64,000 bases of DNA, taken from assembly GCA_963719515.1 (NCBI GenBank), contig CAVRCJ010000003.1, positions 192,001-256,000 on the forward strand. The letters run 5' to 3'. The notes beneath the pieces are model-generated. The model ran no database searches and was not told where the DNA came from. It saw only the letters and a program-made list of their open reading frames with translations. The translations under genes and the position numbers were made by a program. Of the stretch, positions 1 through 64,000 are shown in pieces. The stretch is from an uncultured cyanobacterium (GTDB lineage Bacteria > Cyanobacteriota > Cyanobacteriia > CAKZMO01). Numbering within the stretch: position 1 is the first letter of the stretch; the number at the start of each line of letters is the position of its first letter.

Positions 1-1069
1 CAGCCAGGGTCTCTGTGGCAAAGACCACTTTGATCAGCCCCTGCTGAAATAGCTGCTCCACCAACCCTTTCCAGGCCGGCAAAACTCCGGCATGATGGGC
101 TGCAATGCCCCGGTAGAGGGCGTCCACCATATCGCTGTGACCGATGTCGGGGTTTTGCGCTAAAAATTCGTCAATTTGCCGCTTTAGCGACGCGGCTTCT
201 TCAAGTGATACCAGGGTCTGCTGCGCCATGCTGCCCACTGCCTTATCGCAGCCTCGACGGCTAAAAATAAAGTAGATAGCCGGCAGCATCTGCCGCTGAA
301 TCAGCTGCCCAACCACAAAAGCAATGGACGGCGGCTTTTGCTTCTCTCGCTGCTTGCGGCGCTGGCGTAGCCGGGGGTTGAGGCCCGTGCCCTTGTCGTT
401 GAGCAGCGGAAACAGCCCTTTTTCGTTGCAGTGGTAGTACTCCAGCGGCACCGGGCGGTAGTCAGAATAGATCAGCTCGGTGGGGCCGTGAACCTGAGAA
501 ATCCAGTCGGTGAGCTGCTCACTGTTGGCGACGGTGGCGGACAGCCCTACCAGCTGAATCTCCGGCGGCGCGTAGATAATTGACTCTTCCCACACCGTTC
601 CCCGCTGACGATCGTTCATGTAGTGGCACTCGTCTAGCACCACCGCCTCGACCGACTGCAGCGAGAGGCCCACCTGACCAATGGCGGTGCCGTAGAGCAT
701 GTTGCGAAATACCTCCGTGGTCATGACCACGATGGCGGCGTTGCGGTTGACCGACAGATCCCCGGTCAATAGGCCGACGTTCTCTTCGCCAAACTTTTCT
801 CTGAAGTCCCGTAGCTTTTGGTTCGACAGTGCTTTGAGGGGCGTAGTGTAAAACACCCGGTGGCGCCGCGCCAGAGCCCGGTAGATGGCGTATTCCCCCA
901 CCAGGGTTTTACCTGAGCCTGTGGGCGCACAGACCACCACAGACTTTCCCGCATCTAGGGCGGCGATCGCCTGCTTCTGAAACTCATCGAGCTGAAAAGG
1001 AAACAGCGTTTCTAGACTGGTTATGTCGGTGGTAGTCGTTTTTGAGGAGGCTGGGGGGGGAGTATTCAC
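1..1069 (-). CDS. helY: Ski2/HelY-like DEAD/DEAH-box RNA helicase (runs off the window start)
   Basis: Hand translation from GTG at 1069: ...LFPFQLDEFQKQAIAALDAGKSVVVCAPTGSGKT, YTTPLKALSNQK, MTTEVFRNMLY, VVLDECHYM, LSATVAN, FIFSRRGCD, HHAGVLP, VFATETL. Missing from the ORF track because the stop lies outside the window. Confidence 0.93.
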   Translation of the reverse strand, partial: MNTPPPASSKTTTTDITSLETLFPFQLDEFQKQAIAALDAGKSVVVCAPTGSGKTLVGEYAIYRALARRHRVFYTTPLKALSNQKLRDFREKFGEENVGLLTGDLSVNRNAAIVVMTTEVFRNMLYGTAIGQVGLSLQSVEAVVLDECHYMNDRQRGTVWEESIIYAPPEIQLVGLSATVANSEQLTDWISQVHGPTELIYSDYRPVPLEYYHCNEKGLFPLLNDKGTGLNPRLRQRRKQREKQKPPSIAFVVGQLIQRQMLPAIYFIFSRRGCDKAVGSMAQQTLVSLEEAASLKRQIDEFLAQNPDIGHSDMVDALYRGIAAHHAGVLPAWKGLVEQLFQQGLIKVVFATETLA

Positions 1070-1164
1070 GTGATGCTTGGAGTAAACCTGAGTGGAATAG
1101 TAGGGGCTTGTGAGGCTGCCATCTAACCTCTAACGGTGCCGCACGAGATTCAGCAGGACTGATC

Positions 1165-1225
1165 AGCGCAAGCGACTATAGCATAAGAAGATCGTAGCGC
1201 AAGGAACTATAGGGTACGAAACCAT
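1165..1225. repeat. Degenerate ~15-bp tandem repeat (AGCGCAAGxxACTAT-like, about 4 units)
   Basis: agcgcaagcgactat / agcataagaagatcgt / agcgcaaggaactat / agggtacgaaaccat in the helY-amidase intergenic region. Confidence 0.55.
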
Positions 1226-1248
1226 AACATTAAGTTGCAGGTCTACCG

Positions 1249-2052
1249 TCAGCTTAGCCCCAGCAGCGTCGACAGTCGCTGGGGCTCGAAGCTTCGAGGA
1301 TCCTGCTTGTGGCCTGATCGATCCACAGAGCGGTGGGTAGTGATCCGCTCTTGGGGCACAGGCAGCTGGGCAATTAGCCAGGCCAAAGAGCGATATTGGG
1401 CATCGGTATAACCGCTGTGGCGAGACTGATTGCCCCGTCCATCGCCTGGCGTTTCTAGAGAGGTATGGTAGGCAAAGTTGTTGACGGAGGGGGGAAACGC
1501 TGGATTCGTCTGGACCGCCTCTGGACCGTTAGGCCCGTCGAAGGTGGAGTTGCCCGCCCCAAAGGCCCGCATCTGAGGGTGCACGAGGTGCACGATTGTG
1601 CCGTCCCGCTTAATGAGGCTGTGGTAGCTGACCTGGTCTTGGTCTTGGGGGTGATAGGCCTGAAAAAGGTTGATGGCGCTGCTGGCAGACCCCACCGTTT
1701 CGTGAATGACCACGATCAATGGGTAAAGGGCCGGCTGACCGTAGACGTCGGTTTCGTAGCGCGAGCCATAGTTGCTGGGATCGGCTGGAATAATTTCTTC
1801 TCGCGGGGTATACGCGGCGGACGAAATGAGCAGGCGCCGCCCTGAGGCTTCCTTGGTCATGCTGCCGCGCCGATAGCGCCAGTCGAACTGCGCAGTGGAT
1901 ACTGGCGCTAAAACGCTGACGGCGGGCTGGGGCTGGGCATAGGTGCCGGGACCGTTGGGCAAGGCGATCGCCAGAGCCACGGCGGTAAATAGCGCTAGCC
2001 AGGCGGCTAGGCGCATTATTTTGAAGGGGGGCGGTGTAAATCTTGACAGCAT
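1249..2052 (-). CDS. N-acetylmuramoyl-L-alanine amidase (Amidase_2/PGRP family) with N-terminal signal or TM segment
   Basis: VVIHET, VSYH, SVNNFAYHTSLE, YTDAQYRSL, ITTH..VD..G.K.DP motifs; hydrophobic N-terminus; start uncertain. Confidence 0.88.
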   Translation of the reverse strand: MLSRFTPPPFKIMRLAAWLALFTAVALAIALPNGPGTYAQPQPAVSVLAPVSTAQFDWRYRRGSMTKEASGRRLLISSAAYTPREEIIPADPSNYGSRYETDVYGQPALYPLIVVIHETVGSASSAINLFQAYHPQDQDQVSYHSLIKRDGTIVHLVHPQMRAFGAGNSTFDGPNGPEAVQTNPAFPPSVNNFAYHTSLETPGDGRGNQSRHSGYTDAQYRSLAWLIAQLPVPQERITTHRSVDRSGHKQDPRSFEPQRLSTLLGLS

Positions 2053-2363
2053 GATGTTACCAATACGACGTTCGTTATACCTTTTACTCAATCGCCCATC
2101 AGGCTCAGTGTTCGCAAGAAAACTCGATAGCCAATCATAGGCCAAAACTATCGCAGAAAATAGGCCTTCTCTTTAAGACAAAAGCGGTTCAGGGTTTCCG
2201 AAAACTGTGAAGAGCTCTTCGGACGCAATTCTTGGTGGCTCATCAGAAACCCTATAAACTGGCAAAGCTTGATAGTTTATTCCCATAAGAGTCCAGTTAG
2301 GAGCGATCGCGGGCACAATCGTTTCTTTTGGAATAGAGAACGCTACCAGACGACGGATTACCT

Positions 2364-3086
2364 ATGGTTAAGCAACGCAAAGGGCATATCGCATTCATTG
2401 CTATCGACGATGGCAGCGCCATTTCGCAGCCGCCCCGTTCGGGCCCGAATTCACCGGGCGTCCCCATCGGCTATAGGCAGGCGGCTTGGCAACTGGCGGA
2501 ACAGGGGTGGCATGTGGATGTCTTTGCCCATCACTCTGAGCCATTCCAGGTCGACCATCCGCGCTACCGCGAGATCTTTCTGCCGATTACCCTCAAGGGT
2601 GACATAGATCGCGTTCTAGAGGCTTTAGACGTAGCGGCCCAGGCTTTCTTACGCTACCAAGAATCGCAGGGCGTTCTCTACCCGATCATTCACACCCACT
2701 GCTGGGCGTCAGCTTGGGTGGGGGCGCAAATCAAGCAGCGCCAGCTGCTGCGGCTTGTTCAAACCTATCAAGGACCAGCGTCTCTGGCAGACTGGCCCAG
2801 GCTCGATGGCTCTACTGAGGGGTCTCAATACCTCGACAGCGCCGACTGCCTGGTCACCACCGACCCCAGCCACCTCAGCCGCCCTGTACCGGGAAGCATG
2901 GACAGCGCCCACAAGCTGCGGCTGGTCAGCTCCACAGAGCCTGAGCTGTCGAGCGCCGCGCTGGCAGAGCAGCTCAATAGTATCTACCGAGAGCAGATTA
3001 ATCTGCTCTGCCGGCAGTTTTTCTTTACCTCCCCCGTCCCTTCGGAGACTCAGCCTACGCCTCCCCAAAGTTCGCTGATCGGTTAG
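2364..3086 (+). CDS. Short GT4-family (MshA/SPS-like) glycosyltransferase, N-terminal domain only
   Basis: HIAFI, QLAEQGWHVDVF, YPIIHTHCWASAWVG, ADCLVTT resemble the GT4 N-domain; no C-terminal nucleotide-sugar domain. Confidence 0.7.
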   Translation: MVKQRKGHIAFIAIDDGSAISQPPRSGPNSPGVPIGYRQAAWQLAEQGWHVDVFAHHSEPFQVDHPRYREIFLPITLKGDIDRVLEALDVAAQAFLRYQESQGVLYPIIHTHCWASAWVGAQIKQRQLLRLVQTYQGPASLADWPRLDGSTEGSQYLDSADCLVTTDPSHLSRPVPGSMDSAHKLRLVSSTEPELSSAALAEQLNSIYREQINLLCRQFFFTSPVPSETQPTPPQSSLIG

Positions 3087-3342
3087 CGGCAGGGTCTCGG
3101 GGACGCAACCTGCGGCGCTGCGGCGCAATCAATTTTATAAAGTAAAGCATTGCCCAAAACGCTGCCTAGAGCATGGCCCCGAGCACTGCAACGGACTGGC
3201 GCGGACTCATCTTTCCAAGCGAGCTGCACCCCAGCGGAATCGTCTCTCTAAAGCGGTACGGTGAGCCGGTAGGCAGACGCCTATAATCCAAACACCATAC
3301 TTGTACTGACTTTCATTTTAAGCAATGTCTTGACCTGAATCT

Positions 3343-5550
3343 ATGCCTCCTCCGACAATTCAAGATCCCCAATCATCACCTCAGGTGGTTCCTGCCGCAG
3401 AAACCGGACTCGGTACCTTTGGCGGGGTCTACACCCCCTCGATTCTGACCATTTTGGGGGTGATCATGTACCTCCGGTTTGGCTGGGTTGTCGGCAACGT
3501 GGGGCTGCTGGGCACCTTCTTGATCGTTACCTTGTCGGTGAGCATCACCCTGCTGACGGCCCTGTCCATCAGCGCGATCTCCACGGACCGGGTGGTGCGG
3601 GTGGGAGGGGCCTACTATATGATCAGCCGCTCACTAGGGATTGAAACCGGGGGGGCGGTCGGCATTCCCCTCTACTTTGCCCAGGCTCTGTCGGTGGCCC
3701 TCTACACCCTGGGCTTTGCCGAGAGCGTGGTCAGCGCCTTTGGCCGCTTCGACCAGACCTATGTGGCGCTGATTGTCACCATTGCGGTGGCGGGGCTAGC
3801 CCTGACGTCAGCCGAGCTGGCCATCAAGGCGCAGTATTTCATCATGGCGGCGATCGCCCTCTCCCTGCTCTCTTTGGCCTTCGGGTCTTCCCTAGAGCCC
3901 ACCCAAGTGGAGCTGTGGGGCACCTCGGGCGGGGAGCCATTTTGGGGGGTGTTTGCGGTCTTTTTCCCTGCCGTCACCGGCATCATGGCGGGGGTCAACA
4001 TGTCTGGCGACCTCAAAGAGCCGACTAAGTCGATTCCCAAAGGGACGCTGGCAGCCGTGTTGACGGGCTACGTCATCTACATGGTGCTCCCCTTCTTCCT
4101 GGCGACGCGGGCCGATGCTGCGACATTGGTTTCAGACCCGCTGATTATGCAGCGGATCGCTCTCTGGGGGCCGGCCATCCTGCTGGGGGTTTGGGGGGCG
4201 ACCCTCTCTAGCGCCCTGGGCAGCATCTTGGGCGCCCCCCGGATTCTGCAGGCGCTGGCGCGGGACGGCGTGCTGCCCAAGTGGCTTTCTTTTTTGGGCA
4301 AGGGCAGTGGCCCGGCGGATGAGCCCCGCATTGGCACAGCTGTCACCCTGGGCGTGGCGATCGCGGCGGTTTGTCTGGGGGATCTCAACCTGATTGCCCC
4401 GGTGCTGACGATGTTCTTTCTCACTACCTACCTGGTCCTCAACGTTTCGGCGGGCATCGAGCGCTTCTTGAACAGTCCGTCGTTCCGGCCGCTATTTTCG
4501 GTTCACTGGTCGCTGTCGGCTTTGGGTGCCATCGGCTGCCTGGCCGTGATGGTGTTGATCAACCCTTTGGCTACTGGCGTGGCCGGCGTGATTGTTCTGC
4601 TGATCTTTTTCTGGATTCAGCGGCGTGAGCTGAAGAGCACCTGGGGCGACGCCCGACGCGGCCTGTGGATGCTGCTGCTGCGGACCAGTCTGTTTCAGCT
4701 GGGACATCACTCCGACGCCAGAAACTGGCGGCCCAACATGCTGGTGTTGTCGGGGGCTCCCATGCGCCGCTGGGGGCTGATTGAGCTAGCCAACGCCCTC
4801 AACCACAACCGAGGCATCTTTACGGTCACCAGCATTCTGCCCACGGGCTCTCGGGACGTGAATCAGCAGGAGGACATGGAGCTGCGCATTAGCCAATACC
4901 TCAAGGACAGAGGCGTGCAGGCACTGGTGCGCGTGCTGACGGCCCCTGACCCATTTGAAGGGGCGGAGCGACTGGTGGAGATTTACGGCTTGGGGCCTTT
5001 GGTGCCCGACACGATTCTGCTGGGGGACAACGACAATTTGGAGAACCGCGATCGCTACTGCGAGCTGATTGCCCACCTGCACCAGGCGGAGCGCAACGTG
5101 ATTGTCTACAGCGATAAAGAGACCTCACCTGAGCAGTTCCGTCAGATTGACGTGTGGTGGGGGGGACTGCAGGCCAATGGGGCGCTGATGCTGATTATTG
5201 CCGAGCTGCTGCGGGACGATATTCAATGGCGTAACGCCCGCATTCACCTGAAGCTGGTGGTGCCTGACGACGAAGCGAAGGAGGCCGCTAAGGACAACAT
5301 GAAGGCCTTAATCGAGGAGCTCTACGTTGACGCTGTGCCCCATATTCTGGTAGCCAATGGCCGCGATTTTGGAGAGATTTTGCAAGAATCGTCCCGCAGT
5401 GCCGATCGGGTGCTGTTGGGTTTGGCTGACCCGACTGAGGAATTTCGCGAGCATTACGATGTGATGCAGGGGTGGATTGCTGAGCTGCCGTCAACGATTT
5501 TGGTGCTGGCCGCACCGAGCTTTGCGTTTGCGGATATTTTGGAGAAATAG
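3343..5550 (+). CDS. Cation-chloride cotransporter (SLC12/Na-K-Cl-like, APC superfamily)
   Basis: GTFGGVYTPSILTILGVIMYLRFGWVVG, GGAYYMISRSLG, FFPAVTGIMAG, RNWRP, and cytoplasmic IDVWW motif. Confidence 0.92.
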   Translation: MPPPTIQDPQSSPQVVPAAETGLGTFGGVYTPSILTILGVIMYLRFGWVVGNVGLLGTFLIVTLSVSITLLTALSISAISTDRVVRVGGAYYMISRSLGIETGGAVGIPLYFAQALSVALYTLGFAESVVSAFGRFDQTYVALIVTIAVAGLALTSAELAIKAQYFIMAAIALSLLSLAFGSSLEPTQVELWGTSGGEPFWGVFAVFFPAVTGIMAGVNMSGDLKEPTKSIPKGTLAAVLTGYVIYMVLPFFLATRADAATLVSDPLIMQRIALWGPAILLGVWGATLSSALGSILGAPRILQALARDGVLPKWLSFLGKGSGPADEPRIGTAVTLGVAIAAVCLGDLNLIAPVLTMFFLTTYLVLNVSAGIERFLNSPSFRPLFSVHWSLSALGAIGCLAVMVLINPLATGVAGVIVLLIFFWIQRRELKSTWGDARRGLWMLLLRTSLFQLGHHSDARNWRPNMLVLSGAPMRRWGLIELANALNHNRGIFTVTSILPTGSRDVNQQEDMELRISQYLKDRGVQALVRVLTAPDPFEGAERLVEIYGLGPLVPDTILLGDNDNLENRDRYCELIAHLHQAERNVIVYSDKETSPEQFRQIDVWWGGLQANGALMLIIAELLRDDIQWRNARIHLKLVVPDDEAKEAAKDNMKALIEELYVDAVPHILVANGRDFGEILQESSRSADRVLLGLADPTEEFREHYDVMQGWIAELPSTILVLAAPSFAFADILEK

Positions 5551-5563
5551 GGGGGCGATCGGT

Positions 5564-7243
5564 TCAATCATTTGCCGCCGCTTCAATTTTTCTGGGAGCT
5601 TCGATCCGCTTATCCGCTTGCTCGGCTTCGCTGGGGTCGCGGAAAGGCTTTAAGAGCGTCCACCCATTTACCTTGCCGGCAATTCGCGCTTTGCTCGCCC
5701 AAGGCTGCAGCGCCGCCTCATCCAGCAGCAAATACGCCCCGCGCCGCCACTGCCGCCGCAGGCGCTGATTGTCCGCCGAAATCACGCGGCGATCGCTGTA
5801 AAAATCCAGGGAGGGGCGATGGTGGGGGTGAGAGGTGAAAACTGCTGCATTGGGCGGCGTCTGGTTTTGCACCAGCGCCGCCACGGGTTTCACCGGGTAA
5901 TCCTCCGCCAGCTCCCACACCCACTGGTCCGACGAAACAAACAGCAGCAGCGACAGGAGCATGCCCCACACCAGCACCGGCACGGCCATGGGGTCTCGCT
6001 GGCCCAGCCGCCACAGAGCGGCGCTCAGGGTCAGCCCAATGCTGCCCAAGCTCAAGGTGAGTAGGGGGGACCCTCCGGAGGTAAAGAAATAAGCGCAGCC
6101 CGCCCAGGCCAGCAGCGCCAGCAGCCCTAGACCCAAGCTTAAAACTAAGCAGTAGCGGTCAGAGGGCCTGAGCTTGGCCGAGTCGCCCGCCAGCGTCTCC
6201 CACAGCCGCCGCAGCTCCACCCCCGCCAGCAGCGCGATCGCCGGGTAGAGGGGGTACACATACCAGGGCAGCTTGGTTCCCATGGCGGAAATGACGACAA
6301 AATAGCTCGCCGTCCACACCAGCAGCAGCTTGCCCCAGCTCAAATCCCGGTTGCGCCAAGCTGCCTGCAGCCCCAGCGGCACAAATAGCAGCCAGGGCCA
6401 GCTCGTTTCCAGCAGTTCCACCGCGTAGAACCAAGGCGGCCCCTGGTTCTGCTCCACCGCCGTCCACAGCCGCTCTAGGGACTGGTCAAATAGATGCACC
6501 GCCCAAAACTCGCCGCCGTAGCGCAGGCCCTGCAGCCCGTACCAGGCGATCGCCGGCAGCAGCCCCAGCAGTATCCCCGCCCAGGCATACCGCGACCGCA
6601 GCAGCCGGGGCGAGTCCCACAAAAGAAACGCCCCAGCGATCGCCCCCAGCAGCACCCCCAAAATCCCTTTCGTGAGCACCATCAGGCTCAGCCCCAGCCC
6701 CACTCCCAGTCCCCAGCGAGGATGGTGGCGCGATCGCAGCAGGCTCACCAGCGTCATCAGGAAAAAGCACGCTACCGCCCCATCCAGCATCGCCAGCCGC
6801 CCGTGGCGCACCACCGGTAGTGAGGCTAGATACACCAAAGCGCCCAGGAGCGCCGTACTGCGACCCGGCCACAGCTGGCGGCCTAGACAATACAGCAGCG
6901 GCACCGACAGGGCGCTCAGTCCGGCCCCCGGCAGCCGCGTCGTCCATTCACTGACGCCGAAGCTCCGGTAGCAGAGGGCGATGAGGCCGTGCATCAAGGG
7001 CGGCTTATTCAGATAGGGTTCGCCGTAGAGCGTGGGATAGGGCCATTGAGAGAGGGGAGCGCGGGACAGCTCGCGGGCGACCCCGGCAATCGTGCCCTCG
7101 TCCCAGTCCCGGAGGGGAAGGCCCAAGTTGACGGTCAACAGCAGCAGCGAGGCCACCGTCAACCCCAGTAGAACCAGCCGTTCTGAATGGTGGTCGATCC
7201 AGCCTGCCGTCTGCTGAACCAGGGCGTGCGGTGAGCGATTCAC
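5564..7243 (-). CDS. ArnT/GT39-family membrane glycosyltransferase
   Basis: LRDWDEG, YLNKPPL, RLAMLD, TKG, TKLPWY; many TM helices. Confidence 0.9.
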   Translation of the reverse strand: MNRSPHALVQQTAGWIDHHSERLVLLGLTVASLLLLTVNLGLPLRDWDEGTIAGVARELSRAPLSQWPYPTLYGEPYLNKPPLMHGLIALCYRSFGVSEWTTRLPGAGLSALSVPLLYCLGRQLWPGRSTALLGALVYLASLPVVRHGRLAMLDGAVACFFLMTLVSLLRSRHHPRWGLGVGLGLSLMVLTKGILGVLLGAIAGAFLLWDSPRLLRSRYAWAGILLGLLPAIAWYGLQGLRYGGEFWAVHLFDQSLERLWTAVEQNQGPPWFYAVELLETSWPWLLFVPLGLQAAWRNRDLSWGKLLLVWTASYFVVISAMGTKLPWYVYPLYPAIALLAGVELRRLWETLAGDSAKLRPSDRYCLVLSLGLGLLALLAWAGCAYFFTSGGSPLLTLSLGSIGLTLSAALWRLGQRDPMAVPVLVWGMLLSLLLFVSSDQWVWELAEDYPVKPVAALVQNQTPPNAAVFTSHPHHRPSLDFYSDRRVISADNQRLRRQWRRGAYLLLDEAALQPWASKARIAGKVNGWTLLKPFRDPSEAEQADKRIEAPRKIEAAAND

Positions 7244-8571
7244 GGCGTCTGGTTTGTCCCGTTGGCATCCGCCTGCAGACCTGTCTGCTCTGCAGCGTCA
7301 TAGACTGCGGAGCGGGACGCTTGAGCACGGGACCGGACACGAGACTGGGCGCGGGAAAACAGCCGGAAATAGAGCAGGCTAAAGATCTCTTTTAAGGGAA
7401 TTAGCGCGTAGGTCAGGGGGTTCACCGTGACGATAATTAGCCTCACGTCCCGCTTTGCCAAGGCAATCACCATCTTGGCCACCCAGGGCGCGCTCATAAC
7501 GCCGTATGGGTTGAGCTGACTCTTGAATGGACCCAGCACGATTTTGCGCACAATACAGGGGGCATCTAGCCGCCGTAGGGTGACCAGGTTGCCCAGCAGC
7601 CGCTTTGAGATTTCGTATAGCGGGCTGAGGGCGGGGGAGACTTCCGCCTCTGAAGTATTCACCCACAGCTCTTTCGTGGCGCGATCGCTCGGCCCGCTCA
7701 CGGTGGTAAAAAAGAGCTCTGCCAGCCGCCAGCTGGATAGGGCGTTCACCTCCAGCGAGTTTTGAATCGCCTCCGGGGTGCGATCGCCTTGGACATTGAT
7801 GCCGTGGTTCAAAATCAAAATATCGGTGCGCTGTAGGCAATCCCGCAGATTTTCTTCTTGTCCCACCGTCCAGGCCACTACCTCAGCCCGCTCGTGGGTA
7901 AATTCGGAAGAGGTCAGGGCAATGGGCCTAGCTCCCTGCTGCACCAGCTGGTCAATCAAGGCCTGCCCCAAGGTGCCAGAGGCTCCGGTGACCGCCACCG
8001 TCTTATTCTTCAGCGCCAGACTCGTGCCCAATAGCTTATCCATCAAGGTAAAGTGCCCCCCATAGTAGGCTGTGGTCTCGTCGAAGTGGTGCCGCCAGTG
8101 GTAAGCGCGGTTCACCCGCCAAACGTTGGGACGGGCGTCGAGCGCTCCGGGCTTGTGGGTGAGGTCACTTTCAATCAGCCAGCCCTGGGAGCGGGCGATC
8201 GCCCCGGCGAAAAAGCCAAAGGCGTACAGCACCCCCAGCCCTATGGCGTTGGCCTCTAACCCCGTGGCATAGCGCTGAACGGCCCACCACAGCAGCCCCC
8301 CTGCCGCCATCATAGCGATCGCTTCTGGGGCGTCGTTGTAGATCTGCGCTTTGCGGTAGGTGTTGAGGTTGATGATGCTGAAGTCTTTGCGGTAAAGCTG
8401 GTGGTGCAGCTTATGCAGTCGCAGCAGGGGAGGCCAATAGTGACTGACGACGTGGTAGACGTCTCGGACGAGCTCGACGAAAACGACAGAGCCCAGCCCG
8501 AGCCCGATAGCCCCAATCAGCGACGGGTCTATCAGACCTAATGTGGCCTGGAGTAACAGTTCCCTGCTCAT
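7240..8571 (-). CDS. Bifunctional sterol desaturase / short-chain dehydrogenase
   Basis: His boxes YHVVSH, HKLHH, HWRHH; TGASGTLG Rossmann motif; WVNTSEAE..PALSPLYEISK; 4-bp overlap with the downstream gene. Confidence 0.9.
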   Translation of the reverse strand: MSRELLLQATLGLIDPSLIGAIGLGLGSVVFVELVRDVYHVVSHYWPPLLRLHKLHHQLYRKDFSIINLNTYRKAQIYNDAPEAIAMMAAGGLLWWAVQRYATGLEANAIGLGVLYAFGFFAGAIARSQGWLIESDLTHKPGALDARPNVWRVNRAYHWRHHFDETTAYYGGHFTLMDKLLGTSLALKNKTVAVTGASGTLGQALIDQLVQQGARPIALTSSEFTHERAEVVAWTVGQEENLRDCLQRTDILILNHGINVQGDRTPEAIQNSLEVNALSSWRLAELFFTTVSGPSDRATKELWVNTSEAEVSPALSPLYEISKRLLGNLVTLRRLDAPCIVRKIVLGPFKSQLNPYGVMSAPWVAKMVIALAKRDVRLIIVTVNPLTYALIPLKEIFSLLYFRLFSRAQSRVRSRAQASRSAVYDAAEQTGLQADANGTNQTP

Positions 8572-8708
8572 AAAGTAGTGATCCGGTAATCGTAGTTTGA
8601 CGATGCGTTGATAAAAAGGGGCGACGCGCAAGCAACACCCATTAAATTTTGTACACAATCCGTTGGATTGCACCAGGTTTCTTAACGGTCGTTTCTGCTC
8701 GCTGACGC

Positions 8709-8744
8709 AAAAAATTGCGCTCCAGCCCTCAGGCCAGAGCGCAA
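8709..8744 (-). terminator. Rho-independent terminator for the CAP-domain gene
   Basis: Minus strand reads TTGCGCTCTGGCC-TGAG-GGCTGGAGCGCAA followed by TTTTTT. Confidence 0.7.
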
Positions 8745-8885
8745 CTCATAGCAAAAGCAATGTGGCCAAAGCTAGAATACAAGCCGCGCTAACGCGATAG
8801 TCTTTTGGTGCTTCAGCGGTAGCCCCTTCACCGGCTTAAAGCGAGCCAGCCTTAACTGAGGCTTGAATCTCGGCGTTCTGACCGG

Positions 8886-9962
8886 TTAGCCCACGAAGCT
8901 GACAGCATCGCTGCTGAGGTTCAGGTCACCGCCATCTCTCACGACCGCCACCAGTTCAGCGCTGTCCCCTTCCGACAGGAAGATCCCAACGGTCTCGGTA
9001 CGAGACATCGACCCCAGGCGGTAGTCCTCCGCATCGCCGTGAAGCTGGATCACATCGCCAGCCGCCGCGTCAAAGTCGCGGATTACGGCGCGATCGCGGC
9101 GTCCCAGGCTGCCAGCGTCACCGTCGTTGTAGTAGGCCCCGCTCTCGTCGCCCAGTACAAAAATATCGGCGTCATCGCCGCCGCGCATGACGTCGCGCTC
9201 GCCCCGGCCCGCCGTCTCCAGGTCAACGCCGATCAGAAGATCGCTGCCTTGATTTCCCTTGAGCACGTCTGAGCCTCGACCGCCCATCAAGATGTCGTCT
9301 CCAGCTTCTCCTCTGAGAGCGTCGCTGCCTTCAAAGCCTTGAATCAGCTCATTGAGCGCTGTCCCCCGCAGGCGATCTTGACCATCGGTGCCCCTGATTA
9401 CCGTCAGTTCAGCGACAGAGGGCTGATCTAGAGGAGACTCAGGCCCAGCTTCGGGCATCGGCTCGGACGTCGGAGCTGGTGCTGGCTCGGATTTAGGCTC
9501 AGGCTTGGGCTCGGGCTTGGACTCAGACCCCGCCACATTGCTCTCAGGGTTGAGGTCGCCGCTGCCAAACACCTGCGTCCAGTAGCGCTGATAATTGACG
9601 CTGCCGGTGTCGTTTTCTAGCAGGTGGTAGCCAACACCAAGCTCGGTAAAACTCTCGTTGAGCAGGTTGGCTCGGTGCCCCGGGCTGTCGATCCAGCCCT
9701 GCACCACCTGCTCAGGGGTGCGGTAGCCCGCCGCAATATTCTCGCCCATGCTTCTGGCTTCGTAGCCGAAGGTCTCGGCCCGGTCCCAGGGCTTAGAGCC
9801 GTCCTGGCCGGTGTGGTCGAAGTAATCTTGATCTGCCATGTCTTTAGAATGGGCGGTCGCGGTGGCGTCAAGCTCGTCGTTGGCTACCAGCGGATTCAGT
9901 CCATTTTTAGCCCGAAATTCGTTTGTCAAGCGCAGAACTTCGGCAGTAAATTGAGTTTCCAT
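8886..9962 (-). CDS. CAP (SCP) domain protein with Pro/Glu linker and RTX-like Ca-binding repeats
   Basis: LTNEFR, HSKDMA..YFDH, GENIAAG, WIDSPGHRANLL, YWTQVFG; GGxGxD nonapeptides. Confidence 0.9.
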   Translation of the reverse strand: METQFTAEVLRLTNEFRAKNGLNPLVANDELDATATAHSKDMADQDYFDHTGQDGSKPWDRAETFGYEARSMGENIAAGYRTPEQVVQGWIDSPGHRANLLNESFTELGVGYHLLENDTGSVNYQRYWTQVFGSGDLNPESNVAGSESKPEPKPEPKSEPAPAPTSEPMPEAGPESPLDQPSVAELTVIRGTDGQDRLRGTALNELIQGFEGSDALRGEAGDDILMGGRGSDVLKGNQGSDLLIGVDLETAGRGERDVMRGGDDADIFVLGDESGAYYNDGDAGSLGRRDRAVIRDFDAAAGDVIQLHGDAEDYRLGSMSRTETVGIFLSEGDSAELVAVVRDGGDLNLSSDAVSFVG

Positions 9963-10229
9963 AGGGGTTGTATGACTTGGTTTACCGTAGGCCGTTGCTA
10001 AACCATGGGAGGTTTTGACGGCTGTGGTAGAGCCCTGCTGCACCCTGACGGTGGGTCAGGGTGATCTTGTTATTCAACCTAGTACTCGTGGATGCGCTGC
10101 GCAGCGATCGCCTTCGCAATTGTAGTCCTTGAGACGGTTTTGTCCGGACAAGGTTCCAGAGCGCCTCGAGGCAGGGGCTTTCCCAATCTAGGCGAGTATC
10201 ATATGAGAGGTCTTGTATCACCATGGGGA

Positions 10230-12046
10230 ATGACGTCACTTTTGCTGAGACGAATTGGGCTGAGACGAATTGGGACCGCCTGCTTAGGCCTTGGGCTAGC
10301 GCTTGGGGGAGGGCACCCCGGCTTCGCCGCTGACCGGATAACCCTGACGGCAGGTCCCCTAAAAGCCTCTATTTCTCGTCGCTCTCTAGAAGCTTTTGCT
10401 GAGGGTGAGCCGCCTGCAGGCGACTTAGCTTTCGTTCTCAATTCCTTAAATAGCGAGACTCAAGACTATATCCGTAGACAGCTGCGTGACGCCACCGACG
10501 CAACGCCCACCGTCGTGCTTCAGCTGGTCAATTCGGCCATGGGGGACGACCTGCTGCGGCGCTTGGGGACGCTGATTGAGGCTAAAAGCAATGCTGAAGA
10601 CAGCGCCACCGGCGCTGCGGCGCTGCGCAAGGCGCTAACTGCGGCGGCTGAAGACCCAGCGGGCCTGTCTCCGCTGACGGTACTGCGCCACTTTCCGGGT
10701 GAGGTCCAGATTCGCGCGGCAGCGCTGCCTACCCTATTGAGCAACATTGACCAGTTCACCCGCCAAAATCAGCAGGCCGTTGAGGCTATCCAGCAGTCCC
10801 ATAGGCGATCGCTGGCATCTAGTCTGTCTAGTGGCTCAGCCGCCGTGCAGCGCCATCCAATGCCTCCAGATTTGCCCCCAGACCTGCGGCAGCCAGGAGC
10901 CTACAGCGTTCTCAAGCGAGAGCTTGCTACCCCGCCGCCACTGGGGAGTCACTGGGTGAGTCACTGGGTGAGTCACTGGGCAAGTCGCCGGGCGAGTCGC
11001 TGGGTGAGGTCGCCCAGCCGCTTCTCAGCAGTCTCTACCTTCCGCAGGCCGACCATCTCGTCCCGCTGGTGGTTGTGTCCCACCCGCTCGCCTCCACCCG
11101 CGCCAACTTTGCCTACCTGGGGGAGCAGCTGGCCTCCCACGGCATCGCGGTTGCCATTCCAGAGCATCAGGGCAGCAATACCGCCCGACTACAGGCCTTT
11201 CTGCGGGGTGAGCACCAAAATCTTATCGAAGCTGACGAATACCTCCTGCGATCGCTGGAGATTTCTGCTCTCCTTGACGCGCTTGACCAGCATCCGGATC
11301 TAGGGCAGCGACTCAGGGTAGACCAAGTTGGAGTGCTCGGAGCCTCCTTCGGGGCTACGGCGGCCCTAGCCCTGGCGGGAGCCGAAATCAATCGCGATCG
11401 CCTGGCGCAGGACTGCGAGTCTCCCAAGCTGACCCTCAACCTATCGGTCTTGCTGCAGTGCCGGGCAAACGACCTTCCCCCCGGTGACTTTCCGCTGCAG
11501 GATCCTCGGGTTCAGGCTGTGTTCGCCCTATTTCCGCTGACCAGTACCGTCTTTGGGCCAGAGGGCTTGAGCAAAGTGGAAGGACCGACGCTCTTCCTTT
11601 CCGCCAGTAGAGACCTGCTCGTCCCCGCCTTGACGGAGCAGATTCAGCCGTTTGAGGCGCTCACGGCTACGTCAGCGGATGACCGCTATTTGATGCTGCT
11701 CGACCCAGCAAATCACTATGTCTTAGAAGATCCTGCCGCAGAACAGGAGATTCCGAGCTTCTTGCTCAGCGATCGTCCCGATCCTATCGTGGCCCGGCGC
11801 TATGTGCAGGCCATGGCCGTGGCGTTCTTCAAAGCCTACCTGGACGACGCAGTGGCTGATGCCCCAGTTGACTACAGCCCCTATTTGAGGGCAAGCTACG
11901 CTCAGTCAATTCGCCAAGACGATTTGGCACTCTACGTTGCCTCAGCGCCGCAGCGAGCTCCCCATGCTGCAATAAGACCGTGGTTCTATCGTTATGCGCT
12001 CTCCTACCTAAAGCACCTCAAGATATTTGGGCAGTGCCGAAACTAG
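10230..12046 (+). pseudogene. DUF1400 alpha/beta hydrolase (predicted dienelactone hydrolase) split by a 1-nt frameshift (pseudogene or sequencing error)
   Basis: DUF1400 domain and PDLRQPG in one frame; LYLP..VVVSH, GASFG, LLQCRA, DPRVQA in the -1 frame; shift near the C4 run at 10930-10933. Confidence 0.8.
10946..11005 (+). repeat. 12-bp tandem repeat GAGTCACTGGGT x5 (degenerate), encoding ESLG in the downstream frame
   Basis: Two exact copies followed by three variant copies. Confidence 0.9.
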
Positions 12047-12193
12047 ACAAAGTGCGCGATTATCAGTTCTTTGACGGGAAAATCTCCATCTTTTGTTAAG
12101 ACATGCACTACCGAGCGCAAGACCATGCATTAGAATAAATGGGGTTTAAGGTGCACCAAGCTCGGGCCTAAGGTAAATGATGCACTTCGAAAA

Positions 12194-15100
12194 ATGCCTT
12201 CAGCTTTAGTGACGTCGCTTGTAGCTCTAGCGGTTAGCATCACAGAATTTTCTGGGCTGTTTTGCGCCATTCGGTTTCCAGAGCACAGTCATCCACTCTA
12301 TCTCGCTGTAGCAGCCAGAAAGCTGCTGATTTTTTCGGGCGCGCTGGGGGCTGTAGGTATAGCCTGGCGACTGGTCCGCGATCGCGCGCCGCATATTCTG
12401 CGCGGAGGGCCTAAATATCATCCGCTCTATGAGCAGGCGGCTGTGGGAATCCTGTACATTGGCGATCGCGACGAGCTGCTGAGCTACAACCAAAAGTTTT
12501 GCGATATGCTCGGCTACTCTAGGGAGGACCTGGCCGGCAAGACCATTGGCGACATAACTTATTTGCGCGACGTCGAGCAGCCCGAGCCCCTATTCTCGCG
12601 ATTTTTGGCAGGAGAAGCGGAGCTTTTGTCCGTAGAGACGCCGTATCTGTGTAAGGGCGGCTCAATCTTCTGGGGAAATGTAACAGTGTCTCTGCTGCCG
12701 GCAGGGAAGAGCCCGCCCGCTCGCCTCCTGGCCGTTGTTCAAGACATCAGCAATTGTAAGCGAGCCGAAGCCGAACGTCAGGCCGCTGAGCAACAGCTTC
12801 AGCAGCTCAAACAAGATCTAGAGAGTCGGATCACCGAGCGGACCAAAGCACTGGAGCAAAGTGAGGCCCGCTGGCAGTTTGCGCTCAATGGGGCAGGAGA
12901 TGGGATCTGGGACTGGAACGTTCAGACCAACTTCGTTTTTTTCTCACGTCAATGGAAAGCAATGCTGGGCTACAGCGAAGATGACATTGGCGATACCCTC
13001 AGTGAGTGGGATAGTCGCGTTCATCCTGACGACAAACCTCAGTGCTATGCCGATATTCAGCGGGCCTTGAGGGGCGAAACGACGAGCTACCGAAACGAGC
13101 ATCGACTTCGGTGTAAAGATGGAAGCTACAAATGGATTCTTGACCGGGGCAAGGTTATCGAATGGTGCGCCAGCGGTCAACCGCTGCGGATGATTGGCAC
13201 CCATTCGGATATCAGCGAGAGGAAGCGCCTAGAGGCCAATAGCAAAGCCGCTGAGCGGCAGATGCAGACCATTGTTGAGGCCACAGCGGCAACGACGGGA
13301 CAAGATTTTTTCTCCGCTCTGGTTCAGTACACAGCTCAGGCCCTCAACGTTCCCTACGTGGTGGTAACCGAGCGAATTGGAGACCATCTGCGGACTTTAG
13401 CCTTTTGGAGTGATGGGAGTTGCCAGTATGGCGTTGTCTATAGGATCGCCAATACGCCCTGCGAACAGGTCTTCCGAAAGGGAAAATTTTACTGTGAGCG
13501 GCAGCTGCATCAGCGATTTACCTCCGACGTCGATTTGCTTCCTGCGGATGCCGAGAGCTATCTGGGCGTTGCTCTGTGCGGCAGTGATGGCGCTGTTGTA
13601 GGTAGTCTAGTCGTTTTAGATAGGCAACCTTTGGCTGAACTACAGCGGCGCGAGGATATTCTTCGAATCTTCGCGGCCCGCGCTGTAGCGGAACTAGAGC
13701 GGCAGCGGGCAGGGCTCGCCCTAGAACGGCTCAACCAGGACTTAGAAGCCAAGGTCAAAGCGCGTACGGCGGAGCTGCAGGAGCGAGAGCAATTTTTGCA
13801 GACGGTGCTAGATACGGCTCCCCTCTGCGTTTTTTGGAAGGACCGCAATTCGGTCTATCTAGGCAGCAATCGTAGATTTTTACAAGACGTGAATTTGAGC
13901 TCGGCGGCAGAGCTTATCGGTAAGATCGACTACGACCTGCCCTGGGGGGTCAGCGAAGCAGAAGCCTATCGCACCCGCGATCGCCAAGTGGTGGACTCCG
14001 GCATTCCCCTACTGGGAGTTGAGAATCTGCGCCTGCGCTCAGACGGGAGCCAGCAGTGGCTTGAAACCAGCAAACTGCCGCTTCGAAATTTGAAGGGAGA
14101 GGTGATTGGTGTCCTGGGCACTTACCAAGACATCACCGCCCGTAAACAGGCCGAGCTAGCGCTACAGCAAAGCGAGGCTCGACTGCAGCTCATGATCAGC
14201 GACCTCAAGCTCACTCAACAGCGGATTGCTCACAACGCCCTGCACGACCCGCTCACTGGTTTGCCCAATCGGGCGCTGATTATGGAGCGGCTTGAGCAAG
14301 CGATCGCCCGCTCGCAGCAGATCGAAGGCTACCACTATGCTGTCTTGTTTATCGACCTCGACCGCTTCAAGGTAATCAACGATAGCCTAGGCCACGCCAC
14401 AGGGGACCAGCTGCTCATAGCGATCGCCAATAGATTAAGCATGGCTATTCCTGATAACGGATGCGTGGCGCGGCTAGGCGGCGATGAGTTTGTCATCCTG
14501 CTAGAGGAGATCAGAACGATTGAGGCGGTGACACAGCTAGTCAGCAGTATCCTCGCTGATGCCCAGACACCGCTAACCCTCAGTGGACAGCAGGTCTTTA
14601 CCGGCGTCAGCATTGGCGTCGTGATGGACAGGCCGACCTACCAGCAGCCCGCCGATTTAATTCGAGACGCGGATATCGCCATGTACGAGGCGAAAGCTCA
14701 GGGCGGCAACAGATACCAACTGTTCGATAGGGCGATGCATGCCTGCGTGCTCAGGCGTCTTACGCTGGAAACAGACCTGCATCGGGCGATGGAGCAGGGA
14801 GAGTTTGTGGTCCACTATCAACCGATTGTCGAGCTGGCCAACCTGCAGCCCGTTGGGTTTGAGGCCCTAGTTCGGTGGCGTCACCCCACAGGGGAGCTGA
14901 TTCTCCCCGACAAGTTTGTGCCCGCCGCAGAAGAGATGGGAATGATCACAGCGTTGGACAGCTGGACTTTTAAAGCGGCCTGTAAGCAGATGGCCTACTG
15001 GCAAAACACATTTGCCGCCACGGCCGTCTGGAGAATCAGCGTCAATCTATCGACACAGGATTTGCGCCGACCCAGCTTAGTGGCGGATATTGACGCCATT

Positions 15101-15529
15101 TTGTCTGAAACGGGTCTTGCTGCTAGCGCCGTCACCCTGGAGATTACTGAAAGTCTGCTCATTGACGATATCCACAGGACGGTGAAGATTTTAGAGCAGC
15201 TCGCCTTACGGGGGATTCGCATCAGCATTGACGATTTTGGCACCGGGTACTCGTCTTTGAGCTATTTGCACTACCTACCGATCAACTACCTAAAGATCGA
15301 TAGCTCTTTCATTGAACGGATGGAGGCCCACAACCATCAGTATCAGATCATAGACACCATCATTACCCTGAGCGATCGCCTGGGGTTGACGACTGTCGCC
15401 GAAGGTATCGAGGTCATAGAGCAGCTGCAGATTCTCCAGCGGCTCGGCTGCGAGCTGGGTCAGGGCTATTTATTTTCGGAAGCCGTCACGGCCCACGAGG
15501 TCGAGGCACGCTTTTTGAGAATTCGGTAG
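12194..15529 (+). CDS. Diguanylate cyclase/phosphodiesterase (PAS-PAS-GAF-PAS-GGDEF-EAL) with hydrophobic N-terminus
   Basis: [54 protein letters not shown] motifs VHPDD and DISERK. Confidence 0.95.
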
Positions 15530-15556
15530 GGACATGACGCCGCCATGTTCCTACCG
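15524..15556. terminator. Stem-loop (REP-like GTAGG..CCTAC palindrome) overlapping the EAL gene stop
   Basis: CGGTAGGGACATG-N7-CATGTTCCTACCG, followed by a short T run. Confidence 0.6.
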
Positions 15557-15715
15557 CCTGACTTTTGGCCTAGCCCACAGCTCCTTTTGACGCAGACGAT
15601 GTAATAGGGCAGCAAAGTGGGTATGTTTCCCTATGACGGTCTGCATCAGGCTACCCATTCTTGTTGGTCTTCTCTCAGTAAGTCTCCTGAGTAAAGCTTT
15701 TCGCCAGTGGGACGA

Positions 15716-15736
15716 AAATCTAAACGAAATCTAAAC
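15716..15736 (+). promoter_or_regulatory. Pho-box-like direct repeat (AAATCTAAAC x2, 11-bp period)
   Basis: Exact 10-mer repeated one helical turn apart, about 130 bp upstream of a phosphatase-like/nuclease gene. Confidence 0.45.
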
Positions 15737-15864
15737 AGACGACTATTGCAGCACCCCTTAAGCTAGTGCTGGCGGCGATCGCCAGTAGCTTGAGAATTGA
15801 TGCGGCGTTCACAATCGGCTTTATTCACACAGCGACGGTTATCCAGCGACATAAGGGCTCTACC

Positions 15865-18800
15865 ATGACTATCAACTTAGGCGTACTTGGAACTTACGCA
15901 ACGGGAATATTTGACGGCGGGGCCGCACAGGTCTCGGCTTATGAACCGGTGTCGCAGCGGCTGTTCGTCGTCAACGGCAGCACGTCAGCTATCGATGTGA
16001 TTAGCCTGAGCGACCCCACCACCCCCTCCTTGCTATTTTCCGTTGATGTCGCCTCATTTGGAACCCAGCCCAACAGCATTTCGGTGAGCAGTACTGGCGT
16101 TATCGCTGTCGCCCTTGACGGTCTCGATCCCCAACAGGCTGGTACGGTCGTCTTTTTGGATAATTTGGGAACCGTTTTGGGAACGGCCCCGGTGGGAGCA
16201 ACGCCTAAGGCGCTTGCCTTTACCCCCGACGGCAGTCGCCTATTAGTTGCCAACGCCGGAGAGCCCAACGAAGGCTATACCGTTGACCCCGGAGGCTCCA
16301 TCGGTATTATCGATCTCACCGCTGGCCTGGCGGCTCCGCCTGTCGCCTTTGCAGGCTTTGGAGCGTTTGATGCGCAGCGAGAGGCGCTGATCGCCGCTGG
16401 GGTACGAATTTTTGGGCCGGCAGCTTCGGTGGCGCAAGATCTAGAGCCGGAGTCCATCACCCTGTCTGAGGATTCTTTGACGGCGTATATTACCCTGCAG
16501 GAAAACAACGCGATCGCCGTTCTAGACCTTACCACCGCCACCATCACCGACATCCTGCCTCTGGGCACCCAGGACCACAGCCTCTTGGGCAACGAGCTTG
16601 ACCCGAGCGACCTTGATGGCGGTATCAACATCGCCACGGCTCCTATTCAAGGCCTGTATCAGCCCGGTGCGATCGCCTCCTACCTAGTGGGCGGGGAAAC
16701 GTTTCTGGTGCTGGCCAACGAAGGCGCAAGCCGCGTCTCCCTGGGCTTCAACGAGGCGGCGATCGTAGCGGATCTGGCGCTGGACCCTGTCGCGTTTCCC
16801 CCCGCTCCAGTGCCGCCGGTTGTGGTGCCGACTGTACCGCCCGCGGTACCGCCAGTGGCCACTCCTCCCGTCGCCCTACCGCCCGTCACGCCGCCGCCCG
16901 TCACACCGCCACCAGTGGCCACTCCTCCCGTCGCCCTACCACCAGTCACACCGCCGCCCGTCACACCGCCACCAGTCGCCCCGCCCGCGGGCACCGTCAG
17001 CGCTCAGCAGGTCGCCGCCAACCTGGACAACCTCACCGTATCGACCGTGAACGCTGACCTAGACGGGGATGGCGACGTCGATCAGCTGCTGACGTTTGGC
17101 GCGCGCTCTTTCTCGATTCGCGACGCGGCGGGCAACGTGGTCTACGACAGCGGCGCGGACTTTGAGCAGATTACGGCAGCGGCGTTTCCGCAGTTCTTTA
17201 ACTCAGACAGCAACAGCAACACCTTTGATACCCGCAGCGACGACAGCGGACCCGAGCCTAGCGCTGTCGCGGTAGGGCAGGTGGGCGATCGCACCTATGC
17301 TTTCACGACCCTAGAGGGTATCGGCGGCGTCATCACGTACGATATCACCGACCCTCTTGACGTTAGTTTCGTCGAGTACATTAACAATCGCGACTTTAGC
17401 GGCGTTCCGGAGCTGGGCACTGCCGGTGACTTAGGCCCAGAAGGGGTGACGTTCATTGCGGCGGAGGACAGCCCCACCGGAGGCGCACTGCTAGCCGTAC
17501 CCAACGCCGTCAGCGGGACGACGACGGTCTACGGCCTCTTTACCCCAGTGGACGAGTCCACTGAAATCGTGATCAACGAAATTCGGACCGACCAGCCCAG
17601 TACGGACACAGATCAATACTTTGAGCTACTGGGCACGGCCAATACTTCCCTAGAAGGGCTCACTTACCTTGTGATTGGCGATGGCCTGATTGATACTGAC
17701 GGCGACGGCATCGCTGACACCGATGGTGGCAGCGGCGTCATTGAGGCCGTTGTTGATTTGAGTGCGGGGGCGCTGAACGGAGAGGGGCTGTTTGTTGCCG
17801 CCGAGAATACGTTTACCCTCGGGCGGGCAGACCTAATCACCTCCCTCAATTTTGAGACGGGAGATAACGTAACTCACCTGCTCGTCCAAAACTTTACGGG
17901 CGGCCTCAGCGAAGATTTGGATATTGACGATGACGGCATCCTTGATGCGACGCCCTGGACACGGGTTTTTGACTCAGTGGCGCTTGTACAGTCGCTGACC
18001 ATTGGAGAGAAAGTCTACAGCGAGACAATTGTCGGGCCGGAGGCTGGACGATTTGCGCCCGGTCACGTTTTCCGGCTTCCGGTGGAGGAGCCTGAGGTGC
18101 CGGTCGGCGAAGTGCCAGTACCAGGTGGCGAAGTGCCAGTACCAGTTGTTGAAGTGCCAGCACCCGGGATCGAAGTGCCAGTGCCGGGCGGTGAAATGCT
18201 AGCCTCAGCTGTTGAAGTGCCAGCCCCAGCTGTTGAAGTGCCAGTACCGGGTGGCGAGGTGCCAGCCCCAGCTGTTGAAGTGCCTGATGGTGGGCTACGC
18301 CTCAGCGCCGGTGAATTTCAGATTGGGAGCTTCAACCCCCTCCTAGGAACAGATACGCCTGGCCGACCCAACGACGAGATGGCGCTGCTCCTTCCTATTT
18401 ATGAAATTCAGGGGGCGGGTCATACCTCTGCATTCGAAGGCCAAATCGTAATCACCACCGGCATCATTACGGGTATTGCCGCCAATGGGTTCTTCCTCCA
18501 GGACGCGATTGGCGATGGCAATATCGCCACCTCTGATGGCCTATTTGTCTTTACAGGCGAAGGCCTGCTCAACTTACTGGTGGGCGACGAGGTCACCGTC
18601 CAGGGTACGGTGAGTGAATTTATCCCCGACGGCATCGAGTCAGGCAATCTATCGACAACGCAGCTGATCAGTCAGAGGATAACCCGCCTTTCTGGCGGCA
18701 ATCCTCTACCGGCGGCGGTGCTCATTGGCGAAGGAGGGCGCATTCTGCCCACTGAGATCATTGACAATGACCCAGTTATCGAGGAGCCGGTCACTGAAGG

Positions 18801-20767
18801 GCCAGTCACTGAAGGGCCAGTCACCGAAGAGCCAGTTATCGGAGAGCCAGTCACTGGAGAGCCAGTCACTGAAGGGCCAGTCACTGAAAAGCCGGTTACT
18901 GAAGGGCCAGTTATCGGAGAGCCTATCACCGAAGAGCCTATCACTGAAGAACCAGTCGTCGAAACCCCCGTCGCCGTTGTTCCCTACAACATCCTCACCG
19001 AGGATCTGGAAGTCTACCAGCCCGAAACAGACGGCATCGACTTTTACGAAAGCCTGGAGGGAATGCGCGTCACCGTAGTCGCCCCGCAGGTTGTGGGAGC
19101 CACAAACCGCTTCGGTGAAATCTATGCCTACGCTGGCGGCACCCAACCCACCGGCCTCAGCGATCGCGGCACCCTCAACATTAGCCCCACCGACTTCAAC
19201 CCTGAGCGCATCCAAATCGACCCCGACAGCACCCTTAGCCCCACCGCTGCCCCGCTGGTCAACGTCGGCGCAACCCTCAGCGATGTCACCGGGGTTGTGG
19301 GCTACAGCTTTGGGAACTACGAGGTGATTCCAACCGAGGCTTTTGCGGTGGCTGAGCCGCCAATAGCTGAGTCGCCAGTAACTGGGCCCCCGGCAGTCGA
19401 GCCCCCAGCCGTACCGGTAATCGAGGAACTGGCCAAAGAAGTGAGCGCTCTAGCCCCCACTGCGAACCAGCTCACCATCGCCAGCTACAACGTCCTCAAC
19501 CTCGACCCTGTGGTGGAGAATATTGCCAACGTCGAAGGCCAGGACATCGGCGAAGTTGACGATGACTTGGGCAGCGGACGCTTTGCGGCGATCGCCACCG
19601 ACATTGTGACCAACCTCAATGCCCCGGATATCATTGGCCTCCAGGAAATCCAGGACAGCGACGGCGCTGAAATCACCGCCGTCAGCGGCGCGGACTTCAC
19701 CTTCCAAACGCTGATTGATGCGATCGCCGCAGCGGGAGGACCGACCTATCAGTTCATCGACACCCCAGGAATTGTTCCCGCCTCCGCTGATGCTGAAGGC
19801 AACATCCTGCGGCCCACCGGGGGACAGCCCGGCGGCAACATCCGCACGGGTTTCCTTTATAACCCAGGGCGTGTCTCTTTGGTAGAAGATTCAGTGGTGC
19901 CGCTGACCGACCCCGCCGACCAAGCGGTCAACCCGGCCAACCCCTTCTTCGGCAGCCGCATTCCGCTGGCGGCGTCCTTCCAGTTCAACGGCCAGGACGT
20001 GACGGTGGTCAACAACCACTTCTCCTCCAAGAGCGGTAGCGCCCCGCTATTTGGTCAGCTGCAGCCCGCTGTGGCGCTGCAGGATGACCCAGAAGCAGGG
20101 GTAAACGGCGGCTTGAGCGATCGCATTGCCCAGGCTGAGGCGGTGCAGTCTTTCGTAGGCGGCCTGCTGGCCACCGACCCTAGCGCTAACGTTGTGGCCC
20201 TCGGCGACTTCAACGAGTTTGAGTTCCTGCCGCCGCTGGAGATTTTAGAGCAAGACCTAACGAACTTGACGAACACCTTGGCAGAAAATGAGCGCTATAG
20301 CGTTATCTTCCAGGGCAACTCCCAGTCCCTCGACCATATTCTGGTGAGCGACAGCCTCCTTGAGGGCGCAGAGTTCGACGCAGTCCACATCAATTCCGAG
20401 TTTGCGGCTACCGCTGAGCGGTCCAGCGACCACGACCCGCTGCTGGCCCGCTTGACGATCGCGCCGCCGGTTGGCTTGCCCCCTATAGCACCCCCAACGA
20501 CGCCTCCGGAGCGCGATAGCGCCCCCGACGACGCCTCCGGTAGCCCCACCCCCAGTGACTCCATCCCCAGCGACTCCATCCCCAATGGTTCCGCCCACAG
20601 CAGAACCCCCAGCGATCGCCCCACCTGTAGTCTCTCTCCCTGCCCTCCCGTCTATCATTGCCCCACCCTTGGGGATACTCGACGGCGTAGCCTCCCCCGA
20701 GGCGCAGCCCGACCCGCTAGCGCTAGGAATTTCGGCCATCGGCACGTCTTCAGCACCTCTGGGGTAG
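15865..20767 (+). CDS. Giant extracellular protein: choice-of-anchor I (alkaline-phosphatase-like) domain, LTD-like domain, OB-fold and ExeM/NucH-like EEP nuclease; frameshift in the C-terminal tail
   Basis: LLVANAGEP, DLEPESI, LQENNAIA, GARSFSI, RSDDSGPEP, DLGPEG; INEIRTD; IYEIQG..GFFLQD; ESLEGMRV, FNPERI, ASYNVLN, LQEIQD, NHFSSK, LGDFNE, SLDHIL, SDHDP. The literal frame ends at 20820; the Pro-rich frame ends at 20767. Confidence 0.85.
16798..16986 (+). repeat. 15-bp-unit Pro/Val/Thr repeat with a 60-bp higher-order duplication
   Basis: PPVATPPVALPPVTPPPVTPP occurs twice; 16852-16911 nearly equals 16912-16971. Confidence 0.9.
18085..18285 (+). repeat. 21-bp-unit repeat encoding EVP(V/A)Pxx
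   Basis: Repeated GAAGTGCCAG(T/C). Confidence 0.9.
18769..18969 (+). repeat. 15-bp-unit repeat encoding (E/G)PV(T/I)(E/G)
   Basis: Repeated CCAGTCACTGAAGGG variants. Confidence 0.9.
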
Positions 20768-20896
20768 GGCCGTCCTTCAGGTCTATTTGGCTTTTATCCG
20801 GCTGCCGCAATTCGGTATAATCGCTGTGCCTGGCGAAAGGGCTTTGCAACCGGGCTGGCCCAATCGCCAAATAGTGATGTACTGCACCACACCGTC

Positions 20897-21487
20897 ATGA
20901 CCCACGCTACCGACATCAAAACTCTGGCCCGCTGGATGGCGGCTGACTTTAGCAATCAGGCCCAGGCCTTTGATAATCCGCCTTTGTTCGCCCATATCCG
21001 GGTTTGTATGCGACCTCTGCCGACTGAGGTTTTGTCGGGGGTTGGGTTTTACGTTGAGCAGGCTTATGACTACGCTTTGCATCGCCCCTACCGGGCGCGG
21101 GGGCTAAAGCTAGTTGAGGTAGAGGGGCACATCGAAATCGAGAACTACCTCATTACAGGGGGAGAGGCCCTTTTCGGCGCGTCCCGCGACCGGGATCAGC
21201 TGGCGCAGCTCAGCGGCGATCAGCTGGAAAAAATGACGGGCTGCAACATGGTTGTGGAGTGGACGGGCCACAGCTTCAAGGGACAGGTTCAACCCGGAAA
21301 AGCCTGCTTTGTGAACCGCAAAGGCCGCAACACCTATCTAGACAGCGAATTTGAGATTGACGACAAGCGGTTTGTCAGCTTAGATAGAGGGCGAGATCCA
21401 GAGACGCATGAGCACGTCTGGGGGTCTGTGGCGGGGGCGTTTGAGTTCGTCCGCTGGCATACGTTTGCTGATGAGGTTGTAGTTTAG
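20897..21487 (+). CDS. cpcT: Phycobiliprotein chromophore lyase CpcT/CpeT
   Basis: MTHATDIKTLARWMAADFSNQAQAFDNPPLFAHIRV, EQAYDY..PYR, SLDRGRDPET..VWGS. Confidence 0.95.
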   Translation: MTHATDIKTLARWMAADFSNQAQAFDNPPLFAHIRVCMRPLPTEVLSGVGFYVEQAYDYALHRPYRARGLKLVEVEGHIEIENYLITGGEALFGASRDRDQLAQLSGDQLEKMTGCNMVVEWTGHSFKGQVQPGKACFVNRKGRNTYLDSEFEIDDKRFVSLDRGRDPETHEHVWGSVAGAFEFVRWHTFADEVVV

Positions 21488-21492
21488 CTGCC

Positions 21493-21822
21493 ATGCCCGA
21501 TCTATTTTGGCTACCGGCGCTTCCTTTACCCGTGATGATAGGGACTGCCCTCCTGTTGGCGTTTGCGTCCAACTGCACGAAGCAGGTTAAAGTCGCGCCT
21601 GCCACGAGGAAGCCCGCCCCCGCGCCATCGGCTGCTTCCCAGGCGGTGACCCAGGCGGTGACCCAGCCGACAGCGACCCCTGCCGCAGGTTCTGCCTGCG
21701 ATGCTACGCCCTCTGCGAAAATTCAGCTACCCCAATCTCCCCAGAAAAGCGATCGCCCCCTCGGCCAGATTCGCCTAACCCGCTCTATTTCGTTCGATAT
21801 TCGAGGCGATCGCCCGTCGTGA
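21493..21822 (+). CDS. Hypothetical small protein with hydrophobic N-terminus and Ala/Pro/Thr-rich body
   Basis: ATG 5 bp after the cpcT stop; fills the gap to the next gene. Confidence 0.5.
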   Translation: MPDLFWLPALPLPVMIGTALLLAFASNCTKQVKVAPATRKPAPAPSAASQAVTQAVTQPTATPAAGSACDATPSAKIQLPQSPQKSDRPLGQIRLTRSISFDIRGDRPS

Positions 21823-21854
21823 CGGTGGGTTTAGGCGTGGCGTGGCTGCCGTCC

Positions 21855-23315
21855 CTACGCCGCCAACGCCTGCGCCAGCCGCTGGACTCCCTCCACTATC
21901 TGCGCCTCATCTAGCTCAGCGTAGCCAAAGATGAACTCCCCGCTGCTCGGCGTGGCTAGGTAGTAGTCTCGGGCACTAGTCAAGCCAACCCCTCGCCGCT
22001 GCGCCCTTTGAATCACGACTTCGTCGGGTAGCCCGGTCTCTAGCTTTACCATCAGATGAATACCCGCATTCTCGCCCAAAATAGTCACCCGCGAGCCTAA
22101 GCAGCGCTTTAGGGCACCCACCAGAGCTTGGCGGTGCCGGTCGTAGCGGTGGCGCATCCGGCGAATGTGGGCCTCAAAGTGTCCTTCAGTAATGAAGTCG
22201 GTGAGTGCATATTGCTCCAAAAGCGGCGAGTAGCGATCGCATAGCCCCTTGGCCCGTCTCACGAGGGGCACCCAAGCGGGGGGAACAACGAGATAGCCCA
22301 TGCGCAGCGACGGAAACAGCACCTTGGAGAAGGTGCCCACATAGAGGACCACGTTTGCCTGGTCGAGGCCCTGCAGCGCCGGCACCGGGCGACCGCTGTA
22401 GCGGTATTCGCTGTCGTAGTCGTCTTCGAGGATCAGTGTGCCCTGCTGCTGGGCCCACTGAAGCAGAGACAGTCGGCGAGATAGGGATAGGGTGACTCCC
22501 GTGGGGAACTGGTGGGACGGGGTGACGTAGAGCAGCTTAAATGTCTGCGGAGACTGCCTGAGGGCGTCTACTTCTATCCCCTGTGAATCGACGGGTATAC
22601 CCTGCAGGTTAGCGCCCTGCTGCTGAAAGCAGTGACGTGCTCCCCGGTAGCCCGGATCTTCCATCGCCACCCAGTCCCCCCGGTTGACGGTCAGCCGCGT
22701 AATCAGGTCTAGGGCTTGCTGAGACCCGCTCACGATAATCACCTGCTCTGCATAACACTGCACCGCCCGACAGCGGCCTAAATAGTCTGCGATCGCTGCC
22801 CTGAGGGGCATATATCCGGCTGCATCGGCGCTGTAGTTCAGCAGGGCGGCGGTTTTCTGGCAATGGCGGGACAGCAAGCGCCGCCACAGCGCCATGGGGA
22901 ATTGCTCAGCCGCAGGGCTTCCGTAGCGGAAGCTGATGTCATCCTCAGGTTCCCCTACCGCTAGCGGGCCGGCTGTCAGCAGGCCGGTACCAAAATGAGA
23001 CAGCCTAATCGGCCCAGCCTGTGGCGATCTTCCCCCGGCGAGCTGCTCAGGCTGCAGGTAGTCTTCCGGCAGCCGAGAGCTGACAAACGTTCCGGAGCCG
23101 CGCCGAGTCTCGAAGTACCCTTCGCTCAGCAGTAGCTCATAGCTTTGGGTGACCGTGGTCCGCGAGAGTTCTAGGGACTTTGCTAGGGTGCGGGACGGCG
23201 GTAGCTTTTGGCTGGGTTTTAGCCGCTTCTGCAATACCGCGCGGCGCAGCGCAGCGGCCAGCTGCTGATACAGCGGGGTGCTGGACGCACTGTCTAGGGA
23301 AATGGCGAGGTCCAT
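21855..23315 (-). CDS. MocR/GabR (PdxR-like) GntR-family regulator with PLP-aminotransferase domain
   Basis: PLYQQL..KLPPSRTLA, GSGTFV, GSQQAL, YVTPSHQFPTG, EDDYDSEYR, GTFSKVLFPSLRMGY. Confidence 0.95.
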   Translation of the reverse strand: MDLAISLDSASSTPLYQQLAAALRRAVLQKRLKPSQKLPPSRTLAKSLELSRTTVTQSYELLLSEGYFETRRGSGTFVSSRLPEDYLQPEQLAGGRSPQAGPIRLSHFGTGLLTAGPLAVGEPEDDISFRYGSPAAEQFPMALWRRLLSRHCQKTAALLNYSADAAGYMPLRAAIADYLGRCRAVQCYAEQVIIVSGSQQALDLITRLTVNRGDWVAMEDPGYRGARHCFQQQGANLQGIPVDSQGIEVDALRQSPQTFKLLYVTPSHQFPTGVTLSLSRRLSLLQWAQQQGTLILEDDYDSEYRYSGRPVPALQGLDQANVVLYVGTFSKVLFPSLRMGYLVVPPAWVPLVRRAKGLCDRYSPLLEQYALTDFITEGHFEAHIRRMRHRYDRHRQALVGALKRCLGSRVTILGENAGIHLMVKLETGLPDEVVIQRAQRRGVGLTSARDYYLATPSSGEFIFGYAELDEAQIVEGVQRLAQALAA

Positions 23316-23324
23316 TAGGGCTTT

Positions 23325-23372
23325 AATTGGACTGATATAAAAAGCATAAATTGGCTATTGAGTAAGACCAAT
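23325..23372. promoter_or_regulatory. Putative MocR-family operator (AATTGG x2 direct plus inverted CCAAT)
   Basis: AATTGG at 23325 and 23349, CCAAT at 23368, in the divergent intergenic region. Confidence 0.6.
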
Positions 23373-23513
23373 CTAACCTTTACAGTAGCGCCAGTATGCA
23401 TTGTGTAGGGATATAGCGCTGCCATGGCTCTACCGCCTGACTTTGGGTTTATCCAATGCAGCGACATACCTCGATTCAGCGATACCACCCTCAAACCAAA
23501 AAGGATGGATTTT

Positions 23514-24176
23514 ATGTCTAGCGCAGACCTTCAGACCACCGACCGCAGCACCCTCAAAACCCGCTCCCGGCGCGGACATATCGACCGGGCGCTCATTAAC
23601 CAAATTCTAGACGAAGCTCTCGTAGTCCACGCGGGCTTTGTGGTTGACGCTCAGCCCTTCGTCATTCCCATGGCCTATGGGCGAGACGGCGATCGCCTCT
23701 ACCTCCATGGGTCAACGGCGAGCCGGATGCTGAAAACCCTGGAAGAAGGGGTTGAGATGTGTGTTACCGCAACGCTGCTCGACGGCATTGTGCTGGCGCG
23801 ATCGCTCTTTCATCACTCCATGAACTACCGCTCGGTGGTGCTGTTTGGTCGGGCCACCCTCGTCGACGCTGCAGATGAGAAAAATCGTGCCCTTGAGGTG
23901 CTGTCGGAGCATATCGTCCCTGGGCGTTGCGAGCAGGCCCGCAGCGCTACTCTTCAAGAAATTAAGGCGACGAGCGTGCTGACGTTTCCGATTGAAGAGG
24001 GGTCCGCCAAAATCCGTAGCGGTGAGCCGGTGGACGCTGCAGAAGATTACGCGCTGCCGGTTTGGGCGGGACAGCTGCCGCTCACGGTAACGGCGGGAGA
24101 GCCCATTCCCGATTCTAAGCTGCCTGCTGGCATTCCCGTCCCTGAGAACGTGACGCACTATCGCCGGGGGGTCTGA
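23514..24176 (+). CDS. Pyridoxamine 5'-phosphate oxidase-like / NimA-family flavin-binding protein
   Basis: PFVIPMAYGR, LYLHGS..SRM, DGIVLARS.FHHSMNYRSVV.FG, SAKIRSG.P.D, VWAG. Confidence 0.92.
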   Translation: MSSADLQTTDRSTLKTRSRRGHIDRALINQILDEALVVHAGFVVDAQPFVIPMAYGRDGDRLYLHGSTASRMLKTLEEGVEMCVTATLLDGIVLARSLFHHSMNYRSVVLFGRATLVDAADEKNRALEVLSEHIVPGRCEQARSATLQEIKATSVLTFPIEEGSAKIRSGEPVDAAEDYALPVWAGQLPLTVTAGEPIPDSKLPAGIPVPENVTHYRRGV

Positions 24177-24334
24177 GGGTTGAGCGATCTGGTAGGCGCT
24201 ACGCCCACTTCCTCAACACTCAACCGCTCGCCTCCTGCTGCACATGGGGTGAAGATTACCCATGAGGAAGGGGAGGTACTGTTTTACCTGATGCGGCTGC
24301 GCTCCCTGGACGTAGCCCAGTAATCACGCGCCCG

Positions 24335-24387
24335 TATTCCATGGCCTTTGGCGCAAGTCTGCCTTTGGGACAAAGGCCATGGGGATA
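24335..24387. terminator. Long inverted repeat between convergent genes
   Basis: TATTCCATGGCCTTTG-N20-CAAAGGCCATGGGGATA with a 12-bp perfect core. Confidence 0.6.
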
Positions 24388-24450
24388 GACCGTACCCACC
24401 CGGCTCACCCCCCGCTCTGCAAGCCTCCACCTCCCGGTTTCAGCCTTACG

Positions 24451-24947
24451 CTACAGCAGCTCTTCCCCATAAAGGGTCATGGCTTTGTGGAGCGGTACCT
24501 TCTCCGCTTGCGCAGACACCGAGATATAGATGCCAATCAGCACAACCGCAAACGCCATCCAGTTGAGTACGCTCAAGGTCTCGCCAAAAACCACCATTGC
24601 CACCATTGCCGCTACCACCGGAATCAGCAGCATCGACACCGACACCAAGCTCGCCGAAAAAGCCTTCAGGCAGTAAGTCAAGAGCCCCTCTCCCATCACC
24701 TGAGACAAAACGGCAAGGGCCACAACAGCCGCCCATCCCACCGCCGCGCGGAAGAATCGAGTCCTGCCGCGCCCGCAGAACGCCGAGCAGGACGCCGCTG
24801 CCGATGAAACTTGTCCACATCATGATCCAAATCGCGTCGAATCGCTTGCGGAGCTGCTGCACACAGAGAATATTTATCGCAAACAGCATCGCTGCAGTAA
24901 AGCGGCTCCATCGCCCATCAGACCCTCTGTCACCTGTAGGTCTTGGG
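24451..24947 (-). pseudogene. EamA/DMT transporter remnant (C-terminal half, two frameshifts)
   Basis: QDLQVTEGLMGDGAAL / AAMLFAINILCVQQLRKRF..MMWT / GWAAVVALAVLSQVMGEGLLTY..LLIPV..FGETLS spread over changing frames; 5' half absent. Confidence 0.8.
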
Positions 24948-24963
24948 AGCATTAGTGTTGGCA

Positions 24964-25554
24964 TTAGCGCATATTGCGCTTCAGGTTTTCAAGCTCTTCC
25001 TCCGTTTCCCAGTCTTTGAACGACTGCTCAAGGGGGTCGAAGCTGCTAGCCGTGTTGGCCTTTTCCCCGAAAGAATAGCCCGCAGGCTGCGACCATCCCG
25101 GCGTTTGCGAAGACTGGGCTTTTGACGCCGCCCGCGCCGCCTCCGCCTGCTGCAGCTTCTCTTTTAGTTCGCGGCGGCGCTCCTGGGTGCGCTGCGCAAG
25201 CTCCTTCGACTGGGCAATGCGCTGCTGCACCCCTTTCATTTGGCCCCAGAGCTGGTTTCCCTGGCGCAGCAGCGTAGCTTCCCTCGTCTCGGCAGCGCTG
25301 GCCAAGTCTGTTCGCCCTGCCGCCCTGGCCTTTTGCACCCGCTCGTGCCAGCGCTGCACCTCTTGCGCGGTAGCAAGAATCTCGTTTTGCAGCTGTTTCT
25401 CGCGCCCCTGGAAGCTGGCAATCAGGCGTAGGGTTTCTGCCTCCTGCTCCCGCAGCTGCTCGTCGAGCGCCTGTAGCTCAAGGTGTGGATTGTTGCGCAG
25501 AAATTCTTCCAGCCGCGTTTCTAAAAAACGGCTCAGGTCTTCAAATAGGCCCAT
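24964..25554 (-). CDS. TIGR04376-family PspA/Vipp1-like coiled-coil protein
   Basis: MGLFEDLSRFLETRLEEFLRNNPHLELQAL, WHERV.KA..AGR.DLA, GNQLWGQM, DPLEQ.F..WE.EEEL..LK. Confidence 0.9.
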   Translation of the reverse strand: MGLFEDLSRFLETRLEEFLRNNPHLELQALDEQLREQEAETLRLIASFQGREKQLQNEILATAQEVQRWHERVQKARAAGRTDLASAAETREATLLRQGNQLWGQMKGVQQRIAQSKELAQRTQERRRELKEKLQQAEAARAASKAQSSQTPGWSQPAGYSFGEKANTASSFDPLEQSFKDWETEEELENLKRNMR

Positions 25555-25631
25555 CAGGAGTGTTAAACCTCGTCTAGGTCGGAGCGTGAAGCGCCCTCCT
25601 CGGGGGCTCCAGGTTTGAAAACGGTTTCAGT

Positions 25632-26810
25632 CTAAATGCGTTGACCGATATAGATAGAGCGTACCTCACCATTGCGGCGGATGATCGCCTCATCTTGAGA
25701 CACCGACACCAGACTCCAGCCGCTGCTGCCGATCGCTTCCCCGGTGCGCACGCGGCGGGCACCGTCATCAAACTCGAAAATGGCGGCAGAGCGATCGCCC
25801 AGCTGGAGTAAGCCGACCAGCACGTGGGGCGAGGGCAAAATATTGGGGATGACGGTCTCTTCGGGAGCGGCTGCCGTGGGTGCGGGTGCGGGCTGCGTCT
25901 GGGGCGCGGGAGCTACAGGGGCAGGAGCCGCAGGGGCGGCGGGCGCAGGCGCGACGGGGACAGGGGGGGCAACGACGACAGGGGCAGGCGCAGTGGGCTG
26001 AGGGGCGAGCCGGATCGGCGCCGTCTGTACCGGAGCAGGTGAGAGGGGGCGCGGCGGGGCAGCCGCTATAGGGACGCTGGGAAGGGGCAGCAGCCCCGAG
26101 CTAGAGGCTCTCTCGAAGGGGTTGACGGACAAGATTGAGGAGGAGCCCGGTACCGGCAGCTTGCCGTCTTCAGCGTCGCTGGGGGTCTGCCGCTCGATGG
26201 TCTCCAGAGACTGATCGAGGTAGGTCATAAACTCCTCGTCTTCCGAGGAGGGGGCAGGCGCGGCATCGGGTTGGGCCCCGAAGAGGGGAGTGGTTTGCCG
26301 TCCGCTCAGCACAATGCCCAGCGCTAGCCCTAGCCCCAGGCACAGCCCAATGGCGATCGCCGGGAAAAGCCCCCACAGCATCACCAAAGAATTTAGGGGA
26401 GCCGGGCTGTCGGTAGCCGCCGAGCGGTGAGGCGGCGCTGGCATAAAAACGTTAGTCGTAAACGAAGGGCCCTCACCGGGGAAGCCGCCTCTTTGCGGTA
26501 GGGCTGCCCCATCGAGTAGAGAGTCGACATCTTCAAAAACTTCGTCGATGACCCGGAGGGCAGAGGCTTCCAGCGCCGTGCTGTCGACATGCTTAACAAT
26601 GCCGCTTTGGCGGGGCGGCGGGGGCGGCGGAACTGCCCGCGGGGCGGCAGCTCTCTCTGAGGCTGAGGGCTGGGACGCTGACGAGTGATTGCCCCGCGCT
26701 GTTGAGGATGACGCTGGGGGTGACGCTGGTGCGTCGGTATGTGCCTCACCTGCGGCATAGAGCGTTAGCGCAGAGGAGTCGTGAGATTGTCGGTTAGCAT
26801 CCTGGGGCAT
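25632..26810 (-). CDS. Conserved bitopic membrane protein with Pro-rich linker and C-terminal GspC/PilP-like beta domain
   Basis: Single TM segment; EFMTYLDQSLETI; C-terminal LVGLLQLGDRSAAIFE..RVRTGEAIGSSGWSLVSV..AIIRRNGE. Confidence 0.75.
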   Translation of the reverse strand: MPQDANRQSHDSSALTLYAAGEAHTDAPASPPASSSTARGNHSSASQPSASERAAAPRAVPPPPPPRQSGIVKHVDSTALEASALRVIDEVFEDVDSLLDGAALPQRGGFPGEGPSFTTNVFMPAPPHRSAATDSPAPLNSLVMLWGLFPAIAIGLCLGLGLALGIVLSGRQTTPLFGAQPDAAPAPSSEDEEFMTYLDQSLETIERQTPSDAEDGKLPVPGSSSILSVNPFERASSSGLLPLPSVPIAAAPPRPLSPAPVQTAPIRLAPQPTAPAPVVVAPPVPVAPAPAAPAAPAPVAPAPQTQPAPAPTAAAPEETVIPNILPSPHVLVGLLQLGDRSAAIFEFDDGARRVRTGEAIGSSGWSLVSVSQDEAIIRRNGEVRSIYIGQRI

Positions 26811-26890
26811 CGGTTCTTTGGTTACAGCTATGACGTCGCTAAGGTTAAAGGGTCACTCGCGTTTGCTATTCACCCATGGGTGACCCAACG

Positions 26891-28819
26891 TTAAGATGCA
26901 GCACCTGACATTAGGGTCGATTTTACCCCACGGCGACTGCGAACTTCGAGGTAGACCAACAGAGCATTGATGTCGGCAGGGTTGACCCCGCCGATGCGGG
27001 TCGCCTGCCCCACGGTGAGGGGCTTGACCTGCATGAGCTTCTCCCGCGACTCCTTAGACAGGGTCTCAATGCCGTTGTAGTCGAGATCTTGGGGGAGGGG
27101 GCGGTTTGCCTGGCGGCTGACCTGGTCAATGTGGTTTTGCTGCCGCTGGATGTACCCGGAGTATTTAATATCGATTTCGGCCCCTTCCCGTTCGGCGGTA
27201 GCCAAACTTGGGTCACCCAACCCATGCTGAATCAGGTGGGCGTAGTGAAACCCAGGGCGGCGCAGCAGTTCGGCTAGGGTTGCTGACCCTTTGATGCGCT
27301 GCTTCATTTGAGCGGCGATCGCCTCCCCCACTGCCTCGTGCTCTTTCACCCGCGTGGTCTCTAGCCGGGCTTTCTCAGCAACGATGTTGGCCTGCTTGCG
27401 CTCGAATAGATCCCAGCGGCGATCGTCGATTAGCCCCAGCTTCCGCCCTAGAGGGGTGAGCCGCTGATCGGCGTTGTCGGACCGCAAAAGCAGCCGGTAT
27501 TCTGAGCGGGAGGTGAGCATGCGGTAGGGCTCCCGCAGGTCTTTGGTGCAGAGGTCGTCCAGCAGGGTGCCGAGGTAGCTCTGCTCGCGCGGAAAAACCT
27601 GCATCGCCTGACCCTGCACAAAGCGGGCGGCGTTGATGCCCGCCACGATGCCCTGGGCGGCGGCCTCTTCATACCCCGTGGTGCCGTTCACCTGCCCCGC
27701 CGCAAATAGCCCCTCCACTCGCTTAGTCATCATCGTGGGGTAGCACTGGGTTGCGGGCAGGTAATCGTATTCCACCGCGTAGGCCGGACGCATCATCCGG
27801 CAGTTCTCCAGGCCGGGGAGCGATCGCAGCATTTGCAGCTGCAGAGATTCGGGCAGGCCCGTAGAAAAGCCCTGAATGTAGAGTTCTGGGATGTCGCGCC
27901 CTTCAGGCTCGATAAAGATTTGGTGAGACTCCTTATCGGCAAAGCGGACGATTTTGTCCTCAATGCTGGGGCAGTAGCGCGGCCCCTTAGAGTCGACCCA
28001 GCCGCCGTAGATGGGCGATAGGTGCAGATTGTCGCGAATCAGCTTGTGGGTTTCAGGGGTAGTGCGGGTTAAGTAGCAGTTCATCTGCTCTTGCTCGACC
28101 CAGGCTTCGGGGTCAAAGCTAAACCAGCGTACCGTTTCGTCAGGAGGTTGGGGCTCCAGGTGGGTGTAGTCTACGGTGCGGCGGTCCACGCGGGCAGGCG
28201 TGCCGGTCTTTAGCCGCCCGGTTTCAAAGCCCAAGCGGTTGAGGGTCTCCGTCAGCCCCACCGCCGCGAACTCTCCGGCGCGGCCAGCGGGCATCGACTT
28301 ATTGCCCACCCAAATGGTGCCGCCTAAAAAGGTGCCGGTGGTAAGGATGACGCTGCGGCAGCGGAACGCCGCCCCAAAGTAGGTCTCAACGCCCAGCACT
28401 TCCTCGTTTGAACCCAGCACTAGGTCCGTCACCATCCCCTCACGCACCACCAGGTTCTCTTGCCCTTCCACCACCTCGCGCATCACCCGAGCGTACTGTC
28501 GCTTGTCGGTTTGCGCCCTCAAGGCCCAGACGGCAGGGCCGCGGGAGAGGTTGAGCACCCGCTTTTGCAGGTAGGTGCGGTCGGCCATCTTGCCGATTTC
28601 CCCCCCCAGGGCGTCAACCTCATGAGTAAGCTGAGACTTGGCAGGTCCGCCCACCGCAGGATTGCAGGGTTGCCAGCCGATGCGATCGAGATTGAGGGTC
28701 AGCATCAGCGTATGACATCCCAGACGAGCAGACGCCAGCGCCGCTTCGCACCCCGAGTGACCCGCGCCGATGACAACGACGTCAAATTCTTCTTGAAAGT
28801 CTAGCTTGGGTGCAGTCAT
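26891..28819 (-). CDS. mnmG: tRNA uridine-5-carboxymethylaminomethyl(34) synthesis enzyme MnmG (GidA)
   Basis: [71 protein letters not shown]. Confidence 0.98.
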
Positions 28820-28934
28820 GCCTGGCTCTCGTATCACAATAGCAGTCCAGCAAAGCGGCGCTGGGCATCGCTAAAGCGACTGGGCGCGGCCCGCTGAGAC
28901 ATCCCTCCATCGTAGATCAAACCGCTTGAGGCCG

Positions 28935-29714
28935 TTAGGCCTGCTGAGAGCCCGACATAATTTGCTGGAGTGAGCTGAGTCCCTTCTTGAGGCGGCGAGA
29001 CACGGTCACGACGCTGACGCCGAGGCGCTCCGCCGTCTCCCTTTGGGTGAGGTCATGCAAAAAGACAAATTCTAAAATCTGGCGCGTTCGGTTCTCAAGC
29101 TGCACCATGCCCTGCTGCAGGCGAATGCGGTCTTCTTGAGCCAGCTGAAAGCTGCGGTAGCGGGCGTCGGGAATCAAGTCCCCCAGACTAGTCGCCCCCT
29201 CCTCTTCGTCGTAGGCGGGTGCATCGAGGCTGAGGGGCGACCGGTTCCGGTAGGAGAGCTTCACCTCTTGCCACTCTTCAATAGAGACCTCGAGGGCTGC
29301 TGCTAGCTCTAGGTCGGTGGGCTGCCGGTTAAGCTGACTCCGCAGCTCGCGGGCTTTAACCGTAGCTTTGTGCTGCAGCGCCTGCCAGCGGCGGGGAATC
29401 CGGATCGTGCAGCCTTTGTCTCTGAGGTAATGCTGAATCTCGCCGCGAATGTAGGGCAGCGCGAACGAGCTAAAGGCGTTGCCCTTGGAGATGTCAAACC
29501 GCTCAATAGCGTTAATCAGCCCTAGACTACCCACCTGCACCAAGTCATCGTAAGACTCGCTGCATTGATTGATCCAGTGATAGGCTTCACGGCGCACTAG
29601 GCCATAGTTGAGCTGAACCAGCTGGTTTCTCAACGCGCAAGAGGGCGATCGCCGGTACTCTGAGAGCAGCACCAGACTCTGGCTACGGACTGTCGTTTTT
29701 TCTGTAGTTACCAT
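28935..29714 (-). CDS. sigF: RNA polymerase sigma factor SigF
   Basis: RNQLVQLNYGLVR, DLVQVGSLGL, PYIRGEIQHYLRDK, YRSFQLAQEDRIRL, DLTQRETAE. Confidence 0.93.
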   Translation of the reverse strand: MVTTEKTTVRSQSLVLLSEYRRSPSCALRNQLVQLNYGLVRREAYHWINQCSESYDDLVQVGSLGLINAIERFDISKGNAFSSFALPYIRGEIQHYLRDKGCTIRIPRRWQALQHKATVKARELRSQLNRQPTDLELAAALEVSIEEWQEVKLSYRNRSPLSLDAPAYDEEEGATSLGDLIPDARYRSFQLAQEDRIRLQQGMVQLENRTRQILEFVFLHDLTQRETAERLGVSVVTVSRRLKKGLSSLQQIMSGSQQA

Positions 29715-30113
29715 AGGGTAGAGCGGAGTAGCTGCACAGAGGGAATGCGATGATGACGCTTGGCCATCTCTAGGCCTGTCTGACTGAATTCTGTTGGGGG
29801 TTCTCCTGGTCGATGCTGCCGCTGATTTGGCGACCAGCAGGACGCAGTTGTTCTATATTCTAGACGCTAGTTCCGTAAAATTACCGATTTCAACATTGAA
29901 CCGCAAACGCAATCAGATATCTCTGGGATGTCAGGAAACTTCACGGAAAGTTTATTCCAGCCTGTCGGGTTTACTCAATATGGACCCCCTGGATCTAGAA
30001 TCACGAGTCTATAGAACCCAAGTGACAGCCTATTGTTCCCAAACTTTAAAGAGATTTTCAACTTCTAAGAAGAAGTTTGGAATTATCTGCACAATTGGTG
30101 CCGCCCTCGCAAT

Positions 30114-31076
30114 ATGAGCTATAATCTCCCACCGGTTTGGCAGCAAGAGCTGCAGGACATTCTACGGGGCGCTTCGGGGGGATTCTTGTTTGGCATTCCG
30201 CTGCTCTACACCGTCGAGGTGTGGTCTATTGGGTCCGCTGCCGCCGCCCCGCAGCTGCTGTCGGTGCTGGGTGCGACGTTCATGGTGGTGCTGCTGCTCA
30301 CCCAAGCGGTGGGGTTCCGGCGCACCCTGACGCTGAATCCGGTGGATGCTCTGCTGGAGAGCGTCGAAGCGCTGGGAATTGGCGTCATCTGTGCGGCGAT
30401 CGCCCTGGTGCTGCTGCGGCGCGTCACCCTAGACACTCCCCTGAGTGAAACCCTAGGCAAGCTTGTGTTTGAAGGCGTACCCTTTTCCCTAGGGGTGGCG
30501 CTGGCCCGCTCTACGCTCACCCAGCGGGGGGAGGCTCGTACAACGTCCGGCCGCCTCGCACTGGGGCCATCAGACGAGACGCTGCCTTCTATGGCCCAGT
30601 CTTCTATACCTCAGCCTTCTATGGCCCAGCCCTCCGCGCCTCAGGCTGTGCTACTGGCCTCTGCCGCCTCTTCCCTCAGCCTCAGTGAAACGCTGATCGA
30701 CCTAGACGCCACCCTGCTGGGGGCGATCTTGATTGCCTTTAGCATTGCTCCTACAGAGGAGATTCCCATCCTGGCGGCGGCAATTCCTCCCCTATGGCTA
30801 CTGCTGATTATGGCGGCGTCCTTGGTGCTCTCCTATATGATTGTGTTTGCCTCCGGCTTTGCCGACCGCTGGGAGCGGCAGCAGCGGGGTCTTCTCCTAG
30901 GTCCGGGAACAGAAACCCTGGTGGCCTACCTGGTGGCGCTGGCGGCGTCGGTGGTAATGCTCATTTTCTTTCAGCAGCTCAACCTACAGACGCCCTGGCA
31001 GGAGTGGCTGAGCAATGCAGTAGTGCTGGGACTCCCGGCGTCGGTGGGCGGAGCCGCTGGGCGAATCTTGCGCTGA
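30114..31076 (+). CDS. TIGR02587-family (DUF2391) membrane protein
   Basis: GASGGFLFGIPLLYTVEVW, IAPTEEI, VLGLPASVGGAAGR. Confidence 0.88.
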   Translation: MSYNLPPVWQQELQDILRGASGGFLFGIPLLYTVEVWSIGSAAAAPQLLSVLGATFMVVLLLTQAVGFRRTLTLNPVDALLESVEALGIGVICAAIALVLLRRVTLDTPLSETLGKLVFEGVPFSLGVALARSTLTQRGEARTTSGRLALGPSDETLPSMAQSSIPQPSMAQPSAPQAVLLASAASSLSLSETLIDLDATLLGAILIAFSIAPTEEIPILAAAIPPLWLLLIMAASLVLSYMIVFASGFADRWERQQRGLLLGPGTETLVAYLVALAASVVMLIFFQQLNLQTPWQEWLSNAVVLGLPASVGGAAGRILR

Positions 31077-31081
31077 GTTTG

Positions 31082-31112
31082 TTTTGACAGCAAAATCTCG
31101 CAGCTGTCAAAA
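31082..31112. terminator. Bidirectional terminator hairpin
   Basis: TTTTGACAGC-N11-GCTGTCAAAA between convergent genes. Confidence 0.7.
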
Positions 31113-31280
31113 ACGCCTGAAGTCTTTCAAAAATTGGAGGGTCGCTTTTGATGACCAGTCAACAACGGAGCCGCGCAAAGCCACTTTGTGGCCGCGAGAG
31201 GTGCCAAATAGACCTGAATCAGCGGTCTCAATAGTGGTGTAGATCTCGAAGGGAATGCTGCGATAGGTGAGTTTCGTCAT
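31107..31280 (-). CDS. Small DUF4278-like protein (57 aa)
   Basis: MTKLTYRSIPFE...G..G.SRG resembles the MxLxYRG...GxYRG pattern. Confidence 0.6.
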   Translation of the reverse strand: MTKLTYRSIPFEIYTTIETADSGLFGTSRGHKVALRGSVVDWSSKATLQFLKDFRRF

Positions 31281-31361
31281 GACCTGGGGGAACTTGCTTA
31301 GAAGGCAGGGAAGCGGCGCTCGCGCTCTCAATGACCTTATTGTTACAAGCCCCCCCGGCAG

Positions 31362-31418
31362 AAAAAACCCCGAAGAGTTGAGGTTTATTCAGGAGTCGCT
31401 TAAGGTTTGTTCAGGAGT
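31362..31418 (-). terminator. Terminator for the repeat-protein gene, preceded by a 16-bp direct repeat
   Basis: Minus strand AAACCTC-AACTCTTC-GGGGTTTTTT; ACTCCTGAA(C/T)AAACCT occurs twice with a 22-bp period. Confidence 0.55.
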
Positions 31419-32030
31419 TTACCGGGCGCTCTCACCCGGCGGCGGAGTAGGTATCCCCAGAATCTCCGCCAGTTCAGCCTCGCTCACCCCAAACTGCTCT
31501 GCCGCCCCCGCAATGTCAAGACGAGGTCGCGAGCCTCCTCGACGGCCCCCGCGACGGTCTCCCGCCTCCGGGGATCCAAACGCCGCTCTTAGCTCAGCTT
31601 CTGTTACATTCAGCTGCTCTGCTGCTGCCGCCAAGTCTGGGCGAGTGCGAGGCCGCTGGGGCCGCCCCTCCGGGTCAAGGGTAATGCCGAGAGCCTCCCG
31701 CAGCGCTTCTGACGTCACTCCTAACTGGGTCGCGGCCCCTTCAAATCGAGCCTGTCTTTCTCGGCGCTCTTCCTGATGGTTCTCGGGAATGCCCAGCGCT
31801 GCCTTCAGCTCAGCCTCCGTTGTATTGAGCTCGGCGGCAGCAGTTGTGAAATCGATGCGCTGGTGCCTTCCCCGGCTATGGCCTCCGCGGTGGCCTTCTT
31901 GGGGCTGTTCAGCGCTGGGAGAACTTTGGGCGACCAGGGTGTCGCCAGAGTTGGCACTGCTGAGGTTAGCAATACCCATTGATCCAAGCAAAACGGCAGA
32001 GGCGATCGCGACTGTCAATCGATAGTTCAT
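31419..32030 (-). CDS. Secreted/periplasmic hypothetical protein with four AAxxLxVTEAELxxALG repeats
   Basis: Signal-peptide-like N-terminus, GGAGA RBS, His/Arg/Gly-rich segment, four ~22-aa repeats. Confidence 0.8.
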   Translation of the reverse strand: MNYRLTVAIASAVLLGSMGIANLSSANSGDTLVAQSSPSAEQPQEGHRGGHSRGRHQRIDFTTAAAELNTTEAELKAALGIPENHQEERRERQARFEGAATQLGVTSEALREALGITLDPEGRPQRPRTRPDLAAAAEQLNVTEAELRAAFGSPEAGDRRGGRRGGSRPRLDIAGAAEQFGVSEAELAEILGIPTPPPGESAR

Positions 32031-32117
32031 AGGGGTCTCCAGTAAAGTCATACAGCGTGGTTGGCTGTATATGCTTCTATTAAGCGAGACGAAAATGACG
32101 AATCACCCCGCCGTTGA

Positions 32118-32133
32118 ATGACAATTTTGTAAT
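32118..32133. promoter_or_regulatory. CusR/CopR-box-like palindrome ATGACAATTTTGTAAT
   Basis: Near-palindrome resembling the E. coli CusR box core (ATGACAAnnTTGTCAT), between the repeat-protein gene and the response regulator. Confidence 0.6.
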
Positions 32134-32232
32134 GGTTCAAAGCGTGGTTTAGCGGTTTGAATGGATCTGTAGGGGCATGGCGCGCCGTGTCCTAAGGCCC
32201 AGGCGGTGGCCTCCAACAGTCAAAGGCACGTC

Positions 32233-32910
32233 ATGCACGTTCTCTACGTCGAAGACGAATTTAAAATTGCCAGCTTCGTTCAGGCTGGTCTTAAAGAGCA
32301 GGGGTTCGTCGTTGACTACTGCGACAATGGCAACGACGCCTACCACCAGGCCACAGACCAAGACTACGACGTCATCGTCCTCGACATCATGGTGCCGGGG
32401 AAAGACGGCCTCTCTATCCTCAAGCACCTGCGGCGCTCCGGGCGCGATACCCCCGTCATTTTGCTCACTGCCCGCAACGAGCTGGACGATCGCTTGGAGG
32501 GGCTCAACTTGGGGGCCGACGACTACATCAGCAAGCCCTTTTTTGTGGAAGAGCTGGTGGCTCGTATCCACGCCGTAGTGCGCCGCAGCGTCGGCGATCG
32601 CCAAAATCGCATGGCGGTGGGGGCAATGACCCTCGACCGCCTCACCCGAGAAGTCACCCACCAGGACACCACTGTCGAACTTACCACCCGCGAATTTAAC
32701 CTGCTGGAATACCTGATGCGATCGCCGGGGCGAGTCTTTACCCGCACCCAAATTTTGGAGCACGTCTGGGGGTACGACTTCAACCCCAGCACCAACGTCG
32801 TCGACGTCTGCGTCCAGCGCCTGCGGAAAAAGATCGACGAGACCGGCGAACCCAGCTGGATTGAAAACGTGCGGGGCGTGGGCTATCGCTTCCGCAGGCC
32901 GGAATCATGA
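32233..32910 (+). CDS. OmpR-family response regulator (CusR/CzcR-like)
   Basis: VLYVEDE, LDIMVPGKDG, LTAR, GADDYISKPF, LTTREFNLL, NVVDV, VRGVGY. Confidence 0.95.
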   Translation: MHVLYVEDEFKIASFVQAGLKEQGFVVDYCDNGNDAYHQATDQDYDVIVLDIMVPGKDGLSILKHLRRSGRDTPVILLTARNELDDRLEGLNLGADDYISKPFFVEELVARIHAVVRRSVGDRQNRMAVGAMTLDRLTREVTHQDTTVELTTREFNLLEYLMRSPGRVFTRTQILEHVWGYDFNPSTNVVDVCVQRLRKKIDETGEPSWIENVRGVGYRFRRPES

Positions 32911-34352
32911 TTCGCTCTTTTCGCCTCCGCATTGCCCTCTTAGTGACGGCGGTGGCTGGCGTCGCCTTGGTGGGGTTTAGCGGCGTCGCGTGGCGGCTGA
33001 TCTACGCTGCCAAGGTTAGCCGCGTTGACGCCCGGCTAGAGGCCCAGCTAGGCCGACTTGCCCGCGCTTCGCCCCCCTCCGAGTCCTGGCAGTCTAGGGC
33101 GGCGCTGCGCCAGCTTCGGGGAGATGCCGAAGCCGTAGTCCAATTGCTCAATGCTCAAGGCGCGGTACTCTACCAGTCCGAAAACTGGCCTTCTGACTTC
33201 AACACCATTCCCCTTTCCCCGGCCCCCCGGTCCCTTAGACCCCCTAGACCTCGAAGAGACCGAATACCCCACAATCAGCCAAACAGCAGGGGCGATCGCC
33301 CGCCGCTTGGCCGAGGCAGGCCGAACCTCCGCCTCCGCACAGTCCGCATTCACTCCGCAAGCTGGCGTATCGGAGCCGTCCACAGCCCTGCAGGCCGCGT
33401 GGCGATCGCCGTCAGTCTGCAGACCATCGCCCAAGAAATGGTCGCCATCCGCAATATCTTTCTCGTCGCCGTCCCTGGAACGCTTTCACTAGTAGCTCTT
33501 GGGGCTTGGGGGCTCTCCGGCGGCGCTCTTCGCCCCATTCGGCGGGTGACAGGGGCCATGCAGCAGATTACTGTCGCCGGATTGGACCAGCGGCTGACTG
33601 TGGGGTCAACGGACTTGGAGTTCGCCGCCCTCTTTGAGGTCTTTAACCAAATGCTAGAGCGCCTAGAGCGCAGCTTTCGCCAAGCCTCTCGCTTTAGCGC
33701 TGACGCAGCCCACGAACTAAAAACCCCGCTGGCTATCCTGCAGGGGGAGCTAGAGCAGACCCTACAGCAGGCCGACCCCGGTTCGGAGCTGCAGCAGCAT
33801 TTGAGCAGCCTCCTGGACGAAGTGCGCCGCCTCAGCGGCATTGTCCGCAAGCTGCTGCTGCTGTCGCTGGCCGACGCTGGTCAGATGGGCCTGCACAAAA
33901 GCCAGGTGGATTTTTCGGCGCTGCTAGCGGTGATGGTGGAAGACCTAGAGCTGCTCGCGCCTCACCTCACCATTCACACCAGCATTGCCCCTAATCTACA
34001 GGTGTGCGGCGATCGCGACCTGCTGACTCAGGTGCTGCAAAACCTGATCGGCAACGCCATCAAGTACAACCTGTCCCAAGGGTGGATTCGCCTGGAGGCG
34101 CGCCAATCTGCCGCCGTTCAAGTCACCGTCACCAATGCCTCAAGAGAAATTCCCGCAGGCGATCGCGATCGCCTTTTCGACCGCTTCTACCGGGGCGACC
34201 CCTCCCGCAACCGCAGTGTGGAAGGATTGGGATTGGGCCTGAGCTTAGCGCGGGAGATTGTCCATGCCCATGGGGGCAGCCTGATTTTGGCAGCGTCGCA
34301 GGCGGGGGAGACGACGTTTGTCTTGACGTTGCCTCTCCCCACCAAACCCTAA
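32907..34352 (+). CDS. Sensor histidine kinase (HAMP-HisKA-HATPase; heavy-metal sensor-like)
   Basis: Two TM segments, FSADAAHELKTPL, NLIGNAIKY, FDRFYR, GLGLGLSL; ATGA overlap with the regulator. Confidence 0.95.
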   Translation: MIRSFRLRIALLVTAVAGVALVGFSGVAWRLIYAAKVSRVDARLEAQLGRLARASPPSESWQSRAALRQLRGDAEAVVQLLNAQGAVLYQSENWPSDFNTIPLSPAPRSLRPPRPRRDRIPHNQPNSRGDRPPLGRGRPNLRLRTVRIHSASWRIGAVHSPAGRVAIAVSLQTIAQEMVAIRNIFLVAVPGTLSLVALGAWGLSGGALRPIRRVTGAMQQITVAGLDQRLTVGSTDLEFAALFEVFNQMLERLERSFRQASRFSADAAHELKTPLAILQGELEQTLQQADPGSELQQHLSSLLDEVRRLSGIVRKLLLLSLADAGQMGLHKSQVDFSALLAVMVEDLELLAPHLTIHTSIAPNLQVCGDRDLLTQVLQNLIGNAIKYNLSQGWIRLEARQSAAVQVTVTNASREIPAGDRDRLFDRFYRGDPSRNRSVEGLGLGLSLAREIVHAHGGSLILAASQAGETTFVLTLPLPTKP

Positions 34353-35596
34353 AATCGCAGTCGGTGCCGATAATTCATCACCGACTCCGCCAAACCGACC
34401 GCCAAAAAATTGGTGAGCATGGCCGACCGACCGTAGCTCATCCAGGGCAGGGGAATGCCGGTAATGGGAGCCAGGCCAATGGTCATGCCGATGTTCACCA
34501 GCACCTGAAAAACAATCATCGACAGCACCCCCGCTGCAATCAGAGAGCCAAAGTTGTCCTTGGCGTTTTGGGCAATGATGACTAGCCGCAGGCACACCAG
34601 CCAAAAGCAAGCGAGGACGGCGATCGCGCCCATAAACCCGAGTTCTTCGCCCACAGCGGAGAAGATGAAATCGGTGTGCTGCTCGGGGATAAAGTTGAGC
34701 TGAGTTTGGGTGCCCTCGTGTAGCCCCTGCCCCCAAAGCTGGCCCGCGCCAATAGCGATAATCGACTGAATCAGGTGATAGCCCCCGCCCAAAGGATCTT
34801 TGCTGGGGTCTAAGAACAGCGTCAGGCGATCTTTTTGGTAATCTGCAAGCAACCCCCAAAACAGCTGTCCCAGACGCCCCGAAATCAGGTTGATGCTGAG
34901 CGCACCGATCACCCCTACCCACCGCCAGGGCAGCGTCCATAGCGCCAGTAGGCCAGCAATGGTGACCCAAACCAACCAAGCGGGCAGATAGACATTGAAC
35001 AAAATCGCTGAGATAACGGGCGAAACGAGCAGCACGAGCCAGCCAGGGTTGGCGTTTGCCCAGTAGAGCATGCCCAAGGTAATGACGCCAAAAACTAGTG
35101 ACGTACCCAAGTCAGGCTGCAAAAAGACTAGGCTCCAGGGCACTGCCGTGATTGCCAGTGCCCTAATCATGACCCCTATTCGAGAGGCGGTCGTCTCGTG
35201 CAGCAGTCCCGCCAAAGTGATGATCAGCCCTAGCTTGGCGAACTCTGAGGGCTGCACGTGGAAGCCCGCCAGGGAAATCCACCGCTGTGATCCCGAGGCT
35301 GTAACCCCGACAATCATCACCAGCAGCAGCGATAGATTAGTCGCTCCATAAATAAACCAGGTCAGGTCACTGAGGCGTTCGTACCGAAAGCGGGAAATGA
35401 GCAGCACTAGCCCTACCCCAATTGCACCCAGGAGACAGTGCTGCCACCAGTAGTTGGAAAGCCCTTGGTTGAGTTCAGTGCTGCGAATCATCAGACCGCC
35501 GAGCCCGGTGAGCCCAATCAGGGCAGCCAGCAGTAGCCAGTCAATCTGCTGCCAAGGCAGCAGGAAGGATTTCCAAGGAGACGCGGTTTGAGCCAT
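34349..35596 (-). CDS. rodA: Rod shape-determining protein RodA (SEDS family)
   Basis: GSQRWI, QPSEFAK, QPDLGT, GYHLIQS.IAIG, IPEQHTDFIFS..GEELGF, P.TGIPLPWMSYG. Confidence 0.96.
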   Translation of the reverse strand: MAQTASPWKSFLLPWQQIDWLLLAALIGLTGLGGLMIRSTELNQGLSNYWWQHCLLGAIGVGLVLLISRFRYERLSDLTWFIYGATNLSLLLVMIVGVTASGSQRWISLAGFHVQPSEFAKLGLIITLAGLLHETTASRIGVMIRALAITAVPWSLVFLQPDLGTSLVFGVITLGMLYWANANPGWLVLLVSPVISAILFNVYLPAWLVWVTIAGLLALWTLPWRWVGVIGALSINLISGRLGQLFWGLLADYQKDRLTLFLDPSKDPLGGGYHLIQSIIAIGAGQLWGQGLHEGTQTQLNFIPEQHTDFIFSAVGEELGFMGAIAVLACFWLVCLRLVIIAQNAKDNFGSLIAAGVLSMIVFQVLVNIGMTIGLAPITGIPLPWMSYGRSAMLTNFLAVGLAESVMNYRHRLRF

Positions 35597-35600
35597 AGAT

Positions 35601-35650
35601 TGAGCCGGGGTATGTGAGCCGATATCCGTGAGCCGAGGTATGAGATCGGC
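35601..35650. repeat. Short degenerate repeat TGAGCCG x3 upstream of rodA
   Basis: tgagccggggtatg / tgagccgatatccg / tgagccgaggta. Confidence 0.6.
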
Positions 35651-35701
35651 CTGTGGACGCGATTTCAGTTCACCACAGTTTTAGCGCATATTGGCGCTAG
35701 C

Positions 35702-37243
35702 TCAGGAGGCGATCGCCGGTCGAATCTCGATGTCGCGCTCGAGCGCCGCTGCCAGCACCGCGCTCGAGCGCTGCGCGGCCCAAATCTCTAGCTCTAACTT
35801 ATCCGCACCCGCAAGGGCCAGCACCAGGGTCTCTTTTGAAATATCGCAGACGACAGACGCCACCCGCTGGGTTTTGGTTTTATCTAGCCCCACCGCGATT
35901 CTCAAAATGCCTGAGAGCGTTTGCACCCTTTGGCGATGGCCCTTCGACAGCTGTCTGAACTTTTTGTGTTTTTTGGTAGGGGCAGCCTTGCAGTGATACC
36001 GCGCTAGGTGGCCGATCAGCAGCACCTCCTCATCAGTAAAGCCTCGGGGATCGGTGCGGTTGATGATGTATCGCGAGTTTTTGTGGTGCTTGCGGAACGA
36101 GATGTATTGTCCAATGTCGTGGAGGAGCGCCCCGAACTCTAGCACCTGATGCTCGAAATTGCCGTATCCATGCAGCTCCCGGGTCTGGTCAAACAGCTGT
36201 AGGGCTAGATCAGCAATGTGGCAGTTTCGATACCAGTCAGACCGATATTTTTGCACCAGCTGAGCCGCCTTGCGGTACCGCAGGTTAGCGGGAATCGGAA
36301 GGCTCGAAACCCCCTGATAATGCCGTTCGAGATAGTCAAAAATCATTCCTTCTCTGAGGGAGGCATCGCAAAGGGTGATCTCCTGAACGTCCGCCATCTC
36401 CAGCAGCTGCACTAGCAGTACGCCCCCCAGATGAATAGCGTCTGCTCGCTTGTCGCTGATGCCATCCACCTTGGCGCGGTTCTCCATCTCCTGCTCAAGC
36501 AGGGCGAGCGTCACCTTTTCGATGTCTTTAAGCTGGACCACTTCGGCGTTGACCGATCGCAAGGGAGCGCCGTCTGCCGCGAGATGGGCCGCTTCTCCTA
36601 GGGTGCGGATGGTGCCAGAGGTGCCAATTACCCGATCGAACCCAATGTCCTGGACGCGATCCATTATCTCTTGAGCCGTGAAGCGAATGTGCGCTTCTAG
36701 AACATTCCGCCCTTCACGGCCTACCGGGCCTTTGTCCTCAAACATATCCAGCAGACGCAGGACGCCTAGCTCAAGGCTATTGCCAAACAGGATGTCCTGC
36801 TGGTTGCCGACAACGGCTTCCGTGCTGCCGCCGCCAATGTCGAGTACCAGCGCCCTGTCGTCTCCAAGGGCAATGGAGTTTCGGACCGCTAGGAAAATGA
36901 GGCGGGCCTCTTCTTTGCCGGAAATGATCCTAGGGGAAAGCCCCGTCTGCCGCACCACTGCGTTGATGAAGTCATCGCCGTTTTGCGCCTCGCGAATAGC
37001 GCTGGTGGCGGCGGTGATCACCTCGTCTACGCCCACTTGCTCAGCTAGCTCCACGTAGCGCTGAATTGTTTTTAACCCCGCTTCAAAGGCGCGATCGCTC
37101 AATCGATTGGTGGCGAACACCCCGGCCCCGAGCTTGGCCATCTCCTTTTCGCGCTCGATTACCTCAAAGTTTCGCTGACCGATCACCTCCACAATAATCA
37201 TGTGAATAGAGTTGGTGCCAATATCGATCGCAGCGAGCTTCAT
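35702..37243 (-). CDS. ppx: Ppx/GppA exopolyphosphatase family with HD domain
   Basis: AAIDIGTNSIH, ATSAIREA, EEARL, DIGGGSTE, LREG, LLHDIG, RYH. Confidence 0.93.
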   Translation of the reverse strand: MKLAAIDIGTNSIHMIIVEVIGQRNFEVIEREKEMAKLGAGVFATNRLSDRAFEAGLKTIQRYVELAEQVGVDEVITAATSAIREAQNGDDFINAVVRQTGLSPRIISGKEEARLIFLAVRNSIALGDDRALVLDIGGGSTEAVVGNQQDILFGNSLELGVLRLLDMFEDKGPVGREGRNVLEAHIRFTAQEIMDRVQDIGFDRVIGTSGTIRTLGEAAHLAADGAPLRSVNAEVVQLKDIEKVTLALLEQEMENRAKVDGISDKRADAIHLGGVLLVQLLEMADVQEITLCDASLREGMIFDYLERHYQGVSSLPIPANLRYRKAAQLVQKYRSDWYRNCHIADLALQLFDQTRELHGYGNFEHQVLEFGALLHDIGQYISFRKHHKNSRYIINRTDPRGFTDEEVLLIGHLARYHCKAAPTKKHKKFRQLSKGHRQRVQTLSGILRIAVGLDKTKTQRVASVVCDISKETLVLALAGADKLELEIWAAQRSSAVLAAALERDIEIRPAIAS

Positions 37244-37476
37244 AGTGGTGTTAGGTTGCTAGCTTAATTATCATAGTCCTCTCCCTGCTGTCCTCCAAAA
37301 CACCGCCGTTTCCCTGAAACAACCCAGGCGCAAATATTCCTTCTGGGATTTGCGGCATATGAGTCAAGGGAGACACCGTGATAAAGCCATCCAAGCCATA
37401 ATGGGGGGGGCTCCAGCCTTTTAGCCCACATCTCCGACGAGTCCAGTTCAAGTCTATTCATTTAGCAGGAGGCGCT

Positions 37477-39132
37477 GTGTTCTCAGGCATCACTCAATCA
37501 AACTCTCGTCAGCGAGAAATTGTCGAAGTTGTTTTTCGCAACGGATGGGACTACATGCGCCGGCTGCTGGCGGGCAGCAGCAAAAATGAAGAGCCCGAGC
37601 TACCCACCCCCGCCGTCCTGCGCAACATCTTGGTTGACCTCGGCCCCATCTATATCAAGCTCGGCCAGCTAATGAGCACGCGGCCCGATCTCCTTCCCCC
37701 TGACTACATTGATGCCCTGTCGACCCTACAGGCGACGGTTCCTCCCATCCCCTGGATTGAGGTCGAGCGGGTGATTCGTCAGCAGGTCGGGCAGCCTATC
37801 AACCAGGTGTTCACCAAAATTGATCCCGAGGCGATCGCCGCCGGTTCTATTGCCCAGGTGCATCGGGCTATCCTGAAAAGCGGCGAAGAGGTCGCTATCA
37901 AAGTGCAGCGCCCCGGCATCGACGAGATCATCGATCAAGACATCTCCATTATTCGCGGCGTGGCTGAGCTAGTGTCGCGCACTAAGTTTGGGCAGTATTA
38001 CGACGCTACGGCCCTAGCGGACGAATTTTCCAGCGCCCTGCAGTCGGAGCTTAACTTTTTGGAAGAGGCGGGCTTTACCGATAAGCTGCGGCGCAACCTC
38101 TCTAAAAGCACCTGGTTTGACACCGATATGCTGGTGGTCCCCGCAATTTACTGGGATCTAACCACCGAGAAGATGCTGGTGATGGAATGGCTGCACGGCG
38201 TTCCGATTTTGACCGCTGAGCTGACGGGCCAGCGCTACAAAGGAGACATTGAGGCCGAGCGCAAAGGTCTGACTACCATCCTCTTCCGCGCCTTTTTTCA
38301 GCAGCTCTACGTCGACGGGTTCTTCCACGCCGACCCCCACCCCGGCAACGTGTTCTACCTCGACGACGGCCGGCTGGCCTTACTGGACTGCGGCATGGTG
38401 GGACGCCTCGACCCCCGCACCCAAAGCCTGCTCACCGAGATGATTTTAGCGATCGCCGGGTCTGACGCCCAGCGCTGCACCCAGCTCACCCTAAAGCTGG
38501 CCCACCAGGTGCGCCCCGTGAATCTGGTGCAGCTGGAGGGCGACTATGACCAGCTGATGCGGAAGTACTATAGCCTTAGCCTGGATGAACTCAACTTCAG
38601 CCAGGCGTTTTACGAGGTGCTGCAGTCTGCCCGGCGAAACCATCTGCGCTGGCCCAGCAACATGGGCCTCTATGCCAAATCATTGGCTAACTTAGAGGGG
38701 CTGGGCCGCAAGTTTAACCCCGAGGTGAACCTACTCGATGAGGTGCGCCCCTTGGTGACCGACCTGTTCCGTCAGCAGCTGCTCGGCGACGACCCGATGC
38801 AGGCTTTGCTGCGCACCGGCCTGGAGGTCAAAAATCTATCCCTAGAGACGCCCCGTCGTCTTGAGTTCTTGCTCGACCGCATTAGTACCGAAAGCTTTAA
38901 GTGGAATCTGTCTCTGCGAGATTTGGACGGCCTGCGGCTCACCATCGACGATTCGGCTAACCGGCTGTCGTTCAGCATTTTGGTGGGCTCGCTAATTATG
39001 GGGGCGGCGATCGTGACGGCCCAGGAGAAGTCGTCGGAGCTGTATTGGCTGAGCACGGTGCTGTTTGTGGCGGCGAGCTTGCTGGGGCTGTGGCTGATTA
39101 TCAGCATTGTCAGATCAGGGAAGTTACGCTAG
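37477..39132 (+). CDS. AarF/ABC1/UbiB atypical kinase
   Basis: LGPIYIKLGQLMSTRPDL, AAGSIAQVH, VAIKVQRP, FFHADPHPGN, LDCGMVG; C-terminal TM segments. Confidence 0.95.
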   Translation: MFSGITQSNSRQREIVEVVFRNGWDYMRRLLAGSSKNEEPELPTPAVLRNILVDLGPIYIKLGQLMSTRPDLLPPDYIDALSTLQATVPPIPWIEVERVIRQQVGQPINQVFTKIDPEAIAAGSIAQVHRAILKSGEEVAIKVQRPGIDEIIDQDISIIRGVAELVSRTKFGQYYDATALADEFSSALQSELNFLEEAGFTDKLRRNLSKSTWFDTDMLVVPAIYWDLTTEKMLVMEWLHGVPILTAELTGQRYKGDIEAERKGLTTILFRAFFQQLYVDGFFHADPHPGNVFYLDDGRLALLDCGMVGRLDPRTQSLLTEMILAIAGSDAQRCTQLTLKLAHQVRPVNLVQLEGDYDQLMRKYYSLSLDELNFSQAFYEVLQSARRNHLRWPSNMGLYAKSLANLEGLGRKFNPEVNLLDEVRPLVTDLFRQQLLGDDPMQALLRTGLEVKNLSLETPRRLEFLLDRISTESFKWNLSLRDLDGLRLTIDDSANRLSFSILVGSLIMGAAIVTAQEKSSELYWLSTVLFVAASLLGLWLIISIVRSGKLR

Positions 39133-39193
39133 GGGGACAGCGTTAATGCCCGCTTCGGAACAAACGCGGCTCTAAATTGATGCAGCTCGGGAT

Positions 39194-39226
39194 CGGCAGC
39201 AGAGGGGGAGCGGAGCTTTGCTGCTG
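39194..39226. terminator. Stem-loop downstream of the AarF gene
   Basis: CGGCAGCAGAG-N11-CTTTGCTGCTG. Confidence 0.45.
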
Positions 39227-39421
39227 TCAAAGAAGCTTACGTTGAGCCCGCAAATCTGCTAATGAGGGTCTCACCCGTTTGACCTCCATTTTCCCAGAGC
39301 GAGAATCGCACCAATATGAAAGCGATCGCCATTTCTTCGCTATCAGTTAAGATAAAAAGCTGGTTGAGAAAAGAAATCAAAAATAGCATTTACTTCCAAG
39401 CTTTAGCTAAGTTAAAATCCT

Positions 39422-40951
39422 ATGACCGCATCGGTTAACAAGTCCGCAACCCTACTGGAACTCCTTGCCGGAGCTGATGACCAGATAGCTTTGACTGCGC
39501 CCGCTAAGCCTAGCCTGACCTATAGACAGCTTCGGCAACACATCGTGGAGCTCGTCGCCCAGCTCAATCAGCTGGGTGTGGGCCGAGGCGATCGCCTCGC
39601 CATTGCCATCCCCAACGGCCCGGAGATGGTGGTCACCTATCTGGCGGCGGCCACCTGCGGCACGGCGGCCCCCCTCAACCCTAAGTACAAGCAAGACGAG
39701 TTTGCCTTCTATTACGAGAGCACCGGGGCGATCGCCCTCATCGTTTTGGGCGAAGGGATTGAGGCCGCCAAGGCAGCGGCAGCCGATATCGACATGACCC
39801 TGATTCAGGCCACCGCTCAAGGCGACGGTACCCTGAGCCTGAAGCAAGTGGGCGGTAAGCAGCGCGATCCTAAGCCCCACGAGCTGGCGGAATCGGAAGA
39901 CATCGCCATGATTTTGCACACCAGCGGCACCACCAGCCGCCCCAAGCGGGTGCCCATTCGCCACCGCAACCTAGCGGCCTCCGCCAGCAACATTATCGGC
40001 ACCTACAGCCTCAGCGATCAGGACCGCGCCCTCTGCGTTATGCCCCTGTTCCACGTCCACGGCATCGTCGCCTCCCTGCTCTCTACCCTGATTTCCGGCG
40101 GCACGGTGATCTGTCCGGCGGGCTTCAACGCCCTGGAGTTCTTTAAGATTCTTGCCGAGTTTCAGCCCACCTGGTATTCGGCGGTGCCCACCATGCACCA
40201 GCTGCTGCTCTCTCGGGCCGAGCGCAATAAGGAGGCGATCGCCGCAGCCCCCCTGCGGTTTATCCGCTCCAGCAGCTCGTCCCTGCCGCCGGTGGTCCTA
40301 GAGCGGCTAGAGGCTACCTTCAATGCCCCGGTGCTCGAAGCCTACAGCATGTCGGAGGCCGCCCACCAAATGACCTCCAACCCCATGCCCCCCGCCGAGC
40401 ATAAGGCGGGCACCGTGGGCAAGGGCTTCGGGGTGGAGGTGAACATTATGGACGAGGGCGGCAGCCTGCTGGAGCAGGGCGGCTTGGGGGAAGTGGTGGT
40501 CAAAGGGGCCAACGTGTTTGACGGCTACGAGGGCAACCCCAAAGCCAACGAAACCGCCTTCACCGGCGGCTGGTTCCGCACTGGGGATCAGGGTGTCTTA
40601 GACGGCGACGGCTACCTATCGCTGACGGGCCGCATTAAGGAGCTAATTAACCGGGGGGGCGAGAAGATTTCGCCGCTGGAGGTGGATAACGTACTGCTGC
40701 GCCACCCCGCCGTGGCGGAAGCCCTGGTGTTTGCCGTCCCCCACAAAACCCTAGGGGAAGATATCCACGCGGCGCTGGTGGTGAGTGAGGCGGTAGAAGA
40801 AAAAGATCTGCGCACCTACTGCGCCGAACACATTGCTGACTTTAAGGTGCCGAAGAAATTTCATATCTTAGACGCGCTGCCCCGAGGGGCCACCGGCAAG
40901 CTGCAGCGGCTCAATATGGCCAAAATGCTCAACCTGACTGGGGAATCATGA
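39422..40951 (+). CDS. Acyl-CoA synthetase, oxalate--CoA ligase (AAE3/PCS60/Oxs)-like
   Basis: LHTSGTTSRPK, PLFHVHG, TWYSAVPTMHQ, LRFIRSSS, APVLEAYSMSEAAHQMTSNP, GRIKELINRGGEKISP, TGKLQR. Confidence 0.85.
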   Translation: MTASVNKSATLLELLAGADDQIALTAPAKPSLTYRQLRQHIVELVAQLNQLGVGRGDRLAIAIPNGPEMVVTYLAAATCGTAAPLNPKYKQDEFAFYYESTGAIALIVLGEGIEAAKAAAADIDMTLIQATAQGDGTLSLKQVGGKQRDPKPHELAESEDIAMILHTSGTTSRPKRVPIRHRNLAASASNIIGTYSLSDQDRALCVMPLFHVHGIVASLLSTLISGGTVICPAGFNALEFFKILAEFQPTWYSAVPTMHQLLLSRAERNKEAIAAAPLRFIRSSSSSLPPVVLERLEATFNAPVLEAYSMSEAAHQMTSNPMPPAEHKAGTVGKGFGVEVNIMDEGGSLLEQGGLGEVVVKGANVFDGYEGNPKANETAFTGGWFRTGDQGVLDGDGYLSLTGRIKELINRGGEKISPLEVDNVLLRHPAVAEALVFAVPHKTLGEDIHAALVVSEAVEEKDLRTYCAEHIADFKVPKKFHILDALPRGATGKLQRLNMAKMLNLTGES

Positions 40952-41919
40952 AGGTCTGTATTGTGGGGGCGGGGGCGATTGGGGGCTACATTGGCGCGAA
41001 GCTAGCTCTGGCCGGAACCGACGTGACGCTGATTGCGCGAGGTGCCCATCTAGAGGCGATGCAGACTCAGGGGCTGACCCTGGAGAGCGAGGGGGAGACA
41101 CAGACAATCCCGGTGACCGCCATGGAGGACATCCGCAAGGCGGGGATTCATAATGTGGTGATTGTCGCTCTCAAGGCTCACAGCGTCCCCAAAGTGGCCG
41201 AAGCGCTACCCGCTCTCTACGGCCCTGACACCCTGGTGATCACCGCCCAGAACGGCGTGCCCTGGTGGTACTTCCGCAAGCTCGACCACCCCAAACAGGA
41301 CTACTGCATCCAGTCCGTTGACCCCAACGGCATTGTGGAGGCCAACGTTCCTGTGGACCGGGTGATTGGCTGCGTGGTCTATCCCGCCGCTGAACTCTCG
41401 GCCCCCGGCGTAGTGCGCCACATCGAGGGCGATCGCTTCTCCTTAGGGGAGCTAGACGGCTCCAAGAGCGATCGCCTCAAGGCGCTGTCCAAGACCCTGC
41501 GTCAGGCGGGCATCAAGGCTCCGATGCGCAGCGAGATTCGCAACGAGCTGTGGGTGAAGCTGTGGGGCAACCTGGCCTTTAACCCCATCAGCGCCCTCAC
41601 CCGCGCCACCCTAGAAGATATCTGTCAGTATTCTCTGACGCGAGACCTAGCGCGAAACATGATGGAGGAAGCCCAGGCGATCGCCGAAAGCCTGGGAGTC
41701 ACATTCAGAATTCCCCTAGAGCAGCGTATTGATGGGGCAGAGCAGGTGGGCGCCCACAAGACCTCAATGCTGCAGGATATCGAGTCAGGGCGACCGACTG
41801 AAGTCGATGCCCTAGTCGGAGCGGTGGCCGAGCTGGGTCGCCTTGTGGAGATTCCCACCCCCCATATCGATGCGGTTTATGCCAGCGTCAAGCTTCTGGA
41901 AAAGACGCTGGCAGAATAA
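40948..41919 (+). CDS. panE: Ketopantoate reductase (ApbA/PanE) family oxidoreductase, PanE2-like
   Basis: GAGAIGG, QNGVPWWYF, WVKLWGNLAFNPISALT, HKTSMLQD..GRPTE; ATGA overlap with the ligase. Confidence 0.85.
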   Translation: MKVCIVGAGAIGGYIGAKLALAGTDVTLIARGAHLEAMQTQGLTLESEGETQTIPVTAMEDIRKAGIHNVVIVALKAHSVPKVAEALPALYGPDTLVITAQNGVPWWYFRKLDHPKQDYCIQSVDPNGIVEANVPVDRVIGCVVYPAAELSAPGVVRHIEGDRFSLGELDGSKSDRLKALSKTLRQAGIKAPMRSEIRNELWVKLWGNLAFNPISALTRATLEDICQYSLTRDLARNMMEEAQAIAESLGVTFRIPLEQRIDGAEQVGAHKTSMLQDIESGRPTEVDALVGAVAELGRLVEIPTPHIDAVYASVKLLEKTLAE

Positions 41920-41928
41920 CCCCGTGTC

Positions 41929-42426
41929 TCAGGCCGCCTGAGGCAGAGACTCGCCTCCCCGAGGCTTTCCCCAGTCTCTTCTGGCTGTAGCCTGCTCAAT
42001 CACCCGCTGCAGCCGAGGAATCTCGCCGCTGTTGTAAACCCGAAACTCGCCTTCTAGGGTGGCGTTAGTTTTTCGCACCGCTTGGTTAAGGACTAGGGAG
42101 CCTTGGGGATCGGAAACGGAGCGATGAAACGTGCCGGGTGGAATCCTCAGAATGTCGCCGTTAGCTTCAAGGCGCACCACGTGAAACGGCACGCGCCAGG
42201 ATAGGTTCACCAGACAAAACGTCCGCCCCCCGCTCAGCGCCAGCAGGTTGTCCTCCTGTCGGGGGTGGAGGTAGAACTGCCAGTTGTTGCGGGCGTCGTT
42301 GTTGGGGCTGACGGCGGGACCGTCGTGAGACACTAGATCGCGGGCGTTGGAGGTGTTGATGGTGATATCAAAGAACTTGACGCCCGGCGTGTCGCGAAAC
42401 TTCTGATAGGAGATGAGTTCAAACAT
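41929..42426 (-). CDS. RmlC-like cupin-fold protein (cyanobacterial family)
   Basis: FRDTPGVKFFDI, DLV.H..PAVSP, YLHPRQEDNL..LSG.R, IPPGTFHRSVS, NQAVR. Confidence 0.75.
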   Translation of the reverse strand: MFELISYQKFRDTPGVKFFDITINTSNARDLVSHDGPAVSPNNDARNNWQFYLHPRQEDNLLALSGGRTFCLVNLSWRVPFHVVRLEANGDILRIPPGTFHRSVSDPQGSLVLNQAVRKTNATLEGEFRVYNSGEIPRLQRVIEQATARRDWGKPRGGESLPQAA

Positions 42427-42761
42427 GGGAATTTCAGGGGGTTGCTAACGGCGTAAGCGAAAATTAGCCATCGGACAGCGCAGAGCTTGTGAATAGAGAG
42501 CAGGTGGCAGTCTGACCTTGAGATCTATTCGCAACCGAGATAGGTGAATCCGCGCAGACTTCACGGTTAAAGTCTGTCAGTCGCCAGTGGTATCAGCCAA
42601 AAAATTGAGGGCTAGCTCAGGGCAATAGAAGGAGACCTGCGATAAAAGGCGCTAGGCCTAAGGTGGGCGGTTCACGAGCGAAAGCGCTAGTCTTTCCTTA
42701 AGTTCGCTTATCAATACGCTAACAAGCAGCTCCCAATGAGATCAAAACAGTTCGCGACTTA

Positions 42762-42786
42762 TATCTATGCGATCTGCGCATAGATA
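42762..42786. promoter_or_regulatory. LysR recognition site (perfect 10-bp-arm palindrome)
   Basis: TATCTATGCG-ATCTG-CGCATAGATA containing T-N11-A, ending 6 bp before the LysR start. Confidence 0.75.
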
Positions 42787-42792
42787 AACGTA

Positions 42793-43677
42793 ATGAACAT
42801 TTTACATTTCCAGATTCTGGCGGCGATTGTCGAGCACGGCAGCTTCTCCGGCGCGGCGGTTCACCTCGATTTGTCTCAGTCTGCCGCAAGTCGGGCGATC
42901 GCCGCCCTTGAAGATGAACTCGGGGTGACGCTGCTCGTGCGCGGGCGCTTCGGTGCGCGGCTAACGCCCGTAGGGGAAAGGGTGATGAGCCACGCCCATC
43001 AGATCCTGCAGGGGCAGGAGCTCATTGAGGCTGAGGTGAACCTGCACAAAGGACTCAACAGCGGACACCTGCGCATTGCCTCATTTCGCAGCGCCGCCAC
43101 CCACGTTTTGCCGCCGGTCATTGCCCAGTTTCGTCAGCGGTTTCCCGGCGTAGATATCTCCTTAGATGAGCTTGATCCGCTGGGGGTGGAGCGGGTGCTA
43201 CGGTCGGGTGCTGCCGATATCGGCATGCTGCCGCTCCCCCGCTCGGAGGAATTTGAGACCTGGGAGGTAGAGCGGGATGAATACGTCGTGCTGCTGCCTA
43301 GCCAGGTGTCTCTCCCAGAGCAGCTGAGCTGGGAGTACCTGTCGCTTCACGAGTTCATCTTATATAACTACGCCGAATGCACCTCGGCGGTGCGCAAGCA
43401 CTGGGCGCACTGGGACCAGGTCCTCAACATCGCCTACGAAATTAAAGAAGACTCCACCATCGTCAGCATGGTGGCTCAAGGTCTAGGGGCCGCCATTTTG
43501 CCCCGGCTGACGGCGCTTCCCATTCCGCCGACGGTGCAGGTGCGATCGCTCCCCGTTCCCCTAGAGCGCGTGGTAGGGGCCGCCATTGTGGCCAACTCCC
43601 TACAGCCGCCCACTACCTTCGTGTTTTTAGACTTACTGCGGGGCCAGAGCGTATTTAAGCGCGATCGCACCGGATAA
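42793..43677 (+). CDS. LysR-family transcriptional regulator
   Basis: GSFSGAA..L.LSQSAASRAIAALEDELGVTL, LTPVG, MVAQGLGAAILP. Confidence 0.95.
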   Translation: MNILHFQILAAIVEHGSFSGAAVHLDLSQSAASRAIAALEDELGVTLLVRGRFGARLTPVGERVMSHAHQILQGQELIEAEVNLHKGLNSGHLRIASFRSAATHVLPPVIAQFRQRFPGVDISLDELDPLGVERVLRSGAADIGMLPLPRSEEFETWEVERDEYVVLLPSQVSLPEQLSWEYLSLHEFILYNYAECTSAVRKHWAHWDQVLNIAYEIKEDSTIVSMVAQGLGAAILPRLTALPIPPTVQVRSLPVPLERVVGAAIVANSLQPPTTFVFLDLLRGQSVFKRDRTG

Positions 43678-43705
43678 TAGGGCCATCGCGCTCAAGGTAT
43701 TGGCA

Positions 43706-45232
43706 ATGCACAAGCGGACCCTCCCCGTCGGGACTGTTGGCCTCGTTGCCGGGGCCATCTTTGTGGGCCTGCTGCTGCGGGTTGTAGGCCTAGCAGACAA
43801 CGTCTACTGGGTGGATGAGGTCCACACGGCGCTGCGGCTGGCGGGCTACACCAAAGAAACCGTCGTCCCCCTGCTTACTCAGCCCACTACCGCCGGTGAG
43901 CTGACGCCGTTTCAGGGCACCGCCGCCGCCCTTCCCGACACCCTGCGGGCTCTGGCCCAGCACCCCGAGCACCCGCCGCTCTATTACCTTATGGCCTGGG
44001 GTACCCTGGCGCTGGGCCGCTCGGCCTTGGGCTTTGTCGGCGGACTGCGAGGAGTGAGCGTCTTTTGGGGGCTGTGGGCGCTGCCCGCCACCTACTGGCT
44101 GTGCTGGGAGCTCTGGCGATCGCCTCGGGTGAGCGCCCTAGCGCTGGCGCTGGTGACCCTGTCGCCGCTGCATGTGCTCTACGCCCAGGAAGCACGGGAG
44201 TATAGCCTGTGGACGAGCATGATTTTGTTCTCCAGTGCGGTCCTGCTGCGATCGCTGCGGCGGGGGGGCGGGGGGAGGTGGGCCGTGTACGGCATAACGG
44301 TGGTGCTAGGTCTCTACAGCCATCTGCTGTTTGGCGTGGTGATGCTGGCCCACGGCAGCTATGTCTTGATCACGACCCGGTCTAAACCTGGGCGGTGCGG
44401 GGCCTATGTCCTAGCCACAGCGCTGGCGATCGCCGCTTTTTTGCCCTGGGTTTGGGTGGGGCTGCAGCGGCTGGGGCAGATGAGCGCCGTGGCCGACGCG
44501 GTGCAGCGGGACACCTCGCTGGGCTACTTGATCAACGTCTGGAGCCGCAATCTCAACCGCGTATTTTTTAATGGCGACTGGGGCACCGCCAATTTGCTGA
44601 TTTTGGGGCTAGCGCTCTACGGCCTCTACTTTCTCTGGCACTCATCGCCCCGTCCCGCCAGCGCCCTATTTGTTGGCCTGCTGGTCGCTATTCCGGCCTT
44701 GACCCTGCTGGTGCCTGACCTAGTTTTGGGCGGCATTCGCTCCACCCGCATCCGCTACCTGATTCCGGTCTACCTAGGGGTGCAGCTGGCGATCGCCCAC
44801 CTGTTTGTGGGGCAGCTGCAGCGGCGGCGGAGCTGGGCAAAGCAGATCTGGGGGTTGGGTCTTGCCGCTATTTTGCTGGGGAGCGGCGGGGCGAGTTTGG
44901 CCAGCACCCAAACGCCTCTAAGCTGGGCCAAAAGCGATAAATCGGCCTACTACCCCGCTATGGCAGAGGCCATCAACGCCAGCGAGGCCCCTTGGGTGAT
45001 CAGCGATTCCTCTGTGACCTACCTGCTAGCTCTGGCGCGATTGCTCAAGCCGACGACAACGCTGCAGCTTGTAGAGGCCTCTAATCTGGGGTCGCAGCTA
45101 GGACCAACGGTCTTTTTGTTTGACCCCTCCCCTCCGCTAAAACGCGCGATTCGACGTCGCTATGGGCCGCTGCAGCTGCGGGTAGAGCAAAATTCTGGCT
45201 TTCAGCTGTGGCAGCTGAGGCCAAGCCAGTGA
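43706..45232 (+). CDS. GT39/PMT-like membrane glycosyltransferase
   Basis: YWVDEV, EHPPLYY, SPLHVLYAQEAREYSL, RYLIP. Confidence 0.88.
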   Translation: MHKRTLPVGTVGLVAGAIFVGLLLRVVGLADNVYWVDEVHTALRLAGYTKETVVPLLTQPTTAGELTPFQGTAAALPDTLRALAQHPEHPPLYYLMAWGTLALGRSALGFVGGLRGVSVFWGLWALPATYWLCWELWRSPRVSALALALVTLSPLHVLYAQEAREYSLWTSMILFSSAVLLRSLRRGGGGRWAVYGITVVLGLYSHLLFGVVMLAHGSYVLITTRSKPGRCGAYVLATALAIAAFLPWVWVGLQRLGQMSAVADAVQRDTSLGYLINVWSRNLNRVFFNGDWGTANLLILGLALYGLYFLWHSSPRPASALFVGLLVAIPALTLLVPDLVLGGIRSTRIRYLIPVYLGVQLAIAHLFVGQLQRRRSWAKQIWGLGLAAILLGSGGASLASTQTPLSWAKSDKSAYYPAMAEAINASEAPWVISDSSVTYLLALARLLKPTTTLQLVEASNLGSQLGPTVFLFDPSPPLKRAIRRRYGPLQLRVEQNSGFQLWQLRPSQ

Positions 45233-45238
45233 CGCGAA

Positions 45239-47437
45239 CTAGGGTGATGGATTAGAGGTGTTGGATTCTGGCGCTGGCGCGGAGCCCGATTCGGGCCGCT
45301 CAGGCTGAGCTGGGGCGTTGGGCGGTGTCCCGTTGGAGCCCGCTTCGGGGGAAGCGGCGTTGGCGGGGTTATCAGCAGGATTTGCGTCGGGTGACTTCGT
45401 GTCGGGTGAGGCTGCATCTGACGGAGTTGCATCGGAGGCGGACTCATCAGGGGATTCTGCATCGGGTGACGCTTCCGGCGACGCTTGCCGCCGTGGTCTA
45501 CTCGGGGGCTCTGGCGGCGCGGGCTGGGTGACCACGTCGGCAGAAATATTGAGCTGGTAAGAAATGGTGTCCGACGCCGTTGAAATGACAACCACCTCGT
45601 AAGCGCCGGTCTGGGGCAATCGGCCTGACCAGGTGACATTCCGAGACCCCTCTAGCAGCGCGGGCTGCTCGGCGGTGGGGCTGGGGAGGTAAACCGACAG
45701 CCGCGTCTTTCCCTGCGGTGCCTCTAGGTTGAGGCGTAGAAACTGTCCGGCGGAGAGCTCCATGACGTAGATTTGGCCTGACCCAGGAGCCAGTAAACCG
45801 CTTACCCGCTGCCGGTAGTCTCCGTCAGCAAAGCTTAGGGTCGACAGGGTTTCACCCGAGCGCAGGGCTGCCAGCTGGTCCAACGCTATGCCGTACCACA
45901 CCTGACCGATGGGCTGCTCAAAGATGGCCTCACCGCGCTGCTTGGGAAAAAGCTGAAAAAATTTGGCGTCAGTGAGGTCGTCCAGCGCTCGTCGACCCAC
46001 CAGCAGCTCGTTGACGGCTTGGGTCCAGCGGTCAAGATCAGCCGGGATAAAGCGGCCTAGCCCTTGCCTTGCCTGGGGGCTCAGATGAACTTCAAATAGG
46101 GTGAGCCACTCCGCGGCGATCGCATCCCAGCGAGCGCGCCACTCCGCATCTTCCGGCCCGTCGGTCAAGGCACGACCCCGCTGTTGGGGGTAGCGCTCGT
46201 AGAAGGTGCTGTCGGTTAGCTTGATCAAGTAGCTGCTATCGACGCCTAGATTAGCCTGTCGAGTTCGCAGGTCATCCCGCCGCGTTTCCTCGCGACTGGC
46301 CGAGTTGCCCGACTGGAGAATGCCCTCTGGCAACAGGCGATAGCCCGCCCAGCTGCCCAAAACCGCGATCCCCAGGGCTAGGCCAGCAATGATCAGGCCG
46401 CGGTTTGGGCTAGACGACGGCGCTGCCGGCGGAGACGCCGCCGTAGAAGAGAAGCTAGGCCGAGCGATGGAGGCCTCTGAAGCCGCAGTTCTGCGATGGT
46501 AGCGAACGGCGCTATCGGCCTCACGGCTAAGGGCAACGCGCACCTGCTTTGCCGTCTGGAAGCGATCGCGGGGATTGTCCGCCAGCATCTTTTCAAGGAT
46601 GACCGCCAGCCGAGGGGCAACGCTCACGTGCTGAAGCCAGGCGCTAGAAGATTTAGAGCCGAGCAGGGTGTGGGCCGGCTGCCCGGTGAGCAGCACCAGC
46701 GCCGTAGCGGCGAGGGCATAGAGATCGCTATGGGGATAGGTCTGCCCATGCTGGATTTGTTCGTAGGGGGCAAAGCCCACTTTCCCCACCAGCGTGACCG
46801 GGGTCGGGTTGGCCACGGCGGTGACCACCTGCTTGACGCCGCCAAAGTCAATCAAGATCGGGAGTCCATCCAACGCCCGCATCATCAGATTATCGGGCGA
46901 AATATCCCGGTGGATGACGTTGACGCTGTGGATATATTCCAGCACGGGCAGCACGTCTAGGAGAAACTGATGGACTTCCTCTTCTGTAAAGGTCTGCCCC
47001 TGCTGCTGCCGCTGGTCAAGCAGCGTCTGGTAGGTGCGACCATCCACATAGTCCTGCACTAAAAACAGGCGCTCGCGCCGCTCAAAGTTGGCCCGCAGCA
47101 GTTCTCTAAAGGTGGGAATCTGGGGGTGCTGCAGCTGATACAGCACGCCAGCCTCGCGCTCAAACAGCGTCTCGGCCTTTTGTAGCGCCTCGTCTCCTTC
47201 GACGTAGGGCGCAAATTCTTTGAGCACGCACAGCTCATTGAAGCGGTAGGTATCCTCTGCCAGGTAGGTGCGGCCAAACCCGCCCTCACCGAGCTGATAC
47301 TGGAGCCGATAGCGCGAGCCGATCAGCGATTCTGGCGCAGGAGAGACCCCTTGCGCCGCCGGTAGCGGCGTGCCGCAGGCGGAGCAAAACTGACTATGGT
47401 CGGGGTTGGCGTGGCCTTTTGAGCAATATTGGGACAT
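45239..47437 (-). CDS. Ser/Thr protein kinase with N-terminal zinc ribbon, TM segment and extracytoplasmic PPC-like domain
   Basis: CxxGH..FCxxCG, LGEGGFGRTY, VLKEF, HRDISPDN, IDFG, APYEQ, SDLYAL. Confidence 0.93.
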   Translation of the reverse strand: MSQYCSKGHANPDHSQFCSACGTPLPAAQGVSPAPESLIGSRYRLQYQLGEGGFGRTYLAEDTYRFNELCVLKEFAPYVEGDEALQKAETLFEREAGVLYQLQHPQIPTFRELLRANFERRERLFLVQDYVDGRTYQTLLDQRQQQGQTFTEEEVHQFLLDVLPVLEYIHSVNVIHRDISPDNLMMRALDGLPILIDFGGVKQVVTAVANPTPVTLVGKVGFAPYEQIQHGQTYPHSDLYALAATALVLLTGQPAHTLLGSKSSSAWLQHVSVAPRLAVILEKMLADNPRDRFQTAKQVRVALSREADSAVRYHRRTAASEASIARPSFSSTAASPPAAPSSSPNRGLIIAGLALGIAVLGSWAGYRLLPEGILQSGNSASREETRRDDLRTRQANLGVDSSYLIKLTDSTFYERYPQQRGRALTDGPEDAEWRARWDAIAAEWLTLFEVHLSPQARQGLGRFIPADLDRWTQAVNELLVGRRALDDLTDAKFFQLFPKQRGEAIFEQPIGQVWYGIALDQLAALRSGETLSTLSFADGDYRQRVSGLLAPGSGQIYVMELSAGQFLRLNLEAPQGKTRLSVYLPSPTAEQPALLEGSRNVTWSGRLPQTGAYEVVVISTASDTISYQLNISADVVTQPAPPEPPSRPRRQASPEASPDAESPDESASDATPSDAASPDTKSPDANPADNPANAASPEAGSNGTPPNAPAQPERPESGSAPAPESNTSNPSP

Positions 47438-47513
47438 ATGCTGCAGAAACCAGAACGATCAACAGAAGAGCGTAGGGTGAGAGGCACAGAGCAAAAGTGC
47501 AGCGGGGGAGCCG

Positions 47514-48317
47514 TCAATCGGCAGCCCCCAGAGGATGCTTGGCGGGAACGCCGACGTCGCGGGGAAAGTGATCCGGCGTCAGGGCAGTTTTGTGGAGCAT
47601 AATGCAGTGGCGATCGCTCTGGGTAAGCGGCGTCGTGAACTGATCCACCTGCTGAATTTTACCCCCTAGCTGCTGCACCACTGGCGTGAGCTGAGCCGTT
47701 TCCTCAGATGACCATTGCCCTCTATAGAGGATGGCGCTGCCCCCTATCTTCAGCAGCGGTAGGGCATATTCCGCGCAGACGGCTGCTGGGGCCACCGCCC
47801 GAACTAACGCCAGGTCGTAGCGCTCGCGGTGCTGCGGCAGCTGCCCTACGGCCTCCGCCCGAGCAGCTAGGGGAACGGCATTGGTGAGGGCGAGATAGGA
47901 CAGTGCCTCACCCACAAAGGCAATCTTCTTTTTGGTGGAGTCCAGCAGGGTTACCGTCCAGTCAGGGCAGGCAATGGCGACAGGAAGTCCGGGAAACCCT
48001 GCCCCGCTGCCGATGTCAATCACCTGCCACGGACTAGACCGTAGTTCAGAGGTAAGGAAGGGCTGAACGCCTTTCAGGGAGTCCCACAGGTGCTTCTCCC
48101 AAAAGTCGTCGGGGGTGGTCACGCGGGTCAGGTTCATCCGCTGGTTGCCGAGCAGCACCGCTTCGTACAGCCGCTGAAAGCAACGCTGCTGCTCCGGGGT
48201 AGGAGACCAGCTTAAATCAGGCCATTGGATCGAGAGTTCGGGGCCAGCGGGTGGATTGAAAGGAGGAGCTGAGGACATACGGGTAGGTAGCGCATTAAGC
48301 GGGGCGTTTGAGGGCAC
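47514..48317 (-). CDS. rsmG: 16S rRNA m7G527 methyltransferase RsmG (GidB)
   Basis: NLTRV, KHLWDSL, DIGSGAGFPG, LLDSTKKK, RAE, RAVA; start uncertain. Confidence 0.95.
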   Translation of the reverse strand: MPSNAPLNALPTRMSSAPPFNPPAGPELSIQWPDLSWSPTPEQQRCFQRLYEAVLLGNQRMNLTRVTTPDDFWEKHLWDSLKGVQPFLTSELRSSPWQVIDIGSGAGFPGLPVAIACPDWTVTLLDSTKKKIAFVGEALSYLALTNAVPLAARAEAVGQLPQHRERYDLALVRAVAPAAVCAEYALPLLKIGGSAILYRGQWSSEETAQLTPVVQQLGGKIQQVDQFTTPLTQSDRHCIMLHKTALTPDHFPRDVGVPAKHPLGAAD

Positions 48318-48960
48318 GTCGAAGGGAATCGAGGTCGGCGGCGGTAAGCTGCCCGTGGTTGAGCGTCCAAGCGCGATCGGCGATAGAGATCAGCTCGGCG
48401 GCATCGTGAGTCACCACCAGCAAGCTCCACTGCTGCTTGAGCTTGGTCAGCAGCTGCACGAGCTGTCGGCGCATTGACCAATCTAGCCCAGCAGTGGGTT
48501 CGTCTAGCAGCAGCAGACAGGGCTGGCGCACCAGCTGCACCGCCAACGATAGACGCCGCTGCTGGCCGCCGCTGAGAGATTGGGGCGGGGTGTCTAAGGG
48601 CAGGTGTCCTAGCCCCACTGACGTTAGCACAGCGGAGATTTTGTCATTGTCGAGCTCGGGGTGACCCAGCCGCAGCTCGTGGAGAACGGTGCTGCCGCAA
48701 AAAAAGCGCTCTGGGAACTGAAACACGAGCCCTCCCAGCTGCTGCAGCTCGTCATTTGACAGCTTCTGTTTACGCCAGCAGACGGTGCCCGAGGTTGGCG
48801 AGGCAAGTCCGGCCAAAATCTCCAGCAGCGTACTTTTCCCAGACCCACTGGGACCAACCACCAACCCTAGCTGCTGGGGCGAGAGTTCGAGGTTGACATC
48901 CCGTAAAATCGGCTCTGAAGCAACCGCCGGGTGGTAGACCAAATTGTTGATGTAGAGCAT
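48295..48960 (-). CDS. ABC transporter ATP-binding protein (ECF/CbiO-like)
   Basis: GPSGSGKST, FQFPER, LSGGQQRR, LLLDEPTAGLD, VTHD. Confidence 0.93.
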   Translation of the reverse strand: MLYINNLVYHPAVASEPILRDVNLELSPQQLGLVVGPSGSGKSTLLEILAGLASPTSGTVCWRKQKLSNDELQQLGGLVFQFPERFFCGSTVLHELRLGHPELDNDKISAVLTSVGLGHLPLDTPPQSLSGGQQRRLSLAVQLVRQPCLLLLDEPTAGLDWSMRRQLVQLLTKLKQQWSLLVVTHDAAELISIADRAWTLNHGQLTAADLDSLRRALKRPA

Positions 48961-49251
48961 GGATTAAGCAGCCGCTAGGGGGGCATTCGGTCAAGGAGAC
49001 AACTCTCCTCAGCCTACACAACTTATCTCCCTCTCGACCTGAATAGAGGCGAGCAGCCTGTTTGGCGCTGTTCGCTGCGGGAAATGCTTATCTCTAAGTG
49101 ACCCTCAGGCTGCCCCTAAAGTTGCACCTCGTCTCTCGCCCACCTGCTGTAGCCAATTTGACAAGGTGGCTGAAATGCCCTGTCGTATTTCAGATTCAGA
49201 CCTTAAAATGGGGGCGCAGCAGCGCTGTTCAGCTCGACAAGTAATCTCATT

Positions 49252-50238
49252 ATGCCAATGACTTATCTTACGCCTCGTACCCCAACGTATCGCGCTCGAA
49301 TGTCCTGGCCCCGAAGACTGACGCTAGCCGCAAGCACTCTCTCCTTGGCGATCGCCACCGCTATGCCCGCGATCGCCGACCCGTTTCGCGCTGAGGCCTC
49401 TCGTCAGTTTGACCCGGCGGCAGAAGCCGCGTTTGACGCCATGTTTAAAGCAGGGGACTACCGGCAGGCAGAGCAGCTCTTGCAGAACGCCAGTGAGAGC
49501 GAACCCATTACCCACGCGATGCAGGCGACGTTAGCTTACCTGAGCGAAGACTGGAATGCTTTGGGTCAAGAAGCGGATCAAACTCTTGCGAGCGCCGCGC
49601 AGCTCATGGCACAGGATCCTCTGCGGGGCCACCTCTACACCGCCGTGGGGCACTTCATGCAGGGCGGCCACGCCCTCTCAACCCAGGACGCCGTCAGCGC
49701 CACGCCGCTGGTACTCAACAAGCTGCGGCTGGCCTTTAGCCACTTCGACCAAGCCGCTGAAATCGATGCTAGCGACCCAGAGCTAAACCTAATTCGAGGC
49801 TATGTGGACCTGCTGCTGGCGGTAAATCTACCGTTTTCTAGCCCGGATGAAGCGATCGAAAAATTCAGCAGCTTTGGCGCTCCGCCCTACCTAGTGAGCC
49901 GGGGTTTAGCGATCGCCTACCGCGACCTCAATCGATACGACCAGGCGATCGCCGCTGTAGACCAAGCGCTACAGCAGACCCCCGACAACCCAGACCTGTA
50001 CTACCTCAAAGCGCAAATTCTGCGGCTTCAGGGAGATCTAGAGCCCAGCGTGCAGCTCTTCAACCGTGCCCTGAGGCAACAGGCGCAAATGCCGCCAGAC
50101 CTAGCCGACCAGATCGCCCGCGAGATGTGCCGCGCCCGCCGTGACTTAGAAGGTCAAGGCCCCAACTGCGACAACTGGGTGAGCCGCTGGCGAGAGCGGA
50201 TAGACAGTCGCGCCAGCAGCCAACGCAATCAGAGCTAG
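49252..50238 (+). CDS. Sll0314/Alr1548-family TPR-repeat protein (secreted)
   Basis: Signal peptide, DPFR, DPLRGHLYTAVG, DPELNLI.GY.DL.LAVNLPF, TPR motifs. Confidence 0.85.
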   Translation: MPMTYLTPRTPTYRARMSWPRRLTLAASTLSLAIATAMPAIADPFRAEASRQFDPAAEAAFDAMFKAGDYRQAEQLLQNASESEPITHAMQATLAYLSEDWNALGQEADQTLASAAQLMAQDPLRGHLYTAVGHFMQGGHALSTQDAVSATPLVLNKLRLAFSHFDQAAEIDASDPELNLIRGYVDLLLAVNLPFSSPDEAIEKFSSFGAPPYLVSRGLAIAYRDLNRYDQAIAAVDQALQQTPDNPDLYYLKAQILRLQGDLEPSVQLFNRALRQQAQMPPDLADQIAREMCRARRDLEGQGPNCDNWVSRWRERIDSRASSQRNQS

Positions 50239-50245
50239 CGCCAGG

Positions 50246-50836
50246 CTAGGGTTCGAGCGAATCGAGGTCGACCTGTGGCATTGTAACCGGCACCGTGGCA
50301 GGGCCGTCTAAGCCGGGAATGAATAGGTCAGCTGCGGAGGAGCTGGCCTGAATGCACTCATTCATAATCCTGCGGGGATCAACCTGTACCGCGTCTTGGA
50401 CGCCGGCCACGCAGGCAGAGAAGCGGGACGGCAGCAGGCTACGGGTGCAGTAGGCCAGCGCATCATTGGAAAACTGTTGGTCAAACGCGCTGTCGACGTC
50501 GACGACGCATTCAGAGAGCTCCTCGGGACGCCGCACCCGCAGACAGGCTCCTAGCGCGGCGTCGGCAATGATTGAGGTGTCACCTTGGATGCCGGTGACG
50601 CAGTTGGCCACCTGATCGGGGTTGAAGGCCGACGCGCATACGTCAACGGCCTGGGCGGCCTCAATGCCCGAGTCCTGTAGGTCACTGGCGCAGTCGCTAT
50701 AGTCGCCAGCGCTGATAGAGTCTTCTGGATTAATCAAGCCAGCCGGATCAAAACCGGCTAGAGCCACCGGGCTGATGATGCCTTGGCCTAAGACCCCTAC
50801 GGCGGCGATCGCGCCAGCAAAAGCAAAGCGTTGCAT
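50246..50836 (-). CDS. Secreted Cys-rich repeat hypothetical protein
   Basis: Signal peptide; repeated helix-Cys pattern (CLRVRRPEELSECV, CTRSLLPSRFSACV). Confidence 0.8.
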   Translation of the reverse strand: MQRFAFAGAIAAVGVLGQGIISPVALAGFDPAGLINPEDSISAGDYSDCASDLQDSGIEAAQAVDVCASAFNPDQVANCVTGIQGDTSIIADAALGACLRVRRPEELSECVVDVDSAFDQQFSNDALAYCTRSLLPSRFSACVAGVQDAVQVDPRRIMNECIQASSSAADLFIPGLDGPATVPVTMPQVDLDSLEP

Positions 50837-50941
50837 AATTCATTCCTGTAGAGCGATGTCTATACCTAATCCTGACACGCCAAGCGTTATCCTGACGCTT
50901 TTAAAAATGCCGCGATTGTCCTGCAGGACTAGGCACGAGGG

Positions 50942-52213
50942 CTAGAGCCCCAGCAGCCAAAAAATCGGCAAAACGGCAGCGGCCAGCAGCACCGCTGACA
51001 GCGCCGCCGCCTTTGTCTCAGGCAAATTGGCAATCTGACTACAGCTGCTGTAAAGGATGAGCACGGTGTAGCTCGCGGCGATCGCCAGCAGACTTACAAA
51101 TAAAGGCAGCGGCAGCCCCAGCGCTAGAACAACGACGCTAGCGGGCAGTAGCGCGACCCCGGCGGTAAAGATGTCCCCCGCCAGACTGCTGTAGCCCCCC
51201 AGCAGCCAGCGCCCGAGACGAGTTGTCAAGGCCACGCTCGCCAGCGGCAATAGCCCTATTGCGGCCTGCAGCAGCCAGGGTGTGGAGGTCAGAAGACTCA
51301 GCTTGAACCCCAAGCACAGCGCCAACACCCCTCCGAAGACTAACCCCACGGCGATCGCCCGCTGATTGCCTAGCCGCACGAAGGTGGGCAGCAGCCCCCC
51401 GACGGGGTTGGCGCTGCGGCGCACCACCAAAAACGCATCTCGCAAAGGGAGTGAGGGGTCGGCCCGCGCGACGCGCAGCACGAACCACCCGTCTACTTTC
51501 TTGAGGGCAGCCTGCGCCGCACGGGTGTTGCGCTCGTCTCCCTGCTGCGTGAAGGATTTGACGGCCTGCCGTAGGTCCACCGAAGCCGCGCGGCGATCGC
51601 CTAGGTCGGCGTAGGCCAGTCCGCGGCGATAGTAAGCTTTGGCGTAGCCTGCATCTAGCTCTAGGGCGTTGGTGAAGTCTCGAATAGCGGCTTCTGTGTC
51701 CCCCAGATCAAATCGGGTCAGTCCGCGATAGAAATGCACCGGAGCTAGGTGGAGGTTGAGCTGTAGCGCTGCGCCATAGTCGGCCAGCGCCGCCGGATAG
51801 TTGTGCAGGTTGTAGTAGGCGAAGCCCCGCTGGGCGTAGGCATCGATGTAGCCTGGGTCAAGGCTCAGGGCCTGGGAGTAGATGACGACGGCATCTCGAT
51901 AGTGGCCTTTTTGCGCCTGAGAAAGGCCCCGCCGATAAAGCTCTAGCGCCTCGTAGGCGGCGTCCTCGAAGTCGGCGGCGTCGTTGATGGGGACGCGCTC
52001 TGACGCATCAATCATGCGATTGTAGCGATCGCGCTCTACGGGGTCCAGCAACACCTGGTAGATGGACGTCAGCCGATGAAAAACCTCTACGGCGTCTTCG
52101 TCTGGGTTGACATCTGGGTGATATTGACGCGCCAACCGCCGGTAGGCTCTTTTAATATCGACCAGGTCTGCGTCTGGGTGAACCCCAAGAACGTCGTAGT
52201 AAGTTTGCGTCAC
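50942..52213 (-). CDS. DnaJ-domain + TPR protein with C-terminal TM helices
   Basis: YYDVLGV..IKRAYRRLARQYHPD; about four TPR repeats; hydrophobic tail. Confidence 0.9.
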   Translation of the reverse strand: MTQTYYDVLGVHPDADLVDIKRAYRRLARQYHPDVNPDEDAVEVFHRLTSIYQVLLDPVERDRYNRMIDASERVPINDAADFEDAAYEALELYRRGLSQAQKGHYRDAVVIYSQALSLDPGYIDAYAQRGFAYYNLHNYPAALADYGAALQLNLHLAPVHFYRGLTRFDLGDTEAAIRDFTNALELDAGYAKAYYRRGLAYADLGDRRAASVDLRQAVKSFTQQGDERNTRAAQAALKKVDGWFVLRVARADPSLPLRDAFLVVRRSANPVGGLLPTFVRLGNQRAIAVGLVFGGVLALCLGFKLSLLTSTPWLLQAAIGLLPLASVALTTRLGRWLLGGYSSLAGDIFTAGVALLPASVVVLALGLPLPLFVSLLAIAASYTVLILYSSCSQIANLPETKAAALSAVLLAAAVLPIFWLLGL

Positions 52214-52415
52214 CACCGCACTGCTCCACAGGTTAGATAAGCGTTCATCGCCCTGCGCTGCTCTCGAAAGACCTTTCATCCCTGACAAAGTATCTTTCTG
52301 GCAAGGCCCGTTCCGCAATCACTGCTTCGTACTACATCTCAATAGAGTCGCTATCTGGGCATATTTGACGCCGAGCGACCCTAACCTAGCGCTGGCGGCT
52401 CCTAACTTGGGCATT

Positions 52416-52871
52416 TTAGGGTTTCGGCGCTTTAGACTTTGGGACTTCAGAGTTTGGCGATTGGGCTTTGATAGCCTGAGCGTCATACTTCTCTCCGGCC
52501 CCGTAGGAGTCAATATCCATAGCCTCTGAGCCTCCCATTACCAGCAGCTTGAACATCGAACCCAGCTGTAGCCAGATGAGCAGCGCTGTTGGCAGCGTCA
52601 CCACCAGAGCAAAAATGGTCGCCGTTACTGGCGAAAACCCAAACGTTCCTAGAGTTGCCCCAACTGACACCGTCACCAGTAAGCTGAGCACCCCATAGAC
52701 GAGGGAAATGCCGGGCTTTTCATACTCAACTGTAGGCTGGGTATCGCGGTTGGCATACCAGCGATTGACCTCGTACTCCAGCATGTCTTTGAAGATGATG
52801 CCCCAGAGAACTGCAAACACCGTCGAGGCGATAGCAGCGGCATAAACTGGGCTGAGCTGAGTGGTTTCCAT
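52416..52871 (-). CDS. Hypothetical membrane protein
   Basis: Three hydrophobic segments; WGIIFKDMLEY, WLQLGSM..L..GGS.A.DID. Confidence 0.75.
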   Translation of the reverse strand: METTQLSPVYAAAIASTVFAVLWGIIFKDMLEYEVNRWYANRDTQPTVEYEKPGISLVYGVLSLLVTVSVGATLGTFGFSPVTATIFALVVTLPTALLIWLQLGSMFKLLVMGGSEAMDIDSYGAGEKYDAQAIKAQSPNSEVPKSKAPKP

Positions 52872-52937
52872 GGATAACAAGCTTGGAAGGGGGTAGGAGT
52901 CGCCTAGGACACTGGCGCTAGCGGCGCTTGAGGGAGA

Positions 52938-52992
52938 GGCGCTCAATTAGTGGCACTTAATTGGTAGCGCTCAATCAACAGCGCTCAGCGCA
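52938..52992. repeat. Degenerate 14-bp tandem repeat (GGCGCTCAATTAGT-like)
   Basis: ggcgctcaattagt / ggcacttaattggt / agcgctcaatcaac / agcgctcagc. Confidence 0.6.
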
Positions 52993-53051
52993 CTGACGTA
53001 GTATACAGCAGGCGGCTGCAGTCCAGAGGCCTGTAAATACTCCTCGACGCT

Positions 53052-53798
53052 TTACTCCGCAGAATCACCGGCAGGCACCTCAGATGCCGGCAGCACGACG
53101 CACTCCTGCGTCTGACACTGCTTGGCAAACAGCTCGTTCACGTAGGGCTTTTGCCAACTCACCGGAATCTCTAGCAGGTCGCGAGCGCCCGTAAAGCCCT
53201 GGCCGACAAACAGGAGGACTGCTATAGCGTTGAGCATGGCATGGGCCCGCCGCCACCGTTTTTGCTTGTCTTTGTAAATGTCGGGCACCACCGCCACCGA
53301 CAAAATCATCAAAAGAGCGGCAACGATACCGTAATAGTAGTGAGAGGTATACCACTCGAAACCGCGCCGAAATATCTCGGGTTGACAACCCAGGATAATC
53401 AGCCCCATACCGGTTAACGTCGCAAAGATGCCGCGCCACAGGGCAGGCTGGGCGCGGTAGAGCAGCACCGCAGAAGCAAGGGTAAGCGCAATCATGAGCC
53501 CAACGAAGGTGACGCGTCCAGGCTCTGTAGCGAAGGTATCGTTGATGATCATTTTGCTGGTAATAGGCTCACTAAGGCCCAAGATACCGACGCCAATGAC
53601 TCCCGCCGCTAGCCACCGTCCGATGGTCAGGTGCTCAGAACCCACAACGGGAGGAATTTTACTTTTCTCTTTATTTTCTACGGTCAGGCGACGCTGTCGA
53701 GTTTGCCAAGCTAAAGCTGTGGCAATGCCAACGAGGGGAAAAACGAATACGACGGCTAGCGTTGGATGTAGGAGCAGGGCAAAATCAGCGATACTCAC
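53052..53798 (-). CDS. DUF4079 membrane protein
   Basis: LLHP, AWQTRQRRL, EH..GRWL, SHYYYG, WRRAH..LN, TGARDLLEIP. Confidence 0.85.
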   Translation of the reverse strand: MSIADFALLLHPTLAVVFVFPLVGIATALAWQTRQRRLTVENKEKSKIPPVVGSEHLTIGRWLAAGVIGVGILGLSEPITSKMIINDTFATEPGRVTFVGLMIALTLASAVLLYRAQPALWRGIFATLTGMGLIILGCQPEIFRRGFEWYTSHYYYGIVAALLMILSVAVVPDIYKDKQKRWRRAHAMLNAIAVLLFVGQGFTGARDLLEIPVSWQKPYVNELFAKQCQTQECVVLPASEVPAGDSAE

Positions 53799-54016
53799 GG
53801 CGGCTCTCTGAGTTTTGGTGGTTGACAGAAGTTGATTTGCTGAGATCATTTCACAGCACAGCCCTAAGGTACCGTGCTTTTCCATACCGGAAATGAATTC
53901 ACCGTGAGGACAGGCGGTAGGACTGCTGAAAGTATCCAGCAGCGATCGCCCCTGTGGTCACCTCAAGGGGCACAGCATTCTGAGCCTATACGAGAGCCTC
54001 GGCTTTGACGCCGCCG

Positions 54017-54907
54017 CTAAACGGCCCTAGCCAAGAGGGTATTTAAGAACGGCAGCAGCAGCGTAAAGAAGTAGTACACCAGGGGCCCCGTGAACACGTA
54101 GCTGTCGGTGCGGTCTAAAATGCCGCCGTGACCCGGAATCAGACTGCCCGAGTCTTTTACCCCCACGTCGCGCTTCATCATCGACTCCGTCAGATCTCCC
54201 AAAAGGCTAGCAATACCGATGATTAGCCCTAGCGCTAGCCCAGATAGCGGCCAGCCCACCCAGCCCAGATACCAGGTTCCCGTCATTGCCACCGTGGCGC
54301 AGGCCAGCACGCCGCACACAGCGCCTTCTACCGTTTTCTTGGGGCTGATTTCCGAAAGACGGGTGCGGCCAAACGTTTTGCCAAAGACGTACCCGCCGAT
54401 ATCGGCGGCCCAGATACAGCCAAAAGTAATTAGGGTAATCACGAGGCCAATCGGCAAAGCCATAGGGTCAGCCCAAACTGACCAGTCTGAGGGCCAGTAT
54501 CCAGCCAGAGAGAAGGGGTTTTCGATGCCTAGATTGCGGATTCTTACCAGGTAGCTCGGCAAGTATCCCCCGTAAAAAAGCCCCAGAATCGAGGCGGAGA
54601 TGTCGGCGATTGTAGCAAATTTGGGCTGAAACAAGAGGTAGAAGCAGATAAACGTGCCCGCAACGGGAAACACGGCATCGGCCAGGGTAGGAGAGATCAT
54701 CGAGACCACCAGCAGCACCTGGCTGACCACCAAGGTCGTTTTAGCGGCGGGGGCAATACCTTTTGCTTGGGCCAGCTGAAAGTACTCCGACTGACCTAAA
54801 TACACCAAGACGCCGATCAAAAAGGTGAAGTACCAGCCTCCTAAGAGAATCATGGTCCCGGCAATGATAATGGCGACTATGCCGCTGATGACGCGAGGAG
54901 TAGGCAT
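54017..54907 (-). CDS. cdsA: Phosphatidate cytidylyltransferase
   Basis: WAADIGGY, ISPKKTVEG, GDLTESMMKRDVGVKDSG.LIPGHGGILDRTDS. Confidence 0.96.
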   Translation of the reverse strand: MPTPRVISGIVAIIIAGTMILLGGWYFTFLIGVLVYLGQSEYFQLAQAKGIAPAAKTTLVVSQVLLVVSMISPTLADAVFPVAGTFICFYLLFQPKFATIADISASILGLFYGGYLPSYLVRIRNLGIENPFSLAGYWPSDWSVWADPMALPIGLVITLITFGCIWAADIGGYVFGKTFGRTRLSEISPKKTVEGAVCGVLACATVAMTGTWYLGWVGWPLSGLALGLIIGIASLLGDLTESMMKRDVGVKDSGSLIPGHGGILDRTDSYVFTGPLVYYFFTLLLPFLNTLLARAV

Positions 54908-55275
54908 AAAGAGTAGGCTAGCGTGTGGATTTTTTGGAGGCGGAACTCTCGAAAGAGCGCGGCTGAACTCAGCAAAACTAGACGTGATCAACGGGCTACT
55001 GTGATGCCGATATTAAATCTAGTTTAAGACGATCTGGTCTCTCTCCGGGACAGAAGAGCGGTGAGTCCAGGTCATGCCATCAATGGGTCAAGGGAGTTGC
55101 GTCGAGTATTCGCGTTAATTCACGTTAGTTAGTATTATGACGAATTGCTTCGTAGGCTAGAAGCCCTCGCCATATGTCTTTCGACATAAACTAAAACCGG
55201 CGCTGCTGAACTGCGGGATGACTCCCGAACGGACGCGACGTGCCGCGCCTCTCCAGGCTGAAATCGGTCTATCAC

Positions 55276-55301
55276 AATTGTATTAAGAAATTGTATTAAG
55301 A
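55276..55301. repeat. Perfect 13-bp tandem duplication AATTGTATTAAGA
   Basis: Read directly, just past the pabB stop. Confidence 0.85.
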
Positions 55302-55302
55302 A

Positions 55303-57060
55303 TCATGAAATTTGGCGGTGGGCTGACTTGAGCGCTGCAGCCCGCCAGCCCCGCACCGAATTGACGACAAATAGGCGATCGCACTTCTCTAGCACCGCGC
55401 AGGAGATTACTTTTTCCTGCACGATCCCTTGGTCTAGCAGCTGCGCCCGCAATGTCCCGGGCAAAAGGCCGCAGCGAGTGGGGGGAGTGTACCGCTGCCC
55501 GCCAAGCTCAACCACCAGGTTGCCAGTGGTGGTCTCGGTGGCCTCATGACGCTCGTTCCAGAGAATGACGTCATCAACCGCGGCGGGAGCGCCCTGGCGG
55601 GCCTGGTGGTAGACCTCGCGGTGGGTCGTTTTGTGGTGCAAGAAGACGTCTGACGAGGCGATGGGCTGCTGGGCTAAACAGAGGGTGAGCGGGGTAGGCG
55701 GTGGTCCCGAGGGCGGTAGCGCTACCGCCTCGCCGCTGAGAGCGCCGTCGGCGGCCAGCATCAGCCGAACTTTACGAGGATCGTGGTATGGGGAAACAGC
55801 TGTCTCTAGCCATTGCAGCAGGGCTTTGCGGTCGTAGGAAAAGCCAAAATAGGCCGCCGACTGCCGCAGCCGCTCTAGATGGCGTTCCAGCAAAGTGTAG
55901 CCCCCCTCAGGAGTCCAGAGCAGGCTCTCTAGCAGGGAAAACGGGGGACGGTGGTGGTGCAGCACCTGGGCCTTGGTGCAGCACTCGGCGTATTCCTCGT
56001 CGGCCTGGGAGTCCCAAACGATGCCGCCCCCAACGCCGTATTCTGCCATTCGCCGTCGTCGGTCCATCAGCACCGTACGAATCGCCACGTTAAACTGCGA
56101 TCGCCCGTCGGGGCACATGAACCCAATCGTGCCGGTGTAGATGTGGCGGGAGCTGGATTCTAGCTGGGCAATCAGGGACATAGTCCGGGGCTTGGGGGCC
56201 CCCGTAATTGAGGCGGGCGGAAACAGGGCCTGAAAAAGTTCTGCTGTTGACGCGGTGGTGTGGCCCTGAACTGTCGAGGTCATCTGCCACACTGTAGGGT
56301 AGCGCTCTAGGTCGAAGAGGCGAGGAACCTCGACGCTGCCCACGGTAGCGACCCGACCGAGGTCATGGCGCACCATATCCACAATCATGGCGTTCTCTGC
56401 CTGGTTTTTTGCAGAGGCCCGCAGCCAAGCCGCCTGCCGGCTATCTTGCTCAAGATTTAGTCCACGGGGTACCGTGCCTTTCATCGGCTTGGAGATCACC
56501 CGACCGCCGCTGTGGGAAAAAAACAGTTCGGGAGACGCGCAGGCCATCACCCAGTCCCCAGCCTCCACAAAAGCGCCGTAGTCCGCCGATTGAGCCTGAG
56601 TCATCTGCAGGAACAATCCCCAAGGATCGGCGGGCATCTCGGCTCTGAGGCGAAAAGAAAAGTTGACCTGGTACGTGTTCCCGGCGGCAATCTGGGCCTT
56701 GATGGCGGCAATTTTTTGGCGATATTGGGATTGGGAAATGGAAGGCTGCCAGTCGATTGGGGCTGCTTTGGGAGCGGGGGGAAGCGCGATGTTAGTGGGG
56801 CGATCGCAAATTTCAAACCACAGCAGCGGCAGGCGGCCCTCCTCGGGGGCCGCCCGATTAGCGCAGGTCTCCAGCGCTGAGTCAAACCCCGACGCCGCCT
56901 CGTAGGCCACATACCCAGCGGCATACCTACCGCCGTCGACCTGGCGCTGCACGGCCTCCAGTGCCGGAATGACTTCACTAGGATAATGGGCAGCGATCAC
57001 CGCCGCAGGGCGATCGAAGCGAAGCCACTGCTGAGATGACGCATCATGGACGATTAGCAT
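55303..57060 (-). CDS. pabB: Aminodeoxychorismate synthase component I fused to a class IV aminotransferase/ADC lyase-like domain
   Basis: GNTYQVN, SPELFF, KPMKGT, ENAMIVDMVR, SITGAPK, YTGTIG, NVAIRT, GVGGGIVWDS; then HLERL, HKTT.R, GLLPGT.R, NSVRG. Confidence 0.93.
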   Translation of the reverse strand: MLIVHDASSQQWLRFDRPAAVIAAHYPSEVIPALEAVQRQVDGGRYAAGYVAYEAASGFDSALETCANRAAPEEGRLPLLWFEICDRPTNIALPPAPKAAPIDWQPSISQSQYRQKIAAIKAQIAAGNTYQVNFSFRLRAEMPADPWGLFLQMTQAQSADYGAFVEAGDWVMACASPELFFSHSGGRVISKPMKGTVPRGLNLEQDSRQAAWLRASAKNQAENAMIVDMVRHDLGRVATVGSVEVPRLFDLERYPTVWQMTSTVQGHTTASTAELFQALFPPASITGAPKPRTMSLIAQLESSSRHIYTGTIGFMCPDGRSQFNVAIRTVLMDRRRRMAEYGVGGGIVWDSQADEEYAECCTKAQVLHHHRPPFSLLESLLWTPEGGYTLLERHLERLRQSAAYFGFSYDRKALLQWLETAVSPYHDPRKVRLMLAADGALSGEAVALPPSGPPPTPLTLCLAQQPIASSDVFLHHKTTHREVYHQARQGAPAAVDDVILWNERHEATETTTGNLVVELGGQRYTPPTRCGLLPGTLRAQLLDQGIVQEKVISCAVLEKCDRLFVVNSVRGWRAAALKSAHRQIS

Positions 57061-57100
57061 AACTGCGGAAGATTAGGGTGGGTCAAGCGCTGTCTATGGT

Positions 57101-58933
57101 TTACCCTTTCATATTGATGAATACCCCGAGACGCTCGCCGCTGGCCCTTCCGGTAACGTCACCATTAGAGCCACTAGCTTCCCCATCGCCATAGCGGGTG
57201 AGGGTCGTAGACTCGACGATGCCGTCTAGGCCCTCAAATAAGTCAAAGCCTTTGGTAGGGCGAGAGGGCTGCGCCAGGGTGCGGACCGTAGACCAGTCGA
57301 GGTGGAGATAGCCGTTGGGCGATGGCCCTAAGGCGGCGATCGCCCGAGAGATGCCGTCGGTCTCGGTGGTTTGCAGCGCTCGGGCGATGGCCCCGACGGA
57401 GGTGGCGACGAGGACGGTATTGTCTACGACGGCGTGGGCTCCTTTGACTTCGGCTATCAGGCGAGGAATATCGCCGTCAGCTTCGTTGGGAGGAACGCCT
57501 ACCGATAGCTTCGTCCACACCGTGAGCGGATGTTGGCGGTAGGGAATGGTTCCTACCGTGAGCCCTTGGGCCTGGGCCTGGGCGTCTAGGTCGCGGAGGC
57601 CGTCTTCAGCCTTTGGTGAGGTGGGCGTGACAAACAGCCAGTCGCGCTTGGCGTCTGGCCTGGGCAGCTTGGCGATACCGTAGCTGTCCCTCACCCAGGG
57701 CACCACCCGGTCTCGGATGTCCTGAATGTCTAGGCCCAAAGCCTCTAGGTCAAGGGGGGCAATGGCCTCTAGGGCGGCTGCTGCGGCCGGAGAAGGATCG
57801 CCGGCAATCAGGTCAGACCACCGCACCGACAAATCTCGGTCGAGGATAGCGGCCGCGCTGCTGCTGGGCAGCCACGCAGCCAAAGCGCGGTCTACCGGGG
57901 CGGGCGGGGCTTCGTCTGGATCATTGCTTGGGGAACTCTCTGAAGTCGCGGGGGGCTGCGTACCGAGCGATCGCGCTTCCAGGGAGGTAAGCCAGAGCTG
58001 CAGCGCTAAGTCATTATCGGCCTGAGTCACAGCCGCCAACAGCGTATCGTGCCGCGCCCAGTCGCTATCGGTTATTCGTAGCCGAATCAGATCTGATAAG
58101 GCTGGGGACCACGAACGCAGCTGGGGCAGATCTGCCAGCACAAATCCGATACCCTCAGGAGGAAGCTGGGCGATCGCCGCGCTGTAGCGCTGCCGGGACT
58201 GAACTCTGAGAGAGGGGCTCTGAGCGCTGCTGATGGCGTCTTGTAAAACGCTCAGGTGACTGGCGATTAGCACCAGCTGACGGCCAATGTGAGCTGTTGC
58301 CAGCGCTGCTGGCGCAGGGTCAGCCTTCTCAGCGGTCCCGGCGTAGGTGATTTCAATTCCAGCTTGGCGGGTAGTCTGAGCGGTGCGGCCCCGCCACAGC
58401 CGCTGCAAAAATTCCCGAGAGGACTGGGGGTCGTCCGTGGCGATCGCGACTAGATATCCCGGCTGGCTGCCGTTCTCGGCGTTGCGATCTTCATCTAAGC
58501 TCACCAGCGCAGCAGTCACCTCTGAGCCAATCCACGGCCTAATGTCTTGGTTATAGCGAATGCCAAACCGGCGCAGCTGGCGCTTGAGACCGCCTAAACG
58601 CCGCCGCAGAGAGCGCTGTTGGGTGAAGGGAACGGCGGCAATCTGCGCCGCCTCCCAATCAGTCGCATCCACGAGCAAAGACCCGAGAGCCAAGGTGCGT
58701 CCGGGGATAAAGGCCATAGTTTTGGGCTGGTCTCTGGCGGGACGGCTCTCTCCAGCTGCATCAAAAGCTGTGCCGGTGGCGGAGCGAGGCCAGGGGCTAG
58801 ACGTCAGGCCACTGCTGTCTCCAGGCAGGGCTGCTGCCACCTGGGCTCGAAGCCAGGCAGCTCCGCCTAGCGACAGCAGTAGCAAGGATAGAGCCCCTAC
58901 CGTTAGCACCCGCAAGAAGGCTTGAAATTTCAT
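57101..58933 (-). CDS. DUF3352-domain protein
   Basis: N-terminal TM; Y.QDIRPWIGSEVTAA..D.DR..NG.QPGYL; DWLFV, WTKL, NGYLHLDW. Confidence 0.8.
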   Translation of the reverse strand: MKFQAFLRVLTVGALSLLLLSLGGAAWLRAQVAAALPGDSSGLTSSPWPRSATGTAFDAAGESRPARDQPKTMAFIPGRTLALGSLLVDATDWEAAQIAAVPFTQQRSLRRRLGGLKRQLRRFGIRYNQDIRPWIGSEVTAALVSLDEDRNAENGSQPGYLVAIATDDPQSSREFLQRLWRGRTAQTTRQAGIEITYAGTAEKADPAPAALATAHIGRQLVLIASHLSVLQDAISSAQSPSLRVQSRQRYSAAIAQLPPEGIGFVLADLPQLRSWSPALSDLIRLRITDSDWARHDTLLAAVTQADNDLALQLWLTSLEARSLGTQPPATSESSPSNDPDEAPPAPVDRALAAWLPSSSAAAILDRDLSVRWSDLIAGDPSPAAAAALEAIAPLDLEALGLDIQDIRDRVVPWVRDSYGIAKLPRPDAKRDWLFVTPTSPKAEDGLRDLDAQAQAQGLTVGTIPYRQHPLTVWTKLSVGVPPNEADGDIPRLIAEVKGAHAVVDNTVLVATSVGAIARALQTTETDGISRAIAALGPSPNGYLHLDWSTVRTLAQPSRPTKGFDLFEGLDGIVESTTLTRYGDGEASGSNGDVTGRASGERLGVFINMKG

Positions 58934-59293
58934 AAAAATGGGGTTTTGCGATCTCACCTCTGGTTTACCATACGGTCGGACTGTTCCTGCCAGATCGACC
59001 CAGATCGACGACCATAGAGCCGAAGCGATGGCAACCCTAGAGAAGAGTGCCTTGCGTTCTCCGCGGCCTTACCTCGACAATAAAGACCTCCAGACTCACG
59101 TTTTACCTAAACCCTAGAGCCATAGTTTGAGGCCACAGTTTTCAGTATTCGCGCCAAACTGCCATCAGCTTCGTTAAATTAACGTTAGCTGATATGCAAT
59201 TTGTCGCAGGTCTCTCTAAAATTTGAACAGCCCTTCACCTGGACAGCCTTGCCATTTGAAGCGGACCAGCATGAACCACAAGCGGTTGATTGA

Positions 59294-60346
59294 ATGGACG
59301 ATCTTGAACGATGCTATCGAGTCTTAGAGGTAGAGCCCGGTGCGTCTATGGATGACGTCAACCAGGCCTACAAAGATCTCGTCTTTATCTGGCATCCCGA
59401 TCGCATTCCTAAAGACAACACTCGCCTGCAGCAAAAGGCCCAGGAGAAGCTCAAGCAGCTCAATCAAGCCCGCGATCGCCTCCGAGCCTTGCGGAGAGAC
59501 GACGCCAAGTCGCCCAGTTCTAATACCCAGACTAGTGGCACCCAGTCCGGCGCCCGCTCTAGATATACGACCGCCCGCGCTACCCAAGACACCGCCCGAG
59601 ACACAACCCGCAAAACCTCCTCACGGGCCACTGCAGCAGAACGAGCCGCCGCCCGGGCCAAGGCGGCAAGCGCCCGCAGCGCCCGCCAAACCGCTAGCCG
59701 TAGGGCTCACAGCGAATCTTCATCGGCGTCTCGTCCCCGCCCCCAGCCCTCGCGCCCCCCTCGGCCTGGATTTGGAGCCGATTGGCCCCGCGCTCAGCCC
59801 CAGGCAGCGGCCCCGAGTGACGCTGCGGCGCAGTCTGGTCAAGCTTCAACCTCTAGCCAGGTGCCAAGCACTCAGTCGTCCAGCGGCACCCGCCCCACGC
59901 CAGCAGCCTCAGTCTGGCCCAGAGAAGCTCAGATGTCACCGACACCCGCCCCCGCGCCCCACGTGGCGCATCGCTGGCCAGAACCTGACCTGAGCGACGT
60001 CGACTGGCACGACCGCAATCTCAGCGAAAAAGACTTTTCAGGGCGCAACCTCCGGAACGCTAACCTCAGCGGCGCAGATCTGAGCGATACATTCCTGCAT
60101 AAAGTCAACCTCAATCGAGCCAATCTCCACAAGGCCAACCTGTTTCGCGCCAATTTGCTGCAGGCCAATCTCAGCCACGCCAACCTAAGTCAGGCCAACC
60201 TAATTGGCGCAGACCTCAGCGGCGCAGACCTCAGCGGCGCAGACCTCAGCGGCGCCCGCGTTGGCGTACCGGGGCGCGTCATGGTGAAAATGACTGGGGC
60301 GCTGCTGAGGGGGGCAATCATGCCCGACGGCTCGATCCATGACTAG
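59294..60346 (+). CDS. DnaJ-domain + pentapeptide-repeat protein
   Basis: QAYKDLVFIWHPDR; A(N/D)L(S/x)x repeats; GAIMPDG end. Confidence 0.92.
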   Translation: MDDLERCYRVLEVEPGASMDDVNQAYKDLVFIWHPDRIPKDNTRLQQKAQEKLKQLNQARDRLRALRRDDAKSPSSNTQTSGTQSGARSRYTTARATQDTARDTTRKTSSRATAAERAAARAKAASARSARQTASRRAHSESSSASRPRPQPSRPPRPGFGADWPRAQPQAAAPSDAAAQSGQASTSSQVPSTQSSSGTRPTPAASVWPREAQMSPTPAPAPHVAHRWPEPDLSDVDWHDRNLSEKDFSGRNLRNANLSGADLSDTFLHKVNLNRANLHKANLFRANLLQANLSHANLSQANLIGADLSGADLSGADLSGARVGVPGRVMVKMTGALLRGAIMPDGSIHD

Positions 60347-60433
60347 CGGAGCAGCTGTTCTGTAGGCATACGCTCAGCCTCTTTAAGCTCTCCCAAGGTT
60401 TCGACACCACCTCCACTACCAGCGATCTAATCC

Positions 60434-60778
60434 ATGGCTAACTCCGTTCCCTCTATTACCGTGCAGGAGCTTGCGACTAGACGGCAGCAGGCCGACATCC
60501 CGCTGCAGCTAATTGATGTCCGTGAACCCGAAGAGTTGGCGATCGCCGCACTTACGCCCTGCCTGCACCTGCCGCTCAGTCAATTCGACAGCTGGGCTCC
60601 GACGCTGTCCCAAAGCCTCGATTCCACGGCGGAAACGATCGTATTTTGTCACCATGGGGTGAGGTCAGCGCAGATGTGCCACTGGCTCCTGGGGCAGGGC
60701 TTTGTTGATGTGAAAAACGTTGTGGGGGGAATTAATGCCTACTCACTGTACGTTGATGCGACCCTGCCTCGATACTGA
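60434..60778 (+). CDS. Rhodanese-like domain protein
   Basis: LIDVREPEE, CHHGVRS, GGI.AY. Confidence 0.92.
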   Translation: MANSVPSITVQELATRRQQADIPLQLIDVREPEELAIAALTPCLHLPLSQFDSWAPTLSQSLDSTAETIVFCHHGVRSAQMCHWLLGQGFVDVKNVVGGINAYSLYVDATLPRY

Positions 60779-60841
60779 CGCGCCCTCGACGCCACGGTAG
60801 GGTCCCCGAGCGGAGGGCTAGGGGCGCGGCAAAATTTTATA

Positions 60842-60871
60842 CCTCTAGGTGCCTCTAAGTGCCTCTAGATG
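60842..60871. repeat. 10-bp tandem repeat CCTCTAGGTG x3 (degenerate)
   Basis: cctctaggtg cctctaagtg cctctagatg. Confidence 0.75.
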
Positions 60872-61048
60872 GCCCTGCTGCCGTAACAGGTTTTAATAAT
60901 ACCTTAATAAAAAATTCGGTATTGTAAACTGTACCTATAGGGGGTGCTACGGTATCAGGATTAGACTGCCTAGCCCTCGAACAAAGACTTATTCCTGAAG
61001 ACTATAGAGCGCCTGGCAAAGTGCCCTATGCTCCTCAGCACACGACTC

Positions 61049-61077
61049 GTAGCTCATTACACTGGTAGCTCATTACA
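61049..61077. repeat. Direct repeat GTAGCTCATTACA x2 immediately upstream of hrcA
   Basis: Exact 13-mers at 61049 and 61065. Confidence 0.85.
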
Positions 61078-61085
61078 TAAGTGCG

Positions 61086-62207
61086 ATGCAGATAAAGCTC
61101 AACAAGCGTCAGCGGCATGTCATGTGGGCTACCGTCCGTCGGTACGTTGCGACGGCAAAGCCAGTAGGCTCAGAAGCGCTGCTCGAGGAGTTTAATCTGA
61201 ACGTGAGTTCAGCGACGGTGCGCAACGCCATGGGCCGCCTGGAAAAAGTCGGGCTTTTGTATCAACCCCACACCTCAGCGGGCCGGGTCCCCTCCGATTT
61301 GGGCTACCGGACCTACGTCGACCATTTGCTTAAGCCTTCCGACATGGGGCGTCAGATTGAGCAAGGGCTCTCCCATCAGTTGGGTGACGGGCAGGGAGCG
61401 GCCATGAAGGGCCATCGCCGTAGCCTGGAGGCCCGGCTGCGAGGGGCCGCGCAGCTCTTGGCTCAGCTCAGCGGCTATGTCGCCCTGATTACCTTTCCCG
61501 AGCGCCAGAGCGCCACGCTACGCCACCTGCAGCTCGTTCCCATGGAGAGCAGCCGGGTGCTGCTGATTGTTGTCCTAGAGTCTTACGAATCAGAGTCTAC
61601 GGTCATTGAGCTGCCTTCCCCAGAGGAGATGTCGCCTAATGACATCGAGATTCTAGAGCAAGAGCTACAGATTCTCTCTAACTTTCTCAACCATCGCCTC
61701 AGGGGGCGATCGCTGGGTGAGATTAGCACCTTGGATTGGAGCGAGCTAGGGCGGGAGCTAGAGCGACATGCCAACGTACTGCAGGCGTCTTTTGCCGATA
61801 TTGAGCGGCGCGCCCAGCGAACCTCTGCCAACCATCTTTTGGTCAGTGGGCTAGCGGAGGTGCTGCGCCGTCAGCCTGAATTTTCCGAGCAGCAGCAGCT
61901 GCAGATGATTGTGCAGCTGCTAGAGGACGGGCCTGATCTGCTGCTGCCGATGATCTGCGACATCGTTGAGTCGCCCACTGCAGACGGAATAGGGTTGGGG
62001 CGCAGGGTGGCGGTACGGATTGGTTCAGAGAACCGGCTCCAGCCGGTTCAAGACTGCGCCCTGGTGTTCACCACCTACCAGTTTGGCGAGACGGCGGTGG
62101 GCAGCGTTGGGGTCTTGGGGCCGACGCGCATGATGTATGATGATGCGATCGCTGCCGTGGAGGCAACGGCCAACCATCTCTCTGACGCCACCTCCGACCA
62201 GCGCTGA
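61086..62207 (+). CDS. hrcA: Heat-inducible transcription repressor HrcA
   Basis: PVGSEAL, SSATVRN.M, QPHTSAGRVPSD.GYRTYVD, QPEF, IGSEN, GVLGPTRM.Y. Confidence 0.97.
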   Translation: MQIKLNKRQRHVMWATVRRYVATAKPVGSEALLEEFNLNVSSATVRNAMGRLEKVGLLYQPHTSAGRVPSDLGYRTYVDHLLKPSDMGRQIEQGLSHQLGDGQGAAMKGHRRSLEARLRGAAQLLAQLSGYVALITFPERQSATLRHLQLVPMESSRVLLIVVLESYESESTVIELPSPEEMSPNDIEILEQELQILSNFLNHRLRGRSLGEISTLDWSELGRELERHANVLQASFADIERRAQRTSANHLLVSGLAEVLRRQPEFSEQQQLQMIVQLLEDGPDLLLPMICDIVESPTADGIGLGRRVAVRIGSENRLQPVQDCALVFTTYQFGETAVGSVGVLGPTRMMYDDAIAAVEATANHLSDATSDQR

Positions 62208-62238
62208 TCTGACATGCTGTTTTTTGTCTGGGTGCCCC

Positions 62239-63162
62239 ATGTCTCAACTCAACGCGCCGCGTCCTCTGGGTTCTGAGCCTGCTCAAATTTATGCCTGGCG
62301 CGACTATCGCTGCACCTATGACGTCGTGCCCGAAAGCGACGCTGCCGGCGTCGCCCTGCTGCTCATTCATCCCGTCGGGGTCGGGCTGTCTCGTCAGTTT
62401 TGGTATCCCTTTTGCCAAGCCTGGTCGGACAGCGGGTACAGTGGTTCTCTCTACCTGCCTGACCTGCTAGGGTGCGGCGACAGCAGTATGCCTGCCGTGG
62501 CCTATACCCCAGAAGACTGGGCCGACCAGCTCCTGCATTTTTTAACTACCGTAGTGCAGTGGCCCGTGGTGCTCGTCGTTCAGGGGGCGCTGCTGCCCGT
62601 GGCGATCGCCCTCACTCAAAAGGCCGAGACTACGGGGCTGGTGCGCGGTATGGTGCTAGCCGGCCCTCCCGCTTGGCCCGTAGTGACCACGGAAACCCCC
62701 ACCTGGCAAAATCGTCTGCTGTGGAGCCTGTTTTCTTCTCCTGCGGGGCGGCTATTCTACCGCTATGCCCGCCGCCGTCAGTTCTTAGCGTCGTTTTCTC
62801 AAAAGCAGCTGTTTGCCCGTGCGGCAGATGTCACCGACGATTGGCTCGCCATGCTGGTGGCGGGTGCCGCCGACCCTGAAAGCCGTCACGCCGTGTTTGC
62901 CTTCCTAGCGGGCTTTTGGCGACGAGACTACGAGGCCGACTTAGAATCGCTCACCATCCCAACGCTGGTGGTCATGGGCACGACTGCCTCCAGCATCAGC
63001 CGCTCTGGCAAGTCAGAACTCCCCGATGAGAGACTGCAGCAATACCTCAGCCATCTGCCGCAGGGAGAAGGCGTTCGAGTAGAGGGGCGCAACGTGCTGC
63101 CCTATGAGTCAGCTGCTGAATTTGTCCAAGCGATCGCCCCGTTTGTCCTAGCGCGGCGCTAG
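62239..63162 (+). CDS. Alpha/beta-fold hydrolase
   Basis: LLIHPVGVGLS, PDLLGCGDS, VVQGA, FAFLAGFWR.DY, GRNVLPYE. Confidence 0.88.
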   Translation: MSQLNAPRPLGSEPAQIYAWRDYRCTYDVVPESDAAGVALLLIHPVGVGLSRQFWYPFCQAWSDSGYSGSLYLPDLLGCGDSSMPAVAYTPEDWADQLLHFLTTVVQWPVVLVVQGALLPVAIALTQKAETTGLVRGMVLAGPPAWPVVTTETPTWQNRLLWSLFSSPAGRLFYRYARRRQFLASFSQKQLFARAADVTDDWLAMLVAGAADPESRHAVFAFLAGFWRRDYEADLESLTIPTLVVMGTTASSISRSGKSELPDERLQQYLSHLPQGEGVRVEGRNVLPYESAAEFVQAIAPFVLARR

Positions 63163-64000
63163 GCCTGCCTTACTGCGGCGTGGTTGTGGGGTATGGCACT
63201 AGGGTTTACCGCTTTAGTGCTTATCGCTTCACTGGCCATCGCTTCAGTGTGAGCATCCGTCTCTACGTCATCCTCGATGAAGTCGAAGTCCTCAAAACGA
63301 ATTCCCTCTTTAGACCCCTCACTCAGCTCTTTGTCGGCGTCGGAAACGAGCGCCCCCTGCTGAACGGCATCGAAGGCTAGGTCCTGAAGCTGCTCATAGT
63401 TGAGCTGCGTATCGATGAGAATAGCGTCTTTCAGGTTAGCGCCTTCGACAAAAGCGTACAGCAACCTCGCTCGGGTAAAATTAGCGCTGCGAGCATTGGC
63501 CCGTCTCAAATCGGTGCGCTCAAGGTTAGCCTGCTGAAAGTTCGCGTTGACCAACCGGGCTTGCTTAAGGTTGGTGCCCGTGAACAGGGCATCTGTGCAG
63601 TCTGTGCGGCTGAGGTCAGCGCCCGAAAAGTTTGACTCAACGCAGTCTGCATGAGTGAGCTTAGCGCCCAGCAGAACGCAGCCGGTGAGGTTAGCCGCCA
63701 TCAGCCGGGTGCCGATCAGCCGGGCACCAATTAGCGTAGACCAGCTGAGGTCGGAGCCTGCAAGGTGAGCTCCGATTAAATTTGCACGCGTCAAGTTGGA
63801 AAGACTCAGCCGACACCGATAGAGATTGGTAAAGCTGAGGTCAGTGCGGGTGAAATTGGTGCGGCTCAAATCAAATCCCGATAAATCGAGCTTGGTCAAG
63901 TTGATGCCGCTGAGATCGGGCTGAGTTTGGTAGCGGTCTCGCCACTCGTTCCACAACGGGGCACCTTTAGTCAGCAGAATGAGATGTTCCCAATTTGCCA
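63159..64000 (-). CDS. Pentapeptide-repeat protein (start codon apparently 1 nt beyond the window)
   Basis: Frame open to the edge: (A)TG GCA AAT TGG GAA CAT = MANWEHL..KG..LWNEWR, followed by A(N/D)L repeats. Confidence 0.92.
   Translation of the reverse strand, partial: ANWEHLILLTKGAPLWNEWRDRYQTQPDLSGINLTKLDLSGFDLSRTNFTRTDLSFTNLYRCRLSLSNLTRANLIGAHLAGSDLSWSTLIGARLIGTRLMAANLTGCVLLGAKLTHADCVESNFSGADLSRTDCTDALFTGTNLKQARLVNANFQQANLERTDLRRANARSANFTRARLLYAFVEGANLKDAILIDTQLNYEQLQDLAFDAVQQGALVSDADKELSEGSKEGIRFEDFDFIEDDVETDAHTEAMASEAISTKAVNPSAIPHNHAAVRQA

Follow-up and report, generated by a model that had tools for sequence, protein, structure and literature searches.

Two enzymes connect oxalate to glyoxylate in Methylorubrum (Methylobacterium) extorquens AM1, the oxalyl-CoA synthetase Oxs and the reductase PanE2 (Schneider et al., 2012, as cited in PMC8411744 and PMC7486775), and PanE2 has been employed as an oxalyl-CoA reductase both in vitro and in yeast. 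In Cupriavidus necator H16, which has phosphoglycolate salvage, the CoA-acylating glyoxylate dehydrogenase ApbA2 (51% identical to PanE2) likewise links oxalyl-CoA and glyoxylate on an ApbA fold; its gene lies near frc-oxc, glyoxylate moves onward via Gcl, and deletion of apbA2 slows growth on oxalate (PMC7486775). That paper describes the oxalyl-CoA route of C. necator as active in glycolate use and not in phosphoglycolate salvage. It also describes the Odc branch of 2-phosphoglycolate metabolism in Synechocystis, in which oxalate is handled next to the glyoxylate pool, independently of CoA and with loss of carbon as CO2. Plant AAE3/OCS enzymes, finally, produce oxalyl-CoA that is decarboxylated to formyl-CoA and CO2 (PMC8905533).

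Here we describe two adjacent genes of an uncultured cyanobacterium, located in a window of 64,000 nucleotides (the whole stretch of DNA that was analysed) from a genome that is 100% complete and was searched throughout. The pair resembles Oxs/PanE2 of strain AM1 in its two enzyme types and in the predicted sequence oxalate to oxalyl-CoA to glyoxylate, a likeness that we judge via a Methylobacterium bullatum proxy, but its host is an oxygenic phototroph. It differs from the C. necator system in relying on an ATP-dependent ligase, with frc, oxc and gcl all absent, from the plant enzymes in having a reductase partner that would keep the carbon, and from the Synechocystis Odc branch in running in the opposite direction. 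We consider it likely that the pair is a self-contained oxalate-to-glyoxylate module with which the cell uses ATP and NADPH from photosynthesis to detoxify or scavenge oxalate. What is new is the cyanobacterial clade, the Oxs/PanE2 chemistry being already known from Methylorubrum; a literature search covering the openings of abstracts, with most subscription papers outside it, returned no description of the pair in cyanobacteria.

Organisation of the locus and identity of the ligase

The initial annotation had proposed two genes joined by an ATGA overlap, and both reading frames and the overlap were found again (Table 1). The motifs that it had named are all present at mapped residues, FIRSSS at residue 280 and EAYSMSEAAHQMTSNP at residue 306 of the ligase, NGVPWWYF at residue 102 and KLWGNLAFNP at residue 204 of the reductase. 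The overlap suggests translational coupling of the two genes, and direct reading places a G-rich, Shine-Dalgarno-like stretch at 40940-40944, ahead of the reductase start. The intergenic region upstream has a GC content of 0.47, as against 0.58-0.62 within genes. Weak sigma-70-like matches lie at 39279-39306 and 39389-39418, and the promoter scan returned 3 sites as compared with 1.0 +/- 0.9 in shuffled sequences, all of them consensus matches only; nothing beyond weak or chance-level matches emerged from the promoter and terminator scans at the locus.

Table 1. Features of the ligase-reductase locus, in window coordinates
Feature	Position	Strand	Length	Basis
AT-richer intergenic region that probably holds the promoter of the gene pair	39133..39421	+	289 bp	GC content and promoter scan
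Predicted oxalate--CoA ligase (AAE3/Pcs60/Oxs type)	39422..40951	+	509 aa	PDB matches and pocket residues
ATGA stop/start overlap of the ligase and reductase reading frames	40948..40951	+		read directly in the sequence
PanE2/ApbA2-type reductase, predicted NADPH-dependent oxalyl-CoA reductase	40948..41919	+	323 aa	NF005089, structural model, residues

DNA conservation with G004, a genome of the same genus, is confined to a block made up of these two genes alone (window 39417-41922, 84% identity), and in each of genomes G001-G004 the two flanking regions lie on separate contigs. A LysR gene at 42793-43677 is unlikely to be a dedicated regulator of the pair, because it stays with a 165-aa reading frame in same-genus genomes from which the pair is missing.

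The ligase combines AMP-binding (PF00501) and AMP-binding_C (PF13193) domains, and none of the best 25 NCBIfam models listed passed its cut-off. All four of its PDB matches at E<=1e-60 are plant or yeast oxalyl-CoA synthetases, namely 6qjz (1.4e-129), 5ie0 (2e-126), 8aff (3.6e-113) and 8atd, so that AtAAE3, LsOCS and Pcs60 (PDB 5ie0, 6qjz, 8aff) are its closest counterparts of known structure and share its oxalate pocket. Measured against the AtAAE3 pocket (V215 H216 C288 S289 A313 M314 H319 K500), the corresponding residues V212 H213 S284 S285 S309 M310 H315 K493 are identical at six of eight positions. The three oxalate contacts of AtAAE3, Ser289, His319 and Lys500, are kept as S285, H315 and K493; PMC8905533 singles out the first two as oxalyl-CoA synthetase-specific. 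None of six other AMP-ligase matches in the genome has this pocket. Assignment as an oxalyl-CoA synthetase, with oxalate as the predicted substrate, is thus well supported.

Might the pair instead handle a related small acid, such as glyoxylate, oxamate, malonate or another 2-oxo-acyl-CoA? Two pocket positions do differ from AtAAE3 (S284 for C288, S309 for A313), the PanE fold includes D-mandelate dehydrogenases, and grass-pea OCS also ligates glyoxylate, if about 60-fold less efficiently (PMC8905533). Yet all three residues in direct contact with oxalate are retained, and ligases encoded beside oxlT have this pocket too; we regard another substrate as improbable.

Identity of the reductase

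The second protein consists of ApbA and ApbA_C domains and scores 477.7 bits against NF005089 (cut-off 223). Its predicted model (pLDDT 94.6) matches 3ghy best among known folds, with a TM-score of 0.94 and an rmsd of 1.4. It shares 53% identity with a protein of Methylobacterium bullatum, where oxlT, the reductase gene and the gene for the same ligase follow one another; the ligases are 52% identical. A Cupriavidus metallidurans homologue is 50-52% identical. Putative orthology to PanE2 and ApbA2 was judged from gene neighbourhoods and from these same-genus proxies (M. bullatum 53%, C. metallidurans 50%) in place of the characterised enzymes.

Like E. coli PanE (b0425), the reductase has the common fold and the catalytic N98, K176, S244 and E256, and it also retains equivalents of K72, N180, N184 and Arg31, the last of which belongs to the NADPH site. 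The carboxylate, oxo and catalytic residues of PanE are conserved in 102-103 of 103 members of the reductase clade. It differs from E. coli PanE in its low identity (23%), in an insert of about 20-25 residues following the N98 equivalent (roughly residues 105-128), and in the residues that bind the 4-OH of ketopantoate in a published model, N194 and N241 (PMC10127515), which are replaced by L222 and H270. Throughout the clade (103/103) the first position is L, Q or M and the second is H. Native cyanobacterial ApbA, from which the reductase sits apart, likewise lacks N194 and N241 (T and Y instead), and these residues may therefore not typify every PanE. Nor is the PWWYF insert diagnostic, because it also occurs in 37-39% identical paralogues without oxalate genes nearby (L163, L164). 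Taken together, the predicted identity as a PanE2-type oxalyl-CoA reductase appears well supported.

A competing view holds that the protein is (or is also) the ketopantoate reductase of this organism, serving CoA synthesis, that the ligase acts on some other small acid, and that their pairing is incidental. It is the sole ApbA_C gene of the genome, every named database label encountered reads '2-dehydropantoate 2-reductase', and TIGR00745, a model that also covers non-PanE members, is passed with 210.3 bits (cut-off 141.35). In addition, at three related loci (L068, L150, L152) panB precedes the ligase by two genes. The window does indeed contain no panB, as the initial annotation had pointed out; this is weak evidence, because panB is found elsewhere in the genome (C3:506455) and the reductase is the only ApbA gene. 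Against the ketopantoate function, however, 33 of 61 relatives, including three of four same-genus genomes (80-93% complete), are without a match to the reductase query (E<=0.001), which implies that PanE is not generally needed. The genome contains ilvC, whose product can supply ketopantoate reductase activity. The divergence from E. coli PanE and from the native ApbA clade, and proteobacterial relatives that are found among oxalate genes, speak in the same direction, and in one genome (G418) the neighbour of panB is the ligase and not the reductase. We accordingly give this view little probability.

Gene neighbourhoods and distribution

Further support for an oxalate function comes from the best 80 reductase loci on genome contigs, representatives of which were checked against NCBIfam. 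A ligase is found at 29 of them, no more than 600 bp away in 21 cases; oxlT occurs at 21, oxc at 17 and gcl at 6. Any of ligase, oxc and oxlT is present at 54 loci, and oxc or oxlT at 30. The pairing of ligase and reductase exceeds chance.

Conservation of the pair across cyanobacteria, which the initial annotation had suggested checking, is borne out: both genes are present in 16 of 401 genomes, but the distribution is patchy, and they are adjacent in six carriers and unlinked, yet both retained, in the other ten. A stand-alone ligase (about 60% identity or more) accompanies the reductase in 16 of 17 reductase-carrying genomes among the 401, and in three of five carriers among the 61 relatives. 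The exceptions go both ways. Two genomes (G019, G045) encode a 52% identical reductase and no ligase, and one (G195) has a stand-alone ligase and Odc without reductase. Fourteen of the 16 carriers share one family (f31) and are therefore not independent. The ligase and reductase trees are largely congruent, with eight supported splits in common and three conflicts, the ligase tree being a quick one.

Odc, the textbook oxalate decarboxylase, occurs in 6 of the 401 genomes and never together with the pair. Given how rare both are, this does not speak for mutual exclusion: 16 and 6 of 401 predict an overlap of about 0.2, and the non-overlap carries no weight. Similarly, the bicupin Odc model (TIGR03404) matched in 0 of 20 reductase-carrying genomes, the Synechococcus elongatus control being positive.

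A predicted route and the origin of oxalate

How might the two enzymes cooperate? In the first, strongly supported step, the ligase would convert oxalate and ATP via oxalyl-AMP to oxalyl-CoA, and removal of pyrophosphate would make this step effectively one-way. We envision that the reductase then handles oxalyl-CoA like a 2-oxo acid with S-CoA at C2, whereby N212 and S273 might hold the carboxylate, and N102 and K204 hold and protonate the thioester carbonyl. Hydride would be delivered from NADPH, and the resulting hemithioacetal would break into glyoxylate and CoA. A thioacyl-enzyme is unlikely, because no cysteine is invariant. The clade-specific insert (about residues 105-128) might contact CoA, although this is a guess. 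Glyoxylate would finally be converted to glycine by an SGAT-like aminotransferase, thus joining the photorespiratory C2 pool.

The gene content of the genome is consistent with such a flow. The claim that oxc, frc and oxlT are missing from the window extends to the whole genome, in which nothing exceeded the Oxc cut-off, and searches for CoA_transf_3, Odc, malate synthase, the OxlT importer and orthologues of Gcl, Hyi, Frc and YfdE found none; the flow from oxalate to glyoxylate to glycine is likely because Oxc, Frc, Odc, OxlT, Gcl and malate synthase are not found. Likewise, no complete oxalotrophic module (OxlT with Frc/Oxc, Fdh, and Gcl or a serine cycle) was found. The best FdhA-like match falls below the Fdh cut-off and lies beside nitrate-assimilation-type genes; a second weak one is on C8 (26%). 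Because no OxlT, Oxc, Frc or formate dehydrogenase was found that could provide uptake or reducing power, light would be the source of ATP and NADPH. Strain AM1 assimilates via the serine cycle, whereas the downstream path here would be the C2 glycine branch. For both the enzyme assignment and the direction from oxalate to glyoxylate, as initially put forward, good support comes from the residues of the pockets, the gene neighbourhoods, co-occurrence and the fact that oxalyl-CoA has no other outlet here.

The opposite direction, in which the reductase turns surplus glyoxylate into oxalyl-CoA for oxalate overflow or as an oxalyl donor, seems very improbable to us. Oxalyl donors do have a use in other cyanobacteria, because NRPS proteins there start with oxalate-pocket ligase domains, but no acyltransferase or NRPS adjoins the pair in the window. 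An AMP-forming ligase would moreover have to run in reverse, and such ligases do not reverse where pyrophosphatase is active. Although PMC7486775 calls ApbA2 reversible and puts forward glyoxylate oxidation as its role in C. necator, the pull there comes from Oxc, which exceeded its cut-off in 0 of 24 genomes tested.

Where, then, does the oxalate originate? Most likely the module serves the detoxification or scavenging of oxalate, and as to its origin we slightly favour external supply (fungi, plants, mats, rock films) over internal production. As a tentative proposal, on which we place less than even confidence, a co-inherited Oxs/PanE2 clade, shared with Chloroflexi and represented in Nostoc as well as in cyanobacteria of soil, crusts and rock, reduces environmental or partner-derived (e.g., fungal) oxalate with light-made ATP and NADPH and feeds the photorespiratory glycine pool. 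The observations counted against our preferred reading include the sole ApbA_C gene, the presence of panB, the failure to find OxlT and the reductases without ligase in G019 and G045. To these is added gcvP, needed for glycine exit, which is split in two frames in this genome and whole in G004, G055, G070 and G152.

Alternatively, the same chemistry might serve internal repair linked to photorespiration, returning over-oxidised glyoxylate or purine-derived oxalate to glyoxylate, which we regard as rather unlikely. The photorespiratory salvage first suggested survives insofar as glyoxylate would enter the photorespiratory pool, GlcD and the SGAT-like aminotransferase being present; nothing ties oxalate itself to photorespiration, and the genome is without lactate/glycolate oxidase and Odc. 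Internal repair would fit the negative search for an importer, the lack of Odc in reductase-carrying genomes and the upper urate pathway encoded here (HpxO, UraH, UraD, PuuE). A GGT-family gene lies near the reductase at two loci (L141, L143), and this family includes the oxamate hydrolase HpxW. But a general repair role is disfavoured, because 385 of 401 genomes, all photorespiring, do without the pair, the Odc non-overlap is uninformative, and none of the candidate sources follows the distribution of the pair. Lactate/glycolate oxidase, absent here, occurs in 11/18 carriers and 9/30 non-carriers (within f31, 11/14 versus 7/9) and shows no association. A purine/oxamate route, suggested by the GGT-family and Bmp-type ABC genes nearby, does not serve as a general source either: PuuE is found in 4/18 carriers and 11/30 non-carriers, HpxZ-like proteins, absent here, in 7/18 and 7/30, and AllA, AllD, AllE and FdrA had no match in this genome.

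If oxalate reduction by the pair is true, the purely decarboxylative, Synechocystis-derived picture of cyanobacterial oxalate metabolism would be unrepresentative, for a carbon-keeping, reductive, CoA-dependent route would be commoner than Odc in our sample (16 versus 6 of 401) and would escape frc/oxc marker surveys. In soils and lichens, Nostoc and crust or rock cyanobacteria might then act as oxalate sinks, and a common mis-annotation, as panE (a vitamin B5 gene) and 'acyl-CoA synthetase', would be corrected. The surprise is limited, because the enzymology is not new; the unusual setting is the photosynthetic host. Yeast has already been equipped with oxalate-to-glyoxylate steps from heterologous parts, and for engineering purposes the pair would provide a two-gene cassette that is native to cyanobacteria.

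Predicted chemistry of the ligase and reductase

The two genes, whose reading frames have an ATGA in common, probably convert oxalate through oxalyl-CoA to glyoxylate, in that direction, and are predicted to work like the oxalyl-CoA synthetase (Oxs) and oxalyl-CoA reductase (PanE2) that Schneider reportedly described in M. extorquens in 2012. All four motifs named in the initial annotation, which had proposed oxalate-to-glyoxylate salvage, were found in the two proteins.

Coordinates of the gene pair and of other features discussed
Feature	Location	Strand	Length or remark
Ligase ORF	window:39422-40951	+	509 aa
Reductase ORF	window:40948-41919	+	323 aa
165-aa ORF	window:41929-42426	-	convergent with reductase, 9 bp from its stop
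gcvP, two frames (source genome)	C17:76821-79620; C17:84888-85598		further partial copy with stops nearby
allC-like gene, two frames (source genome)	C6:369571-370762		
Urate/purine genes (source genome)	L168:7838-16043 (G000:C10 ~285800-294000); L169:9021-9857		
Distant reductase (G019)	L142:8881-9852		
Stand-alone ligase (G195)	L153:7206-8720		
Distant AMP ligases (proteobacterial)	L077:7659-9182; L078:15563-16975; L115:4396-5946		31-32%
NRPS-type proteins	L154:6111-11531 (G143); L155:7347-9998 (G311); L157:7600-9516 (G208, second copy); L156:7376-10030 (G228)		

By sequence criteria, the ligase is a member of the oxalyl-CoA synthetase family: all four PDB sequences matching it at E<=1e-60 are such enzymes. 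The AtAAE3 pocket comprises V215, H216, C288, S289, A313, M314, H319 and K500, of which S289, H319 and K500 contact oxalate, and conservation of S289 and H319 is limited to the oxalyl-CoA synthetase group (PMC8905533); the point on the catalytic lysine comes from a bioRxiv paper on yeast OCS. Transferred via the PDB-match alignment, the window pocket reads V212, H213, S284, S285, S309, M310, H315 and K493, sharing six of eight residues, all three oxalate contacts among them. Stand-alone cyanobacterial and proteobacterial homologues retain the serine, histidine and lysine, and the AtAAE3-type pocket is absent from the six other AMP-ligase matches of the source genome. That the pair acts on another small acid is improbable. 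Three proteobacterial loci carry a distant second AMP ligase near the reductase, with a gap at the pocket-histidine position.

The reductase likely belongs to the PanE2/ApbA2 family, as judged from proteins of the same genera as the characterised enzymes (53% identity to a Methylobacterium bullatum protein, encoded in the order oxlT-reductase-ligase, and 50% to one of Cupriavidus metallidurans). Identity to E. coli PanE is 23%, and to one native cyanobacterial ApbA 32%. The protein scores 477.7 bits on NF005089, and its predicted structure (pLDDT 94.6) best matches 3ghy (TM 0.94), an uncharacterised Ralstonia protein. PanE2 has served as oxalyl-CoA reductase in vitro (PMC8411744) and, with Fat2/Pcs60, in yeast (PMC12686821, PMC10127448), and C. 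necator ApbA2 has genetic support for its role (PMC7486775).

The E. coli PanE residues assigned to the carboxylate, the 2-oxo group or catalysis (N98, K176, N180, N184, S244, E256 and K72; PMC3478992, PMC10127515) are retained in 102-103 of 103 members of the reductase clade. N194 and N241, the 4-OH contacts of the published model (PMC10127515), correspond to L222 and to H270, the latter invariant across the 103, although both asparagines are missing from native cyanobacterial ApbA too and the PWWYF insert is present in two 37-39% paralogues without oxalate neighbour genes. The same alignment holds no invariant cysteine. Such residues would fit oxalyl-CoA as a 2-oxo acid bearing S-CoA at C2, reduced by direct hydride transfer. 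Might the reductase instead be a true or moonlighting PanE? It is the sole ApbA gene in the source genome, which also has panB and ilvC, and three loci have panB close to the pair. On the other hand, no match to this reductase query was found in 33 of 61 relatives, and we consider such a role quite unlikely.

Distribution, co-inheritance and gene neighbourhood

Among 401 genomes of the phylum, which are related, so that kin do not count independently, the reductase occurs in 17 (E<=1e-60), the ligase in 22 (E<=1e-80) and both in 16, from seven genera and three families (14 within family f31). The expectation that the pair is conserved across cyanobacteria thus holds in part: both genes recur, yet patchily, adjacent in six carriers and unlinked in ten. 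All eight carriers from genus g60 are among the unlinked ones, and their reductases cluster with named Nostoc records; adjacent pairs occur in named records including Leptolyngbya sp. AN10, Dulcicalothrix desertica and Chloroflexi. Of 61 relatives, five have the reductase and three the ligase (the source genome, its congener G004, and G055), all three with the reductase. Close relatives of the reductase are labelled cyanobacterial, the nearest being 'Elainellaceae cyanobacterium' (92%), which identifies the host of the pair as a cyanobacterium.

The only reductase-only genome of the 401, G019, has a more distant copy (52%), and the six ligase-only genomes comprise three NRPS fusions, two 39-40% matches in very long frames and one stand-alone ligase, in G195, that clusters with proteobacterial ligases. 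G195 has oxalate decarboxylase (Odc) and lacks the reductase; its ligase adjoins an MFS transporter. The distant reductases of G019 and G045 (locus L005) keep H270 and the insert and precede an SDR gene; an HpxZ-like gene occurs in each of the two genomes, and no ligase was found in either.

A quick tree places 28 cyanobacterial reductases in a single clade (SH-aLRT 95) beside Chloroflexi rows. When ligase and reductase trees are compared over the 26 genomes that carry both, eight splits at >=90% support (out of 15 and 12) recur and three conflicts appear: two are shallow and lie within g60, and the third stems from a long Dehalococcoidia branch. Shared splits with few conflicts indicate that the genes travel together. 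The enzyme pair is known from M. extorquens; here it forms a cyanobacterial, co-inherited clade, and the literature searched showed no account of it in cyanobacteria. This clade is the part worth following, along with its excess over Odc (16 vs 6 of the same 401 genomes). The two sets do not overlap; with a chance overlap of about 0.2, all that follows is that the pair is commoner than Odc in this sample. Odc is the enzyme of the oxalate branch described for Synechocystis (PMC7486775).

Within the source genome (5.28 Mb, completeness 100%), the pair is in line with neighbouring genes in GC (0.61-0.62 vs 0.58-0.61) and GC3 (0.74-0.78 vs 0.73-0.75). An ABC1/UbiB kinase gene lies 289 bp upstream, and the 165-aa ORF, without Pfam or NCBIfam match, opens the next block downstream. 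Conserved DNA in G004 is limited to the ligase and reductase genes (84% identity), which argues that the unit is the pair. The 165-aa ORF has as its companion, by genome comparison, a LysR gene and not the pair; in the Atlas it resembles cyanobacterial clusters that bear automatic names such as 'redox protein' and share no Pfam family.

Across the best 80 loci of at least 597 reductase relatives in genome_contigs, on often short contigs, the ligase is present in 29 (within 600 bp in 21), oxlT (oxalate importer) in 21, oxc in 17 and gcl in 6, with at least one of ligase, oxc and oxlT in 54. Among the same best 80, proteobacterial loci have tctA (tripartite tricarboxylate transporter, 18) and TauE-family genes (13), for example L075, L085, L090, L094, L096, L104, L128, L130, L132 and L138, among others; both are candidate oxalate importers other than OxlT. 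In L068, L150 (G361) and L152/L151 (G418), the second gene upstream of the ligase is panB, and serA comes after the reductase, the pair being separated in G418 (ligase with panB, reductase with serA); rbcL is ~5 kb from these genes in G361 and G418. Several f31 genomes (L145, L146, L147, L158, L159) have Bmp/PnrA-family ABC transporter genes at or near the ligase, directly upstream on the same strand in G161 and G208, possibly as importer or by chance synteny.

Source and fate of oxalate

Oxc exceeded the cut-off in none of 24 genomes tested, the source genome included, and in the latter we found no CoA-transferase III, Odc, malate synthase, lactate/glycolate oxidase or orthologues of OxlT, Gcl, Hyi and Tsr; it does encode GlcD (over cut-off) and an SGAT-like class V aminotransferase. 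Given that the ligase runs one way and that no decarboxylase was seen, oxalyl-CoA would have no visible exit other than the reductase, with glyoxylate proceeding to glycine; oxidative overflow we regard as very improbable. The gcvP gene, split in the source genome, is intact in four other carriers, including G004; allC is likewise split between two frames, which makes assembly errors possible, or else recent breakage. The source genome has one TPP-dependent ALS-like match at E<=1e-20 and no second ALS-like type (~550 aa), whereas each of 23 other genomes tested has at least two matches.

Where might the oxalate come from? In 18 carriers and 30 non-carriers, with two reductase-only genomes set aside, none of three internal sources followed the distribution of the pair: PuuE (4/18 vs 11/30), an HpxZ-like protein (7/18 vs 7/30) and lactate/glycolate oxidase (11/18 vs 9/30). 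Many of the named carriers belong to Nostoc, Gloeocapsopsis, Chroococcidiopsis, Leptolyngbya ohadii or Dulcicalothrix, mostly of soil, crust, rock, mat or symbiotic habitats. These habitats, together with the patchiness of the pair, speak for an external source, for which we identified no importer. The same chemistry could conceivably serve internal photorespiratory repair, a role we hold to be less likely. The source genome also encodes proteins for taking up and degrading urate and purines (8-oxoguanine deaminase, UraD, xanthine permease, porin, UraH and HpxO), with PuuE on another contig.

Ligase domains of the oxalate-pocket type also begin NRPS-type proteins (A-T-C-A-T, A-T-TE and A-T among them) in four cyanobacteria; the reductase is missing from three of these. 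The pocket serine, histidine and lysine are retained in L154, L155 and L157, and the histidine is substituted in G228; neighbours include a PPTase at one locus and a sulfotransferase and DegT aminotransferase at another. These fusions are candidate oxalyl-starter assembly lines.
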